Below are positions 1-64,000 of a DNA stretch of 64,000 bases, piece after piece. The translations under genes and the position numbers were made by a program. The notes below the pieces were generated by a model. That model worked only from the letters and a program-made list of their open reading frames with translations, did no database searches and was not told where the DNA came from. The DNA comes from an uncultured Planctomycetota bacterium (lineage in GTDB: Bacteria; Planctomycetota; PUPC01): NCBI GenBank assembly GCA_964505325.1, contig CAZDHT010000001.1, positions 10,430 to 74,429 on the forward strand, read 5' to 3'. How positions within the stretch are numbered: position 1 is the first letter of the stretch; every line of letters starts with the position of its first letter.

Positions 1-1657
1 GTCGGATGCCGCGGCGGAACTGGCCGACCGGGCGGTCGCCGAGCACCCCAAGAACCCAGGCTGCGTGGCCGCGCGGGGACTGGTGCGGACGGCGAGCGGC
101 CCGCCGAGCCCGGGACTGGCTGACCTGCGCGCCGCCGCGGCGACGTCGAGGCATCCGGGGTACGCGCTCCTGCTGGCGGAGACCCTGATCCGCGGCCGCC
201 GGTTCGCCGACGCGCGCGCGGTGTGCCGGAAGCTGTTGGCCGCGGGACCTCCGCAGCCCAGGCGGCTCGAAGCCGCCGATGTCATCCTCGCCGCCAGCAT
301 GAGCCTGCGGTCAGCGGTCGACCGGCTGATGTCCGAGCCGGACGATTACGAGCGACGGGCGAGGGTGGACTGTGCGCTTGCGCACATCGGCCTCCGGGAA
401 TATCGCAAGGCGGCGGAGCTTGCGCGCCAGATACTCCGGGACAGAGCCGACGATGCGCAGGCGACCGAACTTCTCGCCAGGTGCGAGCTCAGCCTCGGCA
501 ATCCGAAGGCCGCGCTCGGCGCGCTGGCGAAGCTCAAACCCAACCTGGCGAAGGCCGAGCCCGACATCTATGCCGCACTGGCACATCACATGCTCGGCGA
601 AGACACGAAGGCGGCTCGGGCCCTGGCGAGGGGAATGAAGAAGTCCTGGACCGCGCGCAACCTGCTGCTTCTCCAGGGCCAGGCCGCAGAGATCCATCCG
701 CGATTCGACGAGGTCGCCGCGAAGGCCGCCCTCGCCAGGATCTTCAGCCGCGCGGCGGGCGGCGAGCTGACCCCCGACCGGAAGAAGAAGCTGGCCGCCG
801 TCGTGAATGACTCCTATGTGCTGAGGGCCGACGTGGACAAGCTGGCGAAGCAGTTCGCCGGCGCCGGGACTCCGAACGGCGACAGCCACGCCAAGCTCTG
901 GGCTGCGGCGCGACGGAAGCTCATTGAGGACACGCTCATTTTTCACTGGGCGATGTGGAGCCGGGTGGTCGTGCTTCCGGCAGACGTCCAGCGGGCCATC
1001 GACGCCGAGATGAAGCGGCTCGGCGCCGGCGACATGGAGGACTACACGAAGCTGCTCGAGAAACGCGGGACCAGCGTTGCAGAGCGGCGGGCAGACATAT
1101 TCAAGAAGCTGCTCAAGCGCCAGGCCTTCTCGGCGGTCCTGTCGGACAAGGTGATGGCGCGGCCGTCAGAGGTCCTGGCCTACTATCAGGGGAACCCAAA
1201 GCAGTTCACGGCCCCGCCCTCCGCGCGGTTCCGAATGATCACGCTCCACTTCGTTCGCTTCCGCGAAAAGCACGAGGCGGTGAAGCTCGCCGGGGCGCTG
1301 CTCCGCCGCTTAAAGGCGAAGCCGGAGACGTTCGAGCAGCTCGCCCGGCAATACTCGCACGACGCCAACGCCGCCCGGGGCGGGCTGTGGGAGAACGTGA
1401 CGAAGGGCTCGATGTTCGGGCCTCTTGACAAGGCCATCTTCGGCATGAAGCCCGGGCAGACCAGTGACGTGATCCAGACCGACAGGGGCTGCCACATCAT
1501 CCGCGCCGAGAAAATGTTGCCTGAACGGATGATTCCGCTGGAGGAGGCGGCGCCGCGCATCGTCCGCGCCATGCAGGAGATCGGGGCGCGGGCCGAAATC
1601 GCCATCTGGATCCAGCGGCTCCGAGCCGAGTCGCACGTCGAGCTCTTCGACCAGTAG
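1..1657 (+). CDS. TPR-repeat protein with C-terminal PpiC/parvulin-type peptidyl-prolyl cis-trans isomerase domain; 5' end probably outside window (frame open to position 2)
   Basis: ORF 65..1657 (GTG at 65) stays open upstream to the window edge. C-terminal ~100 aa (MITLHF...GGLWENVTKGSMFGPLDKAIFGMKPGQTSDVIQTDRGCHII) matches the parvulin/SurA rotamase fold; the N-terminal part is helical and TPR-like. Confidence 0.6.
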   Translation, partial: SDAAAELADRAVAEHPKNPGCVAARGLVRTASGPPSPGLADLRAAAATSRHPGYALLLAETLIRGRRFADARAVCRKLLAAGPPQPRRLEAADVILAASMSLRSAVDRLMSEPDDYERRARVDCALAHIGLREYRKAAELARQILRDRADDAQATELLARCELSLGNPKAALGALAKLKPNLAKAEPDIYAALAHHMLGEDTKAARALARGMKKSWTARNLLLLQGQAAEIHPRFDEVAAKAALARIFSRAAGGELTPDRKKKLAAVVNDSYVLRADVDKLAKQFAGAGTPNGDSHAKLWAAARRKLIEDTLIFHWAMWSRVVVLPADVQRAIDAEMKRLGAGDMEDYTKLLEKRGTSVAERRADIFKKLLKRQAFSAVLSDKVMARPSEVLAYYQGNPKQFTAPPSARFRMITLHFVRFREKHEAVKLAGALLRRLKAKPETFEQLARQYSHDANAARGGLWENVTKGSMFGPLDKAIFGMKPGQTSDVIQTDRGCHIIRAEKMLPERMIPLEEAAPRIVRAMQEIGARAEIAIWIQRLRAESHVELFDQ

Positions 1658-1684
1658 GCGCCCCGCGTCAATTCGCCCGCCGGC

Positions 1685-2542
1685 TCAGAACATCCAGTGC
1701 CACACGCCGCCCTTCCTGACGAACGACATCCGGCTGGGGCCCGTGCTGACGCCTTGCCCGGCGCTCTTGGGACGGCCGACGTGAATGATCGCGTCCGGTC
1801 CCGCAGAGATCTGGACCAGCTTGCTCCCCGCCGCAAACCGGATGTCCTCCGCCGCCGCCACCTCGACGGTATAGTCCGGGTGGGCGAAGATTTTCTGGAA
1901 GAACTCCTCGGCGCGCGCCTCGGCGTCGGGCGGCCCCGGCCCCAGCCCTGTGCCCTGTCCGCCGGGCCACATGCCAAGCGGCATCGACCGGACCGCTTTC
2001 CAGTCTTTACGTCTGTACGCGGCGGCAACTTGGGACACAACGGCAAGTATCTCCTGTTTGTCGGCGTCGGTCAGTGGTCCGATGTCGTCGCCATCTTGCC
2101 ACGTCCACCGCGCCGGCACGGAAGCCTTGAACTCGAACGTTCCCTCGAGCCGGGCCTTGTTCGACGAGCCATCGTCGTAGATCCCGCCGATGGTCTTGGG
2201 CTGCGCCGGCCCGGATGCCCCGGCCGGCATCGAAACGAAGCGGATGTCACACTTGCGGGAAGTCTCGGGGAGGCCGTACTTCATCCGTTCCGCTTCGATC
2301 CGGACCATGTTCTTCCCGTCCACCACGAAGTGCGTCACGTCCGCAATGGCCGACCACCCCTCCACCGTGTACGCCGGCTGGTGGTTGATCGTCAGTTTCA
2401 CCCGCCAGTGCTGGCCTGCGACGTTGAACTGATAACGGGTCTTGACGTCCGGCGGCGCGGCCCGCTGCTTCTTCCCGCAGCCGGCGGCGCAGACAGCCGA
2501 CAGAATCAGGGCCAGGCACAGAAGCTGCGCGATCCTGCTCAT
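1685..2542 (-). CDS. lipoprotein of unknown function
   Basis: Signal peptide with lipobox (LILSAVCAAGCG); no recognisable catalytic motif. Confidence 0.5.
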   Translation of the reverse strand: MSRIAQLLCLALILSAVCAAGCGKKQRAAPPDVKTRYQFNVAGQHWRVKLTINHQPAYTVEGWSAIADVTHFVVDGKNMVRIEAERMKYGLPETSRKCDIRFVSMPAGASGPAQPKTIGGIYDDGSSNKARLEGTFEFKASVPARWTWQDGDDIGPLTDADKQEILAVVSQVAAAYRRKDWKAVRSMPLGMWPGGQGTGLGPGPPDAEARAEEFFQKIFAHPDYTVEVAAAEDIRFAAGSKLVQISAGPDAIIHVGRPKSAGQGVSTGPSRMSFVRKGGVWHWMF

Positions 2543-2558
2543 CCGCGTCTCTCCTTTC

Positions 2559-3302
2559 CTACATCTGCCCGGTCAGCTTGTGGGTTTGCGGAATAATGCG
2601 CACGTCGTCGAGGACCTGGAGCGCGCTCATTTGAAGGGCGAGGACTTCCGCAGGCCCCGGCGGATTGACTCCGCCGGCCGGCGTGACCGGCTGGATCACG
2701 AAGGGGATTTGCTCGCCCACCGACGCCGCGACCAGCGCGGCATCCACCACGGCGTCGGTATCAGTTCTGTCGCTGACGACCGCCTTCACGAACACCTCCC
2801 GCCGGGCGGCGATGGCCAGGAACTCGCGCGACACGCCCGGGTCTGAGGCGTGCCCGGCCGACGATGCCAGCTTGATGTCCATCGCGACCACGTGGATCAG
2901 ATCGATCACCTTTTCGAGCTCGTGGGGCAGCGTCCCGTTGGTTTCGAGATAGAACCTCCGGGCGCCGCAGAGCGGGATCAGTTCGGCGATGAAGTCCGCG
3001 GCCAGCAGCGGCTCGCCGCCGGTCAGGCTGACAGAGTGGTGCCGGTTGCCGGCGTCCAGCCGGGCGATCCCGTCGGCGACGGTGCTTGGATTGAACGGGT
3101 TCTCCCGCCGCCTGAACTGGCGGCCGCCCGGCGCCATTTCGATCCGCGCAAACGGGACGGGCTGGTGCGCCTCGGGTGTATCGCAGTACAGACACACCAG
3201 GTTGCAGCCCGAGAAACGCACGAACAGTTGCCGGCAGCCGGCGTAAATCCCCTCGCCTTGAACTCCACTGAAAACCTCGAAGATGTTCGCCGAGGCCGTC
3301 AC
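2559..3302 (-). CDS. queE: 7-carboxy-7-deazaguanine synthase QueE (radical SAM)
   Basis: N-terminal IFEVFSGVQGEG...LFVRFSGCNLVCLYCDT motif typical of QueE; ~245 aa; 4-nt overlap with the upstream helicase gene. Confidence 0.7.
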   Translation of the reverse strand: MTASANIFEVFSGVQGEGIYAGCRQLFVRFSGCNLVCLYCDTPEAHQPVPFARIEMAPGGRQFRRRENPFNPSTVADGIARLDAGNRHHSVSLTGGEPLLAADFIAELIPLCGARRFYLETNGTLPHELEKVIDLIHVVAMDIKLASSAGHASDPGVSREFLAIAARREVFVKAVVSDRTDTDAVVDAALVAASVGEQIPFVIQPVTPAGGVNPPGPAEVLALQMSALQVLDDVRIIPQTHKLTGQM

Positions 3303-6300
3303 AGTTGCTTCCTCACCGAATCCAGCAGCGGCCCGCCAATTTCCACCGGGATCTCGCGCCCGGCGCGCAGGAACAGCAGCGCGGCCGCCTTGGGCGCCTT
3401 GCCGAACACCTCCCGCGCCGCCAGCGCGTACGCTCCGACCTGCAGCCGGTAGCTCTGCGCGTGTTCCGCCAAGTGCTGTTCGGACACGTCGTCCGTCTTG
3501 TAATCAACAATGGTCAGGCCCGTGCCGTCGTCAAAGGCCAGGTCGATCAGCCCTTCGAGGATCGTGCCGTCCACATTCACGGCGAAGGGAACTTCCCTGT
3601 ACACGGTACCCGCCTCCGCCGCCCGCTTCACGAGTTCCATCCCCAGAGCGGCTCTGGCCAGCTTCTCGACCATCGGCGCGTGGCTCGGGATGCCATTTCG
3701 CGTTGCTTCCTGTTCGGCAAGTTCCGAAAGCCCCGCCCCTGTCGCCAGGTCGGCCTGTTCGAGCACGGCGTGCACGGCCTTGCCGATCGATCTGCCAAGC
3801 TCGCCTTCCCCTGTGGGACGGCCGAAATCCTCTCTCTCGTCTTCGCCCAGCCTGGACGCCGTTTTCAGCCGCTTCTCCTCTGCGGCCCGTCGGATAAGCT
3901 GTTCGTGCGTCCGGCGCCACTTCTCGCGGCGTTCGCACAGCGTGGCACATTCCTTGGGCGGCTTGCGCTTCAGGTTGACCCGAAATGCCCGCCGGCCGTG
4001 CGGCTTCATGACGTCGGGATCTGCCGCCACCTCGGCCTCGACTTTCTTCGCCGCGGCGCCCGCCTCTTCGGCGAGGTCGGTCAGGTACTTCAGATACCCG
4101 CCCGGCTTGTCTGAGGCGGGGAAGTGCGGAATGATCAGCCGGTCGCGCGCCCGGGTGGCCGCGACGTAGAAGAGGCGCTGGGCTTCCGCCTCCTCCACGC
4201 GCTGCTCCCGCCCCTTGGCGTCCCGGAAGCCGAGAGTCATGATTCCCCGCGATTCCGCGCCGATCCGCACCTCGAAGCTGTCGCCGATCCGGTTCGGCAC
4301 AAAACGGATGCGCGACTTGCGCCCGGCCGACATGTCGGCCAGCACCACGATGGGGAACTCGAGCCCTTTTGCCTTATGGATGGTGATCAGCTTGACGAGG
4401 TCTTCGTCTTCCTCGGCCAGAGGCGACTCGGCCTCTTCGGCGACGGTCGTCATCTCCTGCAGCCAACGGACGAACCCGCCGAACGTGGCGCCCGGCGTTT
4501 GCTCGTAGGCACGTGCGGCGTCGATCACCTTGGCCAGGTTGGCGGCGCGCTGGGCGCCCCCAGGCTTCAAATAGAACAGCTCAAGGGCTTTCGTGTCGGA
4601 GAGCACCTGCTGCACGAGGTCGGACGTACTCCTGAGATTCCGGTCCCGATGCCACGCCGCCAGCAGGCGGAAGACACCGAGGATGTACGCATCGCCCTCT
4701 TCCGCTGCGCGGCTCAGATAGTCGAACCGGGCCTCTGCCGCGGCCGCCAACTCGTCGTCCGAGACGCCGAGCAGCGACGTCCGCAGCGCGGCGACCACGG
4801 CGACGGGGTCATACGGCCGTTCGATCGCGGCCAGCACGACGCGCAGCTCGGTCACTTCCTGCCTTGCGAAGAACTCCTTTCCGCTGACCGCGCGGAACGG
4901 TATCCCGGCCGAACTGAATGCGCTCTCGTAGAGGCCGAACGCTGTACGGGCGCGGAAAAGCACGGCGACGTCCCCGTACGTCACCGGCCGCATCGTGCCC
5001 GTTTCCTTGTCCAGCACGGTATCGCCGCGCCCGATCATCGCTTTGACCTCGTGGGCGACGGTGGCCGCTTCGGCAACCCGCGCCTCGTCGATCTTGTCAA
5101 ACGCCATCCCGTCGGGCGGCTTCAGAACCGTCGCCGCCGGCCCGGCATCAGTCCGCCACGCCTCGAGCGGGACGTACTCCGGCTGATAGGCCCCGTCATC
5201 CGGGCGCTGAATAAGCTCATCGAACACCGCATTGACCCAGTCCACACAGGCCGGGGAGCTGCGGAAGTTCTGGCGGACGTGGACGAGCTTGCCGGACCGC
5301 GCCACGACCTGCTTGGCCTCTTCGTAGGTCTCGATGTCGGCGCGGCGAAAGCGGTATATCGATTGCTTCGGGTCGCCCACGAAGAGCAGCTTGCCGGGGA
5401 CGATTTCGACGTCCCGCCAGTTCGATGCCTTGGCTCCGTTCTCGGCCAGGAAAAAGACTATCTCGGTCTGCAGCGGATCGGTGTCCTGGCATTCGTCGAT
5501 CAGGATCATCTTGAAGCGCTCCTGGAAGTACCGCCGCACCGCCTTGTCGCTGCGCAGCAGATCACGGGCCTTGAGGAGCAGATCGTCGAAATCCAGCACG
5601 GCGCGCTCGCGTTTTGCCGCTTCGTACCGGGCGACCATCTCGCGCAGGACGCCGGCCAATCGGCAGGCCACCACGTGTGCGGCGCTGTCGCGGAGAGGGT
5701 CGGCCAGGTCCTGCAGCTCATTGAGTCCGGCGATGCAGAAGTCGCGCGCCGGGCCCTTGCAGGCGTTCCGGGGCTTCTTGATGCGGAGGTCGAGGCCCGG
5801 CAGGCGGGCCATGTTCTCGTCCGGGCCGGCTTCCCGCATCTGGTCGGCGGCGTTCACGGCGGACAGGATTCTTGACGCGCAGGAGCAGCCCAGCGAGGTG
5901 CAGTGCTCCTGCATGTGCCGGTACAGCGCCCGGGCCTTCGGCACGAACGCATCCACCAGCTCGGCGAGCGGCGCGGCGAGGTCCAGCTCGTCGCCACCGG
6001 GTTGCAGGTCACGATTCGCCAGGAGCAGCCGGGCGCACTCTTTGAGGTCATCGGTGCTGAGCCCGGCGACGAACGCCGAGCGAAGGGGGCCGTGTTCGTC
6101 GTGGAGCTGCCGGGCGAGCCAGGCGCTCCAGACTTCGTCGAACAGCAGGGAGGATTGCAGGCTCTCGCTGATCGCGAAGCCCGGGTCGACCTTCGCCTCG
6201 ACCGGCCGTTCGAGCAGGAGTTCGGCGGCGAACGAGTGGATCGTCGAGGCGTGGGCGGCGTCCAGCGCGGCGAGCGCGTCCGACAACCGGTCCGCCACGA

Positions 6301-6559
6301 CGCCCTGTGCTTCAGCGAGGAGCTTCTCCAGCTCGCCGCGCAGGCGGACCTTCAGCTCGTTCGCGGCGCGCTCGGTGAACGTGATCGCGACAATCTCGGC
6401 CAGCTTGGCGTGGCCGGTGGTAATCGCGTGGAGGATGCGGGCGGTCAGCAGCGTGGTCTTGCCGGTGCCGGCGCTGGCCTCGACCGCGTACGTTGTGCCC
6501 AGGTCCTGCTCGATGAGGTCGCGGATGTCCTGGTCGACGGGCGTGCGGTCGTTCTTCAT
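3299..6559 (-). CDS. addA: AddA/RecB-like ATP-dependent helicase-nuclease (UvrD-family helicase with C-terminal PD-(D/E)XK nuclease)
   Basis: Walker A EASAGTGKTTLL at N-terminus and UvrD/Rep-like motifs throughout; C-terminal GLIDLAFDD...IVDYKTD RecB-nuclease motif. Confidence 0.7.
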   Translation of the reverse strand: MKNDRTPVDQDIRDLIEQDLGTTYAVEASAGTGKTTLLTARILHAITTGHAKLAEIVAITFTERAANELKVRLRGELEKLLAEAQGVVADRLSDALAALDAAHASTIHSFAAELLLERPVEAKVDPGFAISESLQSSLLFDEVWSAWLARQLHDEHGPLRSAFVAGLSTDDLKECARLLLANRDLQPGGDELDLAAPLAELVDAFVPKARALYRHMQEHCTSLGCSCASRILSAVNAADQMREAGPDENMARLPGLDLRIKKPRNACKGPARDFCIAGLNELQDLADPLRDSAAHVVACRLAGVLREMVARYEAAKRERAVLDFDDLLLKARDLLRSDKAVRRYFQERFKMILIDECQDTDPLQTEIVFFLAENGAKASNWRDVEIVPGKLLFVGDPKQSIYRFRRADIETYEEAKQVVARSGKLVHVRQNFRSSPACVDWVNAVFDELIQRPDDGAYQPEYVPLEAWRTDAGPAATVLKPPDGMAFDKIDEARVAEAATVAHEVKAMIGRGDTVLDKETGTMRPVTYGDVAVLFRARTAFGLYESAFSSAGIPFRAVSGKEFFARQEVTELRVVLAAIERPYDPVAVVAALRTSLLGVSDDELAAAAEARFDYLSRAAEEGDAYILGVFRLLAAWHRDRNLRSTSDLVQQVLSDTKALELFYLKPGGAQRAANLAKVIDAARAYEQTPGATFGGFVRWLQEMTTVAEEAESPLAEEDEDLVKLITIHKAKGLEFPIVVLADMSAGRKSRIRFVPNRIGDSFEVRIGAESRGIMTLGFRDAKGREQRVEEAEAQRLFYVAATRARDRLIIPHFPASDKPGGYLKYLTDLAEEAGAAAKKVEAEVAADPDVMKPHGRRAFRVNLKRKPPKECATLCERREKWRRTHEQLIRRAAEEKRLKTASRLGEDEREDFGRPTGEGELGRSIGKAVHAVLEQADLATGAGLSELAEQEATRNGIPSHAPMVEKLARAALGMELVKRAAEAGTVYREVPFAVNVDGTILEGLIDLAFDDGTGLTIVDYKTDDVSEQHLAEHAQSYRLQVGAYALAAREVFGKAPKAAALLFLRAGREIPVEIGGPLLDSVRKQL

Positions 6560-9500
6560 TCGATCTCTGCCATTTCCAGCAGACCGGCGATGGCCGGGTC
6601 ACCCTTCTTGCGTTCGAAGATCACGTCCTGGTTCGCCCCGCACACGTCCTTGAAGTCGCAGTACCGGCACCGGTCCTTGTGGGGCGTGGCGATGAAGATG
6701 CCGTTCTGGATACATTGCTCGGCGGTGACGATGATCCGCTCCAGGTCGTTCATGCGGGCATCCAGCGCCTCGCGCGTAAACTCGACGGAGCTGAACCCGC
6801 CGCGCTCCGTGGCGAAGGCATATTCGGCGCCGACCGCGCGACGGTTGGGGCGCAGCATCTGCGCGGCGAGGATGTAGATGGGGAGTTGGAGCGCCGTGCC
6901 GCCGGCGAACGTGTTGGGTTTGCCGCTCTTGCGGCCCGTCTTGTAGTCGATCACGCGGGCCTCGCCTTCGCCGAGCTCGTCGATGCGGTCGATCATACCC
7001 TTGAACTTGTAGCTCTTTCCGCCGAAGACGAGTTCGAGCGGTCTTTCGGTGGACGCCCTGTCTTCGCGGTGGCTGCGGGGTGGCATGCCGAACCGCGTTT
7101 CGAACATCGCCGGCCGAGCGCCCGCGGCCAGGCAATCGGCGGCGTCGAGTGTGGCGAATCGGTCGAGGTCGCGGAGAATCTCGGCTTGGTCCAGTGCCCA
7201 CGTCAGCGCGGGAGGGACGGCGCGCAGCCGGCGGAACTCCGCGTTCGCCGCATCGCGCAGCGAGGCCGAGAGTTCCCCCGCCGATGCGGTTGCCCCGTTG
7301 CGGAAGCGCTCTGTATACGCCCGGCAGAACGCGCGGTGAATCAGCGCACCGCGATCGAGCGGCGCGATCCGTTCCATCCGCTCCGGCTCCTCCAGGGGCT
7401 GTATGTTCAGGACACGCTGCAGGAAGTACGCGAACGGACAGGCGGCGAACCTTTCGATCCGCGTCGGCGAGACGACGTCGCCGGCGATGGTCCGGTGGGC
7501 TGCCTGGGAAACGATGCCGTCGAACTGGGTGAAGTGCTTCTCCTGCCACCGCGCCGTCTCCGCCTCCACGCCCCGCTTGAACTGCTCCGAGACAGCCGCC
7601 AGGTACAGAGCTCGCTCTGGCTTCCCGGCTTCAACCAGCCCGGCAATCGCGCGGAGGTCGTAATCATCGAGGTCCAGGTATTGCTGATCGCCCGCGCCGC
7701 CGGGGAACATGGAAACCCTGCTGAACCCGGGGGCGCGTTCAAGTGATTCGTGATCATACCGCTCGCCCGTGAGGGCCTCGGCCAGCCGCGCCAGAAAGTG
7801 CGAGGGGATGCGGTCGCGGGCGGCCGCGACATCCAAGCGCGAGAACGTCAGGGTGACGCATTCGGCCGCGGCGGAAACGGCGAGAGCGAACAGCATCTTC
7901 TCCTCGTCAACCCGCCCCGATTTGCCGGGCAGATGCGCTCCGGTCGCGCCGGAGATGACGGCGCGTTCCCCGTCGAGCACGATGGGGTCCTGCCGCCCCG
8001 CTGCCGGGAAGGCTTTTTCGACCAGACCGGGAACGATGACGGCCCGGAAGCCGAGGCCGCGCGATTCGAATAGGCCCCCGATGTAAACCTTGCCGCGCTG
8101 AAATCCCTTCGCCGGGCTCCGCTGACGCCCGAGGAGATCCGCGATCGCCTCCCGCACCTCGTCCAGCGTAGTCTCCGGGTTGATCTCGTCCAGGTCGATC
8201 AGCTTTCGCGCCTCGGTGCAGATGCGGTCCCGGTCATCGGACGACTCGACGAAATGCTCGTAGACGCGGAGTAGCCCGCCGGCCGTGTCGGCCCAGGTGC
8301 CCGACACCGGAACGGACTCCTTGGCTGCGATCAACTCGCGCACGAAGGCCGTCAAGTGCGGCAATTCGTGCAGCGGGAGGGCGTGCTCTTGGTCACCGTC
8401 GCCAGCGCGGGTCTTCAGTTCGGCCAGCCGCCGGGTCCATTCGCCAGGGCCGGCAACGATGCCGGCGGCGATGCTGAGCAAATCCCAGTTCGAGGTGTTC
8501 GGCCCGTGCCCGAGGAGCTTGTCGAACGCGATGGGCGCAAAGTGGATGAACTGCATCACCTCGTCCCTGGGCAGGTCCCCGGCGATCAGGCTCGCGAGCA
8601 TTTCGAGGCTGCGGGCCTGGCGCGTCTCGCGCAGCGGCGTGCCGCCGGACACGAAGTACGGTATCCCCCGCCGGTCAAAGGCGTCGCGCAGTAGGCGCGA
8701 ATACGCTTCCGGGCTCCGCAGCAGGATGCCGATCTCGTGGAATGGGATGCCCCGCGCGGCGAATTCGAGCACTTGCCGGACGATCTCGCGCGCTTCCCGC
8801 GGCTCGCCCGGCACGGACAGGACTCTGAAATCGGCTGCGTCCGTCGGCGTCCCCCGCGGCGGCGCGAAAAGACGCCCTGCCAGGGAATCTTCCTCCGTCG
8901 CTGCCGCTTGCGCGGCGAAGCCATTTCTTGAAAGCCACTCGATCAGCGGTCCCCCGTAAGCGTAGGCCGGCCCTGCGCCCCCCGGCACCATGGCCGTCGC
9001 AGACCGAGCCCGAGAAGCGAGGGCGAGCAGAAGCCGACGCTGGAGCCCGTTCAGGTCGTAGAAGCCGTAGGCGATGAGGCCGGCGGACGCAACGAGCGGC
9101 GACTGCGCCGCGGATTCTGCCGCGGCGGCCATGAGGTCGGCGTCGTCGTACAGGCCCAGCTTCCCAAGCGAGCTTTCGTAGCCGGCAAAGATCGTCCGGA
9201 AGGCGGCGAGTTTTGCCCCCTTCACTTTTCCAAGCGCTGCAGGCGCCAGGCCCGCCTCCTTGAGGTCGGTGATAGACGCGGCCGTCGTCTTGACAAAGCC
9301 CGGCAGATCGGCGACCGGCTCGAAGTACCCTCCCGCCGCACATTGTCGGATGACGTCGCGCACGATGAGCCTCTGGGCGAGGCCGGGGAGCGCCCTTCGG
9401 CCGGGGGATCGAAGACGCGCCAAGCCGAGCTTCCGCGCAAGTTTGGTGAACGTGAGAAACCGAACGTTCCACAGTGGATTCCGTTCCGCCAGGCGCCGGC

Positions 9501-9654
9501 GAAGATACATCGCCAGCATGTTGGAGCCGACCAGCACGAGGACGGGCGCTCCCGGATCGTCCCTCTGGGCGGCGCAGATTTGCCCGGCCAGCGCTGCCTC
9601 CAGCACCGGCCGGAACGGACCGACGATGACTCGATGTTTCTGATCAGAGCTCAT
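6556..9654 (-). CDS. addB: AddB-like helicase-nuclease subunit (PD-(D/E)XK nuclease with Fe-S cysteine cluster)
   Basis: C-terminal FAACPFAYFLQRVL...RVIDYKTGRK...RCRYCDFKDVCG nuclease and 4-Cys motifs characteristic of AddB; 4-nt overlap with addA. Confidence 0.65.
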   Translation of the reverse strand: MSSDQKHRVIVGPFRPVLEAALAGQICAAQRDDPGAPVLVLVGSNMLAMYLRRRLAERNPLWNVRFLTFTKLARKLGLARLRSPGRRALPGLAQRLIVRDVIRQCAAGGYFEPVADLPGFVKTTAASITDLKEAGLAPAALGKVKGAKLAAFRTIFAGYESSLGKLGLYDDADLMAAAAESAAQSPLVASAGLIAYGFYDLNGLQRRLLLALASRARSATAMVPGGAGPAYAYGGPLIEWLSRNGFAAQAAATEEDSLAGRLFAPPRGTPTDAADFRVLSVPGEPREAREIVRQVLEFAARGIPFHEIGILLRSPEAYSRLLRDAFDRRGIPYFVSGGTPLRETRQARSLEMLASLIAGDLPRDEVMQFIHFAPIAFDKLLGHGPNTSNWDLLSIAAGIVAGPGEWTRRLAELKTRAGDGDQEHALPLHELPHLTAFVRELIAAKESVPVSGTWADTAGGLLRVYEHFVESSDDRDRICTEARKLIDLDEINPETTLDEVREAIADLLGRQRSPAKGFQRGKVYIGGLFESRGLGFRAVIVPGLVEKAFPAAGRQDPIVLDGERAVISGATGAHLPGKSGRVDEEKMLFALAVSAAAECVTLTFSRLDVAAARDRIPSHFLARLAEALTGERYDHESLERAPGFSRVSMFPGGAGDQQYLDLDDYDLRAIAGLVEAGKPERALYLAAVSEQFKRGVEAETARWQEKHFTQFDGIVSQAAHRTIAGDVVSPTRIERFAACPFAYFLQRVLNIQPLEEPERMERIAPLDRGALIHRAFCRAYTERFRNGATASAGELSASLRDAANAEFRRLRAVPPALTWALDQAEILRDLDRFATLDAADCLAAGARPAMFETRFGMPPRSHREDRASTERPLELVFGGKSYKFKGMIDRIDELGEGEARVIDYKTGRKSGKPNTFAGGTALQLPIYILAAQMLRPNRRAVGAEYAFATERGGFSSVEFTREALDARMNDLERIIVTAEQCIQNGIFIATPHKDRCRYCDFKDVCGANQDVIFERKKGDPAIAGLLEMAEIE

Positions 9655-9701
9655 ACGGAGTGAGTCTACTTCTCTGCTGCGCCGGAGTCAATCATCGCAG
9701 C

Positions 9702-10829
9702 TCACATGGGCTCGAGGCGCAGCGCGGCGGCGACGATGTCGAACGCCGCGCGGGGGCGCGCTGCGTTGAGAGCCGCTTTTCTCATTCGGGCGAGGTGCTC
9801 AGGCTCGGCGAGCAGACGGCCGATGACCTGGCGAAGCTTGGCGGGGGTGCTGGCGGGCAGCGCCGCACCGCGCCCTACCAGAAAGGCGGAATTCCTCTCC
9901 TCCTGCCCGGGGATCGGCAGGGTCAATACCATCGGGAGCCCAACGGCGAGGCACTCGGTGCTCGACATGCCGCCGGGTTTTGTCACGATGAGGTCCGACG
10001 CCGCCATCAGCTTCTCCATGTAATCCACGAACCCGTACGTGACCAGCTTCGCCGGCGGCGGGACGGCCAGCTCGTCGAGCCTCCGCTTCAACCTCTCGTT
10101 GTGCCCGGCGACGGCAAGGATCTGGACCGCCCCGCACTCGGCGATGGCGGCGACGGTCTTTTGCACCCCGCCCTTCCCGCCGCCCCCGCTGAGGGCCAGC
10201 ACCGTCGGCAGGCCGGGCTCCAGCCCCAGCTCCGCGCGGACTTGGGCGCGGTCAACCGGCTCGGAGAAGGCGGCGTCGATCGGGATCCCGCAGGTGGTGA
10301 CCTGGTCGGGAGGCGCCCCCTTGCTGATGAACAGGCCGCGGAGGTAGTCGGACGCGACGAAATAATGGTCCGTCCCGGGGTTGATCCATATTCGATGCGC
10401 GTCGTAGTCCGTGACCACCACCCCAACGGGGACATCGAGTTGGCCCGTTCGCCGCATCCAGGCGAGGATCTCACCGGGGAGGAAGTGCGTGCAGACGATG
10501 TGGGTGGGCTGTTTCTGCCGGACCAGGTCGATGAACTTGCCGGCGTTGAGCCGGTCGAGCGCGCACATGGCCCGGCGTTCGAAACCGTCGATCCGCTTCT
10601 TGTCCCATCGGTGGTACAGATAGCGCCAGTACCAGGGGAGGGCGCTGATCACCGAGAAGTATGAGTGGAGGTAGAGCTTGCCGAAGACTGCTCTGGTGTA
10701 CTGGATGACGTCGACCGTTTCGGCAGAGCCCTCGTACCCGGCAAGGTCGAAGGCGCTCTTCAGGGCGGCGGCGGCGCGGGCGTGACCCGCCCCGGCGGAC
10801 GCGTATGCGATGAGCAGCTTGTACGCCAT
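9702..10829 (-). CDS. GT28 family glycosyltransferase (MGDG synthase / UgtP-like diacylglycerol glycosyltransferase)
   Basis: Start moved to internal Met (MAYKLLIAYASAGAGHARAA), the canonical MGDG-synthase N-terminus; C-terminal Glyco_trans_28-like region. The upstream part of the listed ORF is not credible. Confidence 0.6.
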   Translation of the reverse strand: MAYKLLIAYASAGAGHARAAAALKSAFDLAGYEGSAETVDVIQYTRAVFGKLYLHSYFSVISALPWYWRYLYHRWDKKRIDGFERRAMCALDRLNAGKFIDLVRQKQPTHIVCTHFLPGEILAWMRRTGQLDVPVGVVVTDYDAHRIWINPGTDHYFVASDYLRGLFISKGAPPDQVTTCGIPIDAAFSEPVDRAQVRAELGLEPGLPTVLALSGGGGKGGVQKTVAAIAECGAVQILAVAGHNERLKRRLDELAVPPPAKLVTYGFVDYMEKLMAASDLIVTKPGGMSSTECLAVGLPMVLTLPIPGQEERNSAFLVGRGAALPASTPAKLRQVIGRLLAEPEHLARMRKAALNAARPRAAFDIVAAALRLEPM

Positions 10830-11030
10830 GTGCCGTCTGATCCGCAAAACGTGGATTATATCCGCCTGCGCTCGCGCCGCAAGTGCTGGGATGCCGCCGA
10901 GTCGATACCCTGAACGCGGGGCATTTGCCGGGACGAGCTGTACCCAGGCAGCATGACGGCGGGGCGGGAAGGGTGTGGATTGGGCGCGGGCAAAACGGCC
11001 GATCCCGACCGCGGCCGGGCCCACGAACGT

Positions 11031-11354
11031 CTAATCCTTGAAGAGTTGGTTGAATCTCTCGCGCGGCGTGAGCGAGCGGGTCCCGGACGGGCGTTCCGGC
11101 CTTCGGCCCGTCTGGGCGCTCGATTCCGGCGCTGCGGTCTGTCGAAAGTCGAACTCGTCGCAGTAGTTTCCGCGCTCCACGTCTGCCACGTACTCCGTGG
11201 TCCGGCTCAGACAGTGGTTGTGCGCGTCCGGCGAGTACAGCCGGCAGTTTCGGCAGCAGTGGAGGAACGCGTCGCAATGAGGGCACAATTCCTTGAAAGG
11301 CACCCGTTGCCGATCCGGTAGCTCAGTACCACACTGGTAGCAAAGTCGCATCAA
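11031..11354 (-). CDS. Cys-rich zinc-ribbon protein, unknown function
   Basis: CYQC...CPHC...HCCRNC...C pattern; 107 aa. Confidence 0.4.
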   Translation of the reverse strand: MMRLCYQCGTELPDRQRVPFKELCPHCDAFLHCCRNCRLYSPDAHNHCLSRTTEYVADVERGNYCDEFDFRQTAAPESSAQTGRRPERPSGTRSLTPRERFNQLFKD

Positions 11355-11432
11355 ACGCCTCGCAGAAACAAGGGTTCCGATGAAGTGATCCCCAACAAGA
11401 TAATAACCCAGGCCGCGACAAAAGTCAAGTTT

Positions 11433-11461
11433 TGCGGAAGCGCCTGGCGGCGAGTATAATG
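11433..11461 (+). promoter_or_regulatory. sigma70-like promoter (TTGCGG-N17-TATAAT) upstream of the DUF2062 gene
   Basis: -35 at 11433-11438, -10 TATAAT at 11456-11461, 28 nt before the ATG at 11490; lies in a divergent intergenic region. Confidence 0.4.
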
Positions 11462-11489
11462 CCGCCGATCGTCATCGAAGGGGTGCAAC

Positions 11490-12095
11490 ATGATCCGTAT
11501 CCGTTTCCGGCACTGGCGCCGATGGCTGTACCGGCGGGTGGTAAAGCTTCGGGGCTCGCCGCACGCCATCGCGCGCGGGATGGCGCTGGGCGTGATCTTC
11601 GGGAACCTGATGCCGCCGGGCCTCCAGTTGTTCACCGGCATCCCGGTCACCTTGCTGCTGGGCGGAAACGTCCTGGCAATGATCGCGGGCACTTGCGTGT
11701 CCAATCCCTTCACGTACGTCGCCCTCTATTTGTTCAATTGCCGGGTGGGCGAGGTCTTTTTGAACGGGCTCGGGGCCGAGATCAGCCTCGGGGCCGACCT
11801 GGAGGCCGCCCTCCGATCGGTGCGTGAGATGCGGATTGGCGAATTCTTCGCCGAGAGACTCCGCCCCCTGCTGTCCTGCTGGATCGCAGGCGGCCTGCTC
11901 GTCGGGCTGGCCGAATCGGTCCCCGCCTACTACCTGATGCACATCATCGTGATCCAGGTCCGCCGGCTGCAGAGCTTCGCCCGGGCGCGCCGCGCCGCCC
12001 GTCACGAGGCCCGAGCCGCCGAGGAGAAGCCTCGCAAGACAGGGGAACCTGACGAAGAAGCCCCGGACGAACAGCCGCCCCCGCCGCCGGAATAA
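11490..12095 (+). CDS. DUF2062-family membrane protein
   Basis: RRWLYRRVVKLRGSPHAIARGMALGVIFGNLMP...LLLGGN motif pattern of DUF2062. Confidence 0.55.
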   Translation: MIRIRFRHWRRWLYRRVVKLRGSPHAIARGMALGVIFGNLMPPGLQLFTGIPVTLLLGGNVLAMIAGTCVSNPFTYVALYLFNCRVGEVFLNGLGAEISLGADLEAALRSVREMRIGEFFAERLRPLLSCWIAGGLLVGLAESVPAYYLMHIIVIQVRRLQSFARARRAARHEARAAEEKPRKTGEPDEEAPDEQPPPPPE

Positions 12096-12096
12096 G

Positions 12097-12185
12097 GGGC
12101 TCTATCAAGACCCTGGTGGGGCAGGCATTCTTGCCTGCCACGGGGCAGACAGGAATGTCCGCCCCACTGTTTTTTTGGAGCTCGC
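12097..12185 (+). repeat. intergenic repeat element, copy A (perfect palindrome GGCAGGCA-ttct-TGCCTGCC plus a second GC hairpin and T-run)
   Basis: ~85-90% identical to the reverse complement of 36308-36392; shares modules with 24940-25055; sits between convergent genes. Confidence 0.7.
12142..12177 (+). terminator. rho-independent terminator-like hairpin + TTTTTTT (part of repeat copy A)
   Basis: GGGGCAGACA-gga-TGTCCGCCCC stem followed by ACTGTTTTTTT, directly after the stop of the DUF2062 gene. Confidence 0.5.
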
Positions 12186-12238
12186 AAGCCCAGTCGTCTC
12201 TCGCCGATCAAGCGCCGCTGATCAGAAGCTGCCGGCTT

Positions 12239-12826
12239 CTACTGTGGCCCGTCCCAGTACCGTCGGACCGCCCAGGCCTTGTCCTCGTGGATCCACTGCA
12301 CGCGGCCGTCGAGGAAAATCACGTTGGCGCCGCCGCGGTGGCGCCACTCAATATCCCCGAAGCCGCCCAGGCCCGCGCGGTCACTCTCCTGCGCCCCGTC
12401 CGCGATCACGCCGATCTCCAGCCGGAGCCTGAAGGAATCCATCGGCGCGTGAGGAGGCCCGAACACGTGAACGTTCCCGACGTACCCGCCTCCTGCCGGA
12501 CAGCCCCACAGGCGGCTCTTCCCTTCGCCCCGGGGGTTGTCGTCCGCCTGCAGGAGCGTATCGACCTGCTCGCGCCACGTGCCGATGGAGCCCTCGCCGA
12601 GCGGCACGTCCTGACAGGGCGGGTAGCCACCGGAACTCTGTGCGTAGTTCCGGACGGCGCCGAAGATCTGGACGAGCTGGTGCCGGCAGCGCAGGATGAG
12701 TGAGGTCTGGTAGGTGCGCCGCAGGACCGGGCCCATGATAGTGATGACCGCCAAGATGAGGATGATCGCAACCAGAAGTTCGGCGCGCGCAGAACGCGCT
12801 GCCTTTGACTGCCGTTGCTGGGGCAC
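12239..12826 (-). CDS. DUF1559 / prepilin-like (type II secretion pseudopilin-like) protein
   Basis: Hydrophobic N-terminal helix (AELLVAIILILAVI) followed by the ...C..HQLVQIFGAVRNY...GGYPP and C-terminal NVIFLDGRVQWI motifs typical of Planctomycete DUF1559 proteins. Start is uncertain; the listed GTG at 12970 is probably too far upstream, so an internal GTG near 12826 is proposed. Confidence 0.5.
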   Translation of the reverse strand: MPQQRQSKAARSARAELLVAIILILAVITIMGPVLRRTYQTSLILRCRHQLVQIFGAVRNYAQSSGGYPPCQDVPLGEGSIGTWREQVDTLLQADDNPRGEGKSRLWGCPAGGGYVGNVHVFGPPHAPMDSFRLRLEIGVIADGAQESDRAGLGGFGDIEWRHRGGANVIFLDGRVQWIHEDKAWAVRRYWDGPQ

Positions 12827-12964
12827 GCCACGACTCCCGATGGGGTTCCGTGCCGTGGCATTATACCGCGCCCCGTGCGCCGGGTCAAAGGCAGGGTCAT
12901 TCAATTCTCGTCTGGAAACGGCCGAGGTCAATGCCCTCGGCTGCAAATGACCCGGATTCCACCT

Positions 12965-12986
12965 CTTCACTTGGCTGAAGTGTTAC
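12965..12986. repeat. 22-nt hairpin motif CTTCA-cttggc-TGAAG-TGTTAC, site 1
   Basis: 20-nt exact match (reverse complement) at 25794-25813 and a 20/22 match at 23498-23519. Confidence 0.6.
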
Positions 12987-13093
12987 GATCACGCGTTGTC
13001 CGCCGAAGCCTTGCCGGAGGTGGAAGGACACGAAGAAGACTCCTCACTCCTTCGTACTACAAGCTGTCAGAAGTTTGTTTTTTTGGACACTTT

Positions 13094-14632
13094 TCATGCG
13101 GCCGTGTCTTTCAAGAGTGCCCAATCGGTTTGACGGAAGATAAGGGCGGTGGCCATCAGCAGGTGTCCGTGGGGTGCGATGCGATAGAGGTTTCGATGTG
13201 GGACCTTGCGGATGAGTTGGTGTGCTCGCAAGAGCCGAAGGTGTCTGGCGACTTGTCCACGCCGGCGGGCGGCTTCTTTTGGGGTGTTCGCCTGGGTGGG
13301 GAAGAGCAGGCGTTGGATGTGGCGGCTGGTGAAGCCGTGGAGGAGATGCTCACCGTGAAGGATCGCTTCGAAAAGACGGCTCTCCTCGGGTGCAATGGGC
13401 CGCAACGGCCGATACGGCTTCCGGCCTTTGCGTACCCGCCGGCTGACGGCATCGAGAAGCTGGTGCGACGGGGTCGGATCTCCGACAACGGCGAGCGCCT
13501 CCAGATAGCGCCCATTGGCGTCCCGGCAGATGGTGATGCGCCGGGCCAGGTCCCGCAGTCCCTTGCTCATCTTTCCCCAGACCAGTCGGCCGTCTTTGCG
13601 GCGCAACGCCTGGAATCGGCGCGGGTTGTTGATCGTCGTTTCGATGCGGAGGATGATGCCCTCCTTGTCGTACATCTTGAGCGAGTTCTCGTTGACCTGA
13701 TGCTTGAGACGGACTCCCTCCACTCGGTGGCGCTTGGAGGTGACGACGCGGTTGGGCAGCATGCCTCGTACGCGGTCGGTCAGGAAGCGCAGCACGTCGC
13801 GGCTGGAGAAGTGTCGGAGGGCGTGTCCCCACAGAGACGGATAAACCTTCTGAAGGGCCTTGCGGCTCTTGAAGAGCACGTCGGTTGCATACTCGCTCTC
13901 ATAGACGGTCCAGTAGTAGCCGAACCGCCCGACGAATCCCAATTCCTTGAGCAGCGGGTTCACTCGGCGGGCCGGCGGGTTGAGAAACCTCGCCCAGTTC
14001 CGAATCTCCAAGCGGCGCAGAATCGCCTGGGCCCGCGGCAGGTCTCCGATGTCGAACAGGGCGTTGTGAATCTGCTCGAAGGAGATGCTCTCGCGCTTCA
14101 ACTGCTCGGCGAGGTAGAGCCGCCCGTTCACGTAGACCTGAACGTCGAACGGAACCCACGACTGAATCCGCAGATGCATCAGGCCGAACTCCCAATCCAG
14201 CCAGTAGAAGTAAAAGAAGCGGCACTTCCGCATCCGGTACGTCACCTCCAGGTGACCCGAATCCCGGTTCCGGCGCAGGTCGGCCGTCACGCACGGCTCG
14301 ACACACGCCAGCACGCAAATCAGCCCCGCCGTGACGCCATCGCGTTCCGCGATCTGCCGGGCGTATTCATCCTTCCGAACACCGGACGACTGAAGGTAGA
14401 TGTACGGCCGGTTCGACTTCGTCGCGACCTCCTTCGCCCGTGCATCCAACGCTCGCGTGCATTGCTCCGCGAACGAACCGAAGTCCTTGAGCAAAATCCC
14501 ATGAGCCGTTAGGAACCGATCCAGCCCATGCGAGTAGTTGATCGAGCGCAGCACGCCTCGGAACATCAGCCGGTCGAACCCCTCCAGAACACACTCGATG
14601 ACTTCCGTGTGCCGTGTGATAAAATCGGTCAT
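13094..14632 (-). CDS. hypothetical protein (512 aa), unidentified family; possible mobile-element or accessory gene
   Basis: Long ORF with ordinary amino-acid composition, unlike the antisense ORFs around it. No P-loop, DDE (Y-2-R-3-E-6-K), YxDD or recombinase motifs seen. Basic, possibly winged-helix C-terminus (RHLRLLRAHQLIRKVPHRNLYRI). Flanked by 123-nt and 232-nt non-coding spacers; GC visibly lower than its neighbours. Confidence 0.55.
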   Translation of the reverse strand: MTDFITRHTEVIECVLEGFDRLMFRGVLRSINYSHGLDRFLTAHGILLKDFGSFAEQCTRALDARAKEVATKSNRPYIYLQSSGVRKDEYARQIAERDGVTAGLICVLACVEPCVTADLRRNRDSGHLEVTYRMRKCRFFYFYWLDWEFGLMHLRIQSWVPFDVQVYVNGRLYLAEQLKRESISFEQIHNALFDIGDLPRAQAILRRLEIRNWARFLNPPARRVNPLLKELGFVGRFGYYWTVYESEYATDVLFKSRKALQKVYPSLWGHALRHFSSRDVLRFLTDRVRGMLPNRVVTSKRHRVEGVRLKHQVNENSLKMYDKEGIILRIETTINNPRRFQALRRKDGRLVWGKMSKGLRDLARRITICRDANGRYLEALAVVGDPTPSHQLLDAVSRRVRKGRKPYRPLRPIAPEESRLFEAILHGEHLLHGFTSRHIQRLLFPTQANTPKEAARRRGQVARHLRLLRAHQLIRKVPHRNLYRIAPHGHLLMATALIFRQTDWALLKDTAA

Positions 14633-14864
14633 AGGACGCCCCTCGCAAATGGGTTGCTTGATGAGCCATTCCCCTTATGCAGAGAGCGTCCTTCCTTTTC
14701 CAATTTGGTTGCGGCTGAGGGGCGAAGCCCCGAAGCCGCGTCAGGCTCTTCGTGGCGAGAATTCCCGTTACCAAACCCGCCGCCCCGCCACTAAGGGGGT
14801 GAACGTACTCGAGTGGTTCCGCCGGGCGGTCAATGAGAACCGTTTACTCAAGGAGGAAGAAGAG

Positions 14865-15419
14865 ATGAAACGGTATTGGATGTTTGCCGCAGTGACGTTG
14901 GCATTGGCGCTGGCCGCGGGGCCGGCTTTGGCGAAGGACGGACCGGGCGGGAAGGGCCCTGGCCGGCGCGGCCGCCAGATGCGGCGGCGCGGGCTCGGCA
15001 TGCGCCGCGGGCCGGGCATGCGCCGCGGGCCCCTGATGCTCCGCCTGGGCGAGAAGCTCGAGCTGGGCGAGCAACAGAAGAAGAAGATCGCCGAGATCCG
15101 CGAGGCCGCCCGCGAGAAGATCAAGGCCGCCGACTCCCCCGAGAAGCGGCACGAGATCATCAAGCAGGTTCGCGAGGACATCAAGAAGGTCCTCACCGCC
15201 GAGCAGATCAAGAAGCAGGAAGAGGTCCGCAAGGAGCACGGCCTCGGCCTGACCGAGGAGCAGCGCGAGAAGATGGCGGAGATCCGCAAGAAGATGCACG
15301 AGGAGATGAAGAAGGTCCTCACCGAAGAGCAGCTCAAGAAGCAGGATCAACTCCGCCGGCGCTTTCGCGGCCGGCGGCACCACTTCGGGCCGCCTCTCGG
15401 CCCGCGGCCCGAGAAGTAG
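14865..15419 (+). CDS. Spy/CpxP-like periplasmic LTxxQ-repeat protein
   Basis: Signal peptide, then repeated LTAEQ / LTEEQ motifs with K/E-rich helices; AGGAGG RBS 8 nt upstream of ATG 14865. Confidence 0.6.
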   Translation: MKRYWMFAAVTLALALAAGPALAKDGPGGKGPGRRGRQMRRRGLGMRRGPGMRRGPLMLRLGEKLELGEQQKKKIAEIREAAREKIKAADSPEKRHEIIKQVREDIKKVLTAEQIKKQEEVRKEHGLGLTEEQREKMAEIRKKMHEEMKKVLTEEQLKKQDQLRRRFRGRRHHFGPPLGPRPEK

Positions 15420-15580
15420 GGCGTCGATACGCCCGCGCGTGCAGCTCAGGCGCTCGGATCCGTCCGGGCGTCTGAGCCGTGGTGCGCCGGCACGGAATCG
15501 GGGTCGTAATCTGACCGAAGTTCGATTATGATTGGCATGACGCGACAGGGGCGGATAGGCAGGGCAGGTAAGACCACGGC

Positions 15581-16141
15581 GTGGATGAAACGGACTGGAC
15601 CGACATCAGGGCTTCGCTGGCCGGCGACGACGACGCGTTTGCGCGGCTGGTCGAGCGCTACGAGCCGCAGGTTGCACGCCTGATGTGGCGGTTCAGCCGC
15701 GACCGCGTTCAGTGCGAGGAGTTGATACAGGACGTGTTTGTCGAGGCGTACCTGAGCTTGAAGAGCTACCGCGGCGACGCGCCGTTCCTGCATTGGCTCC
15801 GCCGCATCGGCACCCGGGTCGGATACCGCTTCTGGAAGAAGCGGGCGAAGGACAAGGGCCGCGTACCCTTGAGCGAGGTCCAGGGGCTTGCCGGCAAGCC
15901 GGAAGAGACCGACCCGGCCCTCGCCGGGGAACTGCTCGACGCCCTGCTGGCACAATTGCGACCGGCCGACCGCCTGGTCCTGACGCTCGAGTACCTGGAA
16001 GGATGCTCGATGAAGGAGATCGCCGAGCGGACCGGCTGGAACGTCGCGGCGGTCAAGATGCGGGCGCACCGGGCCCGCGGGAAGCTGAAGAAGATCGCGG
16101 AACGCGACCGTCTTCTGGAGACGCTGCCATGGACGAACTGA
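15581..16141 (+). CDS. ECF-type RNA polymerase sigma factor (sigma-70 regions 2 and 4)
   Basis: ELIQDVFVEAY...FLHWLRRIGTRV (region 2) and LEYLEGCSMKEIAERTGWNVAAVKMRAHRARGKL (region 4 HTH); GTG start. Confidence 0.75.
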   Translation: MDETDWTDIRASLAGDDDAFARLVERYEPQVARLMWRFSRDRVQCEELIQDVFVEAYLSLKSYRGDAPFLHWLRRIGTRVGYRFWKKRAKDKGRVPLSEVQGLAGKPEETDPALAGELLDALLAQLRPADRLVLTLEYLEGCSMKEIAERTGWNVAAVKMRAHRARGKLKKIAERDRLLETLPWTN

Positions 16142-16386
16142 AGGCGCTTGAGGAGTTGGCTCGACAGGCCCGCAAGGAAGAGCCGCCGGTGCGCGGCGTG
16201 ACCGCCCGCGTGCTGGCGGAGATCCGGTCGCGGCGCCGGTTCCGCGTCTGGCCGCTGTCCGTCTTTGCCGCCGCCTCCGCCGTCGCCGCCTCGGTGCTCC
16301 TGGCCGTCGCCGTGCATTACTGGACGAGCGCACCCGACCCACTGACGGAGCTATGCGCCTCTTTCGAGGTGACCGAGCTATGGTAG
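16129..16386 (+). CDS. putative anti-sigma factor (small single-pass membrane protein)
   Basis: ATG overlaps the sigma-factor stop; 85 aa with one TM helix (VFAAASAVAASVLLAVAV). Assigned by position only. Confidence 0.35.
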   Translation: MDELKALEELARQARKEEPPVRGVTARVLAEIRSRRRFRVWPLSVFAAASAVAASVLLAVAVHYWTSAPDPLTELCASFEVTELW

Positions 16387-17081
16387 ACACGCACGACACG
16401 TCCGAAACTGTCCGAGCCGAAGCGCCGCCCCGCCGCGGGCGGACCGGCCTCGTGCTGCTCCTGGGCGCCGTGATCCTGCTCAGCGGCATCGCCCTCGGGA
16501 CGGGCGGCGCCATGCTGTGGCTCAAGCCGCCCGAACCGCCCCCCCCCGGCCCGGGGCGTCACTCTGCGGAGGAGATCGCGGTGTGCGTCGCGGAGCAATG
16601 CGGCCTCGACGAAGAGCAAACCGCGACCATCCGCGAGGTCATGGCCCGCCGGCTCGAGCGCCTCCGCGCCATCCACGACGACACGGCGGAGCGCATCCTG
16701 GCCGAGCACGACTCCCTGCGCCAGGAGATGAAAGCCGCGCTGACCGCCGAGCAGTTCGAGCGATGGGACGAGCACTTCCGAGGGCTCCAGAAGCGCTCCC
16801 CCCTGGTCCGCCGCGGCCGGCGCGGCCGGTCACGCTGGCTCCGAGATCCGAAAGAGATGTTCCGCCGCCTGGACCTCAACAAGGACGGCAAGCTGACGCA
16901 GGGCGAGGTGCCCGAGTTGACCTGGCATCGGCTGTCGCGCGCCGACACCGACGGCGACGGCGCCGTCACCGAAGAGGAGCTGAGGGCGTTCCGCGGCGCC
17001 AAGCCCGGACCTCCCGGCCCGCATTCGGGGGGTCGGGGCCCGCGCGACCGCCAGAGCAAACCGGGCAGGAGAGAACCATGA
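16380..17081 (+). CDS. membrane-anchored protein with two EF-hand-like Ca-binding loops
   Basis: TM helix, then DLNKDGKLTQGEV and DTDGDGAVTEEEL EF-hand loops and an LTAEQ motif. Confidence 0.5.
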   Translation: MVDTHDTSETVRAEAPPRRGRTGLVLLLGAVILLSGIALGTGGAMLWLKPPEPPPPGPGRHSAEEIAVCVAEQCGLDEEQTATIREVMARRLERLRAIHDDTAERILAEHDSLRQEMKAALTAEQFERWDEHFRGLQKRSPLVRRGRRGRSRWLRDPKEMFRRLDLNKDGKLTQGEVPELTWHRLSRADTDGDGAVTEEELRAFRGAKPGPPGPHSGGRGPRDRQSKPGRREP

Positions 17082-17773
17082 ACCGGAAGTCGCTGCTGGT
17101 CACGACGTGTGTGGTGGCCGTGGTTGCCGGAGCCGCTGCGGCGGCCTATCTCGCCTGGCCGGAGAAGAAGCCCGAGGCGCCCGCGCTGCCCGCCGGTGAC
17201 AATCCCGAACAGATGGCCGAGCAGGCCATCGCCTACATGGTCTCTGACGATTTCGCCACGCTGGACGAGGCGCAGCGCGAGGCGTACGTCGAACGGGTCG
17301 CCGAACAATTCGCGGAGAGAGACGTCCGGCCGTTCTTCCGCCGCGGCCGGCGCGCCGATAGCGAGAAAGAGCCGTCGGAAGAGGAGCGCGAACGCCACCG
17401 GCAGGTCATGCGCCCTCTGATGCAGAAGGTCGTCGAGAAACAGATGGACAAGTACTTCGAGCTGCCCGAGAAGGAGAAGGTCGTTTACCTCGACCGGCAG
17501 ATCGACCGCATGCTCGCGGGGCGCCAGCAGCGGGAGACGCGCCGCCAGGAACGCGAGGCGGCCGAGAAGAACTCCCCCAAGCCTGACAGCCAGGCGAGCA
17601 GCCGCGCGGATCGGGGGCCACGTCGCGGCCGCCGGTTCACCCCCGAGCGGCTCAAGGAGCGCATCGAGACCGGCGACCCGGAAGACCGCGCCCGCCGGGT
17701 CGAATACCGCCGGGCGCTCCGCGAGCGGATGGAAACGCGCGGCATCACGTTCGGCCGCGGCCGCCGGCGATGA
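17078..17773 (+). CDS. hypothetical membrane-anchored, charged coiled-coil protein
   Basis: ATG overlaps the previous stop; N-terminal TM helix, E/R-rich remainder. Confidence 0.45.
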   Translation: MNRKSLLVTTCVVAVVAGAAAAAYLAWPEKKPEAPALPAGDNPEQMAEQAIAYMVSDDFATLDEAQREAYVERVAEQFAERDVRPFFRRGRRADSEKEPSEEERERHRQVMRPLMQKVVEKQMDKYFELPEKEKVVYLDRQIDRMLAGRQQRETRRQEREAAEKNSPKPDSQASSRADRGPRRGRRFTPERLKERIETGDPEDRARRVEYRRALRERMETRGITFGRGRRR

Positions 17774-17808
17774 GGCCGGGCACGGAACGGTGAGGGGCGG
17801 CAAGCCCC

Positions 17809-18870
17809 TCACAGCCACTTCTTCTTTCTGAAATAGACGAGCATCCCGATCACGACGACGGCCATGACCGCGAGCGCGGCCGGATAGCCCCAGCGCCAGT
17901 TCAGCTCGGGCATGACCTTGAAGTTCATCCCGTACACCCCCGCGACGAACGTCAGGGGGATGAAGATCGTGGCGATGATGGTCAAGACTTTCATCACCTC
18001 GTTCATCCGGTTGCTGAGAACCGACAGGTAGGTGCCGAGCATGCTGTTGATGGCGTCTCGGAAGACCTCGATGGTGTCGACCACCTGGATGGTATGGTCG
18101 TACACGTCGCGGAGGTAGGGCAGTGTGGCCGGCTGGATCAACGGCGAATCGCCCCGGCCCAGGGTATTGATCACCTCCCGCAGCGGCCACACGGACTTGC
18201 GCAGGAGGAGCGCCTGGTGTTTCATTCGGCGAACCTCGTGGGACAACTCGGGCGCGCGCTGCGACACGAGTTCCTCTTCCATGACCTCGATCCGCTCGGC
18301 CACCCCCTCCAGGATCAGGAAGTAGTTGTCGACGATCGCGTCGATCAGCGAATAGGCCAAGTAGTCCGCCCCCGTCTGCCGGATGCGGCCTCTGGCCGTG
18401 CGGATGCGGTCGCGGATCGGCTCGAATACGTCGCCCTCACGTTCCTGGAAGGACAGGACGAACCGCGGGCCGATGACGAGGCTGACCTGTTCCGCTTGGA
18501 CTTCGTCGTCCTCTTCATCGTAATAGAGCATCTTCAGCACGGTGAACAGGTAGTCGTTGTAGTCCTCGGCCTTGGCGCGCTGGGTGGTGTTGGCAATGTC
18601 TTCCAGAAGCAGGGGGTGGAGGTCAAACTGTTTCCCCAGCTCGCGGATGACGTCCACGTCGTGAACGCCGTCCACGTTAATCCAGGTGACGGTCGGCGTG
18701 TCCTTGAGCCCGGCGCACTCAGCGACCGTGCTCACCGCCCGCTCCTGGCACTCCGACTCCGAGTAGTCGATGACCGTGATGCGGACCTTCTCGGTTCGCT
18801 TTTCGCCCACGTGGATGAGCGTTCCGGGCGGCAGGCCAAGGTCGTTCGAGCGTGCGGACGTCGTGCTCAT
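17809..18870 (-). CDS. corA: magnesium/cobalt transporter CorA
   Basis: C-terminal two TM helices with the YGMNF signature; ~350 aa. Confidence 0.8.
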   Translation of the reverse strand: MSTTSARSNDLGLPPGTLIHVGEKRTEKVRITVIDYSESECQERAVSTVAECAGLKDTPTVTWINVDGVHDVDVIRELGKQFDLHPLLLEDIANTTQRAKAEDYNDYLFTVLKMLYYDEEDDEVQAEQVSLVIGPRFVLSFQEREGDVFEPIRDRIRTARGRIRQTGADYLAYSLIDAIVDNYFLILEGVAERIEVMEEELVSQRAPELSHEVRRMKHQALLLRKSVWPLREVINTLGRGDSPLIQPATLPYLRDVYDHTIQVVDTIEVFRDAINSMLGTYLSVLSNRMNEVMKVLTIIATIFIPLTFVAGVYGMNFKVMPELNWRWGYPAALAVMAVVVIGMLVYFRKKKWL

Positions 18871-19110
18871 CCTGGCGATCCTCCCTCCTGGCGCGATCCG
18901 TCGGCTCCGCCCAGTGAAGGTCTGCGGCGCCGATGCCTGAGCGCGGTCATGTGCTGCCGCAGATTAGTATATCCGCTCGCCTCGGTCGGTCAAGCGTCCG
19001 TCGCGCTGCGGCGAGCCGTCTCCGACATCGGGCCGCGGAGGAAAACCGTGCAACTGCGGCGGCGGGCGCGCGTCTAAATTGTACCGGAAAACCTGTAGGA
19101 GGAATGCGCC

Positions 19111-21144
19111 ATGAGAAGAATGCGCTGGGCCAGCATCGTGCTCGCGGTGTTGCTGGTGGCTGGGGTCGCGTCGATGGCCGCGGGACAAGGGGACGGATCC
19201 TCGTTCACCATCCAGCCGGACTACTCGTACAAAAGCATCCTGAAGGTGTACGATGAACTGAAGGCCCGCAACCAGCCGCAGTTCGTGACGACGGACGTGG
19301 TGCTCCACGCGGCTCACCTGCTGTTCGACGATTCGCTCCGCCTGATCGAGATCGACAAGCTGCATCCGCTGGCGACGGAGCTGACCTCGGCGATGGTCGG
19401 CTGGTGCCGGCAGAGCGACCTCCAGCTCGCCCGCGAGGTGAAGGCGTTCTTCTGTGTGCCGGCGAAGATCCTGGACCCGGACTTCAAGGTGCCCGCGGAC
19501 GTGGCGAAGGTGGTCGCCAAGGACCTCGCCCTCATCGAGAAGCACGAGGGCGGGCATATCTCGGGAACGCTGGCGAACTGCGAGGACTTCTCGCAGTACA
19601 TCCCGCGCGGCCACTACACGCGCAACGAGGCGTTCAAGCGCTATTTCATCGCGATGATGTGGTACGGACGGCGGATGTTCCGCCTCGAGGTGGCCCGGCC
19701 CGACTGCGCCCCGCTCCCCGCCGGCGTCGATCCCTGGACCTCCGGACACAAGCCGCGCGAGGCCAAGGCCGCGCTCCTCATCACCTGGATGCTCCACCAC
19801 GTCAAGGTCAACGGCGAACCGGCCATCAAGACGTGGGACAAGCTCTACATCCCCACCACGCTCTTCGCCGGGCGAACGGAAGATCTCAACCCGCACGAGG
19901 TCAGGGCGCTGGCCCAAAAGGTGTGGGGCGCGCTGCCGCTGCCGACGAAGCTCAACGATGGCGCCAAGCTGGCCGAGTTCATCCGGCTCGCGACCGCGTT
20001 CACCAAGCCCAAGATCGACTCGCTCGGCTCGGGCCGCAAGGGCTTTTGCTTCATGGCCCAACGGTTCACGCCCGACAGCTACATCACCCAGTGCCTGGTC
20101 ACCGACGCCGACCGCCCGTTCGGCTACGGCGTGCCCAGACATCCGCTCGTCTACACCGGCCCGAAGGACCCGCATCCGTTCACGTGGGGGCGGAATATCT
20201 ACATCGGGCCGCCCGAGCGGCGGTTCATGCCGCGCGGGCTGGACGTGATGGCGGTGTTCGGCTGCGAAGAGGCTCTCGGCATTCTCAAGGCCGAGGGCGA
20301 CACGGCCTACGACGGCTACGACAAGATGCTGGCGTTCCTTCGCAAGGACGTGGGCGCGATGATGAAGCAGCGCAAGGCCGAGAACCTGTACTACGCCTGG
20401 CTCTACGCGCTCCAGCCAATGATGAAGCCGCTCACCTCGAAGCATGTGCCGGGGTGCCTGCGGTCGAACGCCTGGCTGCGCAAGCAACTGGCCACGTCGC
20501 TTGCCTCGTGGGCCGAGCTGCGGCACGACACCATCCTGTACGTCAAGCAGAGCTACACACCGGCGCCGAGGGCGATGCGGCGTACGCCGCCGTGCTACCT
20601 CGAGCCGCAGCCGGAGGTGTTCCGGCGGATCGGGGCGATGGTCAAGAAGATGGAGACGGACCTCGCCGCGCTGGGCGTGCTGCCGGGGGTCCTGAAGGAC
20701 AAGTACGGCCAGTTCAACGGGCTGTGCGTGCAGCTTGCCGCCATTGCCGAGAAGGAGCTTGCCGGCAAGCCGCTCTCCGAGCGGGACTGGAGCGTGCTCG
20801 CCGGCACGGGCCGCTCGCTGCAGCGCATCACCCGCCTGCCCCCGGCGGTCAGCAAGAAGATCAAGTCGGAGACCGATTCGCACATGGCGCTGGTGGCCGA
20901 CGTGCACACGGATACCAACGCGAGCGTCGTCCTGGAGGAGGCGGTGGGCGCGCCGTTCCTGCTGACCGTGCGCATGCCCGTCAACGGGCGGACGGTTGCA
21001 CTGCGCGGCGCGGTCTTCTCGTACTACGAGTTCAAGCACCCGATGAAGGACCGCCTCACCGACGAGAAGTGGCAGACGGTCCTGGGCGACCCGCAGCAGC
21101 GCCCGGCGCTGCCAAAGTGGCTGCCCGTCATCCGGAACCGGTGA
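19111..21144 (+). CDS. large secreted protein of unknown function (possibly DUF3160-like)
   Basis: Cleavable signal peptide (MRRMRWASIVLAVLLVAGVASMAAGQ); 677 aa; no catalytic motif recognised. Confidence 0.5.
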   Translation: MRRMRWASIVLAVLLVAGVASMAAGQGDGSSFTIQPDYSYKSILKVYDELKARNQPQFVTTDVVLHAAHLLFDDSLRLIEIDKLHPLATELTSAMVGWCRQSDLQLAREVKAFFCVPAKILDPDFKVPADVAKVVAKDLALIEKHEGGHISGTLANCEDFSQYIPRGHYTRNEAFKRYFIAMMWYGRRMFRLEVARPDCAPLPAGVDPWTSGHKPREAKAALLITWMLHHVKVNGEPAIKTWDKLYIPTTLFAGRTEDLNPHEVRALAQKVWGALPLPTKLNDGAKLAEFIRLATAFTKPKIDSLGSGRKGFCFMAQRFTPDSYITQCLVTDADRPFGYGVPRHPLVYTGPKDPHPFTWGRNIYIGPPERRFMPRGLDVMAVFGCEEALGILKAEGDTAYDGYDKMLAFLRKDVGAMMKQRKAENLYYAWLYALQPMMKPLTSKHVPGCLRSNAWLRKQLATSLASWAELRHDTILYVKQSYTPAPRAMRRTPPCYLEPQPEVFRRIGAMVKKMETDLAALGVLPGVLKDKYGQFNGLCVQLAAIAEKELAGKPLSERDWSVLAGTGRSLQRITRLPPAVSKKIKSETDSHMALVADVHTDTNASVVLEEAVGAPFLLTVRMPVNGRTVALRGAVFSYYEFKHPMKDRLTDEKWQTVLGDPQQRPALPKWLPVIRNR

Positions 21145-21289
21145 GGGGACGAGTGCCAAGTACCCGCCCGCGCCACCGTTCAACCCTTCATCCGGAGGTT
21201 ATTTGGCATAGAATATGGAGCCCCCGGCCCAAGTCCTGCGGGGGCGAGACGAAAAACTTTTCCTTCCCTCAAAAAATCCCCAAAAAAAG

Positions 21290-21340
21290 CGGGTGATTTT
21301 TGTTTGACATGGGGCCAAAATGTGTTATAGTTCTCAATTC
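21290..21340 (+). promoter_or_regulatory. strong sigma70 promoter with A/T-rich UP element driving the tRNA-tuf operon
   Basis: TTGACA (21304-21309), 16 nt spacer, TATAGT (21326-21331); upstream CAAAAAATCCCCAAAAAAAGCGGGTGATTTTTG UP-like tract; first tRNA starts at 21361. Confidence 0.55.
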
Positions 21341-21360
21341 GCTACATTTGGCCACTTAAG

Positions 21361-21435
21361 GCCAGCGTAGCTCAACGGCAGAGCTTCCGCCTTGTAAGCG
21401 GAAGGTTGTGAGTTCGAATCTCACCGCTGGCTCCA
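21361..21435 (+). tRNA. tRNA-Thr (anticodon TGT)
   Basis: GCCAGCG acceptor stem, GCTCAACGG D-arm, anticodon loop CTTGTAA, GTTCGAATC T-arm, CCA encoded. Confidence 0.85.
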
Positions 21436-21570
21436 GCCTTCGCCGGCTAAGGCCAGCCAAGGTTAAGAGTTGTCTTTTGACAAGGTAGTCGCCCCGGAGG
21501 GCTGCGTGCAGTTCGCGGCGCGCCCGCCGTTTGCCGGCGGCGAAGTTGAGCGCGGGCGGAGCCGAGAGAC

Positions 21571-21655
<85 letters not shown>

Positions 21656-21679
21656 TTTAGCGTCTGGCGGGTCAGGGAC

Positions 21680-21753
21680 GCGGGCGTAGCTCAACGGTAG
21701 AGCCCCAGCCTTCCAAGCTGGCTGTGTGGGTTCGATTCCCATCGCCCGCTCCA
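21680..21753 (+). tRNA. tRNA-Gly (anticodon TCC)
   Basis: GCGGGCG acceptor, anticodon loop CTTCCAA, CCA encoded. Confidence 0.85.
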
Positions 21754-21765
21754 GGCAACCGGCAG

Positions 21766-21837
<72 letters not shown>

Positions 21838-21968
21838 CTCTCGAGGAAGTGGTTGAGTCGGCCGGCCGCTCGGCCCGCCGGCATTGATGATGAGAACCCG
21901 AGATCGGGTCCCGGCGTTCTGCGTGTGGCGCGCAAGCGGCGAGGGCCGGAGCGTGTGGAGGACAGAAG

Positions 21969-23171
<1,203 letters not shown>

Positions 23172-23175
23172 GTCT

Positions 23176-23325
23176 ATGCGACAGTACATCACGCTCGAAT
23201 GCACCGAGTGCAAGCACCAGAACTACCGGACGAGCAAGGAGACGCGCGGCAGCGGCCGGCTCGAGCTGAAGAAGTATTGCCGCTTCTGCCGGACGCATAC
23301 GCCGCACAAGGAACGCAGGAAGTAG
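23176..23325 (+). CDS. rpmG: 50S ribosomal protein L33 (Zn-ribbon form); absent from the ORF track because it is <60 aa
   Basis: Hand translation [49 protein letters not shown]; CxxC...CxxC L33 pattern. Confidence 0.8.
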
Positions 23326-23381
23326 AGCGCAAGTGGCCGGCCGGCGGCCGGTGGGGCGTCGGCCGGAGCCGATGCCCACAC

Positions 23382-23458
23382 AGGGCAGTAGCTCAATTTG
23401 GCAGAGCACCGGTCTCCAAAACCGGCGGTTAGGGGTTCGAGTCCCTTCTGCCCTGCCA
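23382..23458 (+). tRNA. tRNA-Trp (anticodon CCA)
   Basis: AGGGCAG acceptor, anticodon loop CTCCAAA, GTTCGAGTC T-arm, CCA encoded. Confidence 0.85.
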
Positions 23459-23497
23459 TGGCAGGGGCCGTTTTCGGCGCTCGGTTTGACGGCAACG

Positions 23498-23519
23498 CTT
23501 CAAATGGCTGAAGTGTCAC
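23498..23519. repeat. 22-nt hairpin motif CTTCA-aatggc-TGAAG-TGTCAC, site 2 (5' of secE)
   Basis: 20/22 identity with 12965-12986. Confidence 0.55.
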
Positions 23520-23539
23520 GTTTGAGGTAATGCTCGCCG

Positions 23540-23917
23540 ATGGAGTTCCAAGTCTACAAGAAGCAAGAGGGCATGTGGGCGCGGATGCCGCTAGCCATCG
23601 TCGGCGGGATCATCACGTTCTACGCGACCGACGCGGCGACGAAGTGGGACTTCTGGCCGAGCCGGCACATCTGGGCCGGAGTCGTGTTTGCCGCGCTCGC
23701 CGTCGCTACGGTGTTCATCGCCTTCTTCCATCGCAAGATGGGTGACATCCTGATCGAGACAGAGAGCGAGATGAGGAAGGTCGTGTGGCCCACCCGGGAA
23801 GAAGTTCAGGGCTCGACCATCGTGGTCATCGCCACGGTGGTCATCCTGGGGCTGTCCATTTTCGTGGTCGACGTCGGGCTCGCCGGTTTCCTGAGGGTGA
23901 TCGGCCTGTACCAATAG
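23540..23917 (+). CDS. secE: preprotein translocase subunit SecE
   Basis: TM helices plus the conserved KVVWPT motif; position between tRNA-Trp and nusG. Confidence 0.85.
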   Translation: MEFQVYKKQEGMWARMPLAIVGGIITFYATDAATKWDFWPSRHIWAGVVFAALAVATVFIAFFHRKMGDILIETESEMRKVVWPTREEVQGSTIVVIATVVILGLSIFVVDVGLAGFLRVIGLYQ

Positions 23918-23930
23918 CAGAGGGCTCAGC

Positions 23931-24458
23931 GTGAAACAGTGGTACGTGTTGCGGGTGCAGACCAACCGGGAGGAGACGGTGCGAGAGGGTCTGCTGACCC
24001 GCGTTCGCGCCGCCGGGCAGGACGACCACATCAACGGCATCCTCGTCCCCACAGAGAAGGTGTCGGAGATCAAAGGCGGCAAGCGCGTGATCTCGGAACG
24101 GAAGATCTACCCGGGCTACCTCTTCGTGGAGATGGAGTTGAACGAGGAGACGCTGGCGCTGGTGAAGAACTGTCCCGGCATCGGCGACTTCCTCGGCACC
24201 AGCGGCATCGCCGTGCCGCTCAGCGAGAGAGAGGTGGAAAAGGTCACCGCCGAGGCGGAGAGCAAGGAAGACACTCCGACCCTCAAGATCGATCTCGAGC
24301 CCGGCGACAACATCAAGATCGTCGAGGGCGCGTTCAAAAACTTCGATGGTACGGTGGACGAAGTGCTGGGCGACAAGGGTCTCCTCCGCGTCGTGGTGAC
24401 CATCTTCGGCCGCCCGACGCCCGTCGAGCTCGAATACTGGCAGGTCGAAAAGGCATAA
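23931..24458 (+). CDS. nusG: transcription termination/antitermination factor NusG
   Basis: NGN domain (WYVLRVQTNREE) and C-terminal KOW; GTG start. Confidence 0.9.
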   Translation: MKQWYVLRVQTNREETVREGLLTRVRAAGQDDHINGILVPTEKVSEIKGGKRVISERKIYPGYLFVEMELNEETLALVKNCPGIGDFLGTSGIAVPLSEREVEKVTAEAESKEDTPTLKIDLEPGDNIKIVEGAFKNFDGTVDEVLGDKGLLRVVVTIFGRPTPVELEYWQVEKA

Positions 24459-24498
24459 CGTCGGATGAATGGCCCCGGGTAAACACGGATAAACGCAA

Positions 24499-24924
24499 AT
24501 GGCGAAAGAAGTCGTCGAGGTCTTCAGGATGCAGGTGGTCGCGGGCCAGGCAACGCCCGCCCCCCCGGTCGGCGTCGCTCTGGGCCCAAGGAACGTCAAC
24601 CCGGGCGCGTTCTGCAAGGAGTTCAACGACCGCACGCGCGCCCTCCAGGGCACCACCGTCACCGTCGAGATGACGATCTACCGGGACCGGTCGTTCTCCT
24701 TCGAGGTGCTCGGCCCCCCGGCGTCGGCCCTGCTGAAGAAGGCGGCCAATATCGTCAAGGGGTCCAGCGTGCCGAACAAAGAGAAGGTCGCGCAGGTGAC
24801 CCGTTCCCAGATCGAGGCGATCGCCAAGGAGAAGATGAAGGATCTCAACACCAGGGATCTGGCGGCGGCGGTCGGGCAGTTGGAAGGCACCGCTCGCAGC
24901 ATGGGTATCGATATCGTCGACTAG
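24499..24924 (+). CDS. rplK: 50S ribosomal protein L11
   Basis: MAKEVVEVFRMQVVAGQATPAPPVGVALGPRNVNPGAFCKEFN... Confidence 0.95.
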   Translation: MAKEVVEVFRMQVVAGQATPAPPVGVALGPRNVNPGAFCKEFNDRTRALQGTTVTVEMTIYRDRSFSFEVLGPPASALLKKAANIVKGSSVPNKEKVAQVTRSQIEAIAKEKMKDLNTRDLAAAVGQLEGTARSMGIDIVD

Positions 24925-24939
24925 GGCCCCGAACATGAC

Positions 24940-25055
24940 GCCGGTGGGGCAGGCATTCCTGCCTGCCCGACGGCCGAGAGGAAGGGACTCCGCCGAAGCG
25001 GCTATGTCCCTCTCGCGAAGGCGGATGTCCGCCCTACCCTTTTGTTGGAGCGCCT
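24940..25055 (+). repeat. intergenic repeat element, copy C (palindrome GGCAGGCA-ttcc-TGCCTGCC, a ~45-nt insert, then the GATGTCCGCCC...TTTTGTTGGAGC module)
   Basis: Shares the 5' and 3' modules of copy A (12097-12185); lies between rplK and rplA. Confidence 0.65.
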
Positions 25056-25079
25056 GACTCGGGCGGCAGAGGACGCGGA

Positions 25080-25757
25080 ATGAAGAGAAGCAAACGGTAT
25101 CGCGCGGCGGAAGGGACGGTGAGCCGCGACAAGAGCTACCCGCTGGCCGAGGCCCTGAACGTGATCAAGTCGCAGCCCTCGGCCAAGTTCGACGAGACCA
25201 TCGAGATCGCGGTCAGCACCGGCCTCGACCCCAAGAAGCCCGATCAGTCGGTGCGCGGGACGATTTCGCTGCCCAAGGGCATCGGCAAGACGCTGCGGGT
25301 CATCGCGTTCTGCCCGGAGGACCAAGCGGAGGCGGCCAAGGCGGCGGGCGCCGTCGAGGCGGGCGGCGAGGAACTGGTGCAGAGGGTGAACGACGGGTGG
25401 CTCGACTTCGACGTGGCCATCGCCGCCCCGTCGATGATGCGGTTCGTCGGCCGGCTCGGCCGGCTCCTCGGCCCGAAAGGTCTGATGCCGGCGCCCAAGT
25501 CCGGCACGGTCACCGAGGACGTCCCGGCCGCAGTCAGCGAGTTCGCCGCCGGCAAGATCGAGTACCGCGTCGACGCCGGCGGCAACATCCACGCGCCGGT
25601 GGGAAAGAAATCTTTTCCCCCCGAGGATCTGACGGCGAACATCGAGGCACTCATCGACCAGATCCAGCGGTCGAAGCCGTCCACCGCCAAGGGCAAATAC
25701 ATCAAGAGAATCTGCCTGTCGTCCAGCATGGGACCAGGCGTCACGGTGGCAGTGTAG
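25080..25757 (+). CDS. rplA: 50S ribosomal protein L1
   Basis: Full-length L1 homology (KRYRAAEG...GKYIKRICLSSSMGPGVTV). Confidence 0.95.
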   Translation: MKRSKRYRAAEGTVSRDKSYPLAEALNVIKSQPSAKFDETIEIAVSTGLDPKKPDQSVRGTISLPKGIGKTLRVIAFCPEDQAEAAKAAGAVEAGGEELVQRVNDGWLDFDVAIAAPSMMRFVGRLGRLLGPKGLMPAPKSGTVTEDVPAAVSEFAAGKIEYRVDAGGNIHAPVGKKSFPPEDLTANIEALIDQIQRSKPSTAKGKYIKRICLSSSMGPGVTVAV

Positions 25758-25764
25758 GCAATTG

Positions 25765-25784
25765 CGGATTGTGGATTGCGGATT
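25765..25784 (+). promoter_or_regulatory. rplJ leader: tandem (C/T)GGATTG x3 repeat
   Basis: CGGATTGTGGATTGCGGATT; exact reverse complement of 27141-27159 in the rpoB leader. Confidence 0.5.
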
Positions 25785-25793
25785 TGTTGCGGG

Positions 25794-25813
25794 GTAACAC
25801 TTCAGCCAAGTGA
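25794..25813. repeat. 22-nt hairpin motif, site 3 (reverse orientation; 5' of rplJ)
   Basis: GTAACACTTCAGCCAAGTGA is the exact reverse complement of 12967-12986. Confidence 0.6.
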
Positions 25814-25838
25814 CCCGCAGCCCGAAATGGAGTCCTGA

Positions 25839-26396
25839 ATGCCCAGCAGGCTCAACAAGCTAGTCGTCGATGAGTTGAGCGCGAAGTTCCGCGAGGTGGA
25901 CACCTGCTTCTTTGTGGACTTCACCGGCTTGTCCGGCCGCAAGGCCGCCGACCTGCGTTACCAGATCCGCTCGGCCTGCGGAGGAGACACCACACTGACC
26001 GTCGTCAAGACATCGCTCGCCAGGCGGGCGCTCGCCCTGGCTGCCGACGGACAGGACCTTGCGGACGGGCCTGTGGGCGAATACCTGGAGGGGCCCACCG
26101 CGATCGCCTACGGCGCGGGTGACCCCGTGCTCCTCGCCCGGACCCTGGCGGACTGGGCCAGGAAAGAAGCGTCGATACGGTTCAAGGGCGGGTTACTGGT
26201 CGGCCGCCCGCTGGCGCCCGATGCCGTGGCCGAGCTGGCGAAGATCCCGCCCAAGCCCATTCTGATGGGGCACGTCGTCGGGATGATCGCCGCGCCGCTC
26301 ACCTCGCTGTTGAACGTCGGCAACGGGCTGATCCGCAAGCTCCTCGCCCTGTGCGATGCGTTGGCCAAGAAGAACTCCGAAGCGGATTCTGAGTGA
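25839..26396 (+). CDS. rplJ: 50S ribosomal protein L10
   Basis: L10 homology; preceded by an in-frame 3-codon uORF (ATGGAGTCCTGA) abutting the start. Confidence 0.9.
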
Positions 26397-26410
26397 AAGG
26401 AGAAGAGAGA

Positions 26411-26815
26411 ATGTCCGAAGCAACACCCGAACCGGCCGGCAAGGTGGCCGAAGCGCTCGAACTGATCTCGGGCATGACGGTTCTCGAATTGTCCGAGTTC
26501 GTCAAAGCCGCCGAGCAGAAGTTCGGCGTGACCGCCTCCGCACCGATGGCGGTGGCTGCGGGGCCCGGCGCCGCCGGCGCGGACGCCGCGGCAGCGGAGG
26601 AGAAGAGCATGTACGACGTCGTCCTCGTCGCCGCCGGAGACCAGAAGCTTCAGACGATCAAAGTCGTCCGGCAGCTCACCACGCTCGGCCTGAAAGACGC
26701 GAAGGCGCTGGTCGACAGCGCGCCCAAGCCGCTGGCGGAAGGCGCTTCGAAGGAAGAGGCCGACAAGATGGTGGCGGCGCTGGAAGAGGTCGGCGCCAAG
26801 GTCGAACTCAAGTGA
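26411..26815 (+). CDS. rplL: 50S ribosomal protein L7/L12
   Basis: Start chosen at MSEATPEP (AAGGAG RBS); Ala-rich hinge and C-terminal [41 protein letters not shown]. Confidence 0.9.
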
Positions 26816-26884
26816 TTCTGGACTGTGCATTGCAGATCGCGCAGAGCTGATTCCGCAATCCGAGGTCCGCAGTGGAGTGCTGCC

Positions 26885-27109
26885 ATGAGGTTTTTCAAGA
26901 TCATCGTGGAGAAACACCTTGACGGCTACGTGGCATACCCGCTGGGACTGAAGGGAATTGTCGTCGGGCAAGGAGAAACCTACGAAGATGCTCTTTCCGA
27001 CGTAACGTCCGCAATCCGATTTCATGGCCAGACGTTCGGAAAGGAAGCATTGGAGGTAGAGCCGCGGATTGTTGAAGCCTTCGTCGCCGAAGCAGGGATA
27101 GAAGCTTGA
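26885..27109 (+). CDS. HicB-like (UPF0150 family) antitoxin-type small protein inserted between rplL and rpoB; no HicA partner
   Basis: MRFFKIIVEKHLDGYVAYPLGLKGIVVGQGETYEDALSDVTSAIRFH resembles the HicB/UPF0150 N-terminal fold; GC ~52% versus ~66% in neighbours. Confidence 0.5.
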   Translation: MRFFKIIVEKHLDGYVAYPLGLKGIVVGQGETYEDALSDVTSAIRFHGQTFGKEALEVEPRIVEAFVAEAGIEA

Positions 27110-27140
27110 TGGTTGTGGACGGCGGACGCGATCTGCTCAC

Positions 27141-27172
27141 GCAGCCTTGGATCCGCAATCCACAATCCGAAA
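27141..27172 (+). promoter_or_regulatory. rpoB leader: CAATCC/AATCC x3 repeat, complementary to the rplJ leader repeat
   Basis: ATCCGCAATCCACAATCCGAAATCCGAAATGG; 19-nt exact reverse complement of 25765-25784; a degenerate third copy at 26848-26879 upstream of the hicB-like gene. Confidence 0.5.
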
Positions 27173-27190
27173 TCCGAAATGGAGTGCGCA

Positions 27191-31603
<4,413 letters not shown>

Positions 31604-31693
31604 AGACCCAATGCGTGAATCCCGAGCCTCAACCGGCCACTCCTCCGCGCACGCCGGGGCGTGGCCTGTCGATATTTTCCTATGGAGGTGCTG

Positions 31694-36304
<4,611 letters not shown>

Positions 36305-36307
36305 GGA

Positions 36308-36392
36308 GCTCTGGCAAAGCGGTGGGGCGGAGGTCCCTGTCTGCCCGTGGCAGGCAAGAATGCCTGCCCCACCAGGGTCTTGACAGGCCCTT
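36308..36392 (-). repeat. intergenic repeat element, copy B (reverse orientation; palindrome GGCAGGCA-agaa-TGCCTGCC)
   Basis: Its reverse complement aligns at ~85-90% identity over ~85 nt with 12097-12185; lies between rpoC and rpsL. Confidence 0.7.
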
Positions 36393-36414
36393 AACGCAGA
36401 AAGGAGCAGAAACG

Positions 36415-36786
36415 TTGCCCACCATCAACCAACTGGTGCGGAAAGGGCGCAAGCAGACACGCAAGAAGAGCCGGCGCCCAGACTTGCAGAAGTGCCCCCA
36501 GCGGAAGGGCGTGTGTCTCCAGGTGATGACCCGCCCGCCCAAGAAGCCGAACTCCGCGCTCCGGAAGATCGCCCGCGTGCGGCTGACCAACGGCCGCGAG
36601 GTCACCGCCTACATCCCGGGCGAGGGGCACAACCTCCAGGAGCACTCCATCGTCCTCGTCCGCGGCGGCAGGGTGCGCGACCTGCCCGGAGTGCGCTATC
36701 ACGTGATCCGCGGAACGCTCGATGCCAGCGGCGTCGACGCGCGGCGGCGCAGCCGCTCGAAATACGGCACCAAGCGGCCGAAGTGA
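36415..36786 (+). CDS. rpsL: 30S ribosomal protein S12 (TTG start)
   Basis: (M)[12 protein letters not shown]...; AAGGAG RBS 8 nt upstream of TTG 36415. Confidence 0.9.
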
Positions 36787-36804
36787 GCAACGGAATTCGC
36801 CACT

Positions 36805-36919
36805 GATGAACACGGATGGACACTGATAAGAGCCTATCCAAGAAGGTGCGCTGGTCTTGTGGCACGGTTTTTGGATAGCCTCAGACAACAAATCCGTGTT
36901 TATCCGTGTTCATCCGTGG
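36805..36919 (+). promoter_or_regulatory. structured S12-S7 intercistronic leader: AACACGGAT at 36805-36819 pairs with tandem ATCCGTGTT repeats at 36892-36919
   Basis: 13-15 nt complementarity enclosing ~90 nt; ATCCGTGTT x2 + ATCCGTGG tandem immediately upstream of the rpsG RBS. Confidence 0.4.
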
Positions 36920-36946
36920 CTGGTCTCTGAGAACAAGGGGTTGGGA

Positions 36947-37420
36947 ATGGCGAAGAAATTTGCGTCGACCGAACGGTTCCTGAAGCCCGACGTCAAGTAC
37001 GACAACCGCCTCGCGGCGAAGTTCATCAACTGCATCATGCTGGACGGCAAGAAGAGCGTCGCGGAGCGGATCCTGTACCGCGCCCTCGACGTCATCGAAA
37101 AGCGCGTGCCCGACACGCCGCCGCTGGAAGTGTTCGAGAAGGCCATCGAGAACGTCAAGCCGCAGATCGAAGTGCGCTCCAAGCGGGTCGGCGGCGCCAC
37201 CTACCAAGTGCCCATACCCGTCACCACTAAGCGCCAACTCAGCCTCGCCATCCGCTGGATCCGAGACGCGGTGCGCAAGCGCTCGGGAAAAGCCATGTAT
37301 CTCATCCTGGCGGATGAACTCGTCGCGGCGTTCAACCGCGAGGGAGCCGCCGTCACCGTACGCGAAAACGTGCACAAGATGGCCGAGGCCAACAAGGCCT
37401 TCGCTCACTTCGCATGGTAA
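36947..37420 (+). CDS. rpsG: 30S ribosomal protein S7
   Basis: MAKKFASTERFLKPDVKYDNRLAAKFINCIMLDGKKSVAERI... Confidence 0.95.
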   Translation: MAKKFASTERFLKPDVKYDNRLAAKFINCIMLDGKKSVAERILYRALDVIEKRVPDTPPLEVFEKAIENVKPQIEVRSKRVGGATYQVPIPVTTKRQLSLAIRWIRDAVRKRSGKAMYLILADELVAAFNREGAAVTVRENVHKMAEANKAFAHFAW

Positions 37421-37556
37421 GATAAGACAGAAAACGACACCCCACGGGCCGATCGTCCCTGCCAGCCGGGACGGCCGGCTCGCGGCGCAAACAGAGAGAC
37501 CGGCGCATACGTCCCATCGGTCCTCTAGGACCTGTTAGGCAACTGCGGACCCGCTC

Positions 37557-39620
37557 ATGGCCGCGTTCAGCAAGAAGCGAAACATCGGCATCATGGCCCA
37601 CATCGACGCCGGGAAGACCACCACCACCGAGCGCATCCTGTACTACACCGGCGTCGAGCACCAGATGGGCGAGGTGCACGACGGCGCCGCCACGATGGAC
37701 TGGATGGTCGAGGAGCGCGAACGCGGCATCACCATTACTTCGGCAGCAACCACTTGCCACTGGCGCGATTGGGAGATCAACATCATCGACACCCCCGGGC
37801 ACGTCGACTTCACCGCCGAGGTCGAACGCAGCCTGCGGGTGCTCGACGGGGCCATCGCCGTGTTCTGCGGCGTTGCCGGCGTCCAGGCCCAGTCCGAGAC
37901 CGTCTGGCGCCAGGCCGACCGCTACCACATCCCGCGGTTGTCCTTCGTCAACAAGCTGGATCGTGTCGGGGCGGACTTCCACGGCGCCGTCGATTCCATT
38001 CGGACCCGTCTCGGCGCCACCCCGCTCCTGCTCCAGATCCCCCTCGGTCTCGCGGCCGACCACCGCGGCCAGATCGACCTGGTCCGGATGAAAGCCATCG
38101 TCTACGAGTCCGAAACCCTCGGCGCGAAATATCATTTCGCCGACATCCCGGACGGCCTCGCCGCGGAAGCCAAGCACCGCCGGGAAGAGATGATCGAGCT
38201 CCTTGCCGAGCACAGCGACAGCGTTGCCGAGAAATACGTGCACGACCACGACGTCACCGAGGCCGATCTCATTGCCGGCATCCGAAAGGCCACCCTCGGC
38301 GCCGCCCTCACGCCGGTCTTCTGCGGCTCGGCCCTGCGCAACTGCGGAATCCAGCCGCTCCTCGACGGCATCTGCCATTTTCTCCCGTCCCCCGTAGACC
38401 TCCCGCCCACGGAAGGAATCCACCCCAAGACCGAGCAGCCCGTCCGGCGCAAGCCCAGCCAGAAGGAGCCCCTCGCTGCGCTCGCCTTCAAGGTCGCGAC
38501 CGACCGGTTCGGCGAACTCGTGTACACCCGCGTGTACGCCGGCACGCTCAAGGCCGGCCGGCGCATTCACAACGCCACCAAGGACCGCGTCGAGCGGGCC
38601 GCCAAGATGTGGCGGATGCACGCGAATGACAGGCTGCCAATCGGCGAGGCCACCGTCGGTGATATCGTGGCACTCGTCGGCCTGAAGTTCACCGGCACCG
38701 GCGATACCCTCTGCGAGAGAGAACACCCCATTATCCTCGAGCAGATGCGGTTCCCCAACCCCGTGATTTCCCAGGCCATCGAGCCGAAGACCTCCGCCGA
38801 CCGTGTCCGGCTGTCCGAAACCCTTGCCCAACTCCAAAAAGAAGACCCGACATTTCGGCGCCGGACGGACGAGGATACCGGCCAGACCATCATCAGCGGC
38901 ATGGGCGAACTGCACCTGGAGGTGCTCGTGCACCGGATGCAGCGCGAGTTCAGTCTGGGAGCGAACGTCGGCGTGCCCCGCGTCGCCTACCGCGAGACGT
39001 TCCGCCAGCCCGTAGAGGCCGAGGGCAAGTACATCCACCAGACGGGCGGCCGCGGCCAGTACGGGCACGTGAAGATTCGCGTCGAGCCCTTCTCCAGCCT
39101 CTCCGGCCCCGTGGTGGTCAACGAAGTGAAGCACGGCGATATCCCCGCCGAGTACATCCCGGCGATCGAAGAGGGAATTCAGTCCGCGGCGAGCGGCGGG
39201 CTCCTGGCGGGCTACCCCGTTATTAACGTTAAGGTTACCATCCTGGGCGGCTCGTATCATCCGGAGGACTCGTCCGACATCGCCTTTGCCGCCGCCGCCG
39301 GCCGGGCCATGGTCAACGCGGCGCGAGACGGCCAAGTCGCGCTGCTCGAGCCGATTATGAGACTCGAGGTCATCGTCCCGGAGGCCTATCTCGGTGACGT
39401 GCTCAACGACCTGAACGGCCGAAGAGCAAATATCGTGGACATGGGAATCATGGGGCAGCTCCGGACCATCGAAGCAAAGGCTCCGCTCGCCGAACTCTTC
39501 GGCTACTCCACCGTCGTCCGCTCACTCTCGCAAGGTCGCGCCACGCACACGATGGAGCCACTCGAATACGCGCTGGCCCCCGACGACACCGCTGCGCGGA
39601 TCGCGGGGCTTGACTCTTGA
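37557..39620 (+). CDS. fusA: elongation factor G
   Basis: [20 protein letters not shown]-domain and full-length EF-G homology. Confidence 0.95.
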
Positions 39621-39673
39621 CTAATGTTTTACAATTTTTTACAATTAACGCTCGGCTCTCGCACGTTTTTTGC

Positions 39674-39701
39674 TTGACGAACTTGTTTGCGGGCTTATAA
39701 T
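39674..39701 (+). promoter_or_regulatory. sigma70 promoter of the S10 operon (TTGACG-N16-TATAAT) with upstream duplicated TTTTACAATT UP-like element
   Basis: AT-rich island 39620-39710 in otherwise GC-rich DNA; -35 at 39674-39679, -10 at 39696-39701; ~115-nt leader before rpsJ. Confidence 0.55.
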
Positions 39702-39817
39702 TAGACTCTTTTCCCGTTAGGGGCGCGGTATTTCACCGTGCCCCGTGCCATGTGCGCGGGCCATCATCATCCCGCGCCAGGCTACAGAGTCATGTTGGCC
39801 GTTCGCGGAGGGGCCGA

Positions 39818-40129
39818 ATGCCCAAACTGCAGCGAGTGCGGATTCGCATGGAAGCGTATGACCACGAAGTCCTCGATCAGTCGGCGACACAGATCGTCAA
39901 CGCGGTGCTGCGCACGGGCGCCAAAGTCTCCGGGCCGGTGCCGCTGCCGACGCGAATTGAGCGGTACACGGTGCTCCGCTCGCCGTTCGTGCACAAGAAG
40001 TCCCGCGAGCAGTTCGAGATCCGTACGCACCGGCGCATCATCGACATCCTTCAGCCGACCCCGCAGACCACTGACGCGCTGCAGCGCCTCAGCGTCCCTG
40101 CCGGCGTGGGCATAAAAGTAAAGGCGTAA
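39818..40129 (+). CDS. rpsJ: 30S ribosomal protein S10
   Basis: [28 protein letters not shown]...; start at internal ATG 39818. Confidence 0.9.
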
Positions 40130-40131
40130 TC

Positions 40132-40779
40132 GTGTTGGAGTTGGATGTTTACAACATGGACGGCAAGAAGGTGGACTCGGTCAAGATTGACGAGGCCGTC
40201 TTCGGCGGGACGGTGAACCATGCAGTCCTTCGCGAGGCCGTGCTGATGTACCAGGCCAACCGCCGCTCGGGCACTGCCTCGGCCAAGAACCGGGTCGCCG
40301 TGTGCGGCTCGGGCGCGAAGCCGTTCCGCCAGAAGGGCACCGGGCGCGCCAGGCAAGGGTCCCGGGGCGCCCCCCACCACGTTGGCGGCGGCGTGGCGCA
40401 CGGCCCCGTGCCGCGGAGCTACCGGTATTCGATGCCGAAGAAGGCCCGCCTCGCCGCTCTCAAAAGCGCCTACCTCGACAAACTTCAGAACGCAACACGC
40501 ATCATCGACAACATAGCAATAGATGCCCCAAGAACGAGCCAGGTCGCCCGGCTGCTCAAGAACCTCGGCGTTCGAGGCCCTTGCCTGATCGCCACGCTGG
40601 GCGCCTCGGACGCCGTGGTGAAATCCACCCGAAATATCCCGGGCGTCATTACCAAGCGCATTCGCGACGTGAACGCGTATGACCTCCTGCGGCCCAGGAA
40701 TTTTGTGGTCACCCGCCGCGCCCTCGAAAGCGTGGCCGAAAAATTCGCCGGCGACGCCCGGACGGACGGTGAACTGTAA
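40132..40779 (+). CDS. rplD: 50S ribosomal protein L4 (directly follows rpsJ; no rplC between them)
   Basis: AVCGSGAKPFRQKGTGRARQGS motif of L4; GTG start 2 nt after the rpsJ stop. Confidence 0.85.
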   Translation: MLELDVYNMDGKKVDSVKIDEAVFGGTVNHAVLREAVLMYQANRRSGTASAKNRVAVCGSGAKPFRQKGTGRARQGSRGAPHHVGGGVAHGPVPRSYRYSMPKKARLAALKSAYLDKLQNATRIIDNIAIDAPRTSQVARLLKNLGVRGPCLIATLGASDAVVKSTRNIPGVITKRIRDVNAYDLLRPRNFVVTRRALESVAEKFAGDARTDGEL

Positions 40780-41084
40780 TGGATGACCCGAGAAAGATTA
40801 TCATCAAGCCGATCATCACCGAGAAGAGCACGGATCTGATCGAGCGCGCGAACCGGAACGGCGTGCCGCAGAACGCCTACTCGTTCCAGGTGCACAACCG
40901 CGCCGCCAAGCCGGAGATCCGCCAGGCGATCGAAGCCCTGTTCAACGTCAAAGTCCGCGCCGTCAAGACCTTGTGGCAGCGCGGCAAGCTGCGGCGCACC
41001 CGCCGCGGCGGCGTGACCCGGCAATCCAACTGGAAAAAGGCGATCGTAACGCTCCGCGAAGGTCACCGAATCGAGCTGTACTGA
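40779..41084 (+). CDS. rplW: 50S ribosomal protein L23
   Basis: [22 protein letters not shown]...; ATG overlaps rplD stop. Confidence 0.9.
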
Positions 41085-41086
41085 CC

Positions 41087-41920
41087 ATGGGCACGAAGAA
41101 ACGCAAACCGACGACCCCGGCGCAGCGGCACATGACGCACTCGGACTTCGCCGAGATCACCCGGTCGAAGCCCGAGAAGTCGCTGACCACGCCGCTCAAG
41201 AAGACGGGCGGCCGGAATTCCAACGGCCGCATTACCAGCCGGCGGCGGGGCGGCGGCCACAAACGGAAGTATCGGATCATCGACTTCAAGCGCGACAAGC
41301 GCGGCGTGCCGGCCAAGGTCGCGGCGATCGAATACGACCCAAACCGCAGCGCGCGAATCGCACTGCTGCATTACGCCGACGGCGAGAAGCGGTACATCCT
41401 GGCGCCCAAGGGCCTCCAGGTCGGCCAGCCGGTTATAGCGGGCGACGATGTCGAGCCCCGCGTGGGCAACGCGCTGCCGCTCAGAACCGTTCCGCCGGGC
41501 ACGCCCGTGCACAACATCGAGCTGGTCCCCGGCGGCGGCGGGAAACTCGTGCGCGGCGCCGGCACCTCGGCCACCGTTTCCGCCAAGGAAGGCCGGCGGG
41601 CACGGGTCAACCTCCCGTCCGGCGAGGTGCGCCAGCTCCACCTCGAGTGCTACTGCACCGTGGGGCAGCTCGGCAACATCGAGCATGCCACCATCAAGCT
41701 GGGCAAGGCCGGGCGGAGCCGCTGGCTGGGCAGGCGACCCAAGGTCCGCGGGATGGCGATGAACCCCGTGGCCCACCCGATGGGCGGCGGCGAAGGCCGC
41801 TCGGGAGGCGGCCGCGTGCCGGTCTCTCCGTGGGGCAAGCCGTCCAAGGGCGGCAAGACGCGGAGCCGCAAGGCCGTCTCCAACAAGTTCATCGTCCGGC
41901 GCCGTTCGAAGACCCGATAG
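41087..41920 (+). CDS. rplB: 50S ribosomal protein L2
   Basis: ...[24 protein letters not shown]... L2 signature. Confidence 0.95.
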
Positions 41921-41939
41921 GGTTTGGTGAGGAGCTGAC

Positions 41940-42224
41940 ATGTCACGATCGGTGAAAAAAGGCCCGTACGTGGCGGAAAAACTGCTGAAGAAGGTCGCGC
42001 GCGTAACCCGCTCCGGCAGCCAGGATCCGATCCAGACCTGGTCGCGCGCGTCGGTGGTGATCCCCGAGTTCGTCGGGCACACATTCATGGTGCACAACGG
42101 CCGGATGTTTAACCGGGTCTACGTCACCGAGAACATGGTCGGGCATCGGCTGGGCGAATTCTCGCCGACCCGTACGTTCCGGGGTCATGCGGGCCGCCGG
42201 GGCGAACACGCCAGGAAGGCGTAA
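41940..42224 (+). CDS. rpsS: 30S ribosomal protein S19
   Basis: [19 protein letters not shown]...[11 protein letters not shown]. Confidence 0.95.
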
Positions 42225-42233
42225 GGAAGGCAG

Positions 42234-42575
42234 ATGGAAGCGAGGGCCCGACACCAATACGCGCGAATATCGCCGACCAAGGTCCGCCCGGTGGCGAAGA
42301 TGATCCGGCACATGCCGCTGACAACGGCGCTGGACTCGTTGCGGGTCAGCAACAAGCGGGCGGCCCGGCTGCTGGAAAAAGCCCTTAAGTCAGCCTGGGC
42401 CAACGCGATAGAAGCCGGCGGCCGGCTGGACGAGGCCGATTTCTTTGTGGCGTCCGCGTCGGTAAATGAAGGCCCGACCATCAAGCGGGGCCGGCCGGGC
42501 GACCGCGGACGGTGGCGGCGGATTCTGAAGCGGTCCTGCCACATTGCAGTGGTGTTGTCAGACCGAAAGGATTGA
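42234..42575 (+). CDS. rplV: 50S ribosomal protein L22
   Basis: ARISPTKVRPVAKMIRHMPLTTALDSLRVSNKRAARLLEKALKSAWANA. Confidence 0.9.
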   Translation: MEARARHQYARISPTKVRPVAKMIRHMPLTTALDSLRVSNKRAARLLEKALKSAWANAIEAGGRLDEADFFVASASVNEGPTIKRGRPGDRGRWRRILKRSCHIAVVLSDRKD

Positions 42576-42576
42576 C

Positions 42577-43260
42577 GTGGGGCAAAAGGTAAATCCAATA
42601 TCCTTCCGGCTGGGAATCACGGAAACGTGGCGCAGCCGGTGGTACGCCGACAAGAAGACGTTCGGCGGCCTGCTGGTCGCCGACCAGAAGATCCGGCAGT
42701 ACATCCGCGAGCGCTACCAGTTTGCGGGGATCCCGCGCATCGACATCGAGCGCACCAGCGGCGAGGCGCGGCTCACCCTGCACTGTGCCCGGCCCGGCGT
42801 CGTCATCGGCCGGAAGGGCCAGGAAGTCGAGCAACTCCGCGCCGACCTCGAGGAGATCAGCGGGTGTACCATCCACATTGACATCAAAGAAGTCCCGCAT
42901 CCCGAGACGAGCGCCGCCCTCATCGGCCAGGCCATTGCCGAGCAGCTCAAGAAGCGGGCGTCGTTCCGCCGCGTGATGAAGAAAGCCGCCGAGACCACCA
43001 TGCAGGTGGGGGCGCTGGGCGTCAAGATCGAGCTGGCCGGCCGGCTGGGCGGCTCGGAGATGCGGCGCCGCGAGCGGACCGTTATCGGCATGATCCCGCT
43101 GCACACGCTGGATGCGATGATCGATTATGCCTTCACCAAGTGCGTCACCACCTACGGAACCATCGGGGTCAAAGTGTGGGTATACAAGGGCGAGCAACCG
43201 TCTGGAGGAACGCCCCGGGCGCCGACCCAGCAGGCGACGCCCGCCAGAGGAGCTAGCTGA
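42577..43260 (+). CDS. rpsC: 30S ribosomal protein S3 (GTG start)
   Basis: (M)[23 protein letters not shown]...; KH domain. Confidence 0.9.
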
Positions 43261-43679
43261 TGCCGCTGATGCCGAAACGAATCAAGCACCGCAAGGTCCA
43301 ACGCGGCCGGCTGAAGGGCAAGGCGACCCGCGGCAACAGCGTGGCCTTCGGCGATGTCGGGCTCCAGTGTCTCGAGCTCGGCTGGATCACCGCCCGCCAG
43401 ATCGAAGCGGGCCGGATCGCCATCTCGCACTTCCTCGCGCGAGAAGGCCGGATGTGGATCCGGGTCTTCCCGCACAAGCCGGTCAGCGCCCGGGCCGCCG
43501 AGACCCGCATGGGGACCGGCAAGGGCGAGCCGGAATACTGGGCAGCCGAGGTCAAGCCCGGCACCATCGTGTTTGAGATCGGCGGCGTGCCGGAGGACGC
43601 CGCAGTGCAGGCGTTGAACCGCGCGGCGCACAAATTCCCCATCAAGATGAGACTCGCCCACCGGAGGCATGCCTGGTGA
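43260..43679 (+). CDS. rplP: 50S ribosomal protein L16
   Basis: [26 protein letters not shown]... Confidence 0.95.
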
Positions 43680-43957
43680 AACCCGCGGAGATCCGAGCCC
43701 TGTCCGACGCCGAACTGCTCAACGAGCTGGAGAACGCCGAGCAGAAGCTCTTTAACCTGCATTTCCAGCGGACGACCCAGAACCTGGAAAGCACCGGGGA
43801 GCTGTCGAAGACCCGCAAAGACATCGCCCGGCTGCAGACCATAATTCGCCAGCGCGCCGCGCGCGCCAGCTTGACCCCGGGGCAGGCTGCCGGGCCTCCG
43901 GAAGGCGCCGCCGGCCAAAAGGCCGAGACCCCGAAGAGCGAGGCCGCCAAACCATGA
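43676..43957 (+). CDS. rpmC: 50S ribosomal protein L29 (with Ala/Pro-rich C-terminal extension)
   Basis: [31 protein letters not shown]...; GTG start overlapping rplP. Confidence 0.85.
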
Positions 43958-44220
43958 GCGCGAAACGCAAACCGCCCAAGGCCGTCACCGGCATCGTCAC
44001 CAGCGACAAGATGAACAAGACCATCGTCGTGCAGACGCTCAAGACGGTGCGGCACAAACGATACCACAAGTACATCCGCACGCCGCAGGTCTTCAAGGCC
44101 CACGACGAGAACAACGAAGCGCGGGCGGGGGCGCGCGTCAGAATCCTGGCCACCCGGCCGCTCAGCAAGACCAAGCGATGGCGGCTGGTGGAAATACTCG
44201 AGCAGGGACCGGAAGAATAG
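43954..44220 (+). CDS. rpsQ: 30S ribosomal protein S17
   Basis: [30 protein letters not shown]. Confidence 0.9.
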
Positions 44221-44223
44221 ACG

Positions 44224-44592
44224 ATGATCCAAGCAGAGACCCAACTGGACGTCGCCGACAACAGCGGTGCCCGGCGCGTGGCCTGCATCAAGGTGCTCGG
44301 CGGGACCCGGCGCCGCTATGCAGGCATCGGAGACATCGTCGTGCTGGCCGTGAAGAAAGCCGCGCCCAACGGCCCGATCAAACAAGGCGACGTGGTGCGC
44401 GGCGTGGTGGTCCGCACCAAGAAGGCCCTGAGACGCCCGGACGGCTCATACGTGAGGTTCGACAGCAACGCCGTCGTGCTCATCGGCGAGGACCGCAACC
44501 CGCGCGGCACGCGGATCTTCGGCGCCGTGCCCCGGGAGCTCCGGGCCAAGAACTTTATGAAGATCATCTCGCTCGCGTCCGAGGTGGTGTGA
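44224..44592 (+). CDS. rplN: 50S ribosomal protein L14
   Basis: [27 protein letters not shown]. Confidence 0.95.
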
Positions 44593-44600
44593 GGATACGA

Positions 44601-44942
44601 ATGCACGTTCGAAAGAACGACATGGTAATGCTTCTCAAAGACTTCAGCGGCCCCTCGCCCGCGAGGAAGGGCTCGACCGCCCGGGTGCTCAAGGTGTTTC
44701 CCAAGCAGGGCCAGTTGATCTGTGAGGGCGTCAACGTCAAGCACAAGCACATCCGGGCCAACACCAACCGCGACTATCCCCGCGGCGGGATCATCCGAAA
44801 AGAAGCCCCCGTCAGCGCCTCCAGCGTGGCGCTGTATTGCCCGAAGTGCGAGAAAAAAACCCGGGCCGCGCGGAAGATTGTGGACGGCAAGAAGACCCGC
44901 GCGTGCAAGAAGTGCGGCGAACCGTTTGAGACGACAGCCTAG
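44601..44942 (+). CDS. rplX: 50S ribosomal protein L24 with a Cys4 zinc-ribbon in its C-terminal region
   Basis: MHVRKNDMVMLLKDFSG...KVFPKQGQLICEGVNVKHKH aligns with the L24 KOW domain. C-terminus CPKCEKKTRAARKIVDGKKTRACKKCGE replaces the usual beta-hairpin. Confidence 0.8.
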   Translation: MHVRKNDMVMLLKDFSGPSPARKGSTARVLKVFPKQGQLICEGVNVKHKHIRANTNRDYPRGGIIRKEAPVSASSVALYCPKCEKKTRAARKIVDGKKTRACKKCGEPFETTA

Positions 44943-44967
44943 CGGCAGGAAATGGAGCGTTTGACCG

Positions 44968-45510
44968 GTGGCGCAGTTGCAGGAACGATATAACACCGAG
45001 ATCGTGCCCGCCCTGATGGAGCGGTTTGGCTACACCAACCGCCTGGCGGTACCGAAGCTCATGAAGATCATGCTCAGCGCGGGGGTGGGCCGCGCGGCGG
45101 AAGACAAGGACCGCCTTCCGCAGACGCTCGACGACCTGGCCACCATCTCCGGACAGAAGGCCGTGCCGAGGAAGGCCCGGCGGTCCGTGGCCGGCTTCAA
45201 GATCCGGGCGGGAATGGTGGTGGGCGCCATGGTGACGCTCCGCCGCACGCGGATGTACGAGTTTCTCGAGCGGCTCATCGTCGTCGCGATCCCGCGGATC
45301 CGTGACTTTCGCGGCCTGTCGCCCAACGCGTTTGACGGACACGGCAATTTCTCGTTCGGCATCACCGAGCAGGTCGTGTTCCCGGAGGTCGACCCGGACA
45401 GCGTCAAGGTCACCCAGGGAATGGATATCACGATCGTGACGACCGCCAAACAGGACGAGGAAGGCCGCGAACTGCTTCGCCTGTTCGGCATGCCGTTTAC
45501 GACAGAATAA
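44968..45510 (+). CDS. rplE: 50S ribosomal protein L5 (GTG start)
   Basis: LQERYNTEIVPALMERFGYTNRLAVPKLMKIMLSAGVG. Confidence 0.9.
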   Translation: MAQLQERYNTEIVPALMERFGYTNRLAVPKLMKIMLSAGVGRAAEDKDRLPQTLDDLATISGQKAVPRKARRSVAGFKIRAGMVVGAMVTLRRTRMYEFLERLIVVAIPRIRDFRGLSPNAFDGHGNFSFGITEQVVFPEVDPDSVKVTQGMDITIVTTAKQDEEGRELLRLFGMPFTTE

Positions 45511-45519
45511 GGAGCCGGA

Positions 45520-45705
45520 ATGGCGCGGAAAAGCTGGATCAACCGGCAGAAGAAGAAACAGAGGTTTCCGGTCCGTGAATACCATCGCTGCGCGCTGTGC
45601 GGGCGGCGAAGAGCTTATATGCGAAAGTTCAAGTTGTGCCGGATCTGCTTCCGGACCCTGGCATCCACCGGGCACATCCCCGGAGTCAGAAAGGCAAGCT
45701 GGTAA
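45520..45705 (+). CDS. rpsN: 30S ribosomal protein S14, type Z (zinc-binding, 61 aa)
   Basis: [45 protein letters not shown]. Confidence 0.9.
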
Positions 45706-45753
45706 TTCGCGCCCGTGGTGTCCCGCCCGTATCGGGACAGGAGCCGCCGACAC

Positions 45754-46152
45754 ATGACCATGAATGATTTCGTCGCGGACATGTTGACCCGCATACGGAA
45801 CGCGCTCCGCAACGGCAGCGAGACCGTGGAGATCCTCGGATCGCAACTGACCGTGGCGGTAGCGGCCGTTCTGAAGCGGGAAGGCTACATCAAGGACTAC
45901 GCAGAGCTGGACACCAAGCCCCAGGCGCTCGTCCGGATCTATCTCAAGTACGGCCCCGAGGGCGAACAGGTCATCACCGGCATCCGGCGCACCAGCACGT
46001 CAGGCCGCCGCGTCTATCGCGGCGCCGACGACCTGGGCACTGTGCTAAACGGCCTCGGAATATCGGTGGTGTCCACGCCCAAGGGCGTGTTGAGCGACCG
46101 CGAGTGCAGGCAGCAGCACGTCGGCGGCGAGGTGCTCTGCAAGGTGTGGTAG
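45754..46152 (+). CDS. rpsH: 30S ribosomal protein S8
   Basis: MTMNDFVADMLTRIRNALRNG...; start at internal ATG with GGAG RBS. Confidence 0.9.
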   Translation: MTMNDFVADMLTRIRNALRNGSETVEILGSQLTVAVAAVLKREGYIKDYAELDTKPQALVRIYLKYGPEGEQVITGIRRTSTSGRRVYRGADDLGTVLNGLGISVVSTPKGVLSDRECRQQHVGGEVLCKVW

Positions 46153-46180
46153 CCGCCGGAGCGGCATACGAGAAGGACAC

Positions 46181-46795
46181 ATGTCGAGAATAGGAAAGAA
46201 CCCGGTTCCCCTGCCCGGCGGCGTCCGGGCCGTCCTCGAGGGCCAGGCCCTCACCGTGGAGGGGCCGAACGGAAAGGCCCCGCTGGCGATCCACCCGCTG
46301 ATCTCGGTCAGCGTGGACGAGGCCAACCGGCAGATCACGGTCGCTCCGCGCGATCCCAAGGGCCGAAACCCCAAGGAGGCCCGGCTCCAGCGGTCGATGT
46401 GGGGCACCACGCGAAAGCTCATCGCCAACATGGTCGAAGGCGTCACCCAGGGATACACCCGGGAGGTCCAGATCGTCGGCGTGGGATACGCGGCGCGGGT
46501 CGAAGAAAGCACCCTGTTCATCCGCTGCGGATACTCCCACGAGATCGCGACGCCCATCCCGGACGGCATCACGGTCGACCCGCCCAGGCCGGACAGCCTG
46601 ATGATCACCGGCGTCGGACAGTTGCCCTGCACCGCGCTGACGTTCCGCGGCATAGACAAGCAGCAGGTCGGCCAGTTCGCCGCTTCGGTGCGGCGGCTGC
46701 GTCCGCCCGAACCGTACAAAGGCAAGGGCATCCGGTACATGGGCGAAGAAGTGAAGCGCAAGGCCGGCAAGGCACTGGCGGCCGGCACGGCATAA
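46181..46795 (+). CDS. rplF: 50S ribosomal protein L6
   Basis: MSRIGKNPVPLPGGV...RRLRPPEPYKGKGIRY. Confidence 0.9.
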   Translation: MSRIGKNPVPLPGGVRAVLEGQALTVEGPNGKAPLAIHPLISVSVDEANRQITVAPRDPKGRNPKEARLQRSMWGTTRKLIANMVEGVTQGYTREVQIVGVGYAARVEESTLFIRCGYSHEIATPIPDGITVDPPRPDSLMITGVGQLPCTALTFRGIDKQQVGQFAASVRRLRPPEPYKGKGIRYMGEEVKRKAGKALAAGTA

Positions 46796-46810
46796 GCGAG
46801 ACGAGGTGCG

Positions 46811-47179
46811 ATGAACCGGCAGAAGGAGAAACGACTGAAGCGGGCGCGGCGGCATCGGCGCGTACGCAAAAAGGTGTTCGGGGCGGCGGGGCGTCCCCGC
46901 CTCGCCGTGTACCGCAGCCTGCGCCACACCTACGCCCAGATCATAGACGACACGGCGGGCCGGACGCTCGCCTCGGCGTCAACGCTCAGCGCCGACGTTC
47001 GCGAAGACCTGGAGAGCACCGGCAATTGTGCCGCCGCCCGGGCGGCGGGAAAGCGGCTGGCGGAAAAGGCACTGGCTCACGGCATTCGCGCGGTCGTGTT
47101 CGACCGCGGCGGATTCAAGTACCACGGCCGCATCAAGGCCCTGGCCGACGCGGCGCGCGAGGGTGGGCTGGCTTTTTAG
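46811..47179 (+). CDS. rplR: 50S ribosomal protein L18
   Basis: [41 protein letters not shown]. Confidence 0.9.
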
Positions 47180-47211
47180 GACGACCCGTTCTCTTTCGAT
47201 AGGGGTTCAAT

Positions 47212-47733
47212 TTGTCACAGGCAGGACGACGCCGACCGAGGGGCGACGGTGCCGGGCAGGAGGGCGCCGGCGAATTCTACGAGAACGTGGTCAAGATCTA
47301 CCGCTCTGCCACGGTGGTCAAGGGCGGCCGGCGGTTCAGCTTCGCCGCGCTGACCGTGGTGGGCGACCGGAACGGCTCGGTAGGCATCGGCTACGGCAAG
47401 GCGAACGCGGTGCCCGCTGCGGTGGAGAAGAGCTTCAAGCACGCCCACCGGTCAATGAAACGGGCGGTCCTCTCCGGCCACACCCTGCCGCACGAGGTCA
47501 CCGGCCGGTTCCTCGCGTCCCGGGTATACATGCGGCCGGCCGCGCCGGGCACGGGCATCATCGCCGGCGCCGCCGTCCGGGCGGTCGTCGAGGCCGCGGG
47601 CGTCAGAGACGTGCTCACCAAGTCATATGGCAGCAACTCGCCCAAGAACCTGGTCAAGGCCGCCCTGCAGGGTCTGCTTTTGATGCGGGACCGGGCGACC
47701 GTCGCGCGGCTTAGAGGAGTGGAACTCGAGTGA
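47212..47733 (+). CDS. rpsE: 30S ribosomal protein S5 (TTG start)
   Basis: VVKIYRSATVVKGGRRFSFAALTVVGDRNGSVGIGYGKANAVPAAVEK. Confidence 0.9.
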   Translation: MSQAGRRRPRGDGAGQEGAGEFYENVVKIYRSATVVKGGRRFSFAALTVVGDRNGSVGIGYGKANAVPAAVEKSFKHAHRSMKRAVLSGHTLPHEVTGRFLASRVYMRPAAPGTGIIAGAAVRAVVEAAGVRDVLTKSYGSNSPKNLVKAALQGLLLMRDRATVARLRGVELE

Positions 47734-48173
47734 ACCTGTCTGACGCGGCAGCCGGCAAGAAGTACAGGAAGACGAAGCGCGTGGGGCGCGGCACCGGGTC
47801 GGGCTGGGGCAAGACCAGCGGCCGGGGGCATCGCGGGGCGCGCTCCCGTTCCGGCGAGGTCATCGAAGCCACCTACGAGGGCGGCCAGATGCCGCTGTTC
47901 CGCCGGCTGCCCAAGCGCGGCTTCAACAACCGGCGCTTCCAGAAGAGGCCCGCCACGCTCAACGTCGGCGACCTCATCAACTGGCCGGGGCAAGAAGAGG
48001 TAAACCCCGAGTCGCTGCTCCGCGCCGGGCTGGTGGACGACATCTCGAATGGGGTGAAAATGCTGGGCAACGGCGACGTGTCGCGGCCCCTCACCGTCAA
48101 AGCACACGCCTTCTCCGAGGCGGCCCGGGAGAAGATCCTGGCCGCCGGCGGCAAGGCGGAGACCATAGAGTAG
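47730..48173 (+). CDS. rplO: 50S ribosomal protein L15 (no rpmD/L30 between rpsE and rplO)
   Basis: KRVGRGTGSGWGKTSGRGHRGARSRSG. Confidence 0.9.
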   Translation: MNLSDAAAGKKYRKTKRVGRGTGSGWGKTSGRGHRGARSRSGEVIEATYEGGQMPLFRRLPKRGFNNRRFQKRPATLNVGDLINWPGQEEVNPESLLRAGLVDDISNGVKMLGNGDVSRPLTVKAHAFSEAAREKILAAGGKAETIE

Positions 48174-48200
48174 ACGTGACGTAGATCAAAGGCAGGACCT

Positions 48201-49574
48201 GTGCTCGATCCGCTGATCAACTGCTTCCGAATCCCCGAGCTGCGGAAGAAGATCCTGTTCACCGTGATGATGCTGGTGGCGTTCCGCGTCGGGGCGTTCG
48301 TGCCCATCCCGGGGGTGAACCCGAGCGCGGTGCGCGACGCGGCCGGTGTCACCGGCGGCGCCCTCGGCCTGGTGGACATGTTCTCGGGCGGGGCGCTGAG
48401 CAAGTGCGCCGTCTTCGGCCTGGGCATCATGCCGTACATCAGTGCGTCCATCATCTTCCAGCTCCTGGCGACGGTCATCAAGCCGCTCGAGGAGCTGCAG
48501 AAGGAAGGCGAGGCCGGCCAGAAAAAGATCAACCAGTACACCCGCTACGCCACGTTGCTGCTGTGCGCGATCCAGGGCCTGTTCATGGCCAACTGGATCG
48601 AGAACATGCACACCGCCAAGAACGTGTACGTCGTGCCGGCCAGTGTCCGCGACGGCTTTGGCTTCGAACTCATCTGCGTGGTCGCGCTGACCGGCGGCAC
48701 CATCCTGCTGATGTGGATCGGCGAGCAGATCCAGGAGCACGGCATCGGGAACGGCATCTCGCTGCTGATCATGGCCGGGATCGTCGCCCGCATGCCGCCG
48801 ATGATCCTCCGGGTCTGGCAGACCCAGGTCGACACCGCCAGCCTGGTGAACCCGGCGGAAGACAAAATCGGCATCATGGGGATCGTAGGGATGCTGCTGA
48901 TGTACGTGCTGGTGGTGGTGGGGGTGGTGCTGCTGACGCAGGGCCAGCGCCGCATCACCATACAGACCGCCAAGCAGATTCAGGGCCGCCGGGTGCTGGG
49001 CGGGCAGCGGTACTATCTGCCGCTCCGCGTCGGCGCCGCAGGCGTCATCCCCATCATCTTCGCCCAGTCGCTCCTGATGTTCCCGGGGATGCTCCTCGGC
49101 AAAATGGCGCGCGGCCAGACTTGGGTGGCCGGGCTGGCCCACTGGCTCCATGGTTTCTTCCAGTACGACAGCTTCAGCTACCTGGTGATCTACGTCGTCC
49201 TGATCGGGTTTTTCTGCTTCTTCTGGACCGCCGTCCAGTTCAACCCGATCAAGATGGCCGACGAAATGAAAGAGCGCGGCAACTTCGTCCCCGGCATCCG
49301 ACCGGGCCGGCGCACCTCCGAGTACTTCGAGCGCATCATGACCCGCATCACGCTGGCCGGCTCCGCCTTCATCTCGGTCATCGCCATCTTGCCGTACATC
49401 GTCCAGCGGGCCAATCCGGGCCTGGGCCAGGCCGCATACATCTACGGCGGCACGGGCCTCCTGATTGTCGTTGGCGTGGCGCTCGACCTGGTGCAGAAAA
49501 TCGAAAACCACCTGCTGATGAGACACTACGACGGCTTCCTCAAGGGCGGCTCCCGAATTCGAGGACGGCGCTGA
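48201..49574 (+). CDS. secY: preprotein translocase subunit SecY
   Basis: 10-TM SecY homology (…GIMPYISASIIFQLL…, …RPGRRTSEY…). Confidence 0.95.
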   Translation: MLDPLINCFRIPELRKKILFTVMMLVAFRVGAFVPIPGVNPSAVRDAAGVTGGALGLVDMFSGGALSKCAVFGLGIMPYISASIIFQLLATVIKPLEELQKEGEAGQKKINQYTRYATLLLCAIQGLFMANWIENMHTAKNVYVVPASVRDGFGFELICVVALTGGTILLMWIGEQIQEHGIGNGISLLIMAGIVARMPPMILRVWQTQVDTASLVNPAEDKIGIMGIVGMLLMYVLVVVGVVLLTQGQRRITIQTAKQIQGRRVLGGQRYYLPLRVGAAGVIPIIFAQSLLMFPGMLLGKMARGQTWVAGLAHWLHGFFQYDSFSYLVIYVVLIGFFCFFWTAVQFNPIKMADEMKERGNFVPGIRPGRRTSEYFERIMTRITLAGSAFISVIAILPYIVQRANPGLGQAAYIYGGTGLLIVVGVALDLVQKIENHLLMRHYDGFLKGGSRIRGRR

Positions 49575-50239
49575 TGGCGCTGCGGCTGATATTTCTCGGG
49601 CCTCCGGGCGCCGGCAAGGGCACGCAGGCGAAGCGCCTTGCCGCGGCCCGGTCGATCCCGCATGTTTCGACCGGAGACATTCTCCGCGCGGAAGTCGGGG
49701 CCGGCTCGGAACTCGGGGCCAAGGCGAAGGAATATATGGGCCGGGGCGAGCTGGTGCCCGACGACCTCGTGGTCGCCATGGTCGCACGTCGCCTTGCCCA
49801 GCCCGACTGCGGGAACGGGTACCTCCTCGACGGGTTCCCCCGCACCATGGGCCAGGCCACCGCGCTCGAGGCCAGGCTGGCCGAGCACGGCGAGACGATC
49901 GGCCAAGTGCTTTACTTCTCCGCGCCCGACGACGTGCTGATCAAACGCCTGTCGGGCCGGCGGGTGTGCCCCGACTGCAACGCGAACTACCACTTGGAGA
50001 CCATGCCGCCGCGAAACGACGGCGTCTGCGACAAGTGCGGCGGCAAGCTGATCCAGCGCGAGGACGACATGCCCGAGACCGTCCGGAATCGCCTCAAGGT
50101 CTACCGGGCGCAGACACGGGAACTGATCGGCCATTACGGCGCGACCGGCTCCGCCCAAGCCGGGTTGCTGACCGAGATCGACAGCACCGGGACGGTCGGC
50201 GAGATCGCCGATGCCGTGGCCCGGTCTTTGGAAAACTGA
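49574..50239 (+). CDS. adk: adenylate kinase (with Cys4 lid)
   Basis: LIFLGPPGAGKGTQA P-loop; lid RRVCPDCNANYH...CDKCGGKL. Confidence 0.95.
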   Translation: MALRLIFLGPPGAGKGTQAKRLAAARSIPHVSTGDILRAEVGAGSELGAKAKEYMGRGELVPDDLVVAMVARRLAQPDCGNGYLLDGFPRTMGQATALEARLAEHGETIGQVLYFSAPDDVLIKRLSGRRVCPDCNANYHLETMPPRNDGVCDKCGGKLIQREDDMPETVRNRLKVYRAQTRELIGHYGATGSAQAGLLTEIDSTGTVGEIADAVARSLEN

Positions 50240-50307
50240 GTGCGCCCCCGGGCGGCAGGTGCCGCCCCGTGCAGGGCGCCCGAGCGACCTTTGAGAGAGG
50301 GTTTGAG

Positions 50308-51084
50308 ATGTTCGGCGCGATACCGCTCAGGACGCCACAAGAGCTGCTGATTATGAGAGACGCCGGCCGCATCGTGGCCCAGGTGCTCGACCGGATGAAG
50401 CAACTCGCAGCCCCCGGCGTCACGACGCTCGAACTGGACGCGGTGGCCGAGGAGACCATCCGCGACCGCGGCGGAAAGCCCGCCTTTAAGGGCTACCGGG
50501 TGCCCGGGAAGGAGCCGTTCCCCGCGACCATCTGTGCCTCGGTCAACGACCAGGTCGTCCACGGGATACCCGACGCCCGACGCCTTCGCGAGGGCGACAT
50601 CCTGAGCATCGACGTCGGCGTCGAATACCGGGGCTTCTTCGGCGACACAGCCGTTACGCTCCCTGTCGGCCGCGTCTCGAAGACGGCCCGGAAGCTGATG
50701 CGGGTCTGCTCCGAAGCGCTCGATCTGGCCATCGCCGAGGTGAGGCCCGGCAATGTTCTTCGCAGAATCGGAGAAACGGTGCAGCGCCACGTAGAGACCA
50801 ACGGCTTCTCGGTCGTGCGCAAGTTCGTGGGGCACGGAATCGGGACCGCCATGCACCAGGCGCCCGAGGTGCCCAATTTCGCCACCAAGCACTGCGCCGA
50901 GGTGGCCATGGAACCCGGGCTGGTGTTGGCCATCGAGCCGATGATCAACGCCGGCCGATACCAGGTGGTGGAGGACCCCGTGAACCGGTGGACCGTAACC
51001 ACGGCAGACGGCAAGCTCTCGGCTCACTTCGAGCATTCCATCGCAGTGACGCCCGAAGGGCATGAGATCCTGACGCTGCCCTGA
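50308..51084 (+). CDS. map: type I methionine aminopeptidase
   Basis: ...VVHGIPD...[21 protein letters not shown]...[16 protein letters not shown]... Confidence 0.9.
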
Positions 51085-51100
51085 CCAGACGGGAAGGACG

Positions 51101-51367
51101 ATGCCAAAGGAAGAAGCCATACGCGTAGAGGCCACGGTGCGGGAGGCCCTGCCCAACGCCATGTTCAACGTGGAGCTGGAAAACGGCCACCGCGTCCTCG
51201 CCCACGTCTCGGGCAAGATGAGGAGGTACTTCATCCGCATCCTGCCGGGAGACAAGGTAACTATCGAGATGTCGCCCTACGACCTGACCAAGGGGCGCAT
51301 CGTGTACCGCGAAGAACGGCAGCCGCGGACCCCGCGGCCCGGCGGCAGCCGGAAAGGAAGGCGATAA
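51101..51367 (+). CDS. infA: translation initiation factor IF-1 (basic C-terminal extension)
   Basis: [70 protein letters not shown]. Confidence 0.9.
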
Positions 51368-51483
51368 TGAAGGTCCGCAGTTCCGTCAAGCGAATCTGTG
51401 AAAACTGCAAGCTCATACGGCGCAAGGGCGTCGTACGGGTGATATGCACCAACCCCCGCCACAAGCAGCGGCAGGGGAAATGA
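51367..51483 (+). CDS. rpmJ: 50S ribosomal protein L36 (Zn form); <60 aa, not in ORF track
   Basis: Hand translation [38 protein letters not shown]; ATG overlaps the infA stop. Confidence 0.85.
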
Positions 51484-51510
51484 CCGAGCCCGAATCGGAG
51501 GAAGTTCGAC

Positions 51511-51894
51511 ATGCCTCGTCTAGTGGGCGTTGACATTCCGGGCCGCAAGCACATCGAGATCGCCCTGACCTACATCCACGGCATCGGCCGTTCGTCGGCG
51601 ATGAAGGTCGTCAAGGCCGCCGGCATCGAGCCCGGCACGCGGGCCGACGATCTGACCGAAGAGCAGCTCTCGCGCCTCGTCGGCGTCATCGACCGCAGCT
51701 TCACCGTGGAGGGCGAGCTCCGCCGCATGGCCGCGCAGAACATCGCCCGCCTGCGCGACATCAACTGCTACCGCGGCATCCGGCACAGGCGTGGGCTGCC
51801 CGTACGCGGCCAACGCACCCGGACCAATGCCCGGACCCGAAAGGGCCCCAAGAAGACCGTCGCGGGCAAGAAGAGCGTCAAGGCGTTGGGCTAA
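51511..51894 (+). CDS. rpsM: 30S ribosomal protein S13
   Basis: [33 protein letters not shown]. Confidence 0.95.
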
Positions 51895-51931
51895 CCGCCG
51901 GCCCCAGGCCGCATAGGTTCAGGAGTTGCAC

Positions 51932-52312
51932 ATGGCAAAAGCCGGTCGAAAACATGTCCGCCGGGTCTCGTCCCAAGCGATCGCCCACGTCAAGGCGACG
52001 TTCAACAACACCATTGTCTCGATTACCGACCTGAACGGCGAGGTGTTGTGCTGGGCGAGCGCCGGCACCATCGGGTTCAAAGGCTCCCGAAAGAGCACCC
52101 CGTTCGCCGCGCAGCGCACCGCCGAGAACGCCGCGCAGAAGGCCCAAAAGATGGGGGTGCGCCAGGTGGAGGTGCGCGTCAAGGGCCCCGGGTCCGGCCG
52201 CGAGTCGGCCGTCCGCGCACTCCAGGCCGCCGGGCTCGAAATCAAGGCCATCGAAGACGTCACCCCCCTGCCCCACAACGGGTGCAGGCCCAGGAAGAGG
52301 CGCCGTGTATAA
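51932..52312 (+). CDS. rpsK: 30S ribosomal protein S11
   Basis: [28 protein letters not shown]; AGGAG RBS before ATG 51932. Confidence 0.95.
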
Positions 52313-52344
52313 CGCCGCGTCCGAACACGATTAGGAGTGGCCCA

Positions 52345-52971
52345 TTGGCTCGCAACACCGGACCCAAATGCAGGCTCTGCCGCAGGGAGGGCGTCAAGCT
52401 CTTCCTGAAGGGAGCGCGCTGCGACACCCCCAAGTGCGGGTTTGAACGGCGGGAATATCCGCCCGGGATGCACACCTGGCCCCGGCGCAAGATCTCCGCC
52501 TACGGCCTGCAACTGCGCGAGAAACAGAAGGTGAAACGATACTACGGAATTCTCGAACGGCAGTTCCGCCTCTACTTCCAACGGGCCGAACGAGCCAAGG
52601 GCAACACCGGCGAGAACCTTCTGCTGGCGCTTGAATCCCGGCTGGACAACGTGGTGGCCTGCCTGAGCTTTGCCACCTCGCGCAGCAACGCCCGCCAATT
52701 GATCCGACACGGGCACCTCTTGGTCAACAACCAAAGGGTCACCATCCCGTCCGTGGCGGCCAAGGCCGGCGACCAAATCACGGTGGCCAACCGGGCGAAG
52801 TCGAAGGCGGCCGTCACGACGGCCCTCGAGCTCACACAGGGCCGCGGTGTCCCCGCGTGGCTCGAGCTCACGCTCGAACCACCGGCCGGGAAGGTGACCC
52901 GGCCGCCGACACGCGAAGACATCTCGCTGCCGGTGCAAGAACAGCTCATCGTCGAGCTATTGTCGAAATAG
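52345..52971 (+). CDS. rpsD: 30S ribosomal protein S4 (TTG start; Zn-ribbon N-terminus)
   Basis: (M)ARNTGPKCRLCRREGVKLFLKGARCDTPKC...; AGGAG 8 nt upstream of TTG 52345. Confidence 0.85.
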   Translation: MARNTGPKCRLCRREGVKLFLKGARCDTPKCGFERREYPPGMHTWPRRKISAYGLQLREKQKVKRYYGILERQFRLYFQRAERAKGNTGENLLLALESRLDNVVACLSFATSRSNARQLIRHGHLLVNNQRVTIPSVAAKAGDQITVANRAKSKAAVTTALELTQGRGVPAWLELTLEPPAGKVTRPPTREDISLPVQEQLIVELLSK

Positions 52972-53006
52972 GAAGAATACCCGCTCCCCGCTGCGGAGGA
53001 TAGACG

Positions 53007-53987
53007 ATGCGAAAGAGGTGGATGGGTTTCGAACTGCCGGTCCGGGTGGTCTGCGACAAGGAGACGCTCACCGACACATACGGCAAGTTCACCGCCGAGC
53101 CGTTTGAGCGAGGCTATGGCATCACCGTCGGAAACGGGCTCCGGCGCGTGCTGTTGTCGTCACTGCGCGGAGCGGCCCTCTCGGCCGTCCAGTTCGAAGG
53201 GGTTCAGCACCAGTTCCAGACCATCCCGGGCGTGGTGGAGGACGTCACCGACGTCTGCCTCAACCTGAAAAAGGTCCTGGTCAAGCTGCACACCGACGAC
53301 GTGAAGGAGATGACGCTGGACGTCCGCCGCAAGGGCGAAGTCGCCGCCGGCGACATCCAACACGACGCCGACATCGAGATCGCCAACCCCGGCCTCCACC
53401 TCGCCACCGTCAGCGAGGGCGGCAAGATCGTCGCCACGCTCGAAGCGCGGTCCGGCCGCGGCTACAAGGTCGCCGAGGAATTCATCAAGGAGGAGATCAC
53501 CTACATCCCGCTCGACTGCGCCTTCTCGCCCGTCGTCAAGGTGAAGCCGGTGGTCGAGAACTGCCGCGTCGGCCAGGTTACCAACTACGACCGCCTCACC
53601 CTGGAAGTCTGGACCAACGGCACGGTGGACCCCGAAATGGCCCTGGTCGAGGCGGCCCGGATCTACCGCAAGCACCTCGACCCGTTCGTCCAGTACTTCG
53701 AGCTCGGCCCGCCCATCGAAGACGCGGCCTCCCAGCTCGCCGCCCAGAAGGAGCTGGAGCACAAGACCGAGGTGGACCGAATGCTGTCGAAGCCGGTCGG
53801 CGAGCTGGACCTGTCGGTCCGTGCCGCCAACTGCCTCGCATCACAGAAAATCGAAACGCTGCACGACTTGGTCACGAAAACAGAGGCCGAACTGCTCACC
53901 CTACGCAACTTCGGCCAGACCTCGCTGACGGAGATCAAGGGCAGGCTGGCCGAAATGGACCTCGAATTGGGCACCCAAGTGGACTGA
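53007..53987 (+). CDS. rpoA: DNA-directed RNA polymerase subunit alpha
   Basis: GYGITVGNGLRRVLLSSLRGAA...; C-terminal domain ELLTLRNFGQTSLTEIKGRL. Confidence 0.95.
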   Translation: MRKRWMGFELPVRVVCDKETLTDTYGKFTAEPFERGYGITVGNGLRRVLLSSLRGAALSAVQFEGVQHQFQTIPGVVEDVTDVCLNLKKVLVKLHTDDVKEMTLDVRRKGEVAAGDIQHDADIEIANPGLHLATVSEGGKIVATLEARSGRGYKVAEEFIKEEITYIPLDCAFSPVVKVKPVVENCRVGQVTNYDRLTLEVWTNGTVDPEMALVEAARIYRKHLDPFVQYFELGPPIEDAASQLAAQKELEHKTEVDRMLSKPVGELDLSVRAANCLASQKIETLHDLVTKTEAELLTLRNFGQTSLTEIKGRLAEMDLELGTQVD

Positions 53988-54020
53988 CGCCGCGGAAATA
54001 CCGAGACAGGAAGTCACCGA

Positions 54021-54515
54021 ATGCGCCACAGGAAATCAAACCGAAAACTAGGGCGCCGGTCCGCCCCGCGAAGAGCCCTCCTGAGAAATCTCGTCGTCGG
54101 GCTGTTCATGGCCGAACCCACCGACGACCACGCCGAGCGGATTTGCACCACGCCGGAGAAAGCCAAGGAGGCGCGCCGCCTCGCCGAGCGGCTCATCACC
54201 CTGGGCAAAAAAGGCACGCTCGCCGCGCGGCGCCGCGCCCTCCAACTGCTGCCCAACAAGCGGGCGGTCAGAAAGCTCTTCGACGAGATCGCCCCCCGTT
54301 ATGCCGGCCGCCCGGGCGGCTACACCCGCATCCTGCGGCTCGGGCGCCCGCGCGTCGGAGACGCCGCGCCGCAGGTCCTCTTCGAGCTGGTCGGGATCAG
54401 CGAGGAGGCCGCGGCCGCACCGCGACCGGAGGTCGCCGTCGAGCGCGAAGAACCGGAAAAGCAGCCGGAGGAAGCGAAAGAGGGCAAAGAGGCAGAGCCC
54501 GAGCCAAAGGAATAG
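54021..54515 (+). CDS. rplQ: 50S ribosomal protein L17 (acidic C-terminal tail)
   Basis: [29 protein letters not shown]... Confidence 0.9.
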
Positions 54516-54592
54516 CCGGGGGCTCTCATCCTGGTGGCGGGGGGGATCGAACGCTTGACAATCCCTCGCGTATGGGATAAGTTGCTGAAGAT

Positions 54593-54670
54593 GGGCGATT
54601 AGCTCAGTTGGTTTAGAGCGCTTGCTCGACAAGCAAGAGGTCGGTGGTTCGAATCCACTATCGCCCACCA
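54593..54670 (+). tRNA. tRNA-Val (anticodon GAC), apparently with C at position 33
   Basis: GGGCGAT/ATCGCCC acceptor, GCTCAGTTGG D-arm, anticodon loop TCGACAA, GGTTCGAATCC T-arm, CCA encoded. Confidence 0.65.
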
Positions 54671-54748
54671 GATCAGCTATCAGCGGTCAGCGGTCAGCTA
54701 TCAGCCCGCTCAAAGCTGATAGCTGATAGCTGATAGCTTTTATAAGGA
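54671..54748 (+). terminator. long imperfect hairpin built from heptamer repeats (TCAGC/GCTGATA x3-4) followed by TTTTAT; intrinsic terminator or attenuator 6 nt before the thrS RBS
   Basis: GATCAGCTATCAGCGGTCAGCGGTCAGCTATCAGC...GCTGATAGCTGATAGCTGATAGC TTTTAT. Confidence 0.5.
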
Positions 54749-54754
54749 GCCACC

Positions 54755-56686
54755 TTGGTCAACATACGGCTGCCCGACGGCCTGGCCAAGCAGTACCCCG
54801 AAGGCATAACCGCCGGAGAGGTGCTCGCCGACACTCAATCGGGCGCACAAGAGACCGCCATCGCGGCCGGAATAGACGGCGTACCCAGCGACCTCTCCCG
54901 GAAAATCCATTCCGACTGCGCCGTCGAGCCCATCTTCCCCAACTCCGAACAGGGCCTCGGGGTCATGCGGCACAGCGCCGCCCACGTGATGGCCCACGCC
55001 GTCCTGCGGCTGTTCCCCGATGCCAAGCTCGCCATCGGCCCCGCCATCGGCGACGGGTTCTATTATGACTTCGACCTGTCCCACCGCCTAACCGAGGAGG
55101 ACCTGCCGAAGATCGAGACCGAGATGGCCAGAATCGCCGCGCAGAAAGCCCCCTTCGAACGGGCCGAGCTCCCCGCGGAGGACGCCCGACGCGAGGCGGA
55201 GCAACAGCACGACACCTACAAGGCCGAGCTGATCCGGGAACTCCAGCAGGCCGGAACGGAAACGGTCAGCACGTACGCCTCCGGCGAGTTCACCGACCTC
55301 TGCCGCGGGCCACATGTACCCCACACCGGGGCGATCGGAGCGTTCAAGCTGCTATCCGTCGCCGGCGCCTACTGGCGCGGCGACGAAAAGAATCCCATGC
55401 TCCAGCGCATCTACGGCACCGCCTTCCCCTCCCAGGAAACACTCGACGAGCACCTCCGCCTCCTCGAAGAGGCCAAGCTCCGCGACCACCGCCGACTCGG
55501 CAGAGAGCTCGACCTCTTCTCGACCGACGAACTCATCGGCCCCGGGCTGGTCCTGTGGCACCCCAGGGGCGCGCGAATCCGCACGATTATGGAGAATTTC
55601 TGGCGCGACGCGCACTACGAGCACGGCTACGAACTCGTCTACACCCCACACATCGGCAGGCTCCAGCTCTGGGACAAGAGCGGGCACACCGACTTCTACC
55701 GCGAGAGCATGTACGCGCCGATGCCCATCGACGACGAGCAGTACCAGATCAAGCCGATGAACTGCCCGTTCCACATCATGATCTACAAGAGCCGCAAGCA
55801 CAGCTACCGCGAGTTCCCCATCCGCTGGGCCGAGCTGGGCACCGTCTACCGCTACGAGAAGAGCGGCGTGCTCCAGGGCCTGTTCCGCGTCCGCGGGTTT
55901 ACCCAGGACGACGCCCACGTCTTCTGCCGCATCGGCCAGCTAGACGACGAGATCAAGAATGTGCTCGACTTCACGCTCTACATCCTCCGCACGTTCGGCT
56001 TCGACGACTTCGACATCGCGCTCAGCACCCAGCCGGACAAGTTCGTCGGCGAGCAGGAGAACTGGGACAAGTCGACCGAGGCCCTCCGGCGAGCCCTCGC
56101 CGGCAGCGGGCTCGACTACATCGTCCAGGAGGGCGAGGGCGCGTTCTACGGCCCCAAGATCGACGTCAACATCCGCGACGCCATCGGCCGCGTCCACCAG
56201 TGCACCACGATCCAGGTCGACTTCAACATCCCCGAGCGGTTCGACATGACCTATGTGGGCCGTGACAACGCCCCACACCGCCCCATCATGATTCACCGCG
56301 CCCTGATGGGGTCGGTCGAGCGCTTCTTCGCCTGCCTCATCGAGCACTACGGCGGCGCGTTCCCCCTGTGGCTCGCGCCCGTCCAGGCCGTCATCATCCC
56401 CATCACCGAACGGCACCACGCCCGCGCGGAAGAAGTCCGCGCCCGCCTGGCCGAGGCGGCTATCCGGGCCGAGGTCGACGCTCGCAGCGAGAAGATCGGC
56501 TTCAAGATCCGCGAGGCGACCACCCAGAAGGTCCCCTACATGCTGGTGATAGGAGACCGCGAGGTGGAGAGCGGCGAGGTCTCCGTCAGACGATATAAAC
56601 TGGGCGACACCGGGGCGACGAGCGTCGGCGCCCTGGTGCAATTGATGGGCGACGAAATCGCCAAGAAGTTCGCCCTCGGCGGCTGA
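54755..56686 (+). CDS. thrS: threonyl-tRNA synthetase (TTG start)
   Basis: TGS-like N-terminus, class II motifs, anticodon-binding C-terminus; AAGGAG RBS before TTG 54755. Confidence 0.9.
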   Translation: MVNIRLPDGLAKQYPEGITAGEVLADTQSGAQETAIAAGIDGVPSDLSRKIHSDCAVEPIFPNSEQGLGVMRHSAAHVMAHAVLRLFPDAKLAIGPAIGDGFYYDFDLSHRLTEEDLPKIETEMARIAAQKAPFERAELPAEDARREAEQQHDTYKAELIRELQQAGTETVSTYASGEFTDLCRGPHVPHTGAIGAFKLLSVAGAYWRGDEKNPMLQRIYGTAFPSQETLDEHLRLLEEAKLRDHRRLGRELDLFSTDELIGPGLVLWHPRGARIRTIMENFWRDAHYEHGYELVYTPHIGRLQLWDKSGHTDFYRESMYAPMPIDDEQYQIKPMNCPFHIMIYKSRKHSYREFPIRWAELGTVYRYEKSGVLQGLFRVRGFTQDDAHVFCRIGQLDDEIKNVLDFTLYILRTFGFDDFDIALSTQPDKFVGEQENWDKSTEALRRALAGSGLDYIVQEGEGAFYGPKIDVNIRDAIGRVHQCTTIQVDFNIPERFDMTYVGRDNAPHRPIMIHRALMGSVERFFACLIEHYGGAFPLWLAPVQAVIIPITERHHARAEEVRARLAEAAIRAEVDARSEKIGFKIREATTQKVPYMLVIGDREVESGEVSVRRYKLGDTGATSVGALVQLMGDEIAKKFALGG

Positions 56687-56738
56687 GGCGCCCTCCCCGC
56701 CGCCGGGACACAGAGGGCAAAACCCAAGGAGGTGGACG

Positions 56739-57251
56739 ACGCCCGACAAGAAAGGGTTACTGGTCAATGAACAGATCCGCGCGAGCCGGGTCCGGCTCAT
56801 CAGCGCCGACGGCCAGCAGGCCGGCATCGTCCCGATTGACGAGGCGCGCAAAGCGGCGGCGGAGGCCGCGGCCGATCTCGTCCAGGTCAGCCCCGACGCC
56901 GACCCGCCGGTCTGCAAGCTGATGGACTACGGCAAGTACAAGTACAAACAGAAGCGCCGCGGTCACCAGGCCAAGGCCAAGTCGCACGTCACCCACATCA
57001 AGGAGATCCGCCTGCACCCGAAAACCGGACAGCACGACATCGACTACCGGCTCGAGCACGCGCGGGAATTCCTCGCCCGAGGCGACAAGGTTCTCGTCTC
57101 CGTACGGTTCAGCGGCCGGGAGATGGCGCACCTCGAGACGGGTGAACAACTGCTCCATCGGGTGGCCTTGCAGATCCAGGACGCCGCCAAGGTCGAGATC
57201 CCGCCCAAGCGCGAGGGCCGGCGGATGACCATGATGCTCGTCCCCAAGTAG
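56739..57251 (+). CDS. infC: translation initiation factor IF-3; 5' end uses a non-AUG start (ACG at 56739 or CTG at 56760)
   Basis: Reading frame KKGLLVNEQIRASRVRLISADGQQAGIVPIDEARKAAAEAAADLVQVSPDADPPVCKLMDYGKYKYKQKRR... is continuous with the listed ORF 56922-57251. No in-frame ATG/GTG/TTG follows the AAGGAGG at 56726-56732. Confidence 0.7.
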   Translation, partial: TPDKKGLLVNEQIRASRVRLISADGQQAGIVPIDEARKAAAEAAADLVQVSPDADPPVCKLMDYGKYKYKQKRRGHQAKAKSHVTHIKEIRLHPKTGQHDIDYRLEHAREFLARGDKVLVSVRFSGREMAHLETGEQLLHRVALQIQDAAKVEIPPKREGRRMTMMLVPK

Positions 57252-57318
57252 CCGGGCCGCACCGGCCCGCCACTCGGCGGGCGCCGGCACGAAGACCGCA
57301 CACAGAGGAGTCCGACCC

Positions 57319-57510
57319 ATGCCGAAACAGAAAACCCGCAAGGGGGTCACGAAACGCATCCGCGTCACCCGCCGCGGCAAGGTGATGCGCGGCAAGGCCG
57401 GCCGTCGGCACCTGCTCTCGAACAAGAGTCGGAAGCGCAAGCGACAACTGCGCCGCAAGAGCCCCCTCGCCCGCGCCGACGTGGCCCGCACAAAACGCGC
57501 GATGACCTGA
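57319..57510 (+). CDS. rpmI: 50S ribosomal protein L35
   Basis: MPKQKTRKGVTKRIRVTRRGKVMRGKAGRRHLL. Confidence 0.9.
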   Translation: MPKQKTRKGVTKRIRVTRRGKVMRGKAGRRHLLSNKSRKRKRQLRRKSPLARADVARTKRAMT

Positions 57511-57527
57511 CAGACGGAGGATTTACC

Positions 57528-57881
57528 ATGCCAAGGGCAACCAACGCGCCGGCCCGGCGCCGGCGCCGAAGGCGGACACTCAAGGCCGCCAAAGGATACT
57601 ACGGCGCACGCAGCCGCCAGTACAAGACCGCCGCCACCGCCGTCGACCGCGCCCGAGCGTCCGCCTACCGCGACCGGAAACGGAAGAAACGGGAATTCCG
57701 AAGGCTGTGGATCACGCGGATCAGCGCCGCCTGCAAGATGCGGGACATCCGCTACAGCCAGTTCATCAACGGGCTCAAGAAGGCCGGCATCGAGATCAAC
57801 CGGAAGATGCTGTCGGAGATCGCCATCTGCGACGCGGCCGCCTTCGACCAGCTCCTCGAGGCCGCCGCGGCGGCGAAGTAA
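57528..57881 (+). CDS. rplT: 50S ribosomal protein L20
   Basis: [35 protein letters not shown]. Confidence 0.9.
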   Translation: MPRATNAPARRRRRRRTLKAAKGYYGARSRQYKTAATAVDRARASAYRDRKRKKREFRRLWITRISAACKMRDIRYSQFINGLKKAGIEINRKMLSEIAICDAAAFDQLLEAAAAAK

Positions 57882-57885
57882 TGCG

Positions 57886-58932
57886 ATGTTGGACAAACTG
57901 AACAAGCTGCGCGACGAAGCCCTGGCCGCCATCACCGCCGCCAACGGCACCCGCTCGCTCGAGGACGTGCGCGTCAAGTACCTCGGCCGCAAGGGCCTGC
58001 TTCGCGGCCTGCTCGGCGGCCTCCCCAAGCTGTCGGACGGTGAAAAGCCCGCGGCCGGCAGACTGGCCAACCAGGCCAAGCAGGCAATCACGGCCGCCTT
58101 CGACGAACGCCGGGCGGCGCTCCTCCGCGCCGCGCCGGCGCGGACCGGACCGGCCATCGACGTAACCGTGCCGGGCACCAGGCGCCAGCTTGGCACCACG
58201 CACCCCATCACCCAAGTCTACGACGAGCTGGTCGAGGTATTCGCCCGGCTCGGATTCGAAACCGCCTACGGCCCGGAGATCGAAGACGAATACCACAACT
58301 TCGAAGCCCTGAACATCCCGCCCGATCACCCCTCTCGGGACGGCTTCGACACGTTTTACCTGGACCACGGGGGCCGGCACGGCCTGGAGCAGAGCGGCTC
58401 CGCCCCTCTGCTCCGCAGCCACACTTCACCGGTGCAAATCCGCGTGATGGAGACGCGCCAGCCGCCCATCCGCATCGTCGTTCCCGGCAAGGTCTTCCGG
58501 CCCGACACCGTCGACGCCAGCCACTACCCGATGTTCTTCCAGCTCGAAGGATTGTACGTGGACGAGGGCGTCTCGTTCGCCGACCTCAAGGCGTGCCTGA
58601 CCATGGCCATGCAGGAACTGCTCGGCGAGGCGACCCGGACCCGATTCCGCCCATCGTTCTTCCCGTTCACCGAGCCGAGCGCCGAAGTCGACGTCTCGTG
58701 CCCCTTCTGCGGGGGCGAGGGCTGCAAGGTCTGCGGCCAGTCCGGCTGGATCGAATCCCTCGGCGCCGGCATGGTCGACCCCGAAGTGTTCCGCCACGTC
58801 GGTTACGACTCTGAGAAGTACACGGGCTTTGCTTTTGGCATGGGGATCGACCGCATCGCCATGCTCAAGCTCGGCATCAACGATATCCGGCTGTTCTACG
58901 AAAACGACGTGCGTTTCCTCCAGCAGTTCTGA
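57886..58932 (+). CDS. pheS: phenylalanyl-tRNA synthetase alpha subunit (not followed by pheT)
   Basis: Class II motifs (…RSHTSPVQIR…, …FPFTEPSAEVDV…GWIE…GMGIDRIAML). Confidence 0.9.
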   Translation: MLDKLNKLRDEALAAITAANGTRSLEDVRVKYLGRKGLLRGLLGGLPKLSDGEKPAAGRLANQAKQAITAAFDERRAALLRAAPARTGPAIDVTVPGTRRQLGTTHPITQVYDELVEVFARLGFETAYGPEIEDEYHNFEALNIPPDHPSRDGFDTFYLDHGGRHGLEQSGSAPLLRSHTSPVQIRVMETRQPPIRIVVPGKVFRPDTVDASHYPMFFQLEGLYVDEGVSFADLKACLTMAMQELLGEATRTRFRPSFFPFTEPSAEVDVSCPFCGGEGCKVCGQSGWIESLGAGMVDPEVFRHVGYDSEKYTGFAFGMGIDRIAMLKLGINDIRLFYENDVRFLQQF

Positions 58933-58947
58933 TCGGAGAGCGCCCTC

Positions 58948-61900
58948 ATGCCCCCCAGCAAACAGCGTTCAGGCAAGAAGCCGAGGCCAGGCAGCAAGCG
59001 GAAAACCCCTGGCAAACGAGGGCCTCTCAGCCCGAGACAGCGCAGGGAGCGCATGCAGAAAGCCGGGCTGGTCGTCCTGGCCGCGCTTCTCATCGCCGTG
59101 TTCACCATCCCCATCGGAAGAATGGCCACCCGGAGGCGCCAGGAAGCGTTGGGGACCCTCTACGGCAAAGAGATCACGCGCGAGGCGCTGGAGGAATTCA
59201 CCGCGCGCTGGCGGGCCTTCGGCCTGCATCTGTTCGGCAACGGGGCGTTCGACACCTACCTGTTGCTCCTGGCCGCCCGCGAGTGGGGCGTCAAGGTCGG
59301 CTCCGGCGCCATCGCGGAAATGCTGACACAGGACCCGCCCCAGACCCGGACGATCGAATACGTCATTGCAGACCCCGAGAAGCTGGCGGAGGGCATAAAC
59401 CCGACCGACGCCGAACTCGAGGCATACTACAACCGCGGCTGGAAAGACAAGTCCCGCAAGTTCGAAGACGTGAAAGAGGACGTCCGACGCAAGCTCAAGG
59501 ATAAGCTGGCCACGCAGGCGGCGGAAAAGCGCATTCGCGAGGCGCAGGGCCGCATCGCCAGTGCGCCCCGCGAGGGCGGGCGCTGGCGCGATGCGCTGCG
59601 AAGCGCCGCGACAGAACTCAAGTTGGATTACGACCAGTCCGAGCCGTTCACAGAGCAATACGCCGCGGCCACGGGCAGGGCGCTCTCCTACCTCCGCCTC
59701 ATCGCGCTCGCCGAGGGCGCGGCCGAAGACACACGGCTGCCCGCCGGCCTCGCCAAGGCCATGTTCCAGGCCCCTATCGGGCAGCCCAGCGGGATCCTGA
59801 ACTCCGCCGGCAAGCACTTCATCTTCCGCGCCATCAAGAGCGGCGCCGGGTTCACCTCCGACGGCAAGCTGATGGACGAGGACTGGGGCTGGCGTCACGG
59901 GAAGTTCATGAAGCTCGAGAAGTACGCCACCTACGGCGACCTGGTCAAGGCCAAGCGCCGCAGGGACGTATCCGAGGCCAAGGAGGCGTTCGAGGAGTAC
60001 CTCACCGTCAAGAAATTCATCGCCCTCACCTGCGGGGGAGCCGCCGCCGGGGCCCGGATGACCCGCGACGCCCGCGAACAGTTCCTCGCGTACGAGAACG
60101 AACGGGTCAAGGGGCTGATGGTGGACGTACCGGTCCAACCCTTCCTCGCGGAGAAGCCGCCCACCCAGCAGGAGGTCGAGAACTTCTACAACGCACGGAA
60201 GCAGGTGGCCGGCTATCCGACACAGCGCAACCGCTTCCCGCTGAACTTCGGCTACCTCCAGCCGGATAAGATACAGATCGAGTACGTCATCGCAGACCCC
60301 GCCGCGTTCGAGCACCTGGTCAACGTGACCGATGCCGAGGTGCGCGATCACTACGAAAAACACAAGGACGCCCAATTCCTGGCCGACGACGGCAAGACCC
60401 CCAAGCCCCTCCATGAGGTACGCGAGTTGATACGCAAGGAGCTCCGGAGCTCCGCCGCGGGGCGCAAGGCCGGCGATGCCCTGAACAACGTAAAGAAGGG
60501 GGTGGAGACAGAGAGCGCAGACTCGCGCCAGCTCGAAGCCGCCGCGCGAGTTGCGGGGCTGCAATACTTCAGGTCGCCGCCGTTCGCGCAGCACCAGATC
60601 CGAAGCGCCGTGCCCCAACTTGCAGACGCCCCCGGATTCCCCTCCGCCGCCTTCGCCACGAACATGCGCCCGGCCCCTTTCAAGGACCGCCAAGGCGAAG
60701 AAGCACTGCGCCGGCCGGTGAGCCCGACGCTCAACAGCGGAGGCAGACTTTTCTTCTTCCGCCTGCTCAAGTACGAGGACCCCCACGCCGTGGATTTCTC
60801 GCAGCTCAGCCCGGTCGAGCAGTGGCGGGCCCGCCAGGAGTGTGTGCAGGCCCGCGCGGTCCGGAAGGCCGCCGAGGCGGCGCGAAATATCAAGGGCGCG
60901 ATCGCCCGCGAGCTGCTCGGCACCATCGCCGCCGAAAACCGGTTGAGTGTTCAGAGCGCCGTCGTGCAGTCCGTCGAGCAGGCCGAGGGCGCGTCCCCCG
61001 TTCCGCCGGTGCTGGCGGAGCACGTGAGGAAGAAGCTGAAGCGATTCCCGGGCGAGATCGCCTGCCTCGTCAGGGACGGCGAGACGTGCTACACCGCCGT
61101 CACCACCAAGATCGACCGCGAGAAAGACGACGTCCACATCGAATACCTCCGCTTCAAGCCGGAGCAGTTCGTGGCCGTAATCCGTCCGCCACAGCGCGAG
61201 ATCGACGCCCGGGCGGCGCGGATCCGCGACGCCGAACTGGAGAAGAAAAAGAAACCCGAGGACGACAAGAAGAAGGAAGAACCGGACGAGACCAAGCCGG
61301 ACCCGACGGAGGAACAGATTGAGAAGGCGAAAGCGGAGCTTATTAACGAGTGGAAACAGAAGGACTTACGGGTCCGCTACCTCGAGTATCTGCACCAGGG
61401 ACTGACCGCTGCCTTCCGGAAGCACCTCGACGTTCACCCGCTGGAACTCGACCGTGAGATTCCCCTCGAGCGCCGAACCACGTTGACGTTCTTCCACATC
61501 GGCGACACACATCCCTTCGGCGGGGACAAGGGTCTGATCAAGGCGGCGTTCCAGCTCAAGCCCGACACGCTCAGCGGGCCGCTGGTCGGCGACTCCGCCG
61601 CCGCTGTAATGATGCTCGTCCCCCCCGAACGCGGCAAGCCGGAAACAGCCAACCCGCAGACCCGCAAAGAGAGGAAACTCGAGTTCATCACCGTGCGCCC
61701 GAGCGACTACGATCCGCTGGACGTGACGGTGACCGACGCCGGCGCGCGGAAGTACTACGACGCGCACAAGGAGGAATTCCGGCCGCCCGCCCGCGCGAAG
61801 GCCGAGTTCCTCTTCGCATCGTTCGACCGCGCCGCCGCCGCCATCAAGCCCGCCATCAACGAGAAGGAGGTCGAAGACTACTACCGGCGGAACCGGAACA

Positions 61901-63723
61901 CCGCGTACCAGAAACGGGAACTCGACGCCGAACTCCGAAAGACCATCCGCTCGCTGCTCGCAAAGAACCGGGCCCGCGCCACCGAGGCGAAGCTTGCCAT
62001 CGAGGCCGCCCGCGCCAAAGTGGGCGACAAGCCCCTCGCCAAGGCGGCGGAACTCCCCGGCGGCCGGATGAAGCTGACCGGCGGCACCACCCCTGTCCTG
62101 GGGCCGGACGACAACAACATCCCCGGGGTGGGCTATGCTCCTTCTCTGGTCAAGGCGATCATTACGGCCAAGAAGGGTGAGCTGAGCAAGCCGGTGCAGA
62201 CCGACAGCGGCTGGGCCATTTTCCGGGTGACCGAAAAGCCGGAAAGGGCTCTGCCGGAGTTCAAGGCCGTGGTCGCGGCGGCGCGCGGCAAGGAGCGGCA
62301 ACGCCGGCTCGCGGAGAAGGCCAGGAAGGCCCTCGAGAAAGTGCGGGCCGAGGTCGCCAAGAAGAAGACATCGATCGAGCAGGTCCTCAAGCGCCCCGAA
62401 TTGGCCGCGGGCCTCCCCTACCCCCGCGGCGTGTGGGTCGTCACCACCGGGTACGCCGACGCCAAACGGGCCGCCGAACACCACCGCATGACCAACGCCC
62501 TTCGCAACGCGGCGTTCAGGGTCAAGGCCGGCCAGACCACGGCGATCATCGAAACCAAAGACGGCATTCAGTTCGCCCGGGTCATCGACGCCAAAGCCAG
62601 CCAACTAGTGAAGGTCCACTATGTATTGGTCCCCGCAAGCCTTTACACCCCGATGGTCAAGATCAGCGACAAGGAGGCCAAAGAGCACTACGACGCCAAC
62701 AAGGCGAAGTACAAGCGCCCGCGTTACTGCGAGCTGGAATATCTGCTCGCCGACACGTGGCGCCTGAGCCGCGCCATTGCGCCATCCGACGAAGATATCA
62801 AGAAGACCTACGAACAGCTCAAGCACCAGTTCGTGGACTCAGATGCCTCCGCGGCTGGCGCTACGGTCTATCGGCCGCTGAAAGACGTCCGCTGGGACGT
62901 CAGCGACAAGCTGGCCGCGCATCGGGCGCGACAACAGGCCGACGAGTTGGCCACGAAGGCCCTGGCGGCCCTCGCCAAGGACAAGGCCGAGTCGCTCGAG
63001 GCCATCGCCGGCGAGATCAAGAAGCTCCAGCACGTCTCCTCCGCCGAATACACGCCCGGCGGCGAAGATAATCCGGGCGCGCTCGGCGACGTCCCGGGCC
63101 TGGACGCCTTCCTCGACTCCGCCAAGGCCGGCGACACCAGCCCCGCCCTGCGCGGTCCGAGCGGGCCGCTCGTGGTCCGCCTGACCAAAATCCATCCGGC
63201 GGAGGTCCCGCCCCTCGAGAAGGTCAAGCGAAAAGTCAAGGAAGACGTCGCGGTCCCGCGCGGCCTGAGCAAGGCCAAGGAGATGGTGGAGCAGGTCATC
63301 GCCAAGATCAAGAAGCCGGCGACGGCCGATTCGATGGGAGACGCGGCCGCCCTGTTCTCCGTACACACCAAGGAGCAGCATCGCCTGGCCGCGCGCGACT
63401 CCCTGGAGGTCAGCCGGAGCCAACTCCAGTACTTGGTCGAGCAGGCCCTGAAATTCCGCCCGAGCGCGGTCTTCCGGATGGTGGTGTTGGGCAGGCTGTT
63501 CGAACTTCGCTTTGGCGAGATCAGCCCCCCGCTCGTCGCCGGCGAGCGGGCAGACATCTGTTCCCTTGCCATCCTTACCCAGTGCACCCCGCCGCCGCCC
63601 CTCTCGGTGCAAAGGGCCGCCGAGCAGGACGCTATCAACAGCCAAGCAGTACTCGAGCAGCGGCTCCGCAACCTGCTCACGGAGATCAGAAAACAGGCGC
63701 GGGGCCCCTCATCAGGCCCGTAA
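58948..63723 (+). CDS. giant (1591 aa) membrane-anchored periplasmic chaperone-like protein with >=5 tandem PpiD/SurA-N-like modules and a parvulin-like segment
   Basis: N-terminal basic tail and TM helix ([15 protein letters not shown]). Recurrent (V)TDAE(L/V)..(Y/H)Y..(H/N)K..(F/Y) modules at ~aa 160, 460, 860, 910 and 1200. [12 protein letters not shown] parvulin-like stretch; K/E-rich linkers. Confidence 0.55.
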
Positions 63724-63734
63724 GGTGCGCAGCG

Positions 63735-64000
63735 GTGGCCGACAAGTTCATCCACGTCAAGGGCGCCCGGGAGCATAACCTCAAGAATATCGACGTCCGC
63801 ATTCCGCGCGACAAGCTGGTCGTGATCACCGGCATCAGCGGGTCGGGCAAGTCGTCGCTCGCCTTCGACACCATCTTCGCCGAAGGGCAGCGGCGCTACG
63901 TCGAGAGCCTCTCGTCGTACGCCCGTCAGTTCCTCGAACAGATGGAAAAGCCCGACGTAGAGTCGATCGAAGGCTTGCCGCCCACCATTTCGATCGAGCA
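63735..64000 (+). CDS. uvrA: excinuclease ABC subunit A, 5' fragment (continues beyond window)
   Basis: Hand translation from GTG 63735: (M)[68 protein letters not shown]…; UvrA N-terminus with Walker A. Confidence 0.8.

Follow-up and report, generated by a model that had tools for sequence, protein, structure and literature searches.

What kind of element are the three structured repeats which lie at gene boundaries within the 64-kb stretch of planctomycetal DNA analysed here (in the following referred to as the window), and how did they get there? The initial annotation had offered a REP/MITE-like mobile repeat, a shared terminator or processing cassette and an operator for a dimeric DNA-binding protein as candidate identities. 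In our view the three repeats are very probably REPINs, i.e. inverted REP doublets, which are small non-coding mobile elements. The following sections set out the evidence for this assignment and weigh it against the remaining readings.

Architecture of the three copies

The element measures about 88 nt (Table 1). Neither an nhmmer search with a profile of the whole element nor a fuzzy search for its half-sites revealed any copy in the 64-kb window beyond these three. As first described, the copies have in common a perfect 8+4+8 palindrome: there are exactly three instances of GGCAGGCA-N4-TGCCTGCC in the window versus 0.08 matches expected from shuffled sequences, none of 100 shuffles containing three or more. 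Aligned with the reverse complement of copy B, copy A is identical at 77 of about 90 positions, corresponding to some 82% over 94 aligned columns, which is slightly lower than the 85-90% estimated earlier. A repeat search over the whole window retrieves the same two copies as an inverted pair with a 43-nt core of 98% identity. Copy C shares both its ends with A and B and harbours additional nucleotides inside. This internal insert, originally put at about 45 nt, amounts to about 42 nt by alignment, its borders being ambiguous and placed by comparison with A, B and the insert-free orthologous copy of a relative (L196). Look-ups of RplA led to two metagenome contigs of the source organism (L113 and L114) in which the sequence of copy C is identical, and due to this identity of the spacer they are uninformative on polymorphism. 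JGI metagenome 3300031537 and run SRR9710542 are the data sets in which the sequence of the source organism recurs.

The building block of the element is a hairpin unit headed by the tetranucleotide GTGG, which is followed with a gap of 0 nt by an 8-bp stem and a 4-nt loop (GGCAGGCA-TTCY-TGCCTGCC). In the unit designated REP1 the stem is perfect, the loop comprises 4 nt and the tag directly abuts the stem in all three copies. According to the rule given in PMC6006769, a REP consists of GTAG or GTGG located 0-2 nt 5' of a 7-20-bp stem with a 2-5-nt loop, and both the tag and the stem-loop of REP1 lie within these canonical limits. The 5' and 3' modules which had been distinguished previously are indeed both present, but they are not two different modules: they represent one unit which occurs twice in inverted orientation. 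Likewise, the "second GC hairpin" reported for copy A exists, but, rather than being a separate structure, it is the inverted partner of the first palindrome, GGCAGACA-GGAA-TGTCCGCC. Together with its tag this REP2 reads GGCAGACAGGAATGTCCGCC-CCAC, i.e. it is the REP1 unit in reverse, from which it differs by one compensated change in the stem and by one mismatch, and 7 of its 8 stem positions are paired, the remaining one being the A·C mismatch.

In each doublet the tags point outward. The two REPs are separated by 4 nt in A and by 3 nt in B, while the partner REP of C is interrupted. About 20 nt beyond each GTGG tag are common to the three copies and partly complementary, which enables the whole 88 nt or so to form one long hairpin. 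Such a single long hairpin is calculated for copy A both as RNA (-56.6 kcal/mol, z -6.65) and as DNA (-23.4 kcal/mol, z -4.43), and REP1 of this copy alone, as DNA, reaches -10.1 kcal/mol (z -5.1). Inverted REPs with a spacer of this length, along with the one-hairpin fold of A, correspond to the anatomy of a REPIN. Head-to-head dimers are described in the text of PMC3733652 as the commonest REP arrangement.

Table 1. Positions of the three element copies and of their parts within the window.
Feature	Position	Strand	Composition or location
Copy A, complete element	12096..12183	+	outer arm, REP1, 4-nt spacer, inverted REP2, second outer arm
A REP1	12116..12139	+	GTGG 12116-12119, then GGCAGGCA TTCT TGCCTGCC (palindrome 12120-12139)
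A spacer ACGG	12140-12143		between REP1 and REP2
A REP2, inverted partner	12144..12167	-	+ strand: GGCAGACA GGAA TGTCCGCC, then CCAC
A T7 run	12170-12176	+	3' of long hairpin
Copy C	24925..25054	+	rplK-rplA spacer; element profile and alignment
C REP1, intact	24944..24967	+	GTGG 24944-24947, then GGCAGGCA TTCC TGCCTGCC (palindrome 24948-24967)
C partner REP, disrupted	24972..25037	-	GGCCGAGAGGAA 24972-24983, insert 24984-25025, TGTCCGCCCTAC 25026-25037
Copy B, complete element	36305..36395	-	rpoC-rpsL spacer
B partner REP, degenerate	36322..36345	+	GTGG, then GGCGGAGG TCCC TGTCTGCC
B spacer CGT	36346-36348		between partner REP and REP1
B REP1	36349..36372	-	- strand: GTGG, then GGCAGGCA TTCT TGCCTGCC; + strand: palindrome 36349-36368, then CCAC 36369-36372

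Insertion sites, orthologous junctions and the question of a host function

Pfam assignments corroborate the gene contexts which had been proposed for the three copies. Copy A is located between a DUF2062 gene (11490-12095, + strand) and a convergent 243-aa open reading frame (12239-12970, - strand) for which no family match was obtained, copy C between rplK and rplA, and copy B between rpoC and rpsL. All of them begin immediately behind a stop codon, namely TAA at 12093-12095 in the case of A, TAG of rplK at 24922-24924 in the case of C and TAA of rpoC at 36302-36304 in the case of B, the junctions of stop and element reading TAA/GGGGCTC (A), TAG/GGCCCC (C) and TAA/GGAGCTC (B). Conceivably, the element brings a stop codon with it or targets one. 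With n = 3, the start right after stops is just a lead, which could mean either that the element inserts at a specific target or that the host makes use of it to end translation or transcription.

We would like to note some further details of these gene ends. Read on the other strand, the far end of B is TTAAGGGCC. The C-terminal residues of RpoC are the same in the window and in a relative which is devoid of the element (L197), the stop codon being TAA in the former and TAG in the latter. RplK of the window is three residues shorter than that of L197.

According to its RplA homologues, the source organism belongs to a planctomycete lineage that is uncultured. Comparison with relatives reveals what these junctions look like in the absence of the element. 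In three of them, which share 72-74% RplA identity with the source organism (L197, L198 and L199), rplK and rplA overlap by 4 nt, compared to a spacer of 155 nt in the window. The gap between rpoC and rpsL amounts to 19 nt in L197 and L198, the two which reach rpsL, versus 110 nt in the window. Both enlarged spacers of the window consist mostly of the element. Since the respective genes overlap or nearly abut in the relatives, copies C and B are to be regarded as lineage-specific insertions. In a closer relative with 89% RplA identity (L195 and L196) a decayed copy is present at the same rplK-rplA position; its first palindrome lacks two pairs, its partner has suffered severe degradation and nothing corresponds to the 42-nt insert of C. 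The element is therefore found in some lineages and missing at the orthologous site in others, as befits a mobile element. Judged from two outgroup lineages which, at the above RplA identity, are fairly distant, B and C appear to have been gained within the source lineage. Their gain, along with the decay of at least one ortholog, is the pattern of selfish insertion and not that of a regulatory hairpin under selection. For copy A, no orthologous site was obtained, as exact-protein look-ups of the 243-aa open reading frame and of RpsL remained without match.

These junctions also bear on the reading that the repeat is a transcription or RNA element of the host, be it a shared intrinsic terminator, an attenuator or an mRNA-stabilising or processing hairpin at the ends of transcription units, which we consider improbable. 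Like an intrinsic terminator, the element forms a G+C-rich hairpin after a stop codon, and this holds directly behind the stop for all three copies. The very stable hairpin of A is followed by TGTTTTTTT, and TTTTGTT is present after the 3' half of C. In addition, REPs of E. coli are reported to affect termination, mRNA stability and ribosome stalling at nearby stops (PMC3733652, PMC12306157), the stalling being described for REPs near termination codons (PMC12306157). However, the T7 run, which had been noted before and is real, belongs to copy A only. In B no T-run is present on the strand transcribed from rpoC to rpsL, and a consensus scan for terminators and promoters finds a terminator at none of the three copies and no promoter-like site nearby. 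Elsewhere, a T-rich tail (at least four T in the next 8 nt) accompanies just 8 of 39 distinct doublets of other genomes. Unlike intrinsic terminators, B and most family members lack a T-run, and the conserved feature which defines the family, the GTGG tag with the doublet, is foreign to terminators. Moreover, the overlapping or nearly abutting genes of the relatives indicate that the element is not needed at the C and B sites, the orthologous copy in the 89% relative is devoid of its pairing, and there is no Rfam match. With the T-run confined to A, no terminator called at any copy and so few T-rich tails elsewhere, the shared terminator or processing cassette of the initial annotation is unsupported as a property of the element. 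Given that no copy is called by the scan, we dropped the terminator as the identity of the element and retained it solely as a possible side effect of A, whose T7 run could act as terminator tail for the DUF2062 gene without being a feature of the family.

Searched at gathering score, the whole window matches Rfam models of tRNAs only. In E-value mode nothing meaningful emerged for the three copies, the best match being a eukaryotic microRNA model with 28 bits versus a cut-off of 100. Known RNA families, including ribosomal protein leaders, were excluded since Rfam yields no relevant match. A tRNA-like reading was rejected on the basis of anatomy, and ARAGORN finds a tRNA in none of the three copies.

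The window contains additional repeats and hairpins. A second structured repeat, unrelated to the one described here, occupies the rpsL-rpsG spacer (36790-36930) and occurs also in the nusG-rplK spacer (24474-24500). Its arms are composed of 10-nt units, CACGGATGAA / CACGGATAAA in one arm and ATCCGTGTTY in the other, and form a hairpin of about 130 nt (-67.9 kcal/mol, z -7.35). The unit pair has six matches in the window versus 0.18 expected, two of which lie just upstream of rplK, and an Rfam search of this repeat produced no match. Directly after tRNA-Val (54593-54670) a hairpin is found at 54675-54738 (-37.5 kcal/mol, z -5.5) which is followed by TTTTAT and is probably a terminator. Its stems are built from 7-nt tandem units, AGCTATC/AGCGGTC in one arm and three times AGCTGAT in the other. 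Finally, a tandem 126-nt repeat with 78% identity is located at 15140-15356 in a coding region with many E, K and Q codons, with weaker copies of a 44-nt sub-unit in its vicinity.

The same REP in other genomes and its link to RAYT-type transposases

A scan with the query GGGGCAGGCANNNNTGCCTGCC, considering one genome per species, identified at least 112 loci. Among the matches listed, a GT tag precedes GGGGCAGGCA in 57 of 64 from Planctomycetota, in 28 of 30 from Verrucomicrobiota/Lentisphaerae/Kiritimatiellales and in 15 of 17 from Acidobacteriota, i.e. in 100 of 111 for these three main phylum groups. The phylum labels were taken from the database records, and many of these records are MAGs; several matches reside on contigs of hundreds of kb or in an isolate genome. 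None of the 20 matches listed for Proteobacteria, Actinobacteria and Chloroflexi possesses the tag, and 16 of these 20 are plain symmetric hairpins. These symmetric hairpins are best explained as chance or as ordinary terminators. An inverted partner within 140 nt accompanies 54 of the tagged matches listed (38 in Planctomycetota, 11 in the Verrucomicrobiota group and 5 in Acidobacteriota). In the matches listed for the three main groups this partner usually ends with CCCCAC and lies at a distance ranging from a few nucleotides to a few tens. Some genomes harbour the REP at multiple loci, at least 7 being listed for the Gemmataceae isolate CJuql4 and at least 11 for the Planctomycetota MAG BLK5-2.bin.71.

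The partner halves were collected with a pattern which let both sides of the stem vary independently. In 31 distinct halves the stem pair 6-15 is A-T in 16 cases, G-C in 14 and mismatched in one. As the two sides were free to vary and are nevertheless paired, pairing is what is conserved. The sequence beyond the tags, by comparison, is lineage-specific and often self-complementary.

An operator for a dimeric regulator, or a site for a nucleoid protein, which controls the neighbouring genes would agree with an 8-4-8 palindrome that is perfect and present twice per element and with the preservation of its sequence in distant genomes. Yet, the compensatory stem changes maintain pairing instead of a fixed double-stranded recognition sequence. 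Furthermore, the copies follow stops rather than promoters, one of them lies between convergent genes and no promoter-like site is close by. The genes next to the REP are unrelated across loci, and relatives lack the sites altogether. The operator suggested at the outset is hence without support and we regard it as highly improbable.

Two observations concern variants of the REP and its surroundings. In a number of Verrucomicrobiota loci (L012, L025, L027, L028, L046, L050, L054 and L071) the GT-tagged unit carries the loop TCCT or TCCC and occurs without an inverted copy of itself. In these loci it is followed 6-7 nt further on by a different small hairpin, GGGGCATCCCTGCCCC, which makes up a distinct composite arrangement of the REP; the set includes a MAG labelled Akkermansia muciniphila. 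In several loci (e.g. L005, L037, L062, L092 and L112) the REP is adjoined by tandem repeats with units of about 6-8 nt, often about 7.

Screening the open reading frames of the 112 loci for the HUH and tyrosine motifs of Y1 transposases yielded three genes. One of them, on the contig of a Verrucomicrobiota MAG (L043), is a Y1 gene which has the doublets described here on both sides. Its product contains the motifs HVH and YIDANP. The best NCBIfam model for this protein is NF047646, REP-associated tyrosine transposase (E 2.6e-15; 56.6 bits, which is below the curated cut-off of 80), while its score against Pfam Y1_Tnp (25.6 bits) is above the cut-off of 23. The protein has 254 homologues, many of which are called RayT by JGI. 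A second one of the three (L038) lies amid several copies of a GTGG-tagged hairpin of its own.

The expectation that most relatives of the L043 transposase carry exactly this palindrome failed: allowing for up to two substitutions, it is found near the gene in just 4-5 of 80 metagenome loci which encode such relatives, most of which have their own variant instead. Partial flanking of transposase genes by this REP is observed in L171, L115, L118 and L124, and the closest relatives of the L043 enzyme (55-65% identity) possess the related core GCAGACA-ATCC-TGTCTGC. Perfect hairpins of the same design are about 7-fold enriched around 60 relatives (4.43 per kb in the flanks versus a background of 0.64 per kb in the remainder of these loci). 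At least one flanking hairpin is present in 51 of the 60, hairpins on both sides in 32, and in 26 the upstream and downstream hairpins have a common 6-mer. The commonest tags around these genes are GGAG, GTAG and GTGA.

Some further observations on RAYT-type genes and REP units deserve mention. Genes of this type about 60% identical to the L043 enzyme were encountered in two organisms (L200 at 10001-13722, L201, L202 and L204), in both of which their surroundings are the same, with archease, cobW and rtcB as convergent neighbours. Each of them is bracketed by one inverted pair GTGA-CGCAGACA-ATCC-TGTCTGCG, with no more copies in 20 kb, a picture resembling a single-copy RAYT which is maintained vertically and whose REPs have not expanded into a population. 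In L043, a single "double-foot" unit, GTGGGGCAGGCACTCCTGCCTGCCCCAC, is positioned at 3596-3625, past the downstream doublet and inside a long open reading frame with repeated DWDGDG motifs. It would be an intragenic REP insertion of the kind reported for Opitutus terrae, certain GTAG families being described in PMC3733652 as having copies in frame inside genes. In L197, which is element-free at both junctions, a Y1_Tnp gene is found at 1456-2127, about 5 kb upstream of tuf, which scores 33 bits against the RAYT profile; 20 kb of L197 contain no copy of this REP.

The 64-kb window itself contains no RAYT gene. Going by the REP/RAYT systems which have been characterised, the element is probably copied by a RAYT tyrosine transposase, and we infer that such an enzyme is present in the source genome and mobilises these copies. 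The element, which does not itself code for anything, would be copied as single-stranded DNA. Recognition of the hairpin plus its GT[AG]G tag, followed by cutting and rejoining of the DNA, would fall to a RAYT, a Y1 HUH enzyme whose gene would lie at some other place in the genome. Once inserted, the element may affect its host through a terminator-like action of A, through mRNA stability or through translation termination, the last being conceivable because each copy starts right after a stop codon.

A classical TIR-type MITE, moved by the DDE transposase of an insertion sequence, would likewise be a short, non-coding, inserted element with partly complementary outer arms, but it is a most unlikely identity here since conservation resides in the internal pair of GTGG-tagged hairpins while the outer arms vary by lineage, the sole transposase found beside this repeat is a Y1 HUH enzyme, and target-site duplications, a check proposed at the outset, are not visible as direct flanking duplications in alignments of A, B and C with their flanks. 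Of the REP/MITE-like repeat initially considered, the REP form is thus retained, on account of the GTGG-tagged hairpin, the inverted doublets, the L043 transposase and the empty sites, and the TIR-type MITE is discarded.

Relation to known repeat families and implications

As REPINs, the three copies belong to a known kind of bacterial repeat. In common with the REP/BIME elements of E. coli, the REPINs of Pseudomonas fluorescens (PMC3116915) and the GTAG super-family as described in PMC3733652, they have a short perfect hairpin which carries GT[AG]G at its foot. Further traits in common with REP/RAYT systems are the intergenic location, the inverted doublets with their tags outside and the possibility of forming one long hairpin. 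To these are added, in L043, a Y1 HUH gene bracketed by the same repeats (the REPtron arrangement) and the finding that each relative of the transposase has its own hairpin variant. IS200/IS605 elements, with their Y1 transposase TnpA and subterminal hairpins, involve the same enzyme superfamily, and single-stranded hairpin recognition guided by a short foot sequence, without target duplication, is a further likeness. Unlike in IS200/IS605, the present element contains no transposase gene, and its hairpins are inverted copies of each other instead of a left and a right end which differ.

GTAG-type REPs and tyrosine transposases have already been reported for the PVC group, the text of PMC3733652 naming Opitutus terrae, Rhodopirellula baltica and Planctomyces species. 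According to the same text, GTGG is the tag of most GTAG-20 units of O. terrae. The element resembles GTAG families 17-21 of O. terrae and R. baltica, as presented there, in its PVC hosts and GTGG tags, and the head-to-head dimers of these families are sometimes just 1-2 bp apart. In contrast, the intragenic peptides given for the GTAG families (e.g. GTGVPPV, VGPALAAG and RSVVLHR) do not fit this palindrome, and none of the six peptides which this REP can encode occurs in the supplementary tables of PMC3733652. The sequence GGCAGRCA-N4-TGYCTGCC is absent from the text and supplementary tables of that paper as searched, the consensus sequences of its Figure 1 apart, and a full-text literature search returned unrelated primers only. 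This REP is probably a family different from GTAG 17-21; the comparison with the 24 families of PMC3733652 covers peptides and text.

What is notable about these REPINs is solely the occurrence of one hairpin under several phylum labels. REPs are usually described as species-specific (PMC6006769), and it is in this respect that the present REP departs from the usual ones, as the same 22-nt unit is found under three or more such labels. That GTGG-GGCAGRCA-N4-TGYCTGCC and a cognate RAYT clade are shared nearly unchanged by Planctomycetota, Verrucomicrobiota/Lentisphaerae and Acidobacteriota is a tentative proposal which we ourselves rate as rather doubtful. If true, the partnership of repeat and transposase would predate by far all those described to date or would have crossed phylum boundaries, and it would run counter to the common view that REPs are species-specific and inherited strictly vertically. 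One REP under several phylum labels, along with a clade of transposases whose flanking hairpins vary in step with it, provides a data set which bears on the vertical-only inheritance of REPIN-RAYT systems.

For annotation, such hairpins should be masked or labelled as REP/REPIN and not as small genes, leaders or terminators. Left unmasked in the high-G+C genomes of the PVC group and of acidobacteria, they would give rise to spurious short open reading frames. Ultimately, the copies in rplK-rplA and rpoC-rpsL illustrate that elements of this type can settle in the most conserved operons, at positions where relatives have no spacer.

Follow-up and report, generated by a model that had tools for sequence, protein, structure and literature searches.

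The window, a 64,000-nt stretch of DNA from an uncultured Planctomycetota bacterium, carries on its minus strand an open reading frame (ORF) that starts with ATG and encodes a protein of 512 residues. The first-pass annotation took it for a real gene of no known family, which is borne out: the ORF is listed exactly as described, the motifs quoted from its product (YFYWLDWEFGLMHLRIQSW and RHLRLLRAHQLIRKVPHRNLYRIAPHGH) are both found there, and the protein had no match at E<=1 in Pfam, NCBIfam or the defence-protein models of PADLOC. A search of PDB sequences gave no meaningful match. When the protein and 90 members of its family were compared with Pfam, NCBIfam, PADLOC, PHROGs and PDB sequences, the C-terminal winged helix was the sole region recognised. 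Non-coding flanks of 123 nt (12971-13093) and 232 nt (14633-14864) enclose the ORF, as had been noted. The lower GC content relative to the neighbours was likewise confirmed. It amounts to 0.610 in the element described below versus 0.655 in the window, which places it in the lowest 2.4% among 1,709-nt windows, and the GC3 of the ORF is 0.79 versus 0.82-0.91 in adjacent genes.

The gene had been suspected to be mobile or accessory, possibly the cargo of a small island. Mobility is supported by the data, but the gene is not cargo; together with its ends it constitutes a whole autonomous element of 1.69 kb (Table 1). DNA similarity to an 82%-identical element of another genome (L001/L002) is limited to window positions 13054-14740. 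A related metagenome contig, L085, contains positions 12963-13055 and 14748-15305 contiguously, with 96% and 92% identity, and lacks the 1.69 kb between them, so that its uninterrupted flanks are joined at 13055 and 14748 and represent the empty site of the window copy. The length of the core agrees with that of the common core of copies within single genomes, most of which measure ~1,680-1,700 nt. A palindrome, the 'hairpin motif' and repeat copy A of the first-pass annotation, which had been placed near the downstream side of the gene and was considered as part of the element, was rejected as such. It lies at ~12095-12167, ~900 nt away and beyond the neighbouring pseudopilin gene, and has a second copy at 24923-24983. 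The only Rfam match around the gene, a spurious miRNA, falls on this unrelated palindrome at ~12.1 kb.

Table 1. Features of the element and of its insertion site (window coordinates)
Feature	Position	Strand	Remarks
Target motif copy, left flank, CACGAAGAG	14746..14754	-	Occurs in the empty site as CCACGAAGG
Mobile element core	13056..14745	-	1,690 nt: left end, 5' UTR, one ORF, right end
Left-end terminus CCTGACGCGGC	14735..14745	-	Location of the end motif
Left-end hairpin GCGGCTTCGGGGC-TTC-GCCCCTCAGCCGC	14711..14739	-	Outer GCGGC/GCCGC stem invariant in the family
GCCGCAACCAAA	14704..14715	-	3' arm of the hairpin and conserved single-stranded AACCAAA; candidate nuclease recognition/nick region
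UTR helix, upstream arm GGACGCTCTC	14682..14691	-	Pairs with ribosome-binding site and start codon
UTR helix, downstream arm GAGGGGCGTCCTATG	14630..14644	-	Shine-Dalgarno sequence and ATG, sequestered in the helix
ORF	13094..14632	-	Putative transposase, 512 aa: TBP-like double-repeat saddle (~aa 1-385) and winged-helix region (~aa 386-512)
TBP-fold putative catalytic core, aa 1-385	13478..14632	-	Compared with the Rep_trans active site in PMC4797284 and PMC13107129
C-terminal winged-helix (MarR/PadR-like) DNA-binding region	13097..13477	-	Coding
Right-end A-rich motif GTCCAAAAAAACAAAC	13073..13088	-	Conserved
Right-end terminus GCTTGTAGT	13056..13064	-	Family consensus YTTGYARY
Target motif copy directly next to the right end, ACGAAGGAG	13047..13055	-	5' arm of the target hairpin
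Inverted target motif copy TTCTTCGTG	13029..13037	-	Forms the 3' arm of the target hairpin; the empty site has it too

Neither a second copy nor solo ends were found in the window, which thus holds one copy. In reference genomes 577 family loci were confirmed, with several copies per long-read genome: at least nine in the Acidobacteriota genome MFD05580.bin.1.50 and four in each of two others. Such copies, each with a single ORF, are 97-100% identical over ~1.68-1.79 kb, after which similarity ends, a sign of recent propagation by the copies themselves. Syntenic single-copy orthologs had been named as the finding that would speak against a mobile gene. No synteny was found, and the gene neighbourhoods of the window, L001 and L003 are unrelated. 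As expected of an insertion sequence, the locus is a discrete unit with ends and has an uninterrupted site in a relative, and multiple near-identical copies that encode only their own putative mobility protein occupy unrelated positions in one genome. The 120 best homologs reside nearly all on contigs of 1.7-2.5 kb, a signature of collapsed repeats; terminal overlap of the kind expected from a circle was absent in all nine short contigs inspected for it. The family forms 5,813 clusters at 50% identity and extends over more than 10 bacterial phyla, including Acidobacteriota, Planctomycetota, Chloroflexota and Gemmatimonadota. It is absent from 2.9 million viral contigs and from PHROGs. Distant homologs reside on large plasmids, among them one of Paraburkholderia whose record name is 'ArsR family transcriptional regulator'; family members are otherwise named 'hypothetical' in databases.

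The end sequences of the element measure about 110 and 40 nt. A search of the flanks of the ORF for terminal inverted repeats yielded none that was convincing, and the two ends differ. The left end forms a strongly conserved hairpin, AGCGCGGC-loop-GCCGC-AACCAAA, and its terminus, in the form CCTGACGCGGCC, is the first base common to four copies in an Isosphaeraceae genome. In the window copy the hairpin contains a 2x2 internal mismatch. The stem pairs are retained in 24-26 of 26 sequences and are invariant, so that covariation is not observed. GCCGCAACCAAA occurs once in the window, and of 59 diverse loci, 45 have the left-end motif upstream of the gene. A literature search with the end motif returned only chance primer matches. 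Alignment of the 5' UTRs with MAFFT and RNAalifold gave only the invariant left-end hairpin; since the UTR is too variable, duplexes were evaluated sequence by sequence. In the window copy this revealed a helix of -25.5 kcal/mol (z=-3.3), and z was below -2 in 31 of 44 UTRs of the family, achieved by differing sequences. By hiding the ribosome-binding site and the start codon, the conserved helix would keep synthesis of the putative transposase low and insulate it from read-through transcription.

Insertions adjoin the short motif CCAC[AG][GA]A[GT], which commonly lies at the 5' foot of a hairpin or is repeated in small tandem arrays; the insertion sites resemble REP hairpins or arrays. Of 44 loci, 16 have the motif as the 5' arm of a hairpin, compared with 3.8% in shuffles. 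Left and right flanking motifs agree better when they belong to one element than when they come from different ones: the longest common substring averages 6.2 vs 5.0 nt (Mann-Whitney p=9e-7), with agreement of up to 10/10. Direct repeats of 7-10 nt flank 17 of 40 elements. Among copies with 99.5% identity the repeats are frequently imperfect, and the flanks contain additional tandem motif copies. On one contig with two inverted copies the flank motifs are swapped. In the one case that was resolved, the empty site of L085, the motif is already present twice, the insertion lies within the second of these copies, and no new duplication has arisen. A model in which the element carries its own right-hand motif was dropped for the Isosphaeraceae copies, in which, at 99.5% identity, both flanking motifs vary. 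Target motifs are lineage-specific (CAGAG, CGAAG, CGGAT, CACGGGG and others) and track the element sequence, so that it might be possible to reprogram targeting. Conceivably, the element itself has left behind the motif arrays, tandem and inverted, that surround its insertion sites; it would then generate REP-like repeats.

The first-pass annotation had proposed a structural search. The AlphaFold model (pLDDT 93.7) predicts a TATA-binding-protein (TBP)-like saddle followed by winged-helix domains; with the whole chain, Foldseek found nothing significant in the PDB. Among the Foldseek matches was a giant-virus TBP (E=0.01), a protein that also features in the Rep-Arvir comparison. The predicted saddle is an antiparallel sheet of ten strands arranged in two five-stranded modules, as in the Rep_trans fold. 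To our knowledge, Rep_trans and Rep-Arvir are the only enzymes with such a saddle. The winged helices and the putative catalytic core, which is unlike that of any known transposase, agree with the earlier suggestion of a novel transposase or DNA-binding protein. No RNase-H-like, DDE, DEDD, serine-recombinase or tyrosine-recombinase catalytic domain or fold was detected with profiles or Foldseek, the terminal inverted repeats typical of most DDE families are likewise lacking, and Pfam and NCBIfam yielded neither a HUH motif nor a Y1_Tnp or Y2_Tnp domain. An HUH-like H-x-R-x-Q at residues 153-157 was discarded since H153 is not conserved (H in only 64 of 90 members).

The Rep_trans active site consists of a tyrosine nucleophile and three carboxylates on separate strands (PMC4797284). 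In the putative core of the element protein the residues to be compared are D20, E112, Y141/Y143, E247-x-A249-x-D251, K319-x-Y321-x-K323 and R329-x-E331. D20, kept in 89 of 90 members, lies in G-F-D-R-L-x-F-R-G on strand E12-27 and corresponds to motif N', a conserved Asp of strand 1, which is central; the counterpart in pT181 RepC is S-F-D46-A-M-T-I-V-G, the only stretch aligned by hhalign. On strand E240-254, E247 (90/90), A249 (75 A, 15 S) and D251 (89/90) retain the acidic and Ala pattern of motif I (R-x-D(-x-A-x-D), strand 6), with Glu for Asp and Q/E in place of Arg. Motif II (T/S-x-Y/E-x-G, strand 9) is absent; the equivalent strand reads G306-V-R308-L-K310. Strand E316-323 carries K319 (89/90), Y321 (90/90) and K323 (87/90), which is motif III (R-x-Y-x-K), and strand E327-334 carries I/L-L-R329 (90/90)-x-E331 (90/90), which is motif IV (W/L-x-R-x-E). 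Apart from these departures in motifs I and II, the invariant constellation of D/E/E, Y and K/R matches Rep_trans strand for strand. Nine residues of catalytic type, including the acidic triad, are invariant across ~28% identity, and they lie on the concave face of the modelled saddle. A sequence link was not significant: none of the 90 members matched PF02486 or PF22477 at E<=10, and when profiles were compared with pT181 RepC, either singly or in an alignment of its family, hhalign gave E=0.25-0.32. Among the matches listed in a RepC-seeded homolog search there were only near-identical staphylococcal Reps, so that no diverse RepC profile was available.

Taken together, window positions 13056-14745 are probably an intact member of an insertion-sequence family that had not been classified before and whose 512-residue protein would be a Rep_trans-like tyrosine transposase. 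There is a somewhat better than even chance that the family adds a class with a new mechanism to the prokaryotic transposases, in which a TBP-fold, Rep_trans-like tyrosine nuclease moves a minimal element, in the form of single-stranded DNA, into the 5' foot of hairpins. The mechanism can be outlined by analogy to the Rep_trans and Rep-Arvir initiators and to the HUH transposons IS200/IS605 and IS91. Discrete ends, multiple copies, the empty site, conserved end motifs, the target motif with its hairpins, the fold and the conserved residues are observations; the role of the protein as transposase, the tyrosine/metal chemistry, single-stranded intermediates and exact cut positions are inferred. 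The winged-helix domains behind the saddle would read the element ends, and the enzyme would recognise structures formed by one strand: the GCGGC...GCCGC hairpin with AACCAAA on the left, the A-rich motif with YTTGYARY on the right. In the active site, Y321 flanked by K319 and K323 would be the nucleophile, and D20, E247/D251 and E331 beside R329 would provide a carboxylate metal site. The nick would proceed via a 5'-phosphotyrosine intermediate, and the strand would be rejoined into the target beside CCAC[AG][GA]A[GT], here CCACGAAGG.

It is unlikely, although deserving consideration before the other alternatives, that the element is an insertion sequence with its own transposase that makes staggered double-strand cuts and thereby generates target-site duplications of 8-10 bp at a strongly preferred target, the saddle serving mainly as a DNA-binding platform. 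The direct repeats in 17 of the 40 elements would be such duplications, the swapped motifs of the two inverted copies are as expected if duplications are shuffled by inversion, and the insignificant sequence link to Rep_trans leaves room for a different chemistry. Arguing against staggered cuts are the empty site, in which both motif copies pre-exist, the imperfect repeats of nearly identical copies and their further tandem motifs, the lack of terminal inverted repeats and of any detected RNase-H-like, DEDD, serine-recombinase or tyrosine-recombinase fold, and the strand-for-strand correspondence of the invariant residues with Rep_trans. Still less probable is a tiny rolling-circle replicon, composed of a plasmid- or satellite-like Rep gene and an origin, that integrates into chromosomes and whose protein is primarily a replication initiator. 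Rep_trans and Rep-Arvir proteins, which serve as replication initiators and relaxases, have hairpin origins as their substrates; the left-end hairpin resembles such an origin, and the plasmid-borne distant homologs would fit. However, the nine short contigs show no terminal overlap, the four to at least nine copies per genome are chromosomal, dispersed and sharply bounded, the family is missing from viral contigs and PHROGs, and 1.69 kb accommodate no other function. Replicative rolling-circle transposition would blur the distinction between the two readings, which are not fully exclusive.

There is little to recommend a DNA-binding regulator, TBP-like with winged helices, that is carried as cargo and moved in trans by another recombinase or by recombination between REP-like repeats. 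It would account for the winged helix being the only part recognisable by sequence, for the ArsR name of the Paraburkholderia homolog and for the REP-like hairpins and arrays at insertion sites. The same single ORF with conserved ends nevertheless recurs in more than 10 phyla without a linked second gene, near-identity within genomes indicates recent self-propagation, and an acidic triad on the concave face, amid residues of catalytic type, is ill suited to a surface that binds DNA. The lone copy in the window might suggest an ordinary chromosomal gene of unknown function, present once and surrounded by slightly AT-rich intergenic sequence; this is refuted by the multi-copy genomes and the empty site, with which the lack of synteny agrees.

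The preferred reading, an insertion sequence with a Rep_trans-like transposase, concerns a very large, unannotated family whose protein resembles the tyrosine nicking enzymes of rolling-circle plasmid replication, for which no part in transposition is known. Few enzyme types serve the insertion sequences known so far, and the prokaryotic transposase classes are DDE, DEDD, HUH, serine, tyrosine-recombinase and Cas1-type. Recruitment of the HUH superfamily, which parallels Rep_trans, for transposition has long been established; Rep_trans-type (TBP-fold) nucleases are known solely from the initiation of conjugative transfer and of rolling-circle replication in plasmids and phages. A role of Rep_trans in transposition is not described in a review (PMC5714925) or in the literature searched. 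If the family transposes with a Rep_trans-like active site, the asymmetry between Rep_trans and HUH would be closed, a transposase class added and the deep evolutionary link between bacterial and archaeal TBP-fold nucleases extended. Proteins now called hypothetical, thousands in number (at least 5,800 clusters at 50% identity), would become annotatable as mobile elements, and an explanation would be at hand for many of the fragmented contigs of 1.7 kb that occur in metagenomes from soil and sediment. With one protein, short ends and a hairpin-associated target motif that differs by lineage, the compact element could also be of interest as a DNA-insertion tool.

Among the known systems compared, TBP itself is a non-catalytic transcription factor of archaea and eukaryotes, without the invariant Tyr and the acidic cluster, and it is not located on mobile DNA. 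Rep_trans proteins (PF02486), to which pT181 RepC/RepD, RepSTK1, CTXphi RstA and the MOB_T relaxases NicK, Tn916 Orf20 and RelSt3 belong, share with the element protein the pseudo-duplicated TBP-like beta-saddle, a beta-strand Tyr in the context R/K-x-Y-x-K and three carboxylates on separate strands (D on strand 1, D/E-x-A-x-D on strand 6, R-x-E on strand 11), as well as an appended DNA-binding domain, hairpin-bearing DNA substrates and a home on mobile DNA. The element protein differs in that it has no detectable sequence homology, is ~200 residues longer, with large helical inserts and two winged helix-turn-helix (wHTH) domains, and shows no evident motif II and no evident Arg in motif I. 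Unlike the plasmid, phage and conjugative Rep_trans genes, its gene belongs to a chromosomal element of 1.69 kb that occurs in multiple copies and whose two ends are distinct, and the putative role of the protein is transposition. Rep-Arvir (DUF7845, PF25227; RepSNJ2 of the archaeal virus SNJ2), reported to be exclusive to archaea, initiates virus and plasmid replication and has a TBP fold detectable by structure alone (NAR 2026, PMC13107129). It resembles the element protein in the order of a TBP-fold catalytic domain, seen only by structure, and a MarR-like wHTH, with a second wHTH in some Rep-Arvir, and in a Lys preceding the essential Tyr (KHYYM vs K-M-Y-D-K in the element protein) along with an N-terminal and a downstream Glu. 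In contrast to the archaeal viruses and plasmids with Rep-Arvir, the hosts of the element are bacterial and its context is chromosomal and insertion-sequence-like, with no member in viral contigs; neither the protein nor the family members match PF25227. From HUH transposons the element is distinguished by an unrelated fold, a Tyr on a beta-strand rather than a helix, a protein much larger than TnpA(Y1) and the flanking direct-repeat-like motif, which is no feature of the IS200/IS605 or IS91 families. In organisation, however, it is close to IS200/IS605 and IS91/ISCR/Helitron: a single gene, no terminal inverted repeats, left and right ends that differ and bear subterminal hairpins, and insertion next to a short specific sequence. 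The proposed nicking and joining of a single strand by a tyrosine and metal would be a further likeness, and the association with REP-like hairpins is shared with the RAYTs.

Four independent lines of evidence identify the 512-aa ORF as the gene of a mobile element. The ORF, which begins with ATG, agrees in full with the first-pass annotation in position, both quoted motifs and untranslated flanks of 123 and 232 nt. That annotation had proposed a mobile or accessory gene; it suggested looking for an empty site in a relative, counting gene copies per genome and comparing neighbourhoods, and all three comparisons speak for mobility. Metagenome contigs were scanned for both element flanks brought close together, which revealed an empty site on Ga0114922_10021597 (locus L085) where window 12963-13055 (96% identical) directly joins 14748-15305 (92% identical). 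In the orientation of the element, the empty site reads GAATTCTCG CCACGAAGG CC^ACGAAGGAG CGAGGAGTC and the window GAATTCTCG CCACGAAGAG CC[TGACGCGGC...GCTTGTAGT]ACGAAGGAG TGAGGAGTC. Among other carrier genomes, one long-read Acidobacteriota MAG contains at least nine copies and two further MAGs four each; copies within a genome are 97-100% identical over a common core of mostly ~1,680-1,700 nt and diverge abruptly beyond it. Gene neighbours are unrelated among three loci, namely the window, L001 (Anaerolineae MAG; homolog 82% identical) and L003 (homolog 50% identical), and DNA similarity between the window and L001 is restricted to 13054-14740. Nearly all of the best 120 homologs lie on contigs of 1.7-2.5 kb, as expected of repeats that collapse in assembly. 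Terminal overlap was absent in the nine such contigs examined, which are therefore not evidently circles. An ordinary chromosomal gene is refuted.

The reported low GC content was borne out (0.610 compared with 0.655 for the whole window, which falls in the bottom 2.4% among windows of this length), and GC3 of the ORF is also below that of neighbouring genes. Nor did the protein match a recognized family, as had been stated: Pfam, NCBIfam, PADLOC and PDB sequences yielded nothing at E<=1. By contrast, the hairpin motif (repeat A) that had been placed near the gene is a palindrome at ~12.1 kb, beyond the pseudopilin gene and unrelated to the ORF. Present twice in the window, it is probably a host repeat of REP-like or terminator type; a weak Rfam mir-3913 match on it was dismissed as spurious.

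The family comprises 5,813 clusters at 50% identity (E<=1e-3), almost all of ~515 aa, and a scan of one genome per species confirmed 577 loci. Its hosts are Acidobacteriota, Planctomycetota, Chloroflexota, Gemmatimonadota, Verrucomicrobiota, Myxococcota, Calditrichota, Desulfobacterota, Spirochaetota, Elusimicrobiota and others; it was absent from the viral contigs and phage protein families searched. All source names are 'hypothetical protein' save that of one plasmid homolog. The latter, on Paraburkholderia phytofirmans plasmid NZ_CP014580.1 (252814-254271), is distant (29.5% identity) and full-length (97% coverage); its annotation, 'ArsR family transcriptional regulator', is probably an error prompted by the C-terminal winged helix. 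Weaker plasmid homologs occur in Rhodococcus, Burkholderia, Caballeronia and Mycobacterium. L001 carries a second family member (9763-10872, minus strand), 42% identical and N-terminally truncated so that it begins at residue ~149; it lies tail-to-tail with the 82%-identical element, 227 nt apart, which suggests a common target preference or nested decay.

Features of the element and its neighbourhood in the window
Feature	Position	Strand	Remarks
Mobile element	13056-14745	-	1,690 nt
ORF	13094-14632	-	sole gene of the element
Left-end terminus	14745-14735	-	CCTGACGCGGC
Left-end hairpin	14739-14704	-	outer stem GCGGC/GCCGC, family-invariant, then AACCAAA
Right-end A-rich motif		-	conserved, CC-AAAAAAA-CAAG type, 3' of stop codon
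Right-end terminus	13064-13056	-	consensus YTTGYARY; window GCTTGTAGT
Lys/Glu-rich protein	14865-15419	+	signal-peptide-like N-terminus, internal 126-nt repeats (families D3/D5); adjoins element
ECF-type sigma factor	15581-16141	+	after Lys/Glu-rich protein gene
Proline-rich, EF-hand-like protein	16353-17081	+	after ECF-type sigma factor gene
Repeated palindrome	12095-12155, 24923-24983		GGGGCAGGCATTCTTGCCTGCC core
tRNA-like direct repeats	21365-21804		three copies (GCGTAGCTCAACGGCAGAGC..., family D9)

The ends of the element are asymmetric and bear hairpins; no terminal inverted repeats were found. Of 59 loci with proteins only ~40-50% identical, 45 have the left-end arrangement AGCGCGGC-loop-GCCGC-AACCAAA upstream of the gene; the DNA motif is thus more strongly conserved than the protein, as is typical of an enzyme recognition site, here a putative one. 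In the window 5' UTR, the upstream GGACGCTCTC pairs with the Shine-Dalgarno sequence and start codon GAGGGGCGTCC-ATG (-25.5 kcal/mol, z=-3.3), and such pairing reaches z<-2 in 31 of 44 UTRs. The arms differ among lineages (GGCGUUGC/GCAACGCC, GGCCUGUC/GACAGGCC, GGUAUUCCCC/GGGGAAUACC), the changes being compensatory. The predicted helix is read as translational occlusion of the putative transposase gene, a device common among insertion sequences. At the left junctions of L027-L035 and L052 (locus ~3896-3906), in the nine-copy Acidobacteriota genome, a 10-nt segment (consensus GAGCGGCGTA) separates the flank from the invariant left end; it varies among otherwise 99.9%-identical copies and is unlike the right-hand motif GCAGAG. 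Isolated remnants resembling a left end (hairpin plus AACC(C)AAAA) occur no more than ~100 nt from intact copies, in the right flank of L063, the left flank of L077 and the right flank of L078. The L063 remnant directly follows the right end (RE) and target motif, RE-ACGAAG-CGGCACGGCCGCAACCAAAAAC, like a head-to-tail junction, and those of L077 and L078 have the short tail TTATTTACCGCAG in common and may represent miniature, non-autonomous derivatives.

In the window, the element lies 120 nt upstream of the plus-strand gene cluster 14865-17081, the expression of which it may influence. Farther along, the three tRNA-like repeats suggest a putative tRNA gene cluster.

Each element is inserted beside a short motif of one type, found on both sides (consensus ~CCAC[AG][GA]A[GT]): CACGAAGAG / ACGAAGGAG in the window, ACAGAGTTC on both sides in L004, CACGGGGA in L012, CGCAGATT in L016 and CACAGATTAC in L017 and L033. 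Left and right motifs match better within elements than between them (mean longest common substring 6.2 vs 5.0 nt; Mann-Whitney p=9e-7), exactly over >=7 nt in 17 of 40 elements. Since the motif differs between otherwise 99.5%-identical copies, it is derived from the target and not carried by the element. Extra tandem or inverted copies are frequent in the flanks. In 16 of 44 loci, the motif abutting the right end is at the same time the 5' arm of a hairpin (shuffles, 3.8%; internal control, 1 of 44); the window and its empty site L085 belong here.

Directly downstream of the element copy in L052 (~5590-5780), a REP-like hairpin unit of 56 nt (...GGAGTCAGAG TCATTTTTC..GAAAAATTACTCTGCGG...) is repeated in tandem, and the units still unoccupied illustrate the appearance of the target; two further copies, L029 and L029b, are flanked by paralogous units. 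Tandem arrays of the 9-11-nt target motif surround insertion sites in unrelated phyla, in the right flank of L068 (unit ~20 nt, GGCGTGGGATC[GA]C[AG]GAG) and in the flanks of L008, L009, L016, L025, L038, L077 and L078; such arrays may predate the element or may be footprints of its repeated insertion and excision. L076 and L078 lie on one contig in opposite orientation with flank motifs that look swapped, the left ACAGATG of L076 matching the right ACAGATGA of L078, as would follow from an inversion of the 38 kb between them by recombination of the two copies.

An AlphaFold2 model of the protein, built with a 90-sequence alignment (pLDDT 93.7, pTM 0.84), matches giant-virus TBPs (Foldseek against viral models, E ~5e-4). 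One long N-terminal strand, four strands, a long sixth strand and four more form a two-module saddle. The TBP-like fold occurs in two nuclease families related to each other at the structural level only, bacterial Rep_trans (pT181 RepC/RepD, CTXphi RstA, MOB_T relaxases) and archaeal Rep-Arvir (DUF7845) (PMC13107129, NAR 2026). In RepSNJ2 a MarR-like winged helix follows the catalytic domain, with a second one in some relatives (PMC13107129), which is the architecture of the element protein; the giant-virus TBP A0A2N9QVX7, a Foldseek match of RepSNJ2, is also matched by our model (E=0.01).

The Rep_trans active site lies on the concave face in the RepD/RepSTK1 structures, with D46, D142 and E214 as metal ligands (PMC4797284). 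Its motifs were read from a reconstructed pT181 RepC sequence, and conservation was counted over 90 family members sharing as little as 28% identity. In the predicted model, all four active-site elements are on topologically equivalent strands. D46 of strand 1 (RepC SFD46AMTIVG) corresponds to D20 (89/90) in G-F-D20-R-L-x-F-R-G26 (model strand E12-27), and R140-x-D142-x-A144-x-D146 of strand 6 (LD142LAFD146) to S-E247-Y-A249-T-D251 (E240-254; E247 90/90, A249 75 A and 15 S, D251 89/90). R189-x-Y191-x-K193 of strand 10 (RIY191NK) has its counterpart in K319-M-Y321-D-K323 (E316-323; K319 89/90, Y321 90/90, K323 87/90), and R212-x-E214 of strand 11 (WRVE214) in L-R329-I-E331 (E327-334; both charged residues 90/90). 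The i/i+2 spacing places these residues on one face. The essential residues of RepSNJ2, E25...D207...Y283 in KHYYM...E303 (PMC13107129), are arranged in this order too. Comparison of sequence profiles with RepC, as a single sequence or as its family, was not significant (E 0.25-0.32), the sole confident stretch aligning D20 with D46; no family member searched matched PF02486, PF22477 or PF25227, and neither Rep_trans motif II nor the Arg of motif I is apparent in the family. The first half of the saddle contains another invariant cluster (E112, Y141, Y143, R155, N169, N190), possibly a further active site or a surface for binding DNA.

The empty site already holds two tandem motif copies, the element lying between CC and ACGAAGG of the second. 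In this one resolved case no new target duplication arose; a 1-nt difference in the first motif copy may reflect strain divergence. These observations lead us to prefer site-specific insertion, at the foot of hairpins or arrays that bear the motif and with joining positions approximate, to staggered-cut duplication of the classical type. A staggered double-strand cutter generating true 8-10-bp duplications would account for the matching left and right repeats, and is nevertheless unlikely: the repeats are imperfect, inverted repeats are lacking, the protein has no DDE-like fold, and the empty site also speaks against it. Still less probable is an integrating rolling-circle mini-replicon, since circular contigs and viral association were not found and the copies are dispersed in chromosomes. 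Least credible of these three is a DNA-binding regulator moved in trans as cargo, against which stand the invariant acidic/Tyr cluster and the lack of a linked second gene in any phylum.

In the mechanism we propose, the protein, which combines a Rep_trans-like constellation of invariant residues with DNA-binding domains, would bind the element ends via its winged helices. Y321 would nick one strand at each end, forming a 5'-phosphotyrosine intermediate, aided by metal on D20, E247 and E331 and assisted by K319, K323 and R329. Transfer of the strand into single-stranded or hairpin target DNA would follow.

No Rep_trans-type or TBP-fold transposase or insertion sequence was found described in the literature searched, the scope of which excluded most subscription journals, and NCBIfam, with its models for recognized IS families, gave no match. 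A 2017 review of rolling-circle initiators assigns transposition to HUH enzymes only, and replication and conjugation to Rep_trans (PMC5714925). We rate the element as related in kind to tyrosine-nuclease transposons with hairpin ends and to Rep_trans-type nucleases of mobile elements; that the family goes further and constitutes a mechanistically new transposase class we hold to be slightly more likely than not. Rep_trans initiators characteristically process ~10-12 nt past the nick site (PMC4797284), a length that, speculatively, parallels the 8-10-nt repeats at the element. The closest working analogues are the 'peel-and-paste' transposition of IS200/IS605 and the rolling-circle transposition of IS91, whose enzyme fold is unrelated to that of the element protein.

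Follow-up and report, generated by a model that had tools for sequence, protein, structure and literature searches.

Complementary heptamer-repeat arrays in the rplJ and rpoB leaders of an uncultured Planctomycetota bacterium, candidate arms of an intercistronic hairpin

Introduction

In an uncultured Planctomycetota bacterium, the leaders of rplJ and rpoB carry tandem heptamer arrays of opposite orientation that are exactly complementary over 19 nt. Here, we describe the sequences of these arrays, A1 and B2, their complementarity, the architecture of the corresponding spacers across relatives and the folds predicted for them. The window, which is the whole stretch of DNA that was analysed, is 64 kb long. 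In our preferred reading, to which we give about an even chance, A1 and B2 are arms of a locus-specific heptamer-repeat intercistronic hairpin, likely a double-stranded RNA (dsRNA) processing or stability element, and the insertion of hicB has left A1 as the best partner of B2.

Results

Array A1 is a sense array located at 25761-25784 on the + strand, and it begins 4 nt past the rplA stop codon. It is composed of 3.4 copies of ATTGCGG (TTGCGGA-TTGTGGA-TTGCGGA; Tandem Repeats Finder, period 7, 3.4 copies). The run CGGATTG-TGGATTG-CGGATT, from which the original prediction had started, is found where it had been placed, at 25765-25784. Array B2 is an antisense array at 27150-27180 (+), which consists of ATCCGCA-ATCCACA-ATCCGAA-ATCCGAA-AT (Tandem Repeats Finder, 27151-27180, 4.3 copies). 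It ends at the rpoB Shine-Dalgarno sequence GGAG (27181-27184), the letters that follow the array being GGAGUGCGCAAUG. A1 and B2 are built from one heptamer, TTGCGGA in the sense orientation and TCCGCAA or TCCGAAA in the antisense orientation. The 5' half of the match, in A1, is CGGATTGTGGATTGCGGAT (25765-25783, +), and its exact 19-nt reverse complement, ATCCGCAATCCACAATCCG, is located at 27151-27169; the match had been correctly described as exact, but its position before rpoB had been given 10 nt too low, as 27141-27159. The additional AATCC-type units announced beyond the match are present, as AATCCGA units that run on to 27180. At the RNA level, the duplex gains two G-U pairs, 25784/27150 and 25785/27149. 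The two members of this intact pair are separated by 1367 nt in the window.

The level expected by chance was obtained from 100 dinucleotide-preserving shuffles of the whole 64-kb window, with up to 3 mismatches allowed. Three such matches were observed, versus a shuffle mean of 0.02, and none of the 100 shuffles reached three. The doublet GGATTGYGGATT (at most 1 mismatch) occurs six times, always inside 25766-27175, versus 0.49 expected. The hexamer GGATTG alone is not enriched (23 observed versus 32.7 expected).

The genes between the two arrays are rplJ (L10; 25839-26396, +; PF00466 homologues), rplL (L7/L12; 26411-26815, +) and an ORF of 74 amino acids (26885-27109, +); B2 is followed by rpoB (27191-31603, +), for which the ATG at 27191 is the start used in relatives. 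The 74-residue protein has 6446 homologues, many of which are named HicB family by NCBI or JGI, and it has no match in Pfam, NCBIfam or the PDB. It can be described as a putative HicB-family antitoxin without its partner, as hicA (PF07927) is absent next to it, with just 81 nt from the hicB stop codon to the rpoB start. In the relatives, designated here by L numbers, a hicB-hicA pair occupies this site in L172 and L168-L170. These relatives were found with an alignment of 40 homologues; a genome scan with RplJ alone as the query recovered none.

The hicB cassette has its own repeats. Directly 3' of the rplL stop codon, array A2 (26816-26848, +) is a degenerate sense array, TTCTGGA-CTGTGCA-TTGCAGA-TCGCGCA, which forms the left end of the cassette. 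It aligns with intact (TTGCGGA)3-4 arrays in L081, L162, L161 and L091, and L168 has the same degenerate version as the window. Array B1 (26849-26872, +), which the original prediction had not listed, consists of about three degenerate antisense units, GATTCCG-CAATCCG-AGGTCCG-CAG, and stops 1 nt short of the hicB Shine-Dalgarno sequence GGAG (26874-26877). B1 accompanies the cassette in L168 and L172, and the energy of the A1:B1 duplex is -33 kcal/mol. The hicB leader moves with the cassette, even into a genome with a different rpoB leader. Downstream of hicB, segment A3 (GGTTGTGGACGGCGGAC; 27111-27127, +) is the local partner of B2 in a predicted hairpin of -34 kcal/mol (z -1.6). A3 is kept in L081 and L162, and it may be a remnant of the 5' end of hicA.

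If the arrays were copies of a mobile REP- or MITE-like element, insertion in opposite orientations would make their complementarity trivial. The transfer of A2 and B1 with the hicBA cassette into L168 is consistent with such an origin, as are a Y1 transposase gene near the operon in L165 and the recurrence of one unit family, CGTTAAT, at different places in different genomes (L163, L167 and L168 have it before rplJ, L002 between rplL and rpoB). However, all TTGCGGA doublets in the 64 kb fall within the three spacers of this operon, with no copy outside 25761-27180, and no terminal inverted repeats or target duplications bound the arrays. Moreover, the real dispersed palindrome of this genome is a different 20-mer, GGCAGGCATTCYTGCCTGCC. 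We consider a mobile origin extremely unlikely.

The rplJ leader contains, in the predicted fold, an inner GC hairpin at 25786-25821 (+; GUUGCGGG...CCCGCAGC), which is identical in L081 and L162 and is substituted by a different hairpin in L161. Mimicry of the L10/L11 site of 23S rRNA by this hairpin, with its CAGCCA loop, was dropped in view of the replacement in L161. In 25758-25838 and 26816-27190, no match was found to the Rfam L10 leader (RF00557) or to other ribosomal-protein leaders, either at the gathering threshold or with E<=10. The Rfam matches in the region are tRNAs and noise only, and the leaders fit no described RNA family. At 25822-25838 (+), a single antisense-type unit, CCGAAAT, is fused to the rplJ Shine-Dalgarno sequence GGAG (25829-25832). 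The junction CCGAAATGGAGT found here recurs before rpoB, and the TGGAGT start context said to be common to rplJ, hicB and rpoB is present at all three starts, a similarity explained by shared descent of the junction between arm and Shine-Dalgarno sequence. The 'MES uORF' proposed at this place (ATGGAGTCCTGA) does not hold. Its ATG (25827) is not preceded by a Shine-Dalgarno sequence and overlaps the GGAG of rplJ itself, which has a 6-nt spacing; on the rpoB side, the equivalent codon reads CTG in L081 and ACG in L161, and L163 and L002 lack the motif. Since it has neither a ribosome-binding site of its own nor a conserved start codon, a translated uORF or leader peptide is rejected, and the motif is Shine-Dalgarno context.

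The rpoB gene has an insert (region 27293-27999) for which a word-indexed search found no homologue and a full HMMER search gave four weak, uninformative matches. Its single-sequence AlphaFold model (pLDDT 46) was too poor for a fold search. An exact look-up of the RpoB sequence of the window returned no match.

A1 and B2 are both located in untranslated spacers, on the same strand and within a tight series of genes, which is probably co-transcribed. A scan detected no sigma-70-like promoter in the region it covered and nothing resembling a terminator (hairpin with U-run) in 25758-25838 or 26816-27190; it carries little weight, given that promoters of Planctomycetota may deviate from the consensus applied. 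With no terminator-like site detected in either spacer, an intrinsic terminator or attenuator of the E. coli rplL-rpoB type is not supported. The co-folding check proposed with the original prediction agrees with the pairing. In the equilibrium fold of a 1471-nt RNA, A1 pairs with B2 over all 19 positions; the terminal pair has a probability of 0.68, and the other 18 reach 0.98-1.0. In the window fold, the A1:B2 duplex has an energy of -38 kcal/mol, versus -26 for the best local competitor. RNase III substrates comprise about two helical turns, or at least 20 bp of near-perfect dsRNA, and the predicted helix, with 19 Watson-Crick and 2 G-U pairs, is of this size. During transcription, the local A3:B2 hairpin would precede A1:B2.

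Four relatives, L081, L162, L161 and L091, lack hicB; one of them has 60% RplJ identity and the others 85-97%. In all four, a (TTGCGGA)3-4 array is located right behind the rplL stop codon, and TCCNNAA units extend up to the rpoB Shine-Dalgarno sequence. The sense and antisense arrays of L081 form the outer stem of a predicted local hairpin across the rplL-rpoB spacer, with about 19 pairs and one 1-nt interruption, again about the size of an RNase III substrate. A gap of 132 nt separates the arrays in L081, and in L091 they adjoin each other. At 85% (L161) and 60% (L091) RplJ identity, the arms are approximately complementary, with at least one mismatch per unit, and the arrays persist. Upkeep by slippage or homogenisation would fit this persistence as well as selection on pairing would. 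The genotype of the window is reproduced in contigs from 10 samples, and A1 has three units in 10 of 10 same-species contigs and two in L162, L081 and L161. In the rplL-rpoB spacer, the own-arm duplex is more stable than the cross-species mean in 15 of 20 genomes, a test that is weakly discriminating because all sequences are GC-rich, that is also confounded by arm windows overlapping in short spacers and by related genomes among the controls, and that we do not count as evidence.

These relatives bear on the model of the original prediction, a dedicated and selected duplex between the rplJ and rpoB leaders that would loop out rplJ-rplL (and hicB) and act as a processing or attenuation switch. 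Besides the 19 exact and 2 G-U pairs (probabilities 0.68-1.0 in the full fold), this model could account for the presence of A1 in every clade member down to 85% RplJ identity, for the match between the A1 variant TTGTGGA and TCCACAA of B2 in both the window and L081, and for an A1 of three units, not two, in the hicB-bearing strains, where A2 is degenerate. In L081, furthermore, A1 offers B2 a 17-bp run with one G-U pair, where the local A2 has a C-A mismatch. However, the long-range pairing is not conserved, and lack of conservation is a condition that the original prediction had named as refuting it. The longest Watson-Crick run between the rplJ and rpoB leaders shrinks rapidly with distance: it measures 19 in the window, 10-11 in relatives at 96-97% RplJ identity and 7 in the one at 85%, and in ten further lineage genomes it is 5-10, versus a cross-genome background mean of 4.5-7.6. 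The A1 of L162 has lost the TTGTGGA unit with B2 unchanged, and in more distant relatives each of the two spacers has a local hairpin of its own, with different units. In the hicB-free relatives, the three possible partners of B2 have roughly equal energy, and the local ones would form earlier during transcription. A dedicated switch is unlikely in our judgement. Against the preferred reading, even the hicB-free relatives offer A1 no strong local partner, and the hicB insertion alone therefore does not explain why A1 is present.

What is conserved is the architecture, which comprises spacer hairpins with arms of tandem 7-10-nt repeats whose units differ by locus and species. The first arm begins no more than about 10 nt away from the upstream stop codon (or tRNA end), and the second arm ends just before the downstream Shine-Dalgarno sequence. 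Orthologous spacers have unrelated units, namely CGTTATT/ATTAACG, GGTGTTC/GAACACC, ACAGGATA/TATCCTGT, AATGGAC/GTCCATT and ATGACGA/TCGTCAT. Both the rplJ leader and the rplL-rpoB spacer have, in other species, a local hairpin of their own made from unrelated units. Two more cases are found in the window, at 36799-36920 and 54671-54738, with GATCAGC and a 10-mer as units. Among the tandem-array pairs in 214 kb of lineage DNA, 10 are reverse-complement, versus none in either control (complement-only and reverse-only). Compared with dinucleotide shuffles, the predicted spacer hairpins of the lineage are more stable, with z of -2 to -7; the L081 spacer (z -1.0), the rplJ leader of the window (z -0.85) and the rplL-rpoB spacer of L167 (z -0.83) are not significantly beyond shuffles. 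Judged from these sequences, such intercistronic hairpins appear to be common in this uncultured lineage, and the same architecture is present in a few other phyla.

The arrays could also be products of replication slippage whose inverted copies arose by local duplication or template switching, with a complementarity that has no function. In many bacteria, no long repeats are more common than heptamer simple sequence repeats. An excess of heptamers is documented (Mrazek 2007, as cited in PMC4679880; PMC4692102). In agreement with slippage, near-identical strains differ in unit number (two versus three), and units homogenise within an array independently of the other arm, as for TTGCAGA, present twice in L091, and TCCGAAA, present twice in every B2. 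Neutrality does not account, however, for pairings that are exclusively reverse-complement (10, with no control pair of either kind), for the consistent placement of the arms from stop codon to Shine-Dalgarno sequence at orthologous spacers with unrelated units, or for arms that are better conserved than spacer centres among the strains at 96-97%. We see a purely neutral origin as unlikely.

Alternatively, the arrays may be multivalent sites for an RNA-binding regulator such as CsrA, ribosomal protein S1, the L10-L12 complex or a DNA-binding factor, their inversion being secondary. The window, L002, L085, L084 and L091 have recurrent GGA in their sense arms, and in many sense arms it returns every 7 nt, as would suit CsrA; A-rich antisense units (AAUCCGA) next to the Shine-Dalgarno sequence are conserved throughout the clade; and the heptamer arrays just 5' of start codons in Beggiatoaceae have been proposed to be such sites (PMC4679880). 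However, GGA is missing from several arms, e.g. GATCAGC, CGTTATT and CGGTGAT, and the Rfam L10 leader is not matched. The units vary between the spacers of one genome and between species at one spacer, so no single sequence-specific binder fits. Binding sites of this kind are very unlikely to be the basis of the arrays. The RNase E consensus, RN-WUU, is matched by every sense unit (GGAUU); an RNase E reading was set aside in view of the unrelated units at other loci.

Discussion

In the preferred reading, that of a locus-specific hairpin, the ancestral partner of B2 would be the array in the A2 position, right behind rplL. A hicB(A) toxin-antitoxin cassette would have entered the rplL-rpoB spacer. 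With the spacer so occupied and A2 degenerate in this strain, the three-unit A1, 1.37 kb upstream, would become the strongest complement of B2. On a common transcript, the perfect 19+2-bp duplex that brackets rplJ-rplL-hicB is the predicted equilibrium structure, and in vivo it would form across 1.37 kb of translated RNA. The stems most likely serve as determinants of dsRNA processing or stability, and their cleavage by an RNase III-type enzyme would uncouple the rplJL message from that of rpoBC. The arms would grow by replication slippage and be copied onto the opposite arm.

A broader proposal, which we make tentatively and regard as rather doubtful, is that of a class of 'repeat-zipper' hairpins located in the nusG-rplKAJL-rpoBC and rpsL-rpsG spacers of this Planctomycetota lineage, which would have arisen again, independently, in Chloroflexi, Methylomirabilis and further uncultured bacteria. 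With arms of tandem 7-10-nt units, the unit sequence would be free as long as the arms are complementary, and the arms would stretch from near the stop codon up to roughly the Shine-Dalgarno sequence. Such hairpins could be a register-tolerant device for dsRNA processing or coupling, rewired here by the hicBA insertion into a 1.4-kb duplex that would excise rplJL-hicB.

Provided that the stems act in processing or stability, the ratio of ribosomal proteins to RNA polymerase would be set without an E. coli-type attenuator in an uncultured phylum-level lineage. Tandem repeats would offer a simple evolutionary path to long dsRNA, and the surplus of heptamer repeats between bacterial genes, long noted but unexplained, would then have a concrete function. 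The strains that have hicBA, hicB alone or neither, and two or three units in the rplJ leader, differ in the stem they could form and represent a natural experiment.

The rplL-rpoB intercistronic region of E. coli reportedly has, in the classic work of Barry, Squires and Squires and of Downing and Dennis, a partial terminator and an RNase III processing hairpin. Both regions are structured untranslated spacers in the same operon position, on a transcript that would be shared here too, with uncoupling of ribosomal-protein and RNA polymerase expression as the presumed purpose. Unlike in E. coli, the arms here are tandem heptamers, the sequence is unrelated, no hairpin with U-run was detected in the spacer, and cleavage is putative. 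The 16S and 23S rRNAs are flanked by RNase III processing stems, in which sequences 1.5-3 kb apart form a duplex of at least about 20 bp. The predicted A1:B2 duplex is similarly long-range and brackets a functional unit; however, it encloses translated mRNA, and the pairing is confined to a narrow clade. REP and BIME elements are high-copy extragenic palindromes of fixed sequence that can stabilise upstream mRNA. Like them, the hairpins described here are intergenic and within operons, and they may stabilise upstream mRNA, but the REP-type family of this genome (GGCAGGCATTCYTGCCTGCC) is distinct from the heptamer stems.

Heptamer arrays have been described in other bacteria. In Xanthomonas, 70-75 of the GGGAATC arrays of a genome face each other in convergent, i.e. 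inverted, pairs (Rehm et al. 2015, PMC4692102). Both systems have intergenic tandem heptamers (at least two units) near the end of the upstream ORF, often in inverted pairs with stem-loop potential, and copy number differs among related genomes. However, a single G-rich unit is used throughout the Xanthomonas genome and has been studied for its ability to form G-quadruplexes, whereas here each spacer has its own unit, without G-tracts, and the hairpins run from near the stop codon up to the Shine-Dalgarno sequence. Marine Beggiatoaceae, cyanobacteria and Bacteroidetes have direct TAACTGA heptamer repeats 5' of start codons (MacGregor 2015, PMC4679880). These repeats, and the STRR heptamers of cyanobacteria, are similar to the present arrays in being short and abutting start codons, including those in ribosomal-protein operon spacers. 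They have one genome-wide unit in direct orientation only, apart from one inverted occurrence in the genome of the Guaymas 'Maribeggiatoa', and no predicted secondary structure, whereas the arrays described here differ in unit from spacer to spacer and face each other as the complementary arms of predicted hairpins.

Results

The + strand of the window carries tuf, tRNA-Trp, secE, nusG, rplK, rplA, rplJ (25839-26396), rplL (26411-26815), a 74-aa ORF (26885-27109), rpoB (27191-31603), rpoC, rpsL, rpsG, fusA and the S10/spc genes. RplJ homologues place the lineage in uncultured Planctomycetota, with about 40 relatives at 49-97% identity and a next drop to 36%; the operon was recovered from many relatives for comparison. 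Four bases past the rplA stop codon, the rplJ leader carries CGGATTG-TGGATTG-CGGATT (25765-25784, +). The exact 19-nt reverse complement of this array, ATCCGCAATCCACAATCCG, is found in the rpoB leader at 27151-27169; the original prediction had the match right, but placed its second member at 27141-27159, 10 positions too low. Tandem Repeats Finder delimits period-7 arrays at 25761-25784 (3.4 copies) and 27151-27180 (4.3 copies). In the 64-kb window, three matches with at most 3 mismatches were observed, compared with 0.02 in shuffles, and the two-unit pattern GGATTGYGGATT occurs 6 times, always within 25766-27175, against 0.49 expected, while a single hexamer is not enriched in the window. 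A third array, antisense and made of about three degenerate units (GATTCCG-CAATCCG-AGGTCCG, 26849-26872), directly precedes the Shine-Dalgarno sequence of the 74-codon ORF, and the array after rplL is also degenerate (TTCTGGA-CTGTGCA-TTGCAGA-TCGCGCA). Neither the rplJ nor the rpoB leader matched any Rfam family. A scan for sigma-70-like promoters was negative over the region covered, and a search of the spacers between the two arrays for terminator-like sites gave none.

The two leaders had been proposed to form a 19-bp long-range duplex. Region 25745-27215 was folded by minimum free energy and partition function. In this fold, 25765-25783 pairs with 27169-27151, with 18 pairs at probability 0.98-1.0 and a terminal pair at 0.68, and two G-U pairs lengthen the helix. 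The duplex is predicted at -38 kcal/mol, compared with -26 kcal/mol for a local partner at 27111-27127. In the close relatives L162 and L081, the rpoB-proximal array has three candidate partners of roughly the same energy. The window strain would thus stand out by a clear preference for the long-range helix, in an equilibrium calculation that leaves kinetics, ribosomes and co-transcription outside. To gauge conservation, we compared the rplJ leader with the final 57 nt of the rpoB leader and took their longest Watson-Crick run. It falls from 19 (22 when G-U pairs count) in the window to 10 in L081 (17), 11 in L162 (14) and 7 in L161 (11); ten other lineage genomes have 5-10, and cross-genome controls average 4.5-7.6. 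In the more distant relatives L163, L167, L168 and L002, the rplJ leader and the rplL-rpoB spacer each have a full local hairpin, the two being built from different units. By the test of conservation in relatives that came with the proposal, the long-range pairing belongs to a narrow clade and is not a conserved device.

The 74-aa ORF is absent from all four of L162, L081, L161 and L091, whose RplJ identities are 97%, 96%, 85% and 60%, respectively. In each of them, 3-4 TTGCGGA-type units directly follow the rplL stop codon and TCCNNAA units precede the rpoB Shine-Dalgarno sequence, so that the rplL-rpoB spacer can be described as a hairpin with heptamer-repeat arms. The predicted fold of the L081 spacer takes the heptamer arrays as its outer stem. 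The rplJ leaders of these relatives have only two of the same sense units, compared with three in 10 of 10 contigs of the window's species.

The same design recurs with other units. One tandem-unit arm starts at the upstream stop codon or up to about 10 nt from it, the complementary arm runs to just short of the Shine-Dalgarno sequence, and the spacer between them often contains a GC hairpin. The rplJ leader of L163, L167 and L168 has CGTTAAT/ATTAACG arms, as does the rplL-rpoB spacer of L002, whose rplJ leader has AATGGAC/GTCCATT. GGTGTTC/GAACACC occupies the rplL-rpoB spacer of L163, L094, L089, L167 and L168, ATGACGA/TCGTCAT the rpoB-rpoC spacer of L167 and L168, and ACAGGATA/TATCCTGT is found in L085. 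Further cases are located in rplK-rplA and rpsL-rpsG spacers. The rpsL-rpsG spacer of the window has arms of three 10-nt units each (CACGGATGRA-like and ATCCGTGTTY; 36799-36827 and 36892-36920), 64 nt apart, with a predicted -67.9 kcal/mol and z -7.0, where z is fold stability relative to dinucleotide shuffles; in L167, heptamers unrelated in sequence form the arms at the orthologous spacer. Directly after tRNA-Val (54593-54670), segment 54671-54738 consists of five GATCAGC-like units and 3.6 AGCTGAT units (z -4.1), followed by TTTTAT (RNA UUUUAU) and the Shine-Dalgarno sequence of a thrS-like ORF; its predicted fold is that of a repeat-armed, terminator-like hairpin. Other examples in the lineage have z from -2 to -5.

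In 214 kb of lineage DNA, a count based on Tandem Repeats Finder gave 10 array pairs in reverse-complement relation and no control pairs, either complement-only or reverse-only. Run on 795 kb around rplJ from other phyla, this search gave five non-redundant cases. These include an rplL-rpoB spacer with (AGTGATT)9.6 (L142, z -10), a Chloroflexi rplJ leader (L066, z -9.9), whose repeat stem has inside it a terminator-like hairpin followed by a U-run, and the nusG-rplK spacer of Ca. Methylomirabilis. The repeat-armed hairpins of the nusG-rplKAJL-rpoBC cluster at L142 4918-5068, L066 3838-3939, L016 2476-2553 and L104 7-83, which come from a soil metagenome bacterium, Chloroflexi and Ca. Methylomirabilis, have z of -2.9 to -10.4. 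The hairpins are not present in every relative. L165 has compact spacers without repeat arms, and carries a Y1 transposase gene (IS200/RAYT-like, PF01797; 1218-1889) about 4.5 kb upstream of tuf. Separately, a palindromic 20-mer, GGCAGGCATTCYTGCCTGCC, has four copies in the window (two in 12120-12163, 24948-24967, 36349-36368) against 0 expected, in spacers including rplK-rplA and rpoC-rpsL, and occurs also in L007, L081, L171 and L182. It is a REP-like dispersed family, separate from the heptamer stems.

Across phyla, 6446 homologues share 75-99% identity with the 74-aa protein, and several sources call them HicB-family antitoxins; searches of Pfam, NCBIfam and PDB gave no match. A complete hicB-hicA pair is found at exactly this rplL-rpoB site in L172, whose RplJ is the same as the window's and whose DNA is 99.4% identical up to the hicB stop, and in L168-L170, whose hicB is 86% identical while the flanking rplJ and rplA DNA is only 73-78% identical. 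The window and L168 hardly differ over the left end of the cassette (degenerate sense array, antisense array and TGGAGTGCTGCC-ATG junction), although the spacers of L168 itself are built from other units. The start context noted earlier as common to hicB and rpoB is indeed shared, and is explained by common descent. At the right end, the 3'-terminal ~35 nt of rplL recur, and hicA is lost in the window. Relatives without hicB appear to retain its decayed 3' end (...GCCGAAGGCGAAGCTTGA) and possibly a 5' remnant of hicA.

In L172, GGTAACACTTCAGCCAAGTGA (1861-1885), identical to the loop region of the inner hairpin of the rplJ leader (window 25794-25814), recurs downstream of hicA, fused to the duplicated rplL 3' end. 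HicB(A) is repeatedly co-directional inside housekeeping operons (window 26816-27109; L172 1267-1861; L168 5932-6528; L173-L178; L179-L181), with the ~35-nt rplL 3' end duplicated between rplL and rpoB, ~70 nt of the carB 5' end duplicated between carA and carB, and hicA internally deleted between panC and panD. Numerous contigs of the same species end directly after hicB, consistent with strain polymorphism at the rplL-rpoB site.

A low-GC island (26800-28000; 0.53-0.58, compared with 0.65-0.72 in the flanks) extends over hicB, the rpoB leader, ~100 nt at the start of rpoB and an insert in this gene. Segment 27101-27292 is only 91.7% identical to L081, compared with 96-99% on either side. Together, these features suggest a recombined or acquired block. 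The insert adds 232 codons in frame (27293-27999) behind RpoB residue ~34, with ...REFLQADT and RGLEGIF... on its two sides. L081 and L162, which are 97-99% identical in DNA on its 3' side, lack it, as do all other relatives, and it is confirmed by no other contig. A low-confidence model predicts it to be all-alpha. In Pfam it matches PF21790 (OGG-like; E 1.4e-4) with 22 bits, below the cut-off of 27, and it has no homologue among 5.8 billion proteins, full HMMER giving four weak matches only.

The reading of ATGGAGTCCTGA as a three-codon uORF before rplJ was rejected. This motif has no Shine-Dalgarno sequence of its own and includes the GGAG used by rplJ, at a spacing of 6 nt; at the equivalent triplet before rpoB, L081 reads CTG and L161 reads ACG, and the motif is missing in distant relatives. 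It is a Shine-Dalgarno context.

Discussion

Since unrelated units share only their complementarity and position, the common denominator is the hairpin, most plausibly one in the RNA. We favour the view that intercistronic double-stranded RNA would be a determinant of processing or stability, all functional steps being inferred. The E. coli rplL-rpoB spacer has an RNase III site and rRNAs are flanked by long-range stems, which offer analogies for the spacer stems. Against this view, the complementarity of the arms is imperfect at 85% and 60% RplJ identity, though the arrays persist; several folds do not exceed shuffles in stability (z -1.0 in L081, -0.85 for the rplJ leader of the window, -0.83 for the L167 rplL-rpoB spacer); and even in genomes without hicB, the rplJ-leader array has no strong partner nearby. 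Slippage would be the simplest explanation for the repeat make-up of the arms, consistent with copy-number differences between near-identical strains.

In the literature searched, we found no description of locus-specific repeat-armed hairpins that span approximately stop codon to Shine-Dalgarno sequence at orthologous spacers. In many bacteria, the most frequent long simple repeats are heptamers, according to the summary of Mrazek 2007 in PMC4679880. Xanthomonas has ~185 GGGAATC arrays, 70-75 of them in convergent pairs with stem-loop potential (PMC4692102), and in marine Beggiatoaceae TAACTGA direct repeats abut start codons, including those of ribosomal-protein operons (PMC4679880). In both of those systems one unit is used genome-wide, whereas here the units are locus-specific, the hairpins span approximately from stop codon to Shine-Dalgarno sequence, and orthologous spacers are occupied by unrelated unit sequences.

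Follow-up and report, generated by a model that had tools for sequence, protein, structure and literature searches.

HicB antitoxins of known structure are proteins of about 135 aa, encoded in the order hicA-hicB, in which an N-terminal β3-α-β domain binds HicA and a C-terminal RHH or HTH domain autoregulates the operon. The C-terminal domain and the gene order are also given as classical features by Gerdes (2024, mBio 15:e03293-23, PMC10865869). In the same account Class 2 hicBA is the commonest bicistronic arrangement; its HicB proteins are small (63-103 codons) and have no recognisable DNA-binding domain, hicB precedes and overlaps hicA, and solitary hicB genes are noted as well.

The gene considered here lies between rplL and rpoB in the rplJL-rpoBC operon of a planctomycete, in a 64-kb window (the whole stretch of DNA that was analysed). 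It is the gene of an ordinary Class 2 HicB antitoxin minus its toxin, in an unusual place. With 74 codons and no DNA-binding domain it fits the class, and relatives have hicB followed by an overlapping hicA, encoding about 80 aa, at the same site. In contrast to Class 2 modules, the window has no hicA, and the module has lost its own promoter region and carries a host-type leader inside rplJL-rpoBC rather than lying in a defence island or mobile element. In addition, the hicA start codon is changed from ATG to ACG in L002 and the other relatives that have hicA at this site.

The solved HicAB systems of Burkholderia pseudomallei (6g1n, 6g26), Yersinia pestis (HicA3B3; 4p78, 4p7d) and E. coli (6hpb) share with the modelled window protein the N-terminal partial RNase-H-like β3-α-β domain, at a sequence identity of 14-23% between the HicBs. 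The UPF0150 protein TTHA1756 of Thermus thermophilus (PDB 2yzt) is closer in size, about 70 aa, and has the same single domain, but it is a weak match to the hicB family profile (E=0.26) and has no established function.

The hicB gene and its family

The ORF, on the + strand, runs from an ATG to a TGA at 27107-27109, between the rplL stop (26815) and the rpoB ATG (27191); Table 1 gives the features of the region. The first-pass annotation had its coordinates and codons right, and its GC estimate of about 52%, below the neighbours, agrees with the measured 52.4%. The flanks it gave as 67 and 80 nt are actually 69 nt on the rplL side and 81 nt on the rpoB side. GC3 is 57% in hicB, as against 84% in rplL (GC 66.7%) and 92% in the body of rpoB (GC 65.9%), and on this composition (57% vs 84-92%) hicB reads as foreign DNA put into the spacer. 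The low-GC tract exceeds the ORF, extending from 26816 to about 28000. It is larger than first stated because rpoB has a low-GC insertion of its own.

Table 1. Coordinates of features in and around the rplL-rpoB spacer.
Feature	Position	Strand	Remarks
Inverted repeat, upstream arm	25761..25783	+	23 nt, in the rplA-rplJ spacer; complementary to the rpoB leader
Last 34 nt of rplL coding sequence	26779..26812	+	Left copy of the repeat flanking the hicBA unit in relatives; right copy apparently deleted in the window; mapped from L002 1230-1263, offset 25549
hicB leader	26816..26884	+	69 nt, host type; L003 counterpart 85-90% identical
Native-spacer 5' heptad arm, degenerate version	26825-26843	+	Within the hicB leader
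Probable rpoB-leader copy ahead of hicB	26837-26884	+	AATCCG heptads, GGAG, ATG
hicB	26885..27109	+	Predicted 74-aa small HicB antitoxin; DNA-binding domain absent; ORF intact; 29/29 invariant family positions kept
GAAGCTTGA	27101..27109	+	Final 9 nt of hicB with stop codon; also in the native spacer of empty-site relatives; putative hicA-deletion junction
Native rplL-rpoB spacer, 3' part	27110..27190	+	Hairpin 27111-27167, then heptad leader and rpoB Shine-Dalgarno; in L019, L133, L020
Inverted repeat, downstream arm	27151..27173	+	Inside the rpoB leader
rpoB	27191..31603	+	1470 aa; strain-specific in-frame 232-aa insertion

Curated sequence models do not recognise the 74-aa product. The proposed Pfam check, run together with NCBIfam, gave no HicB family match (HicB_lk_antitox or UPF0150 in Pfam) at E≤1. 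PADLOC and PHROGs gave nothing informative, and the single sequence found no match in the PDB, where a profile of the family found 2yzt alone. NCBI and JGI nevertheless list homologues as 'HicB family antitoxin' or 'HicB family nuclease', and COG1598 is used for them as well. The AlphaFold model, of moderate confidence (pLDDT 67), is a single β-β-β-α-β domain (strands 2-11, 14-19 and 28-30, helix 33-47, strand 64-72) and agrees moderately well with the partial RNase-H-like fold. In the PDB, Foldseek pairs this model best with HicB antitoxins and the related 3kwr, which make up the ten top matches (probability 0.8-1.0, E 0.03-0.6). The top HicB chains, 6g1n, 6g26, 4p7d and 6hpb, have probabilities of 0.87-1.0 and TM scores of 0.54-0.68 with weak E-values of 0.03-0.3. 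The HicB-type fold first read from the sequence is upheld by these matches and by the pairing of the family with HicA (PF07927) elsewhere. A C-terminal RHH or HTH domain, as in HicB of Classes 3 and 4 (PMC10865869), is absent from the 74 aa and their one modelled domain. The protein fits Class 2 because of its length, its single-domain model and homologues that are all 72-75 aa long. Sequence and model together identify it as a predicted HicB antitoxin of the Class 2 hicBA type, which would bind and neutralise HicA-type RNases.

The family is widespread, with 6,447 homologues, 65-86% identical, across many phyla. A survey covered 80 species-representative loci, which span many bacterial phyla as well as archaea, are 64-84% identical and were picked by similarity to the query. 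In 59 of them an intact hicA for an 80-aa protein lies directly downstream of hicB (within 15 nt); 17 retain hicA as a remnant, truncated or frameshifted, 3 lack it, and 1 locus is at a contig edge. At the rplL-rpoB site, the HicA of relative L002 matches PF07927 with 37.7 bits (cut-off 27). In the window itself no toxin gene lies in cis: as first reported, there is no HicA beside the ORF, tblastn with a relative's HicA gave zero matches within the 64 kb, and the 81 nt 3' of hicB are native spacer.

Alleles at the site and the origin of hicB

Close relatives have three alleles at the rplL-rpoB site: empty, hicB-hicA, and the hicB-only allele of the window. The empty site occurs in L019 and L133, with a spacer of 195 nt and an RpoB 96% identical to that of the window; L167 and L168 have spacers of 132-178 nt and no gene. 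This comparison supports insertion of the ORF into a spacer that is gene-free in close relatives. The idea that a small gene was inserted by itself fails, as L002 and L003-L005 have the order rplL-hicB-hicA-rpoB, with an 80-aa hicA overlapping hicB. The HicB of L002 is 98.6% identical to that of the window.

In L002, L003 and L005 (three contigs, two clades) the hicB-hicA unit is accompanied by direct repeats of the rplL 3' end, 34-35 nt long, 85-91% identical and always 598 nt apart. Housekeeping genes differ by 20-30% between the two clades, the unit by about 10%. The rplL remnant of L002 is closer to the native rplL end of L019 than to the functional end of L002 itself. The unit has no transposase or integrase gene, and its flanking repeat is not the short one, with terminal inverted repeats, that would mark a transposon. 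The target-site duplication suggested in the first-pass annotation is not borne out.

The window gene is very probably the antitoxin half of a mobile hicB-hicA cassette that was inserted as a 598-nt unit and later lost hicA by deletion. Such a unit would comprise a second rplL 3' end, a compact leader of host type, hicB, hicA and some 35 nt, and would have arrived in the rplJL-rpoBC operon either of an ancestor of this planctomycete or of a relative. It may have moved through homologous recombination in the conserved 3' end of rplL, and the original rplL 3' end, pushed out of place, would have persisted downstream of hicA as a remnant. Later, two copies of GAAGCTTGA, one being the end of hicB and the other lying in the native spacer, 82 nt before rpoB, would have been joined by a deletion of roughly 0.4 kb or by a recombination to the same effect. 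Lost in this step would be hicA, the remnant of rplL and the start of the spacer, which would leave hicB fused to the native rpoB leader.

The junction is consistent with this order of events. As far as the hicB stop, the window and L002 share about 98% identity, and their hicB alleles differ by 3 nt. After GAAGCTTGA, L002 and L003 run on into hicA, whereas the window and L009-L018 run on into sequence 93% identical to L019 1652-1760. Since the switch from hicB to native spacer lies inside the shared 9-mer, hicA appears to have been deleted, and the orphan state of hicB would be secondary to the loss of hicA, the rplL remnant and the first spacer part. A repeated 9-mer is expected roughly 0.4 times by chance within about 600 x 200 nt, so a microhomology deletion at this point is plausible, short of proof. 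The sequence of L002 past the rplL remnant is unlike the L019 spacer, and the contig ends there. A metagenome scan with the 18-mer TGGTTGTGGACGGCGGAC gave 66 loci, of which 65 were chance matches and L133 alone was relevant, as the second empty-site contig; the pre-deletion allele (hicA, then L019-type spacer) was not recovered in it. The L019 spacer was also considered as the scar of a decayed hicB and this was rejected, its interior matching leader plus hicB no better than shuffles do (76/500 reach the score).

The leaders of hicB and rpoB are alike, as had been noticed. Positions 26852-26887 and 27159-27193 align at 29/36 with one gap, a score reached by 0/2000 shuffles, and a repeat finder extends the similarity upstream (26837-26861 against 27137-27161; 25 nt, 76%). 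The sequence ahead of hicB is most simply explained as a copy of the host rpoB leader, and probably is one. To this extent the earlier suggestion of a leader duplicated by insertion stands, but the clear-cut duplication is the rplL 3' end repeat, and the rpoB leader is native, being present in empty-site relatives, rather than made by the insertion. A cassette-borne hicB leader was rejected: 80 hicBA cassettes from other phyla have AT-rich leaders that bring a GGAGG of their own and do not resemble the one before hicB here. The native 3' part of the spacer has a fold energy of z = -2.8. The arms of the 23-nt inverted repeat are 96% complementary and 1367 nt apart, bracketing rplJ-rplL-hicB, and L019 carries the same pair (16 nt, 94%). 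An Rfam scan of 25650-27350 on both strands gave nothing at the gathering threshold or E≤1. No sigma-70-like promoter or convincing terminator was found between rplL and rpoB, where terminator-like sites are at chance frequency. Presumably hicB is co-transcribed with rplJL-rpoBC and translated from its own GGAG site.

Convergence on a shared functional element, such as a translation-initiation or processing motif, is a less probable source of the leader likeness, at perhaps one chance among several. The rplJ leader ends in CCGAAATGGAGTCCTGAATG too, and the heptad motif is confined, within the window, to the rplJL-rpoBC operon (6 matches vs 0.9 expected) and forms inverted repeats bracketing rplJ-rplL. 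However, the similarity between hicB and rpoB spans about 50 nt, taking in the non-heptad TCGCGCAG / TCACGCAG and a clean one-heptad indel, and the leader moves with hicBA into L003, whose own operon has GTTAATC-type heptads unlike the hicB leader. It is very improbable that hicB was inserted alone and that the hicB-hicA of relatives is a separate or later gain. The window allele lacks any hicA trace, as such a course would leave it, but the family is a two-gene module in 76/79 informative loci, L002 keeps its near-identity to the window to the final hicB base and has hicA next, the unit has equal geometry in two clades, and the junction lies in a 9-mer common to the native spacer, as expected after deletion. 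A chance open frame or assembly artefact deserves almost no credence: the missing Pfam matches of the product are its sole support, set against thousands of homologues at 65-86% identity and an identical HicB protein in twelve contigs. In addition, L013, L014, L016 and L018, from four samples, are 100% identical across the hicB/spacer junction, and from these independent contigs the hicB-only allele is judged real and an assembly chimera unlikely.

The insertion in RpoB

The insertion in rpoB begins about 100 nt into the gene and has two parts, about 27291-27314 (24 nt) and about 27328-27999 (672 nt). It is low in GC and absent from relatives at least 90% identical, and is polymorphic rather than lineage-wide. 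Neither terminal inverted repeats nor a clear duplication of the target mark its ends, and reading the sequence revealed no intein signature. Lineage-specific insertions of the BEAN type in the RNAP β subunit have the BEAN fold at five catalogued sites, in uD2, uD3, uD4 or uD5 (PMC11515920). The present insertion instead interrupts the N-terminal loop, near the position of residue 48 in solved β chains, is predicted with low confidence to be all-helical, and varies among close relatives.

In sequence, the insertion appears to resemble an OGG-type base-sensing domain. It scores 21.9 bits against PF21790 (OGG-like / inactivated EndoIII domain), where the gathering cut-off is 27 (E=1.6e-4, with positions 53-198 of the 201-position profile covered). 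The free-standing proteins nearest to it, P0189 and P0190, are weak matches to PF21790 and match phrog_24538 at 3.6e-12 and 2e-6. The AlphaFold model is all-α with a pLDDT of 50, too poor for a meaningful fold search; Foldseek with it gave E-values >1, with OGG1 chains recurring among the top matches. A word-based protein search found no protein covering the insertion, an exhaustive search of 1.84 billion representatives gave 4 weak matches only, and the 1470-aa RpoB is not on record as a called gene. The OGG-like / inactivated-EndoIII family supplies the sensor domain of END antiphage nucleases, enzymes that recognise modified bases.

It is unlikely, but worth stating, that the low-GC tract comprises two recent acquisitions and that a whole OGG-like gene sits in frame in the RpoB N-terminal loop as a folded and functional sensor or glycosylase. 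If so, damaged or hypermodified bases would meet a sensor or glycosylase built into the polymerase, which could serve transcription-coupled lesion surveillance or keep phage DNA from being transcribed, and the orphan hicB would be merely a neighbour. This insertion is more surprising than hicB and is unlike the catalogued lineage-specific RNAP insertions.

Present role of hicB and meaning of the locus

Lacking a toxin in cis, hicB most likely persists as a near-neutral remnant, orphaned not long ago, and it may in addition give immunity to incoming or paralogous HicA. A chromosomal ccd module reportedly acts against plasmid ccd in this way, the 'anti-addiction' that Saavedra De Bast et al. are said to have described in 2008. 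By analogy, incoming toxins of a given family could be neutralised by an antitoxin of that family that persists in the absence of its own toxin, although the ccd case has a complete chromosomal module and the present one a lone antitoxin gene.

Selection on the orphan hicB, as constitutive immunity against the mobile hicBA family or for neutralising a paralogous HicA elsewhere, is possible though the less favoured view; it concerns the present role of the gene and is compatible with origin by insertion and then deletion. The intact ORF with every invariant family position kept would suit it, but the deletion is recent, given how little the hicB alleles differ, and an intact ORF is therefore uninformative on selection here. 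In 20/79 other lineages hicA is truncated or gone and hicB still has its full 72-74 codons. Orphan and paired HicBs are 85% and 83% identical to the family consensus (p=0.17), a comparison biased because loci were picked for similarity to the query. Re-exposure is likely, because the family crosses phyla at 65-85% identity, and solitary hicB genes are on record (PMC10865869); a second hicA is absent from the 64-kb window. The near-neutral remnant remains the preferred description.

The series of empty, hicBA and hicB-only alleles in close populations points to stepwise entry of a toxin-antitoxin cassette into a core operon, followed by loss of the toxin. The alleles also suggest the order of that loss, with the hicA start codon changed from ATG to ACG first and a clean deletion at a 9-nt repeat afterwards.

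Some genomic islands use the 3' end of a tRNA or tmRNA gene for integration and bring a replacement for it. Similarly, the hicBA unit gives rplL a working 3' end, with the displaced original end downstream as a direct repeat. Unlike such islands, it is only 598 nt long, has no integrase and targets a ribosomal-protein gene. Because this integrase-less unit has the same geometry in two clades and differs between them far less than their housekeeping genes do, the analogy suggests that the rplL 3' end can serve incoming units as a site of integration, rather as tRNA genes serve genomic islands.

A HicB-type gene between rplL and rpoB

The window comes from a planctomycete, to judge by how its closest records are named. 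Its plus strand carries the gene row tuf, rpmG, secE, nusG, rplK, rplA, rplJ, rplL, rpoB and rpoC. A 74-codon ORF is found between rplL and rpoB, where the first-pass annotation had placed a low-GC HicB-like gene without a toxin partner. Its GC content (52.4%; GC3 57%) is indeed below that of rplL (66.7%; 84%) and the body of rpoB (65.9%; 92%), but the low-GC tract is longer than first described, reaching to about 28000 because RpoB has a 232-aa in-frame insertion. The flanks of 69 and 81 nt are, as had been noted, too short for a HicA gene, and tblastn with a relative's HicA gave no HicA match in the whole 64-kb window.

Positions of features in the window and in related contigs (L-numbers)
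Feature	Contig	Position	Strand	Remark
rplL	window	end 26815	+	
hicB ORF	window	ATG 26885 to TGA 27107-27109	+	74 codons
rpoB	window	ATG 27191; 27191-31603	+	this start gives the 1470-aa protein on record
RpoB insertion	window	~27291-27314 and ~27328-27999		24 + 672 nt; GC 53.8%, GC3 53%
hicB stop / hicA start	L002	1557-1562		
	L003	5222-5227		
rplL 3'-end repeat pair	L002	1230-1263 / 1828-1861		
	L003	4895-4929 / 5493-5527		
	L005	1842-1876 / 2440-2474		
Heptad hairpins	L019	1538-1732		
	L167	2369-2500		
	L003	3784-3879, 5530-5638		
	window	27111-27167		
20-21-mer copies	window	25793-25813	+	
	window	12967-12986	-	
	window	23500-23519	-	3 mismatches
	L002	244-264, 1867-1887		

For the 74-aa protein no Pfam or NCBIfam match to the HicB family was obtained at E ≤ 1, and a PDB sequence search gave no match. 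At E ≤ 0.01 it has 6,447 homologues, nearly all of 72-74 aa, of which the best 120 are 74-99% identical; some bear the names 'HicB family antitoxin' or 'HicB family nuclease' (NCBI, JGI). When one genome per species was searched, relatives were encoded in 421 stretches. The best 80 of these, 64-84% identical, come from Planctomycetota, Chloroflexota, Nitrospirota, Desulfobacterota, Zixibacteria, Acidobacteriota, Bacillota and other phyla, as well as Methanosarcinales archaea; a gene so well conserved from phylum to phylum bears the mark of horizontal mobility. Of the 80 loci, 59 have an intact homologue of an 80-aa gene that begins no more than 15 nt downstream, its start in most cases overlapped by the hicB stop (TGATGG). 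This partner is HicA (37.7 bits against PF07927, cut-off 27) and also matches a PHROG 'toxin' family. The other loci have a truncated or frameshifted hicA remnant (17), nothing left (3) or a contig edge (1). With 40 homologues as input, AlphaFold predicts a beta-beta-beta-alpha-beta fold (pLDDT 67). In the PDB this model is most similar to HicB antitoxins from Burkholderia pseudomallei, Yersinia pestis and E. coli (probability 0.87-1.0, TM 0.54-0.68, E 0.03-0.3); a search with the family profile gives a weak match to the UPF0150 protein TTHA1756. Homologue names, partner gene and predicted fold agree, and the protein is firmly placed in the HicB family, as first proposed, despite the lack of a curated-model match.

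At 74 aa this HicB is too short to carry a DNA-binding domain. It is thus of the same type as 'Class 2 hicBA', in which a small HicB without that domain is encoded upstream of hicA (Gerdes 2024, PMC10865869). The same source describes Class 2 as the commonest arrangement and mentions solitary hicB genes too. Both are already known; the location between rplL and rpoB is what is unusual.

Alleles at the site and the loss of hicA

Three alleles have been found at the rplL-rpoB site. In the empty one (L019 and L133) a 195-nt spacer follows rplL and leads to a 1238-aa RpoB; these relatives are 96% identical to the window in RpoB, over the part compared, and 90% in RplL. The more distant L167 and L168 likewise have no gene there, in keeping with the proposed insertion into a gene-free spacer. 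The second allele, in L002 and L003-L005, begins with rplL, a 69-nt leader and hicB; hicA overlaps hicB, and about 35 nt beyond it come a second copy of the final 34-35 nt of rplL, then the spacer and rpoB. L002 HicB is 98.6% identical to that of the window (DNA about 98%, from rplL through the final hicB base); L003-L005 form a second clade with HicB 88% identical. These loci contradict the idea that hicB arrived alone. The third allele, hicB only, is that of the window. An identical HicB is present on twelve contigs, and every one that reaches beyond the hicB stop has the window's junction; L013, L014, L016 and L018, each from a different sample, match the window at 100% up to 27549-27694. 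Many other contigs end 15-108 nt past hicB, and L001 just ahead of the stop codon, as is to be expected of sampled populations in which several alleles occur side by side.

Past the hicB stop, the sequence is …GAAGCTTGA CGGCGAAGTTCCCC… in L002 and L003, where this is hicA, and …GAAGCTTGA TGGTTGTGGACGGCGG… in the window. In L019 and L133 the same GAAGCTTGATGGTTGTGGACGGCGG… occurs in the native spacer, and from the shared 9-mer to 28 nt into rpoB this spacer and the window are 93% identical (118 nt, 8 mismatches), so that the switch from hicB to spacer lies inside 9 nt of identity. Deletion between short direct repeats, or illegitimate recombination with an empty-site strain, would leave such a junction; it would take out hicA along with the rplL remnant and roughly 105 nt at the start of the spacer, and the hicB stop codon would stay. 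Since a shared 9-mer is expected about 0.4 times by chance in such stretches, the deletion mechanism is plausible, not proven. The exact pre-deletion allele was not recovered, L002 differing from the L019 spacer past the remnant, where its contig ends. The L019 spacer was also considered as a decayed hicB and rejected, its similarity to hicB being no better than that of shuffles.

In place of the usual hicA start TGATGG, L002-L005 have TGACGG (ATG to ACG), with a weak TTG as the sole start left. Judged from these codons, toxin translation seems to have been weakened, and toxin decay to have started before hicA was lost. It is common in this family for the toxin to be lost and the antitoxin kept (20 of 79 informative loci), and HicBs without intact hicA have not diverged further than paired ones, being 85% identical to the consensus versus 83% (p=0.17, in a biased sample). 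The gene in the window is a true HicB antitoxin gene that entered within a hicBA unit and was orphaned through hicA deletion.

Another planctomycete (L006-L008 and L022) has a solitary hicB of this family, 79% identical, between panC and panD, with just short hicA remnants behind it (the first 10 and last 17 codons). This pantothenate-operon gene is a second case of an antitoxin outliving its toxin in a housekeeping operon.

Leaders, repeats and movement of the hicBA unit

The likeness of the hicB and rpoB leaders reported in the first-pass annotation is confirmed: 29 of 36 positions align with one gap, a score that 0 of 2000 shuffles reach. A repeat finder carries it 25 nt further upstream at 76% (26837-26861 and 27137-27161), so that about 50 nt correspond, save a one-heptad indel. 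The rpoB leader (AATCCG heptads, then TGGAGTGCGCAATG) is native, being present also in the empty-site relatives L019, L133 and L020. The hicBA cassettes of other phyla have AT-rich leaders with their own GGAGG, and by its sequence the hicB leader here is of the host type, not the cassette type. The beginning of this leader is a degenerate form of the 5' heptad arm after rplL in L019. Taken as a whole, the 69 nt resemble an rplL-rpoB spacer copied in compacted form, with the hicB ATG in the position of the rpoB ATG. Together with the repeated rplL 3' end, this suggests that when the hicBA genes came in, the host stretch running from the 3' end of rplL to the start of rpoB was duplicated around them. 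The leader duplication first proposed thus holds in substance, though not in the form of a classical target-site duplication. An alternative to duplication is that the two leaders share a functional motif, for the rplJ leader ends similarly (…CCGAAATGGAGTCCTGAATG) and the heptads within the window are confined to this operon.

The rplL 3' end forms a direct repeat of 34-35 nt (85-91% identity) with a spacing of exactly 598 nt in L002, L003 and L005. The downstream copy in L002 (…GCGCCAAGGTCGAACTGAAG) is closer to the native rplL end of L019 than to L002's own functional end, which marks it as the displaced original; the functional end came with the unit. Between the window and L003, identity is about 70% in rplJ and 70-85% in rplL, versus 85-95% over the last 60 nt of rplL, the leader and hicB. 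Between the clades the unit is about 90% identical and the 598-nt geometry is common to both. The AATCCG-type hicB leader is foreign to L003, because that operon has a GTTAATC-type heptad of its own. From these comparisons the unit appears to have moved between clades, and the data suggest a small integrase-free unit moving through recombination at the conserved rplL end. Flanked by a repeat of this highly conserved end, it could excise and re-enter by homologous recombination.

Other repeats were observed in this operon. A 23-nt inverted repeat of AATCCG-type heptads, 96% complementary (25761-25783 and 27151-27173), brackets rplJ-rplL(-hicB); the same pairing occurs in empty-site L019 (493-508 and 1693-1708), and no Rfam family matches it. 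Its arms could pair into a long-range duplex in the RNA and perhaps mark a processing site. In related planctomycetes the rplL-rpoB and rplA-rplJ spacers contain long heptad-repeat hairpins (fold z-scores -2.7 to -3.6). The heptad varies by lineage (AATCCGC or GTTAATC type) and the architecture is kept; these hairpins may be the lineage's attenuator or processing element. A dispersed intergenic 20-21-mer, GGTAACACTTCAGCCAAGTGA, contains the palindrome CACTT-N5-AAGTG (0 copies expected by chance); in L002 its second copy comes after the rplL remnant behind hicA.

The RpoB insertion and the present role of hicB

The RpoB insertion is, in our view, more surprising than hicB. It is real, since four independent metagenome contigs, identical, reach into it. 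In the 90%-identity RpoB cluster two members (1470 aa) have it; it is missing from two full-length members (1238 aa), whose sequence at the site is FLQADIAPEKRKNRGLE and FQQADTAPDKRKSRGLE, and from a truncated and a frameshifted member. It is strain-specific, being absent from relatives at least 90% identical. The site is a loop near residue 48 in solved structures of the beta chain, outside the five sites of the catalogued lineage-specific BEAN domains (PMC11515920). The insertion can be aligned end to end with P0189 and P0190, which are free-standing and 150-194 aa long. These match phrog_24538, a family of small phage-type proteins, and weakly match Pfam OGG PF21790, an inactivated EndoIII/OGG domain that serves END antiphage nucleases as their sensor (PMC12191111). 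Against PF21790 the insertion reaches 21.9 bits, below the cut-off of 27. An exhaustive search of 1.84 billion representatives gave four matches, all weak, and its all-helical model is poor (pLDDT 50), with fold matches that are not significant. In rpoC (31661-36304, 1547 aa), two similar segments of about 30 aa in beta', read by eye only, suggest a duplicated lineage-specific insertion.

Between rplL and rpoB no sigma-70-like promoter and no Rfam family were found, and terminator-like matches are no commoner than chance. GGAG lies 8 nt upstream of the hicB ATG, and hicB is probably co-transcribed with rplJL-rpoBC and translated. HicB proteins are known to keep HicA from acting as an RNase by binding it (PMC10865869). 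As the toxin is missing in cis, the gene might be kept as immunity against an incoming or paralogous HicA, a tentative reading, and some other role is improbable. We lean towards a near-neutral remnant, recently orphaned.
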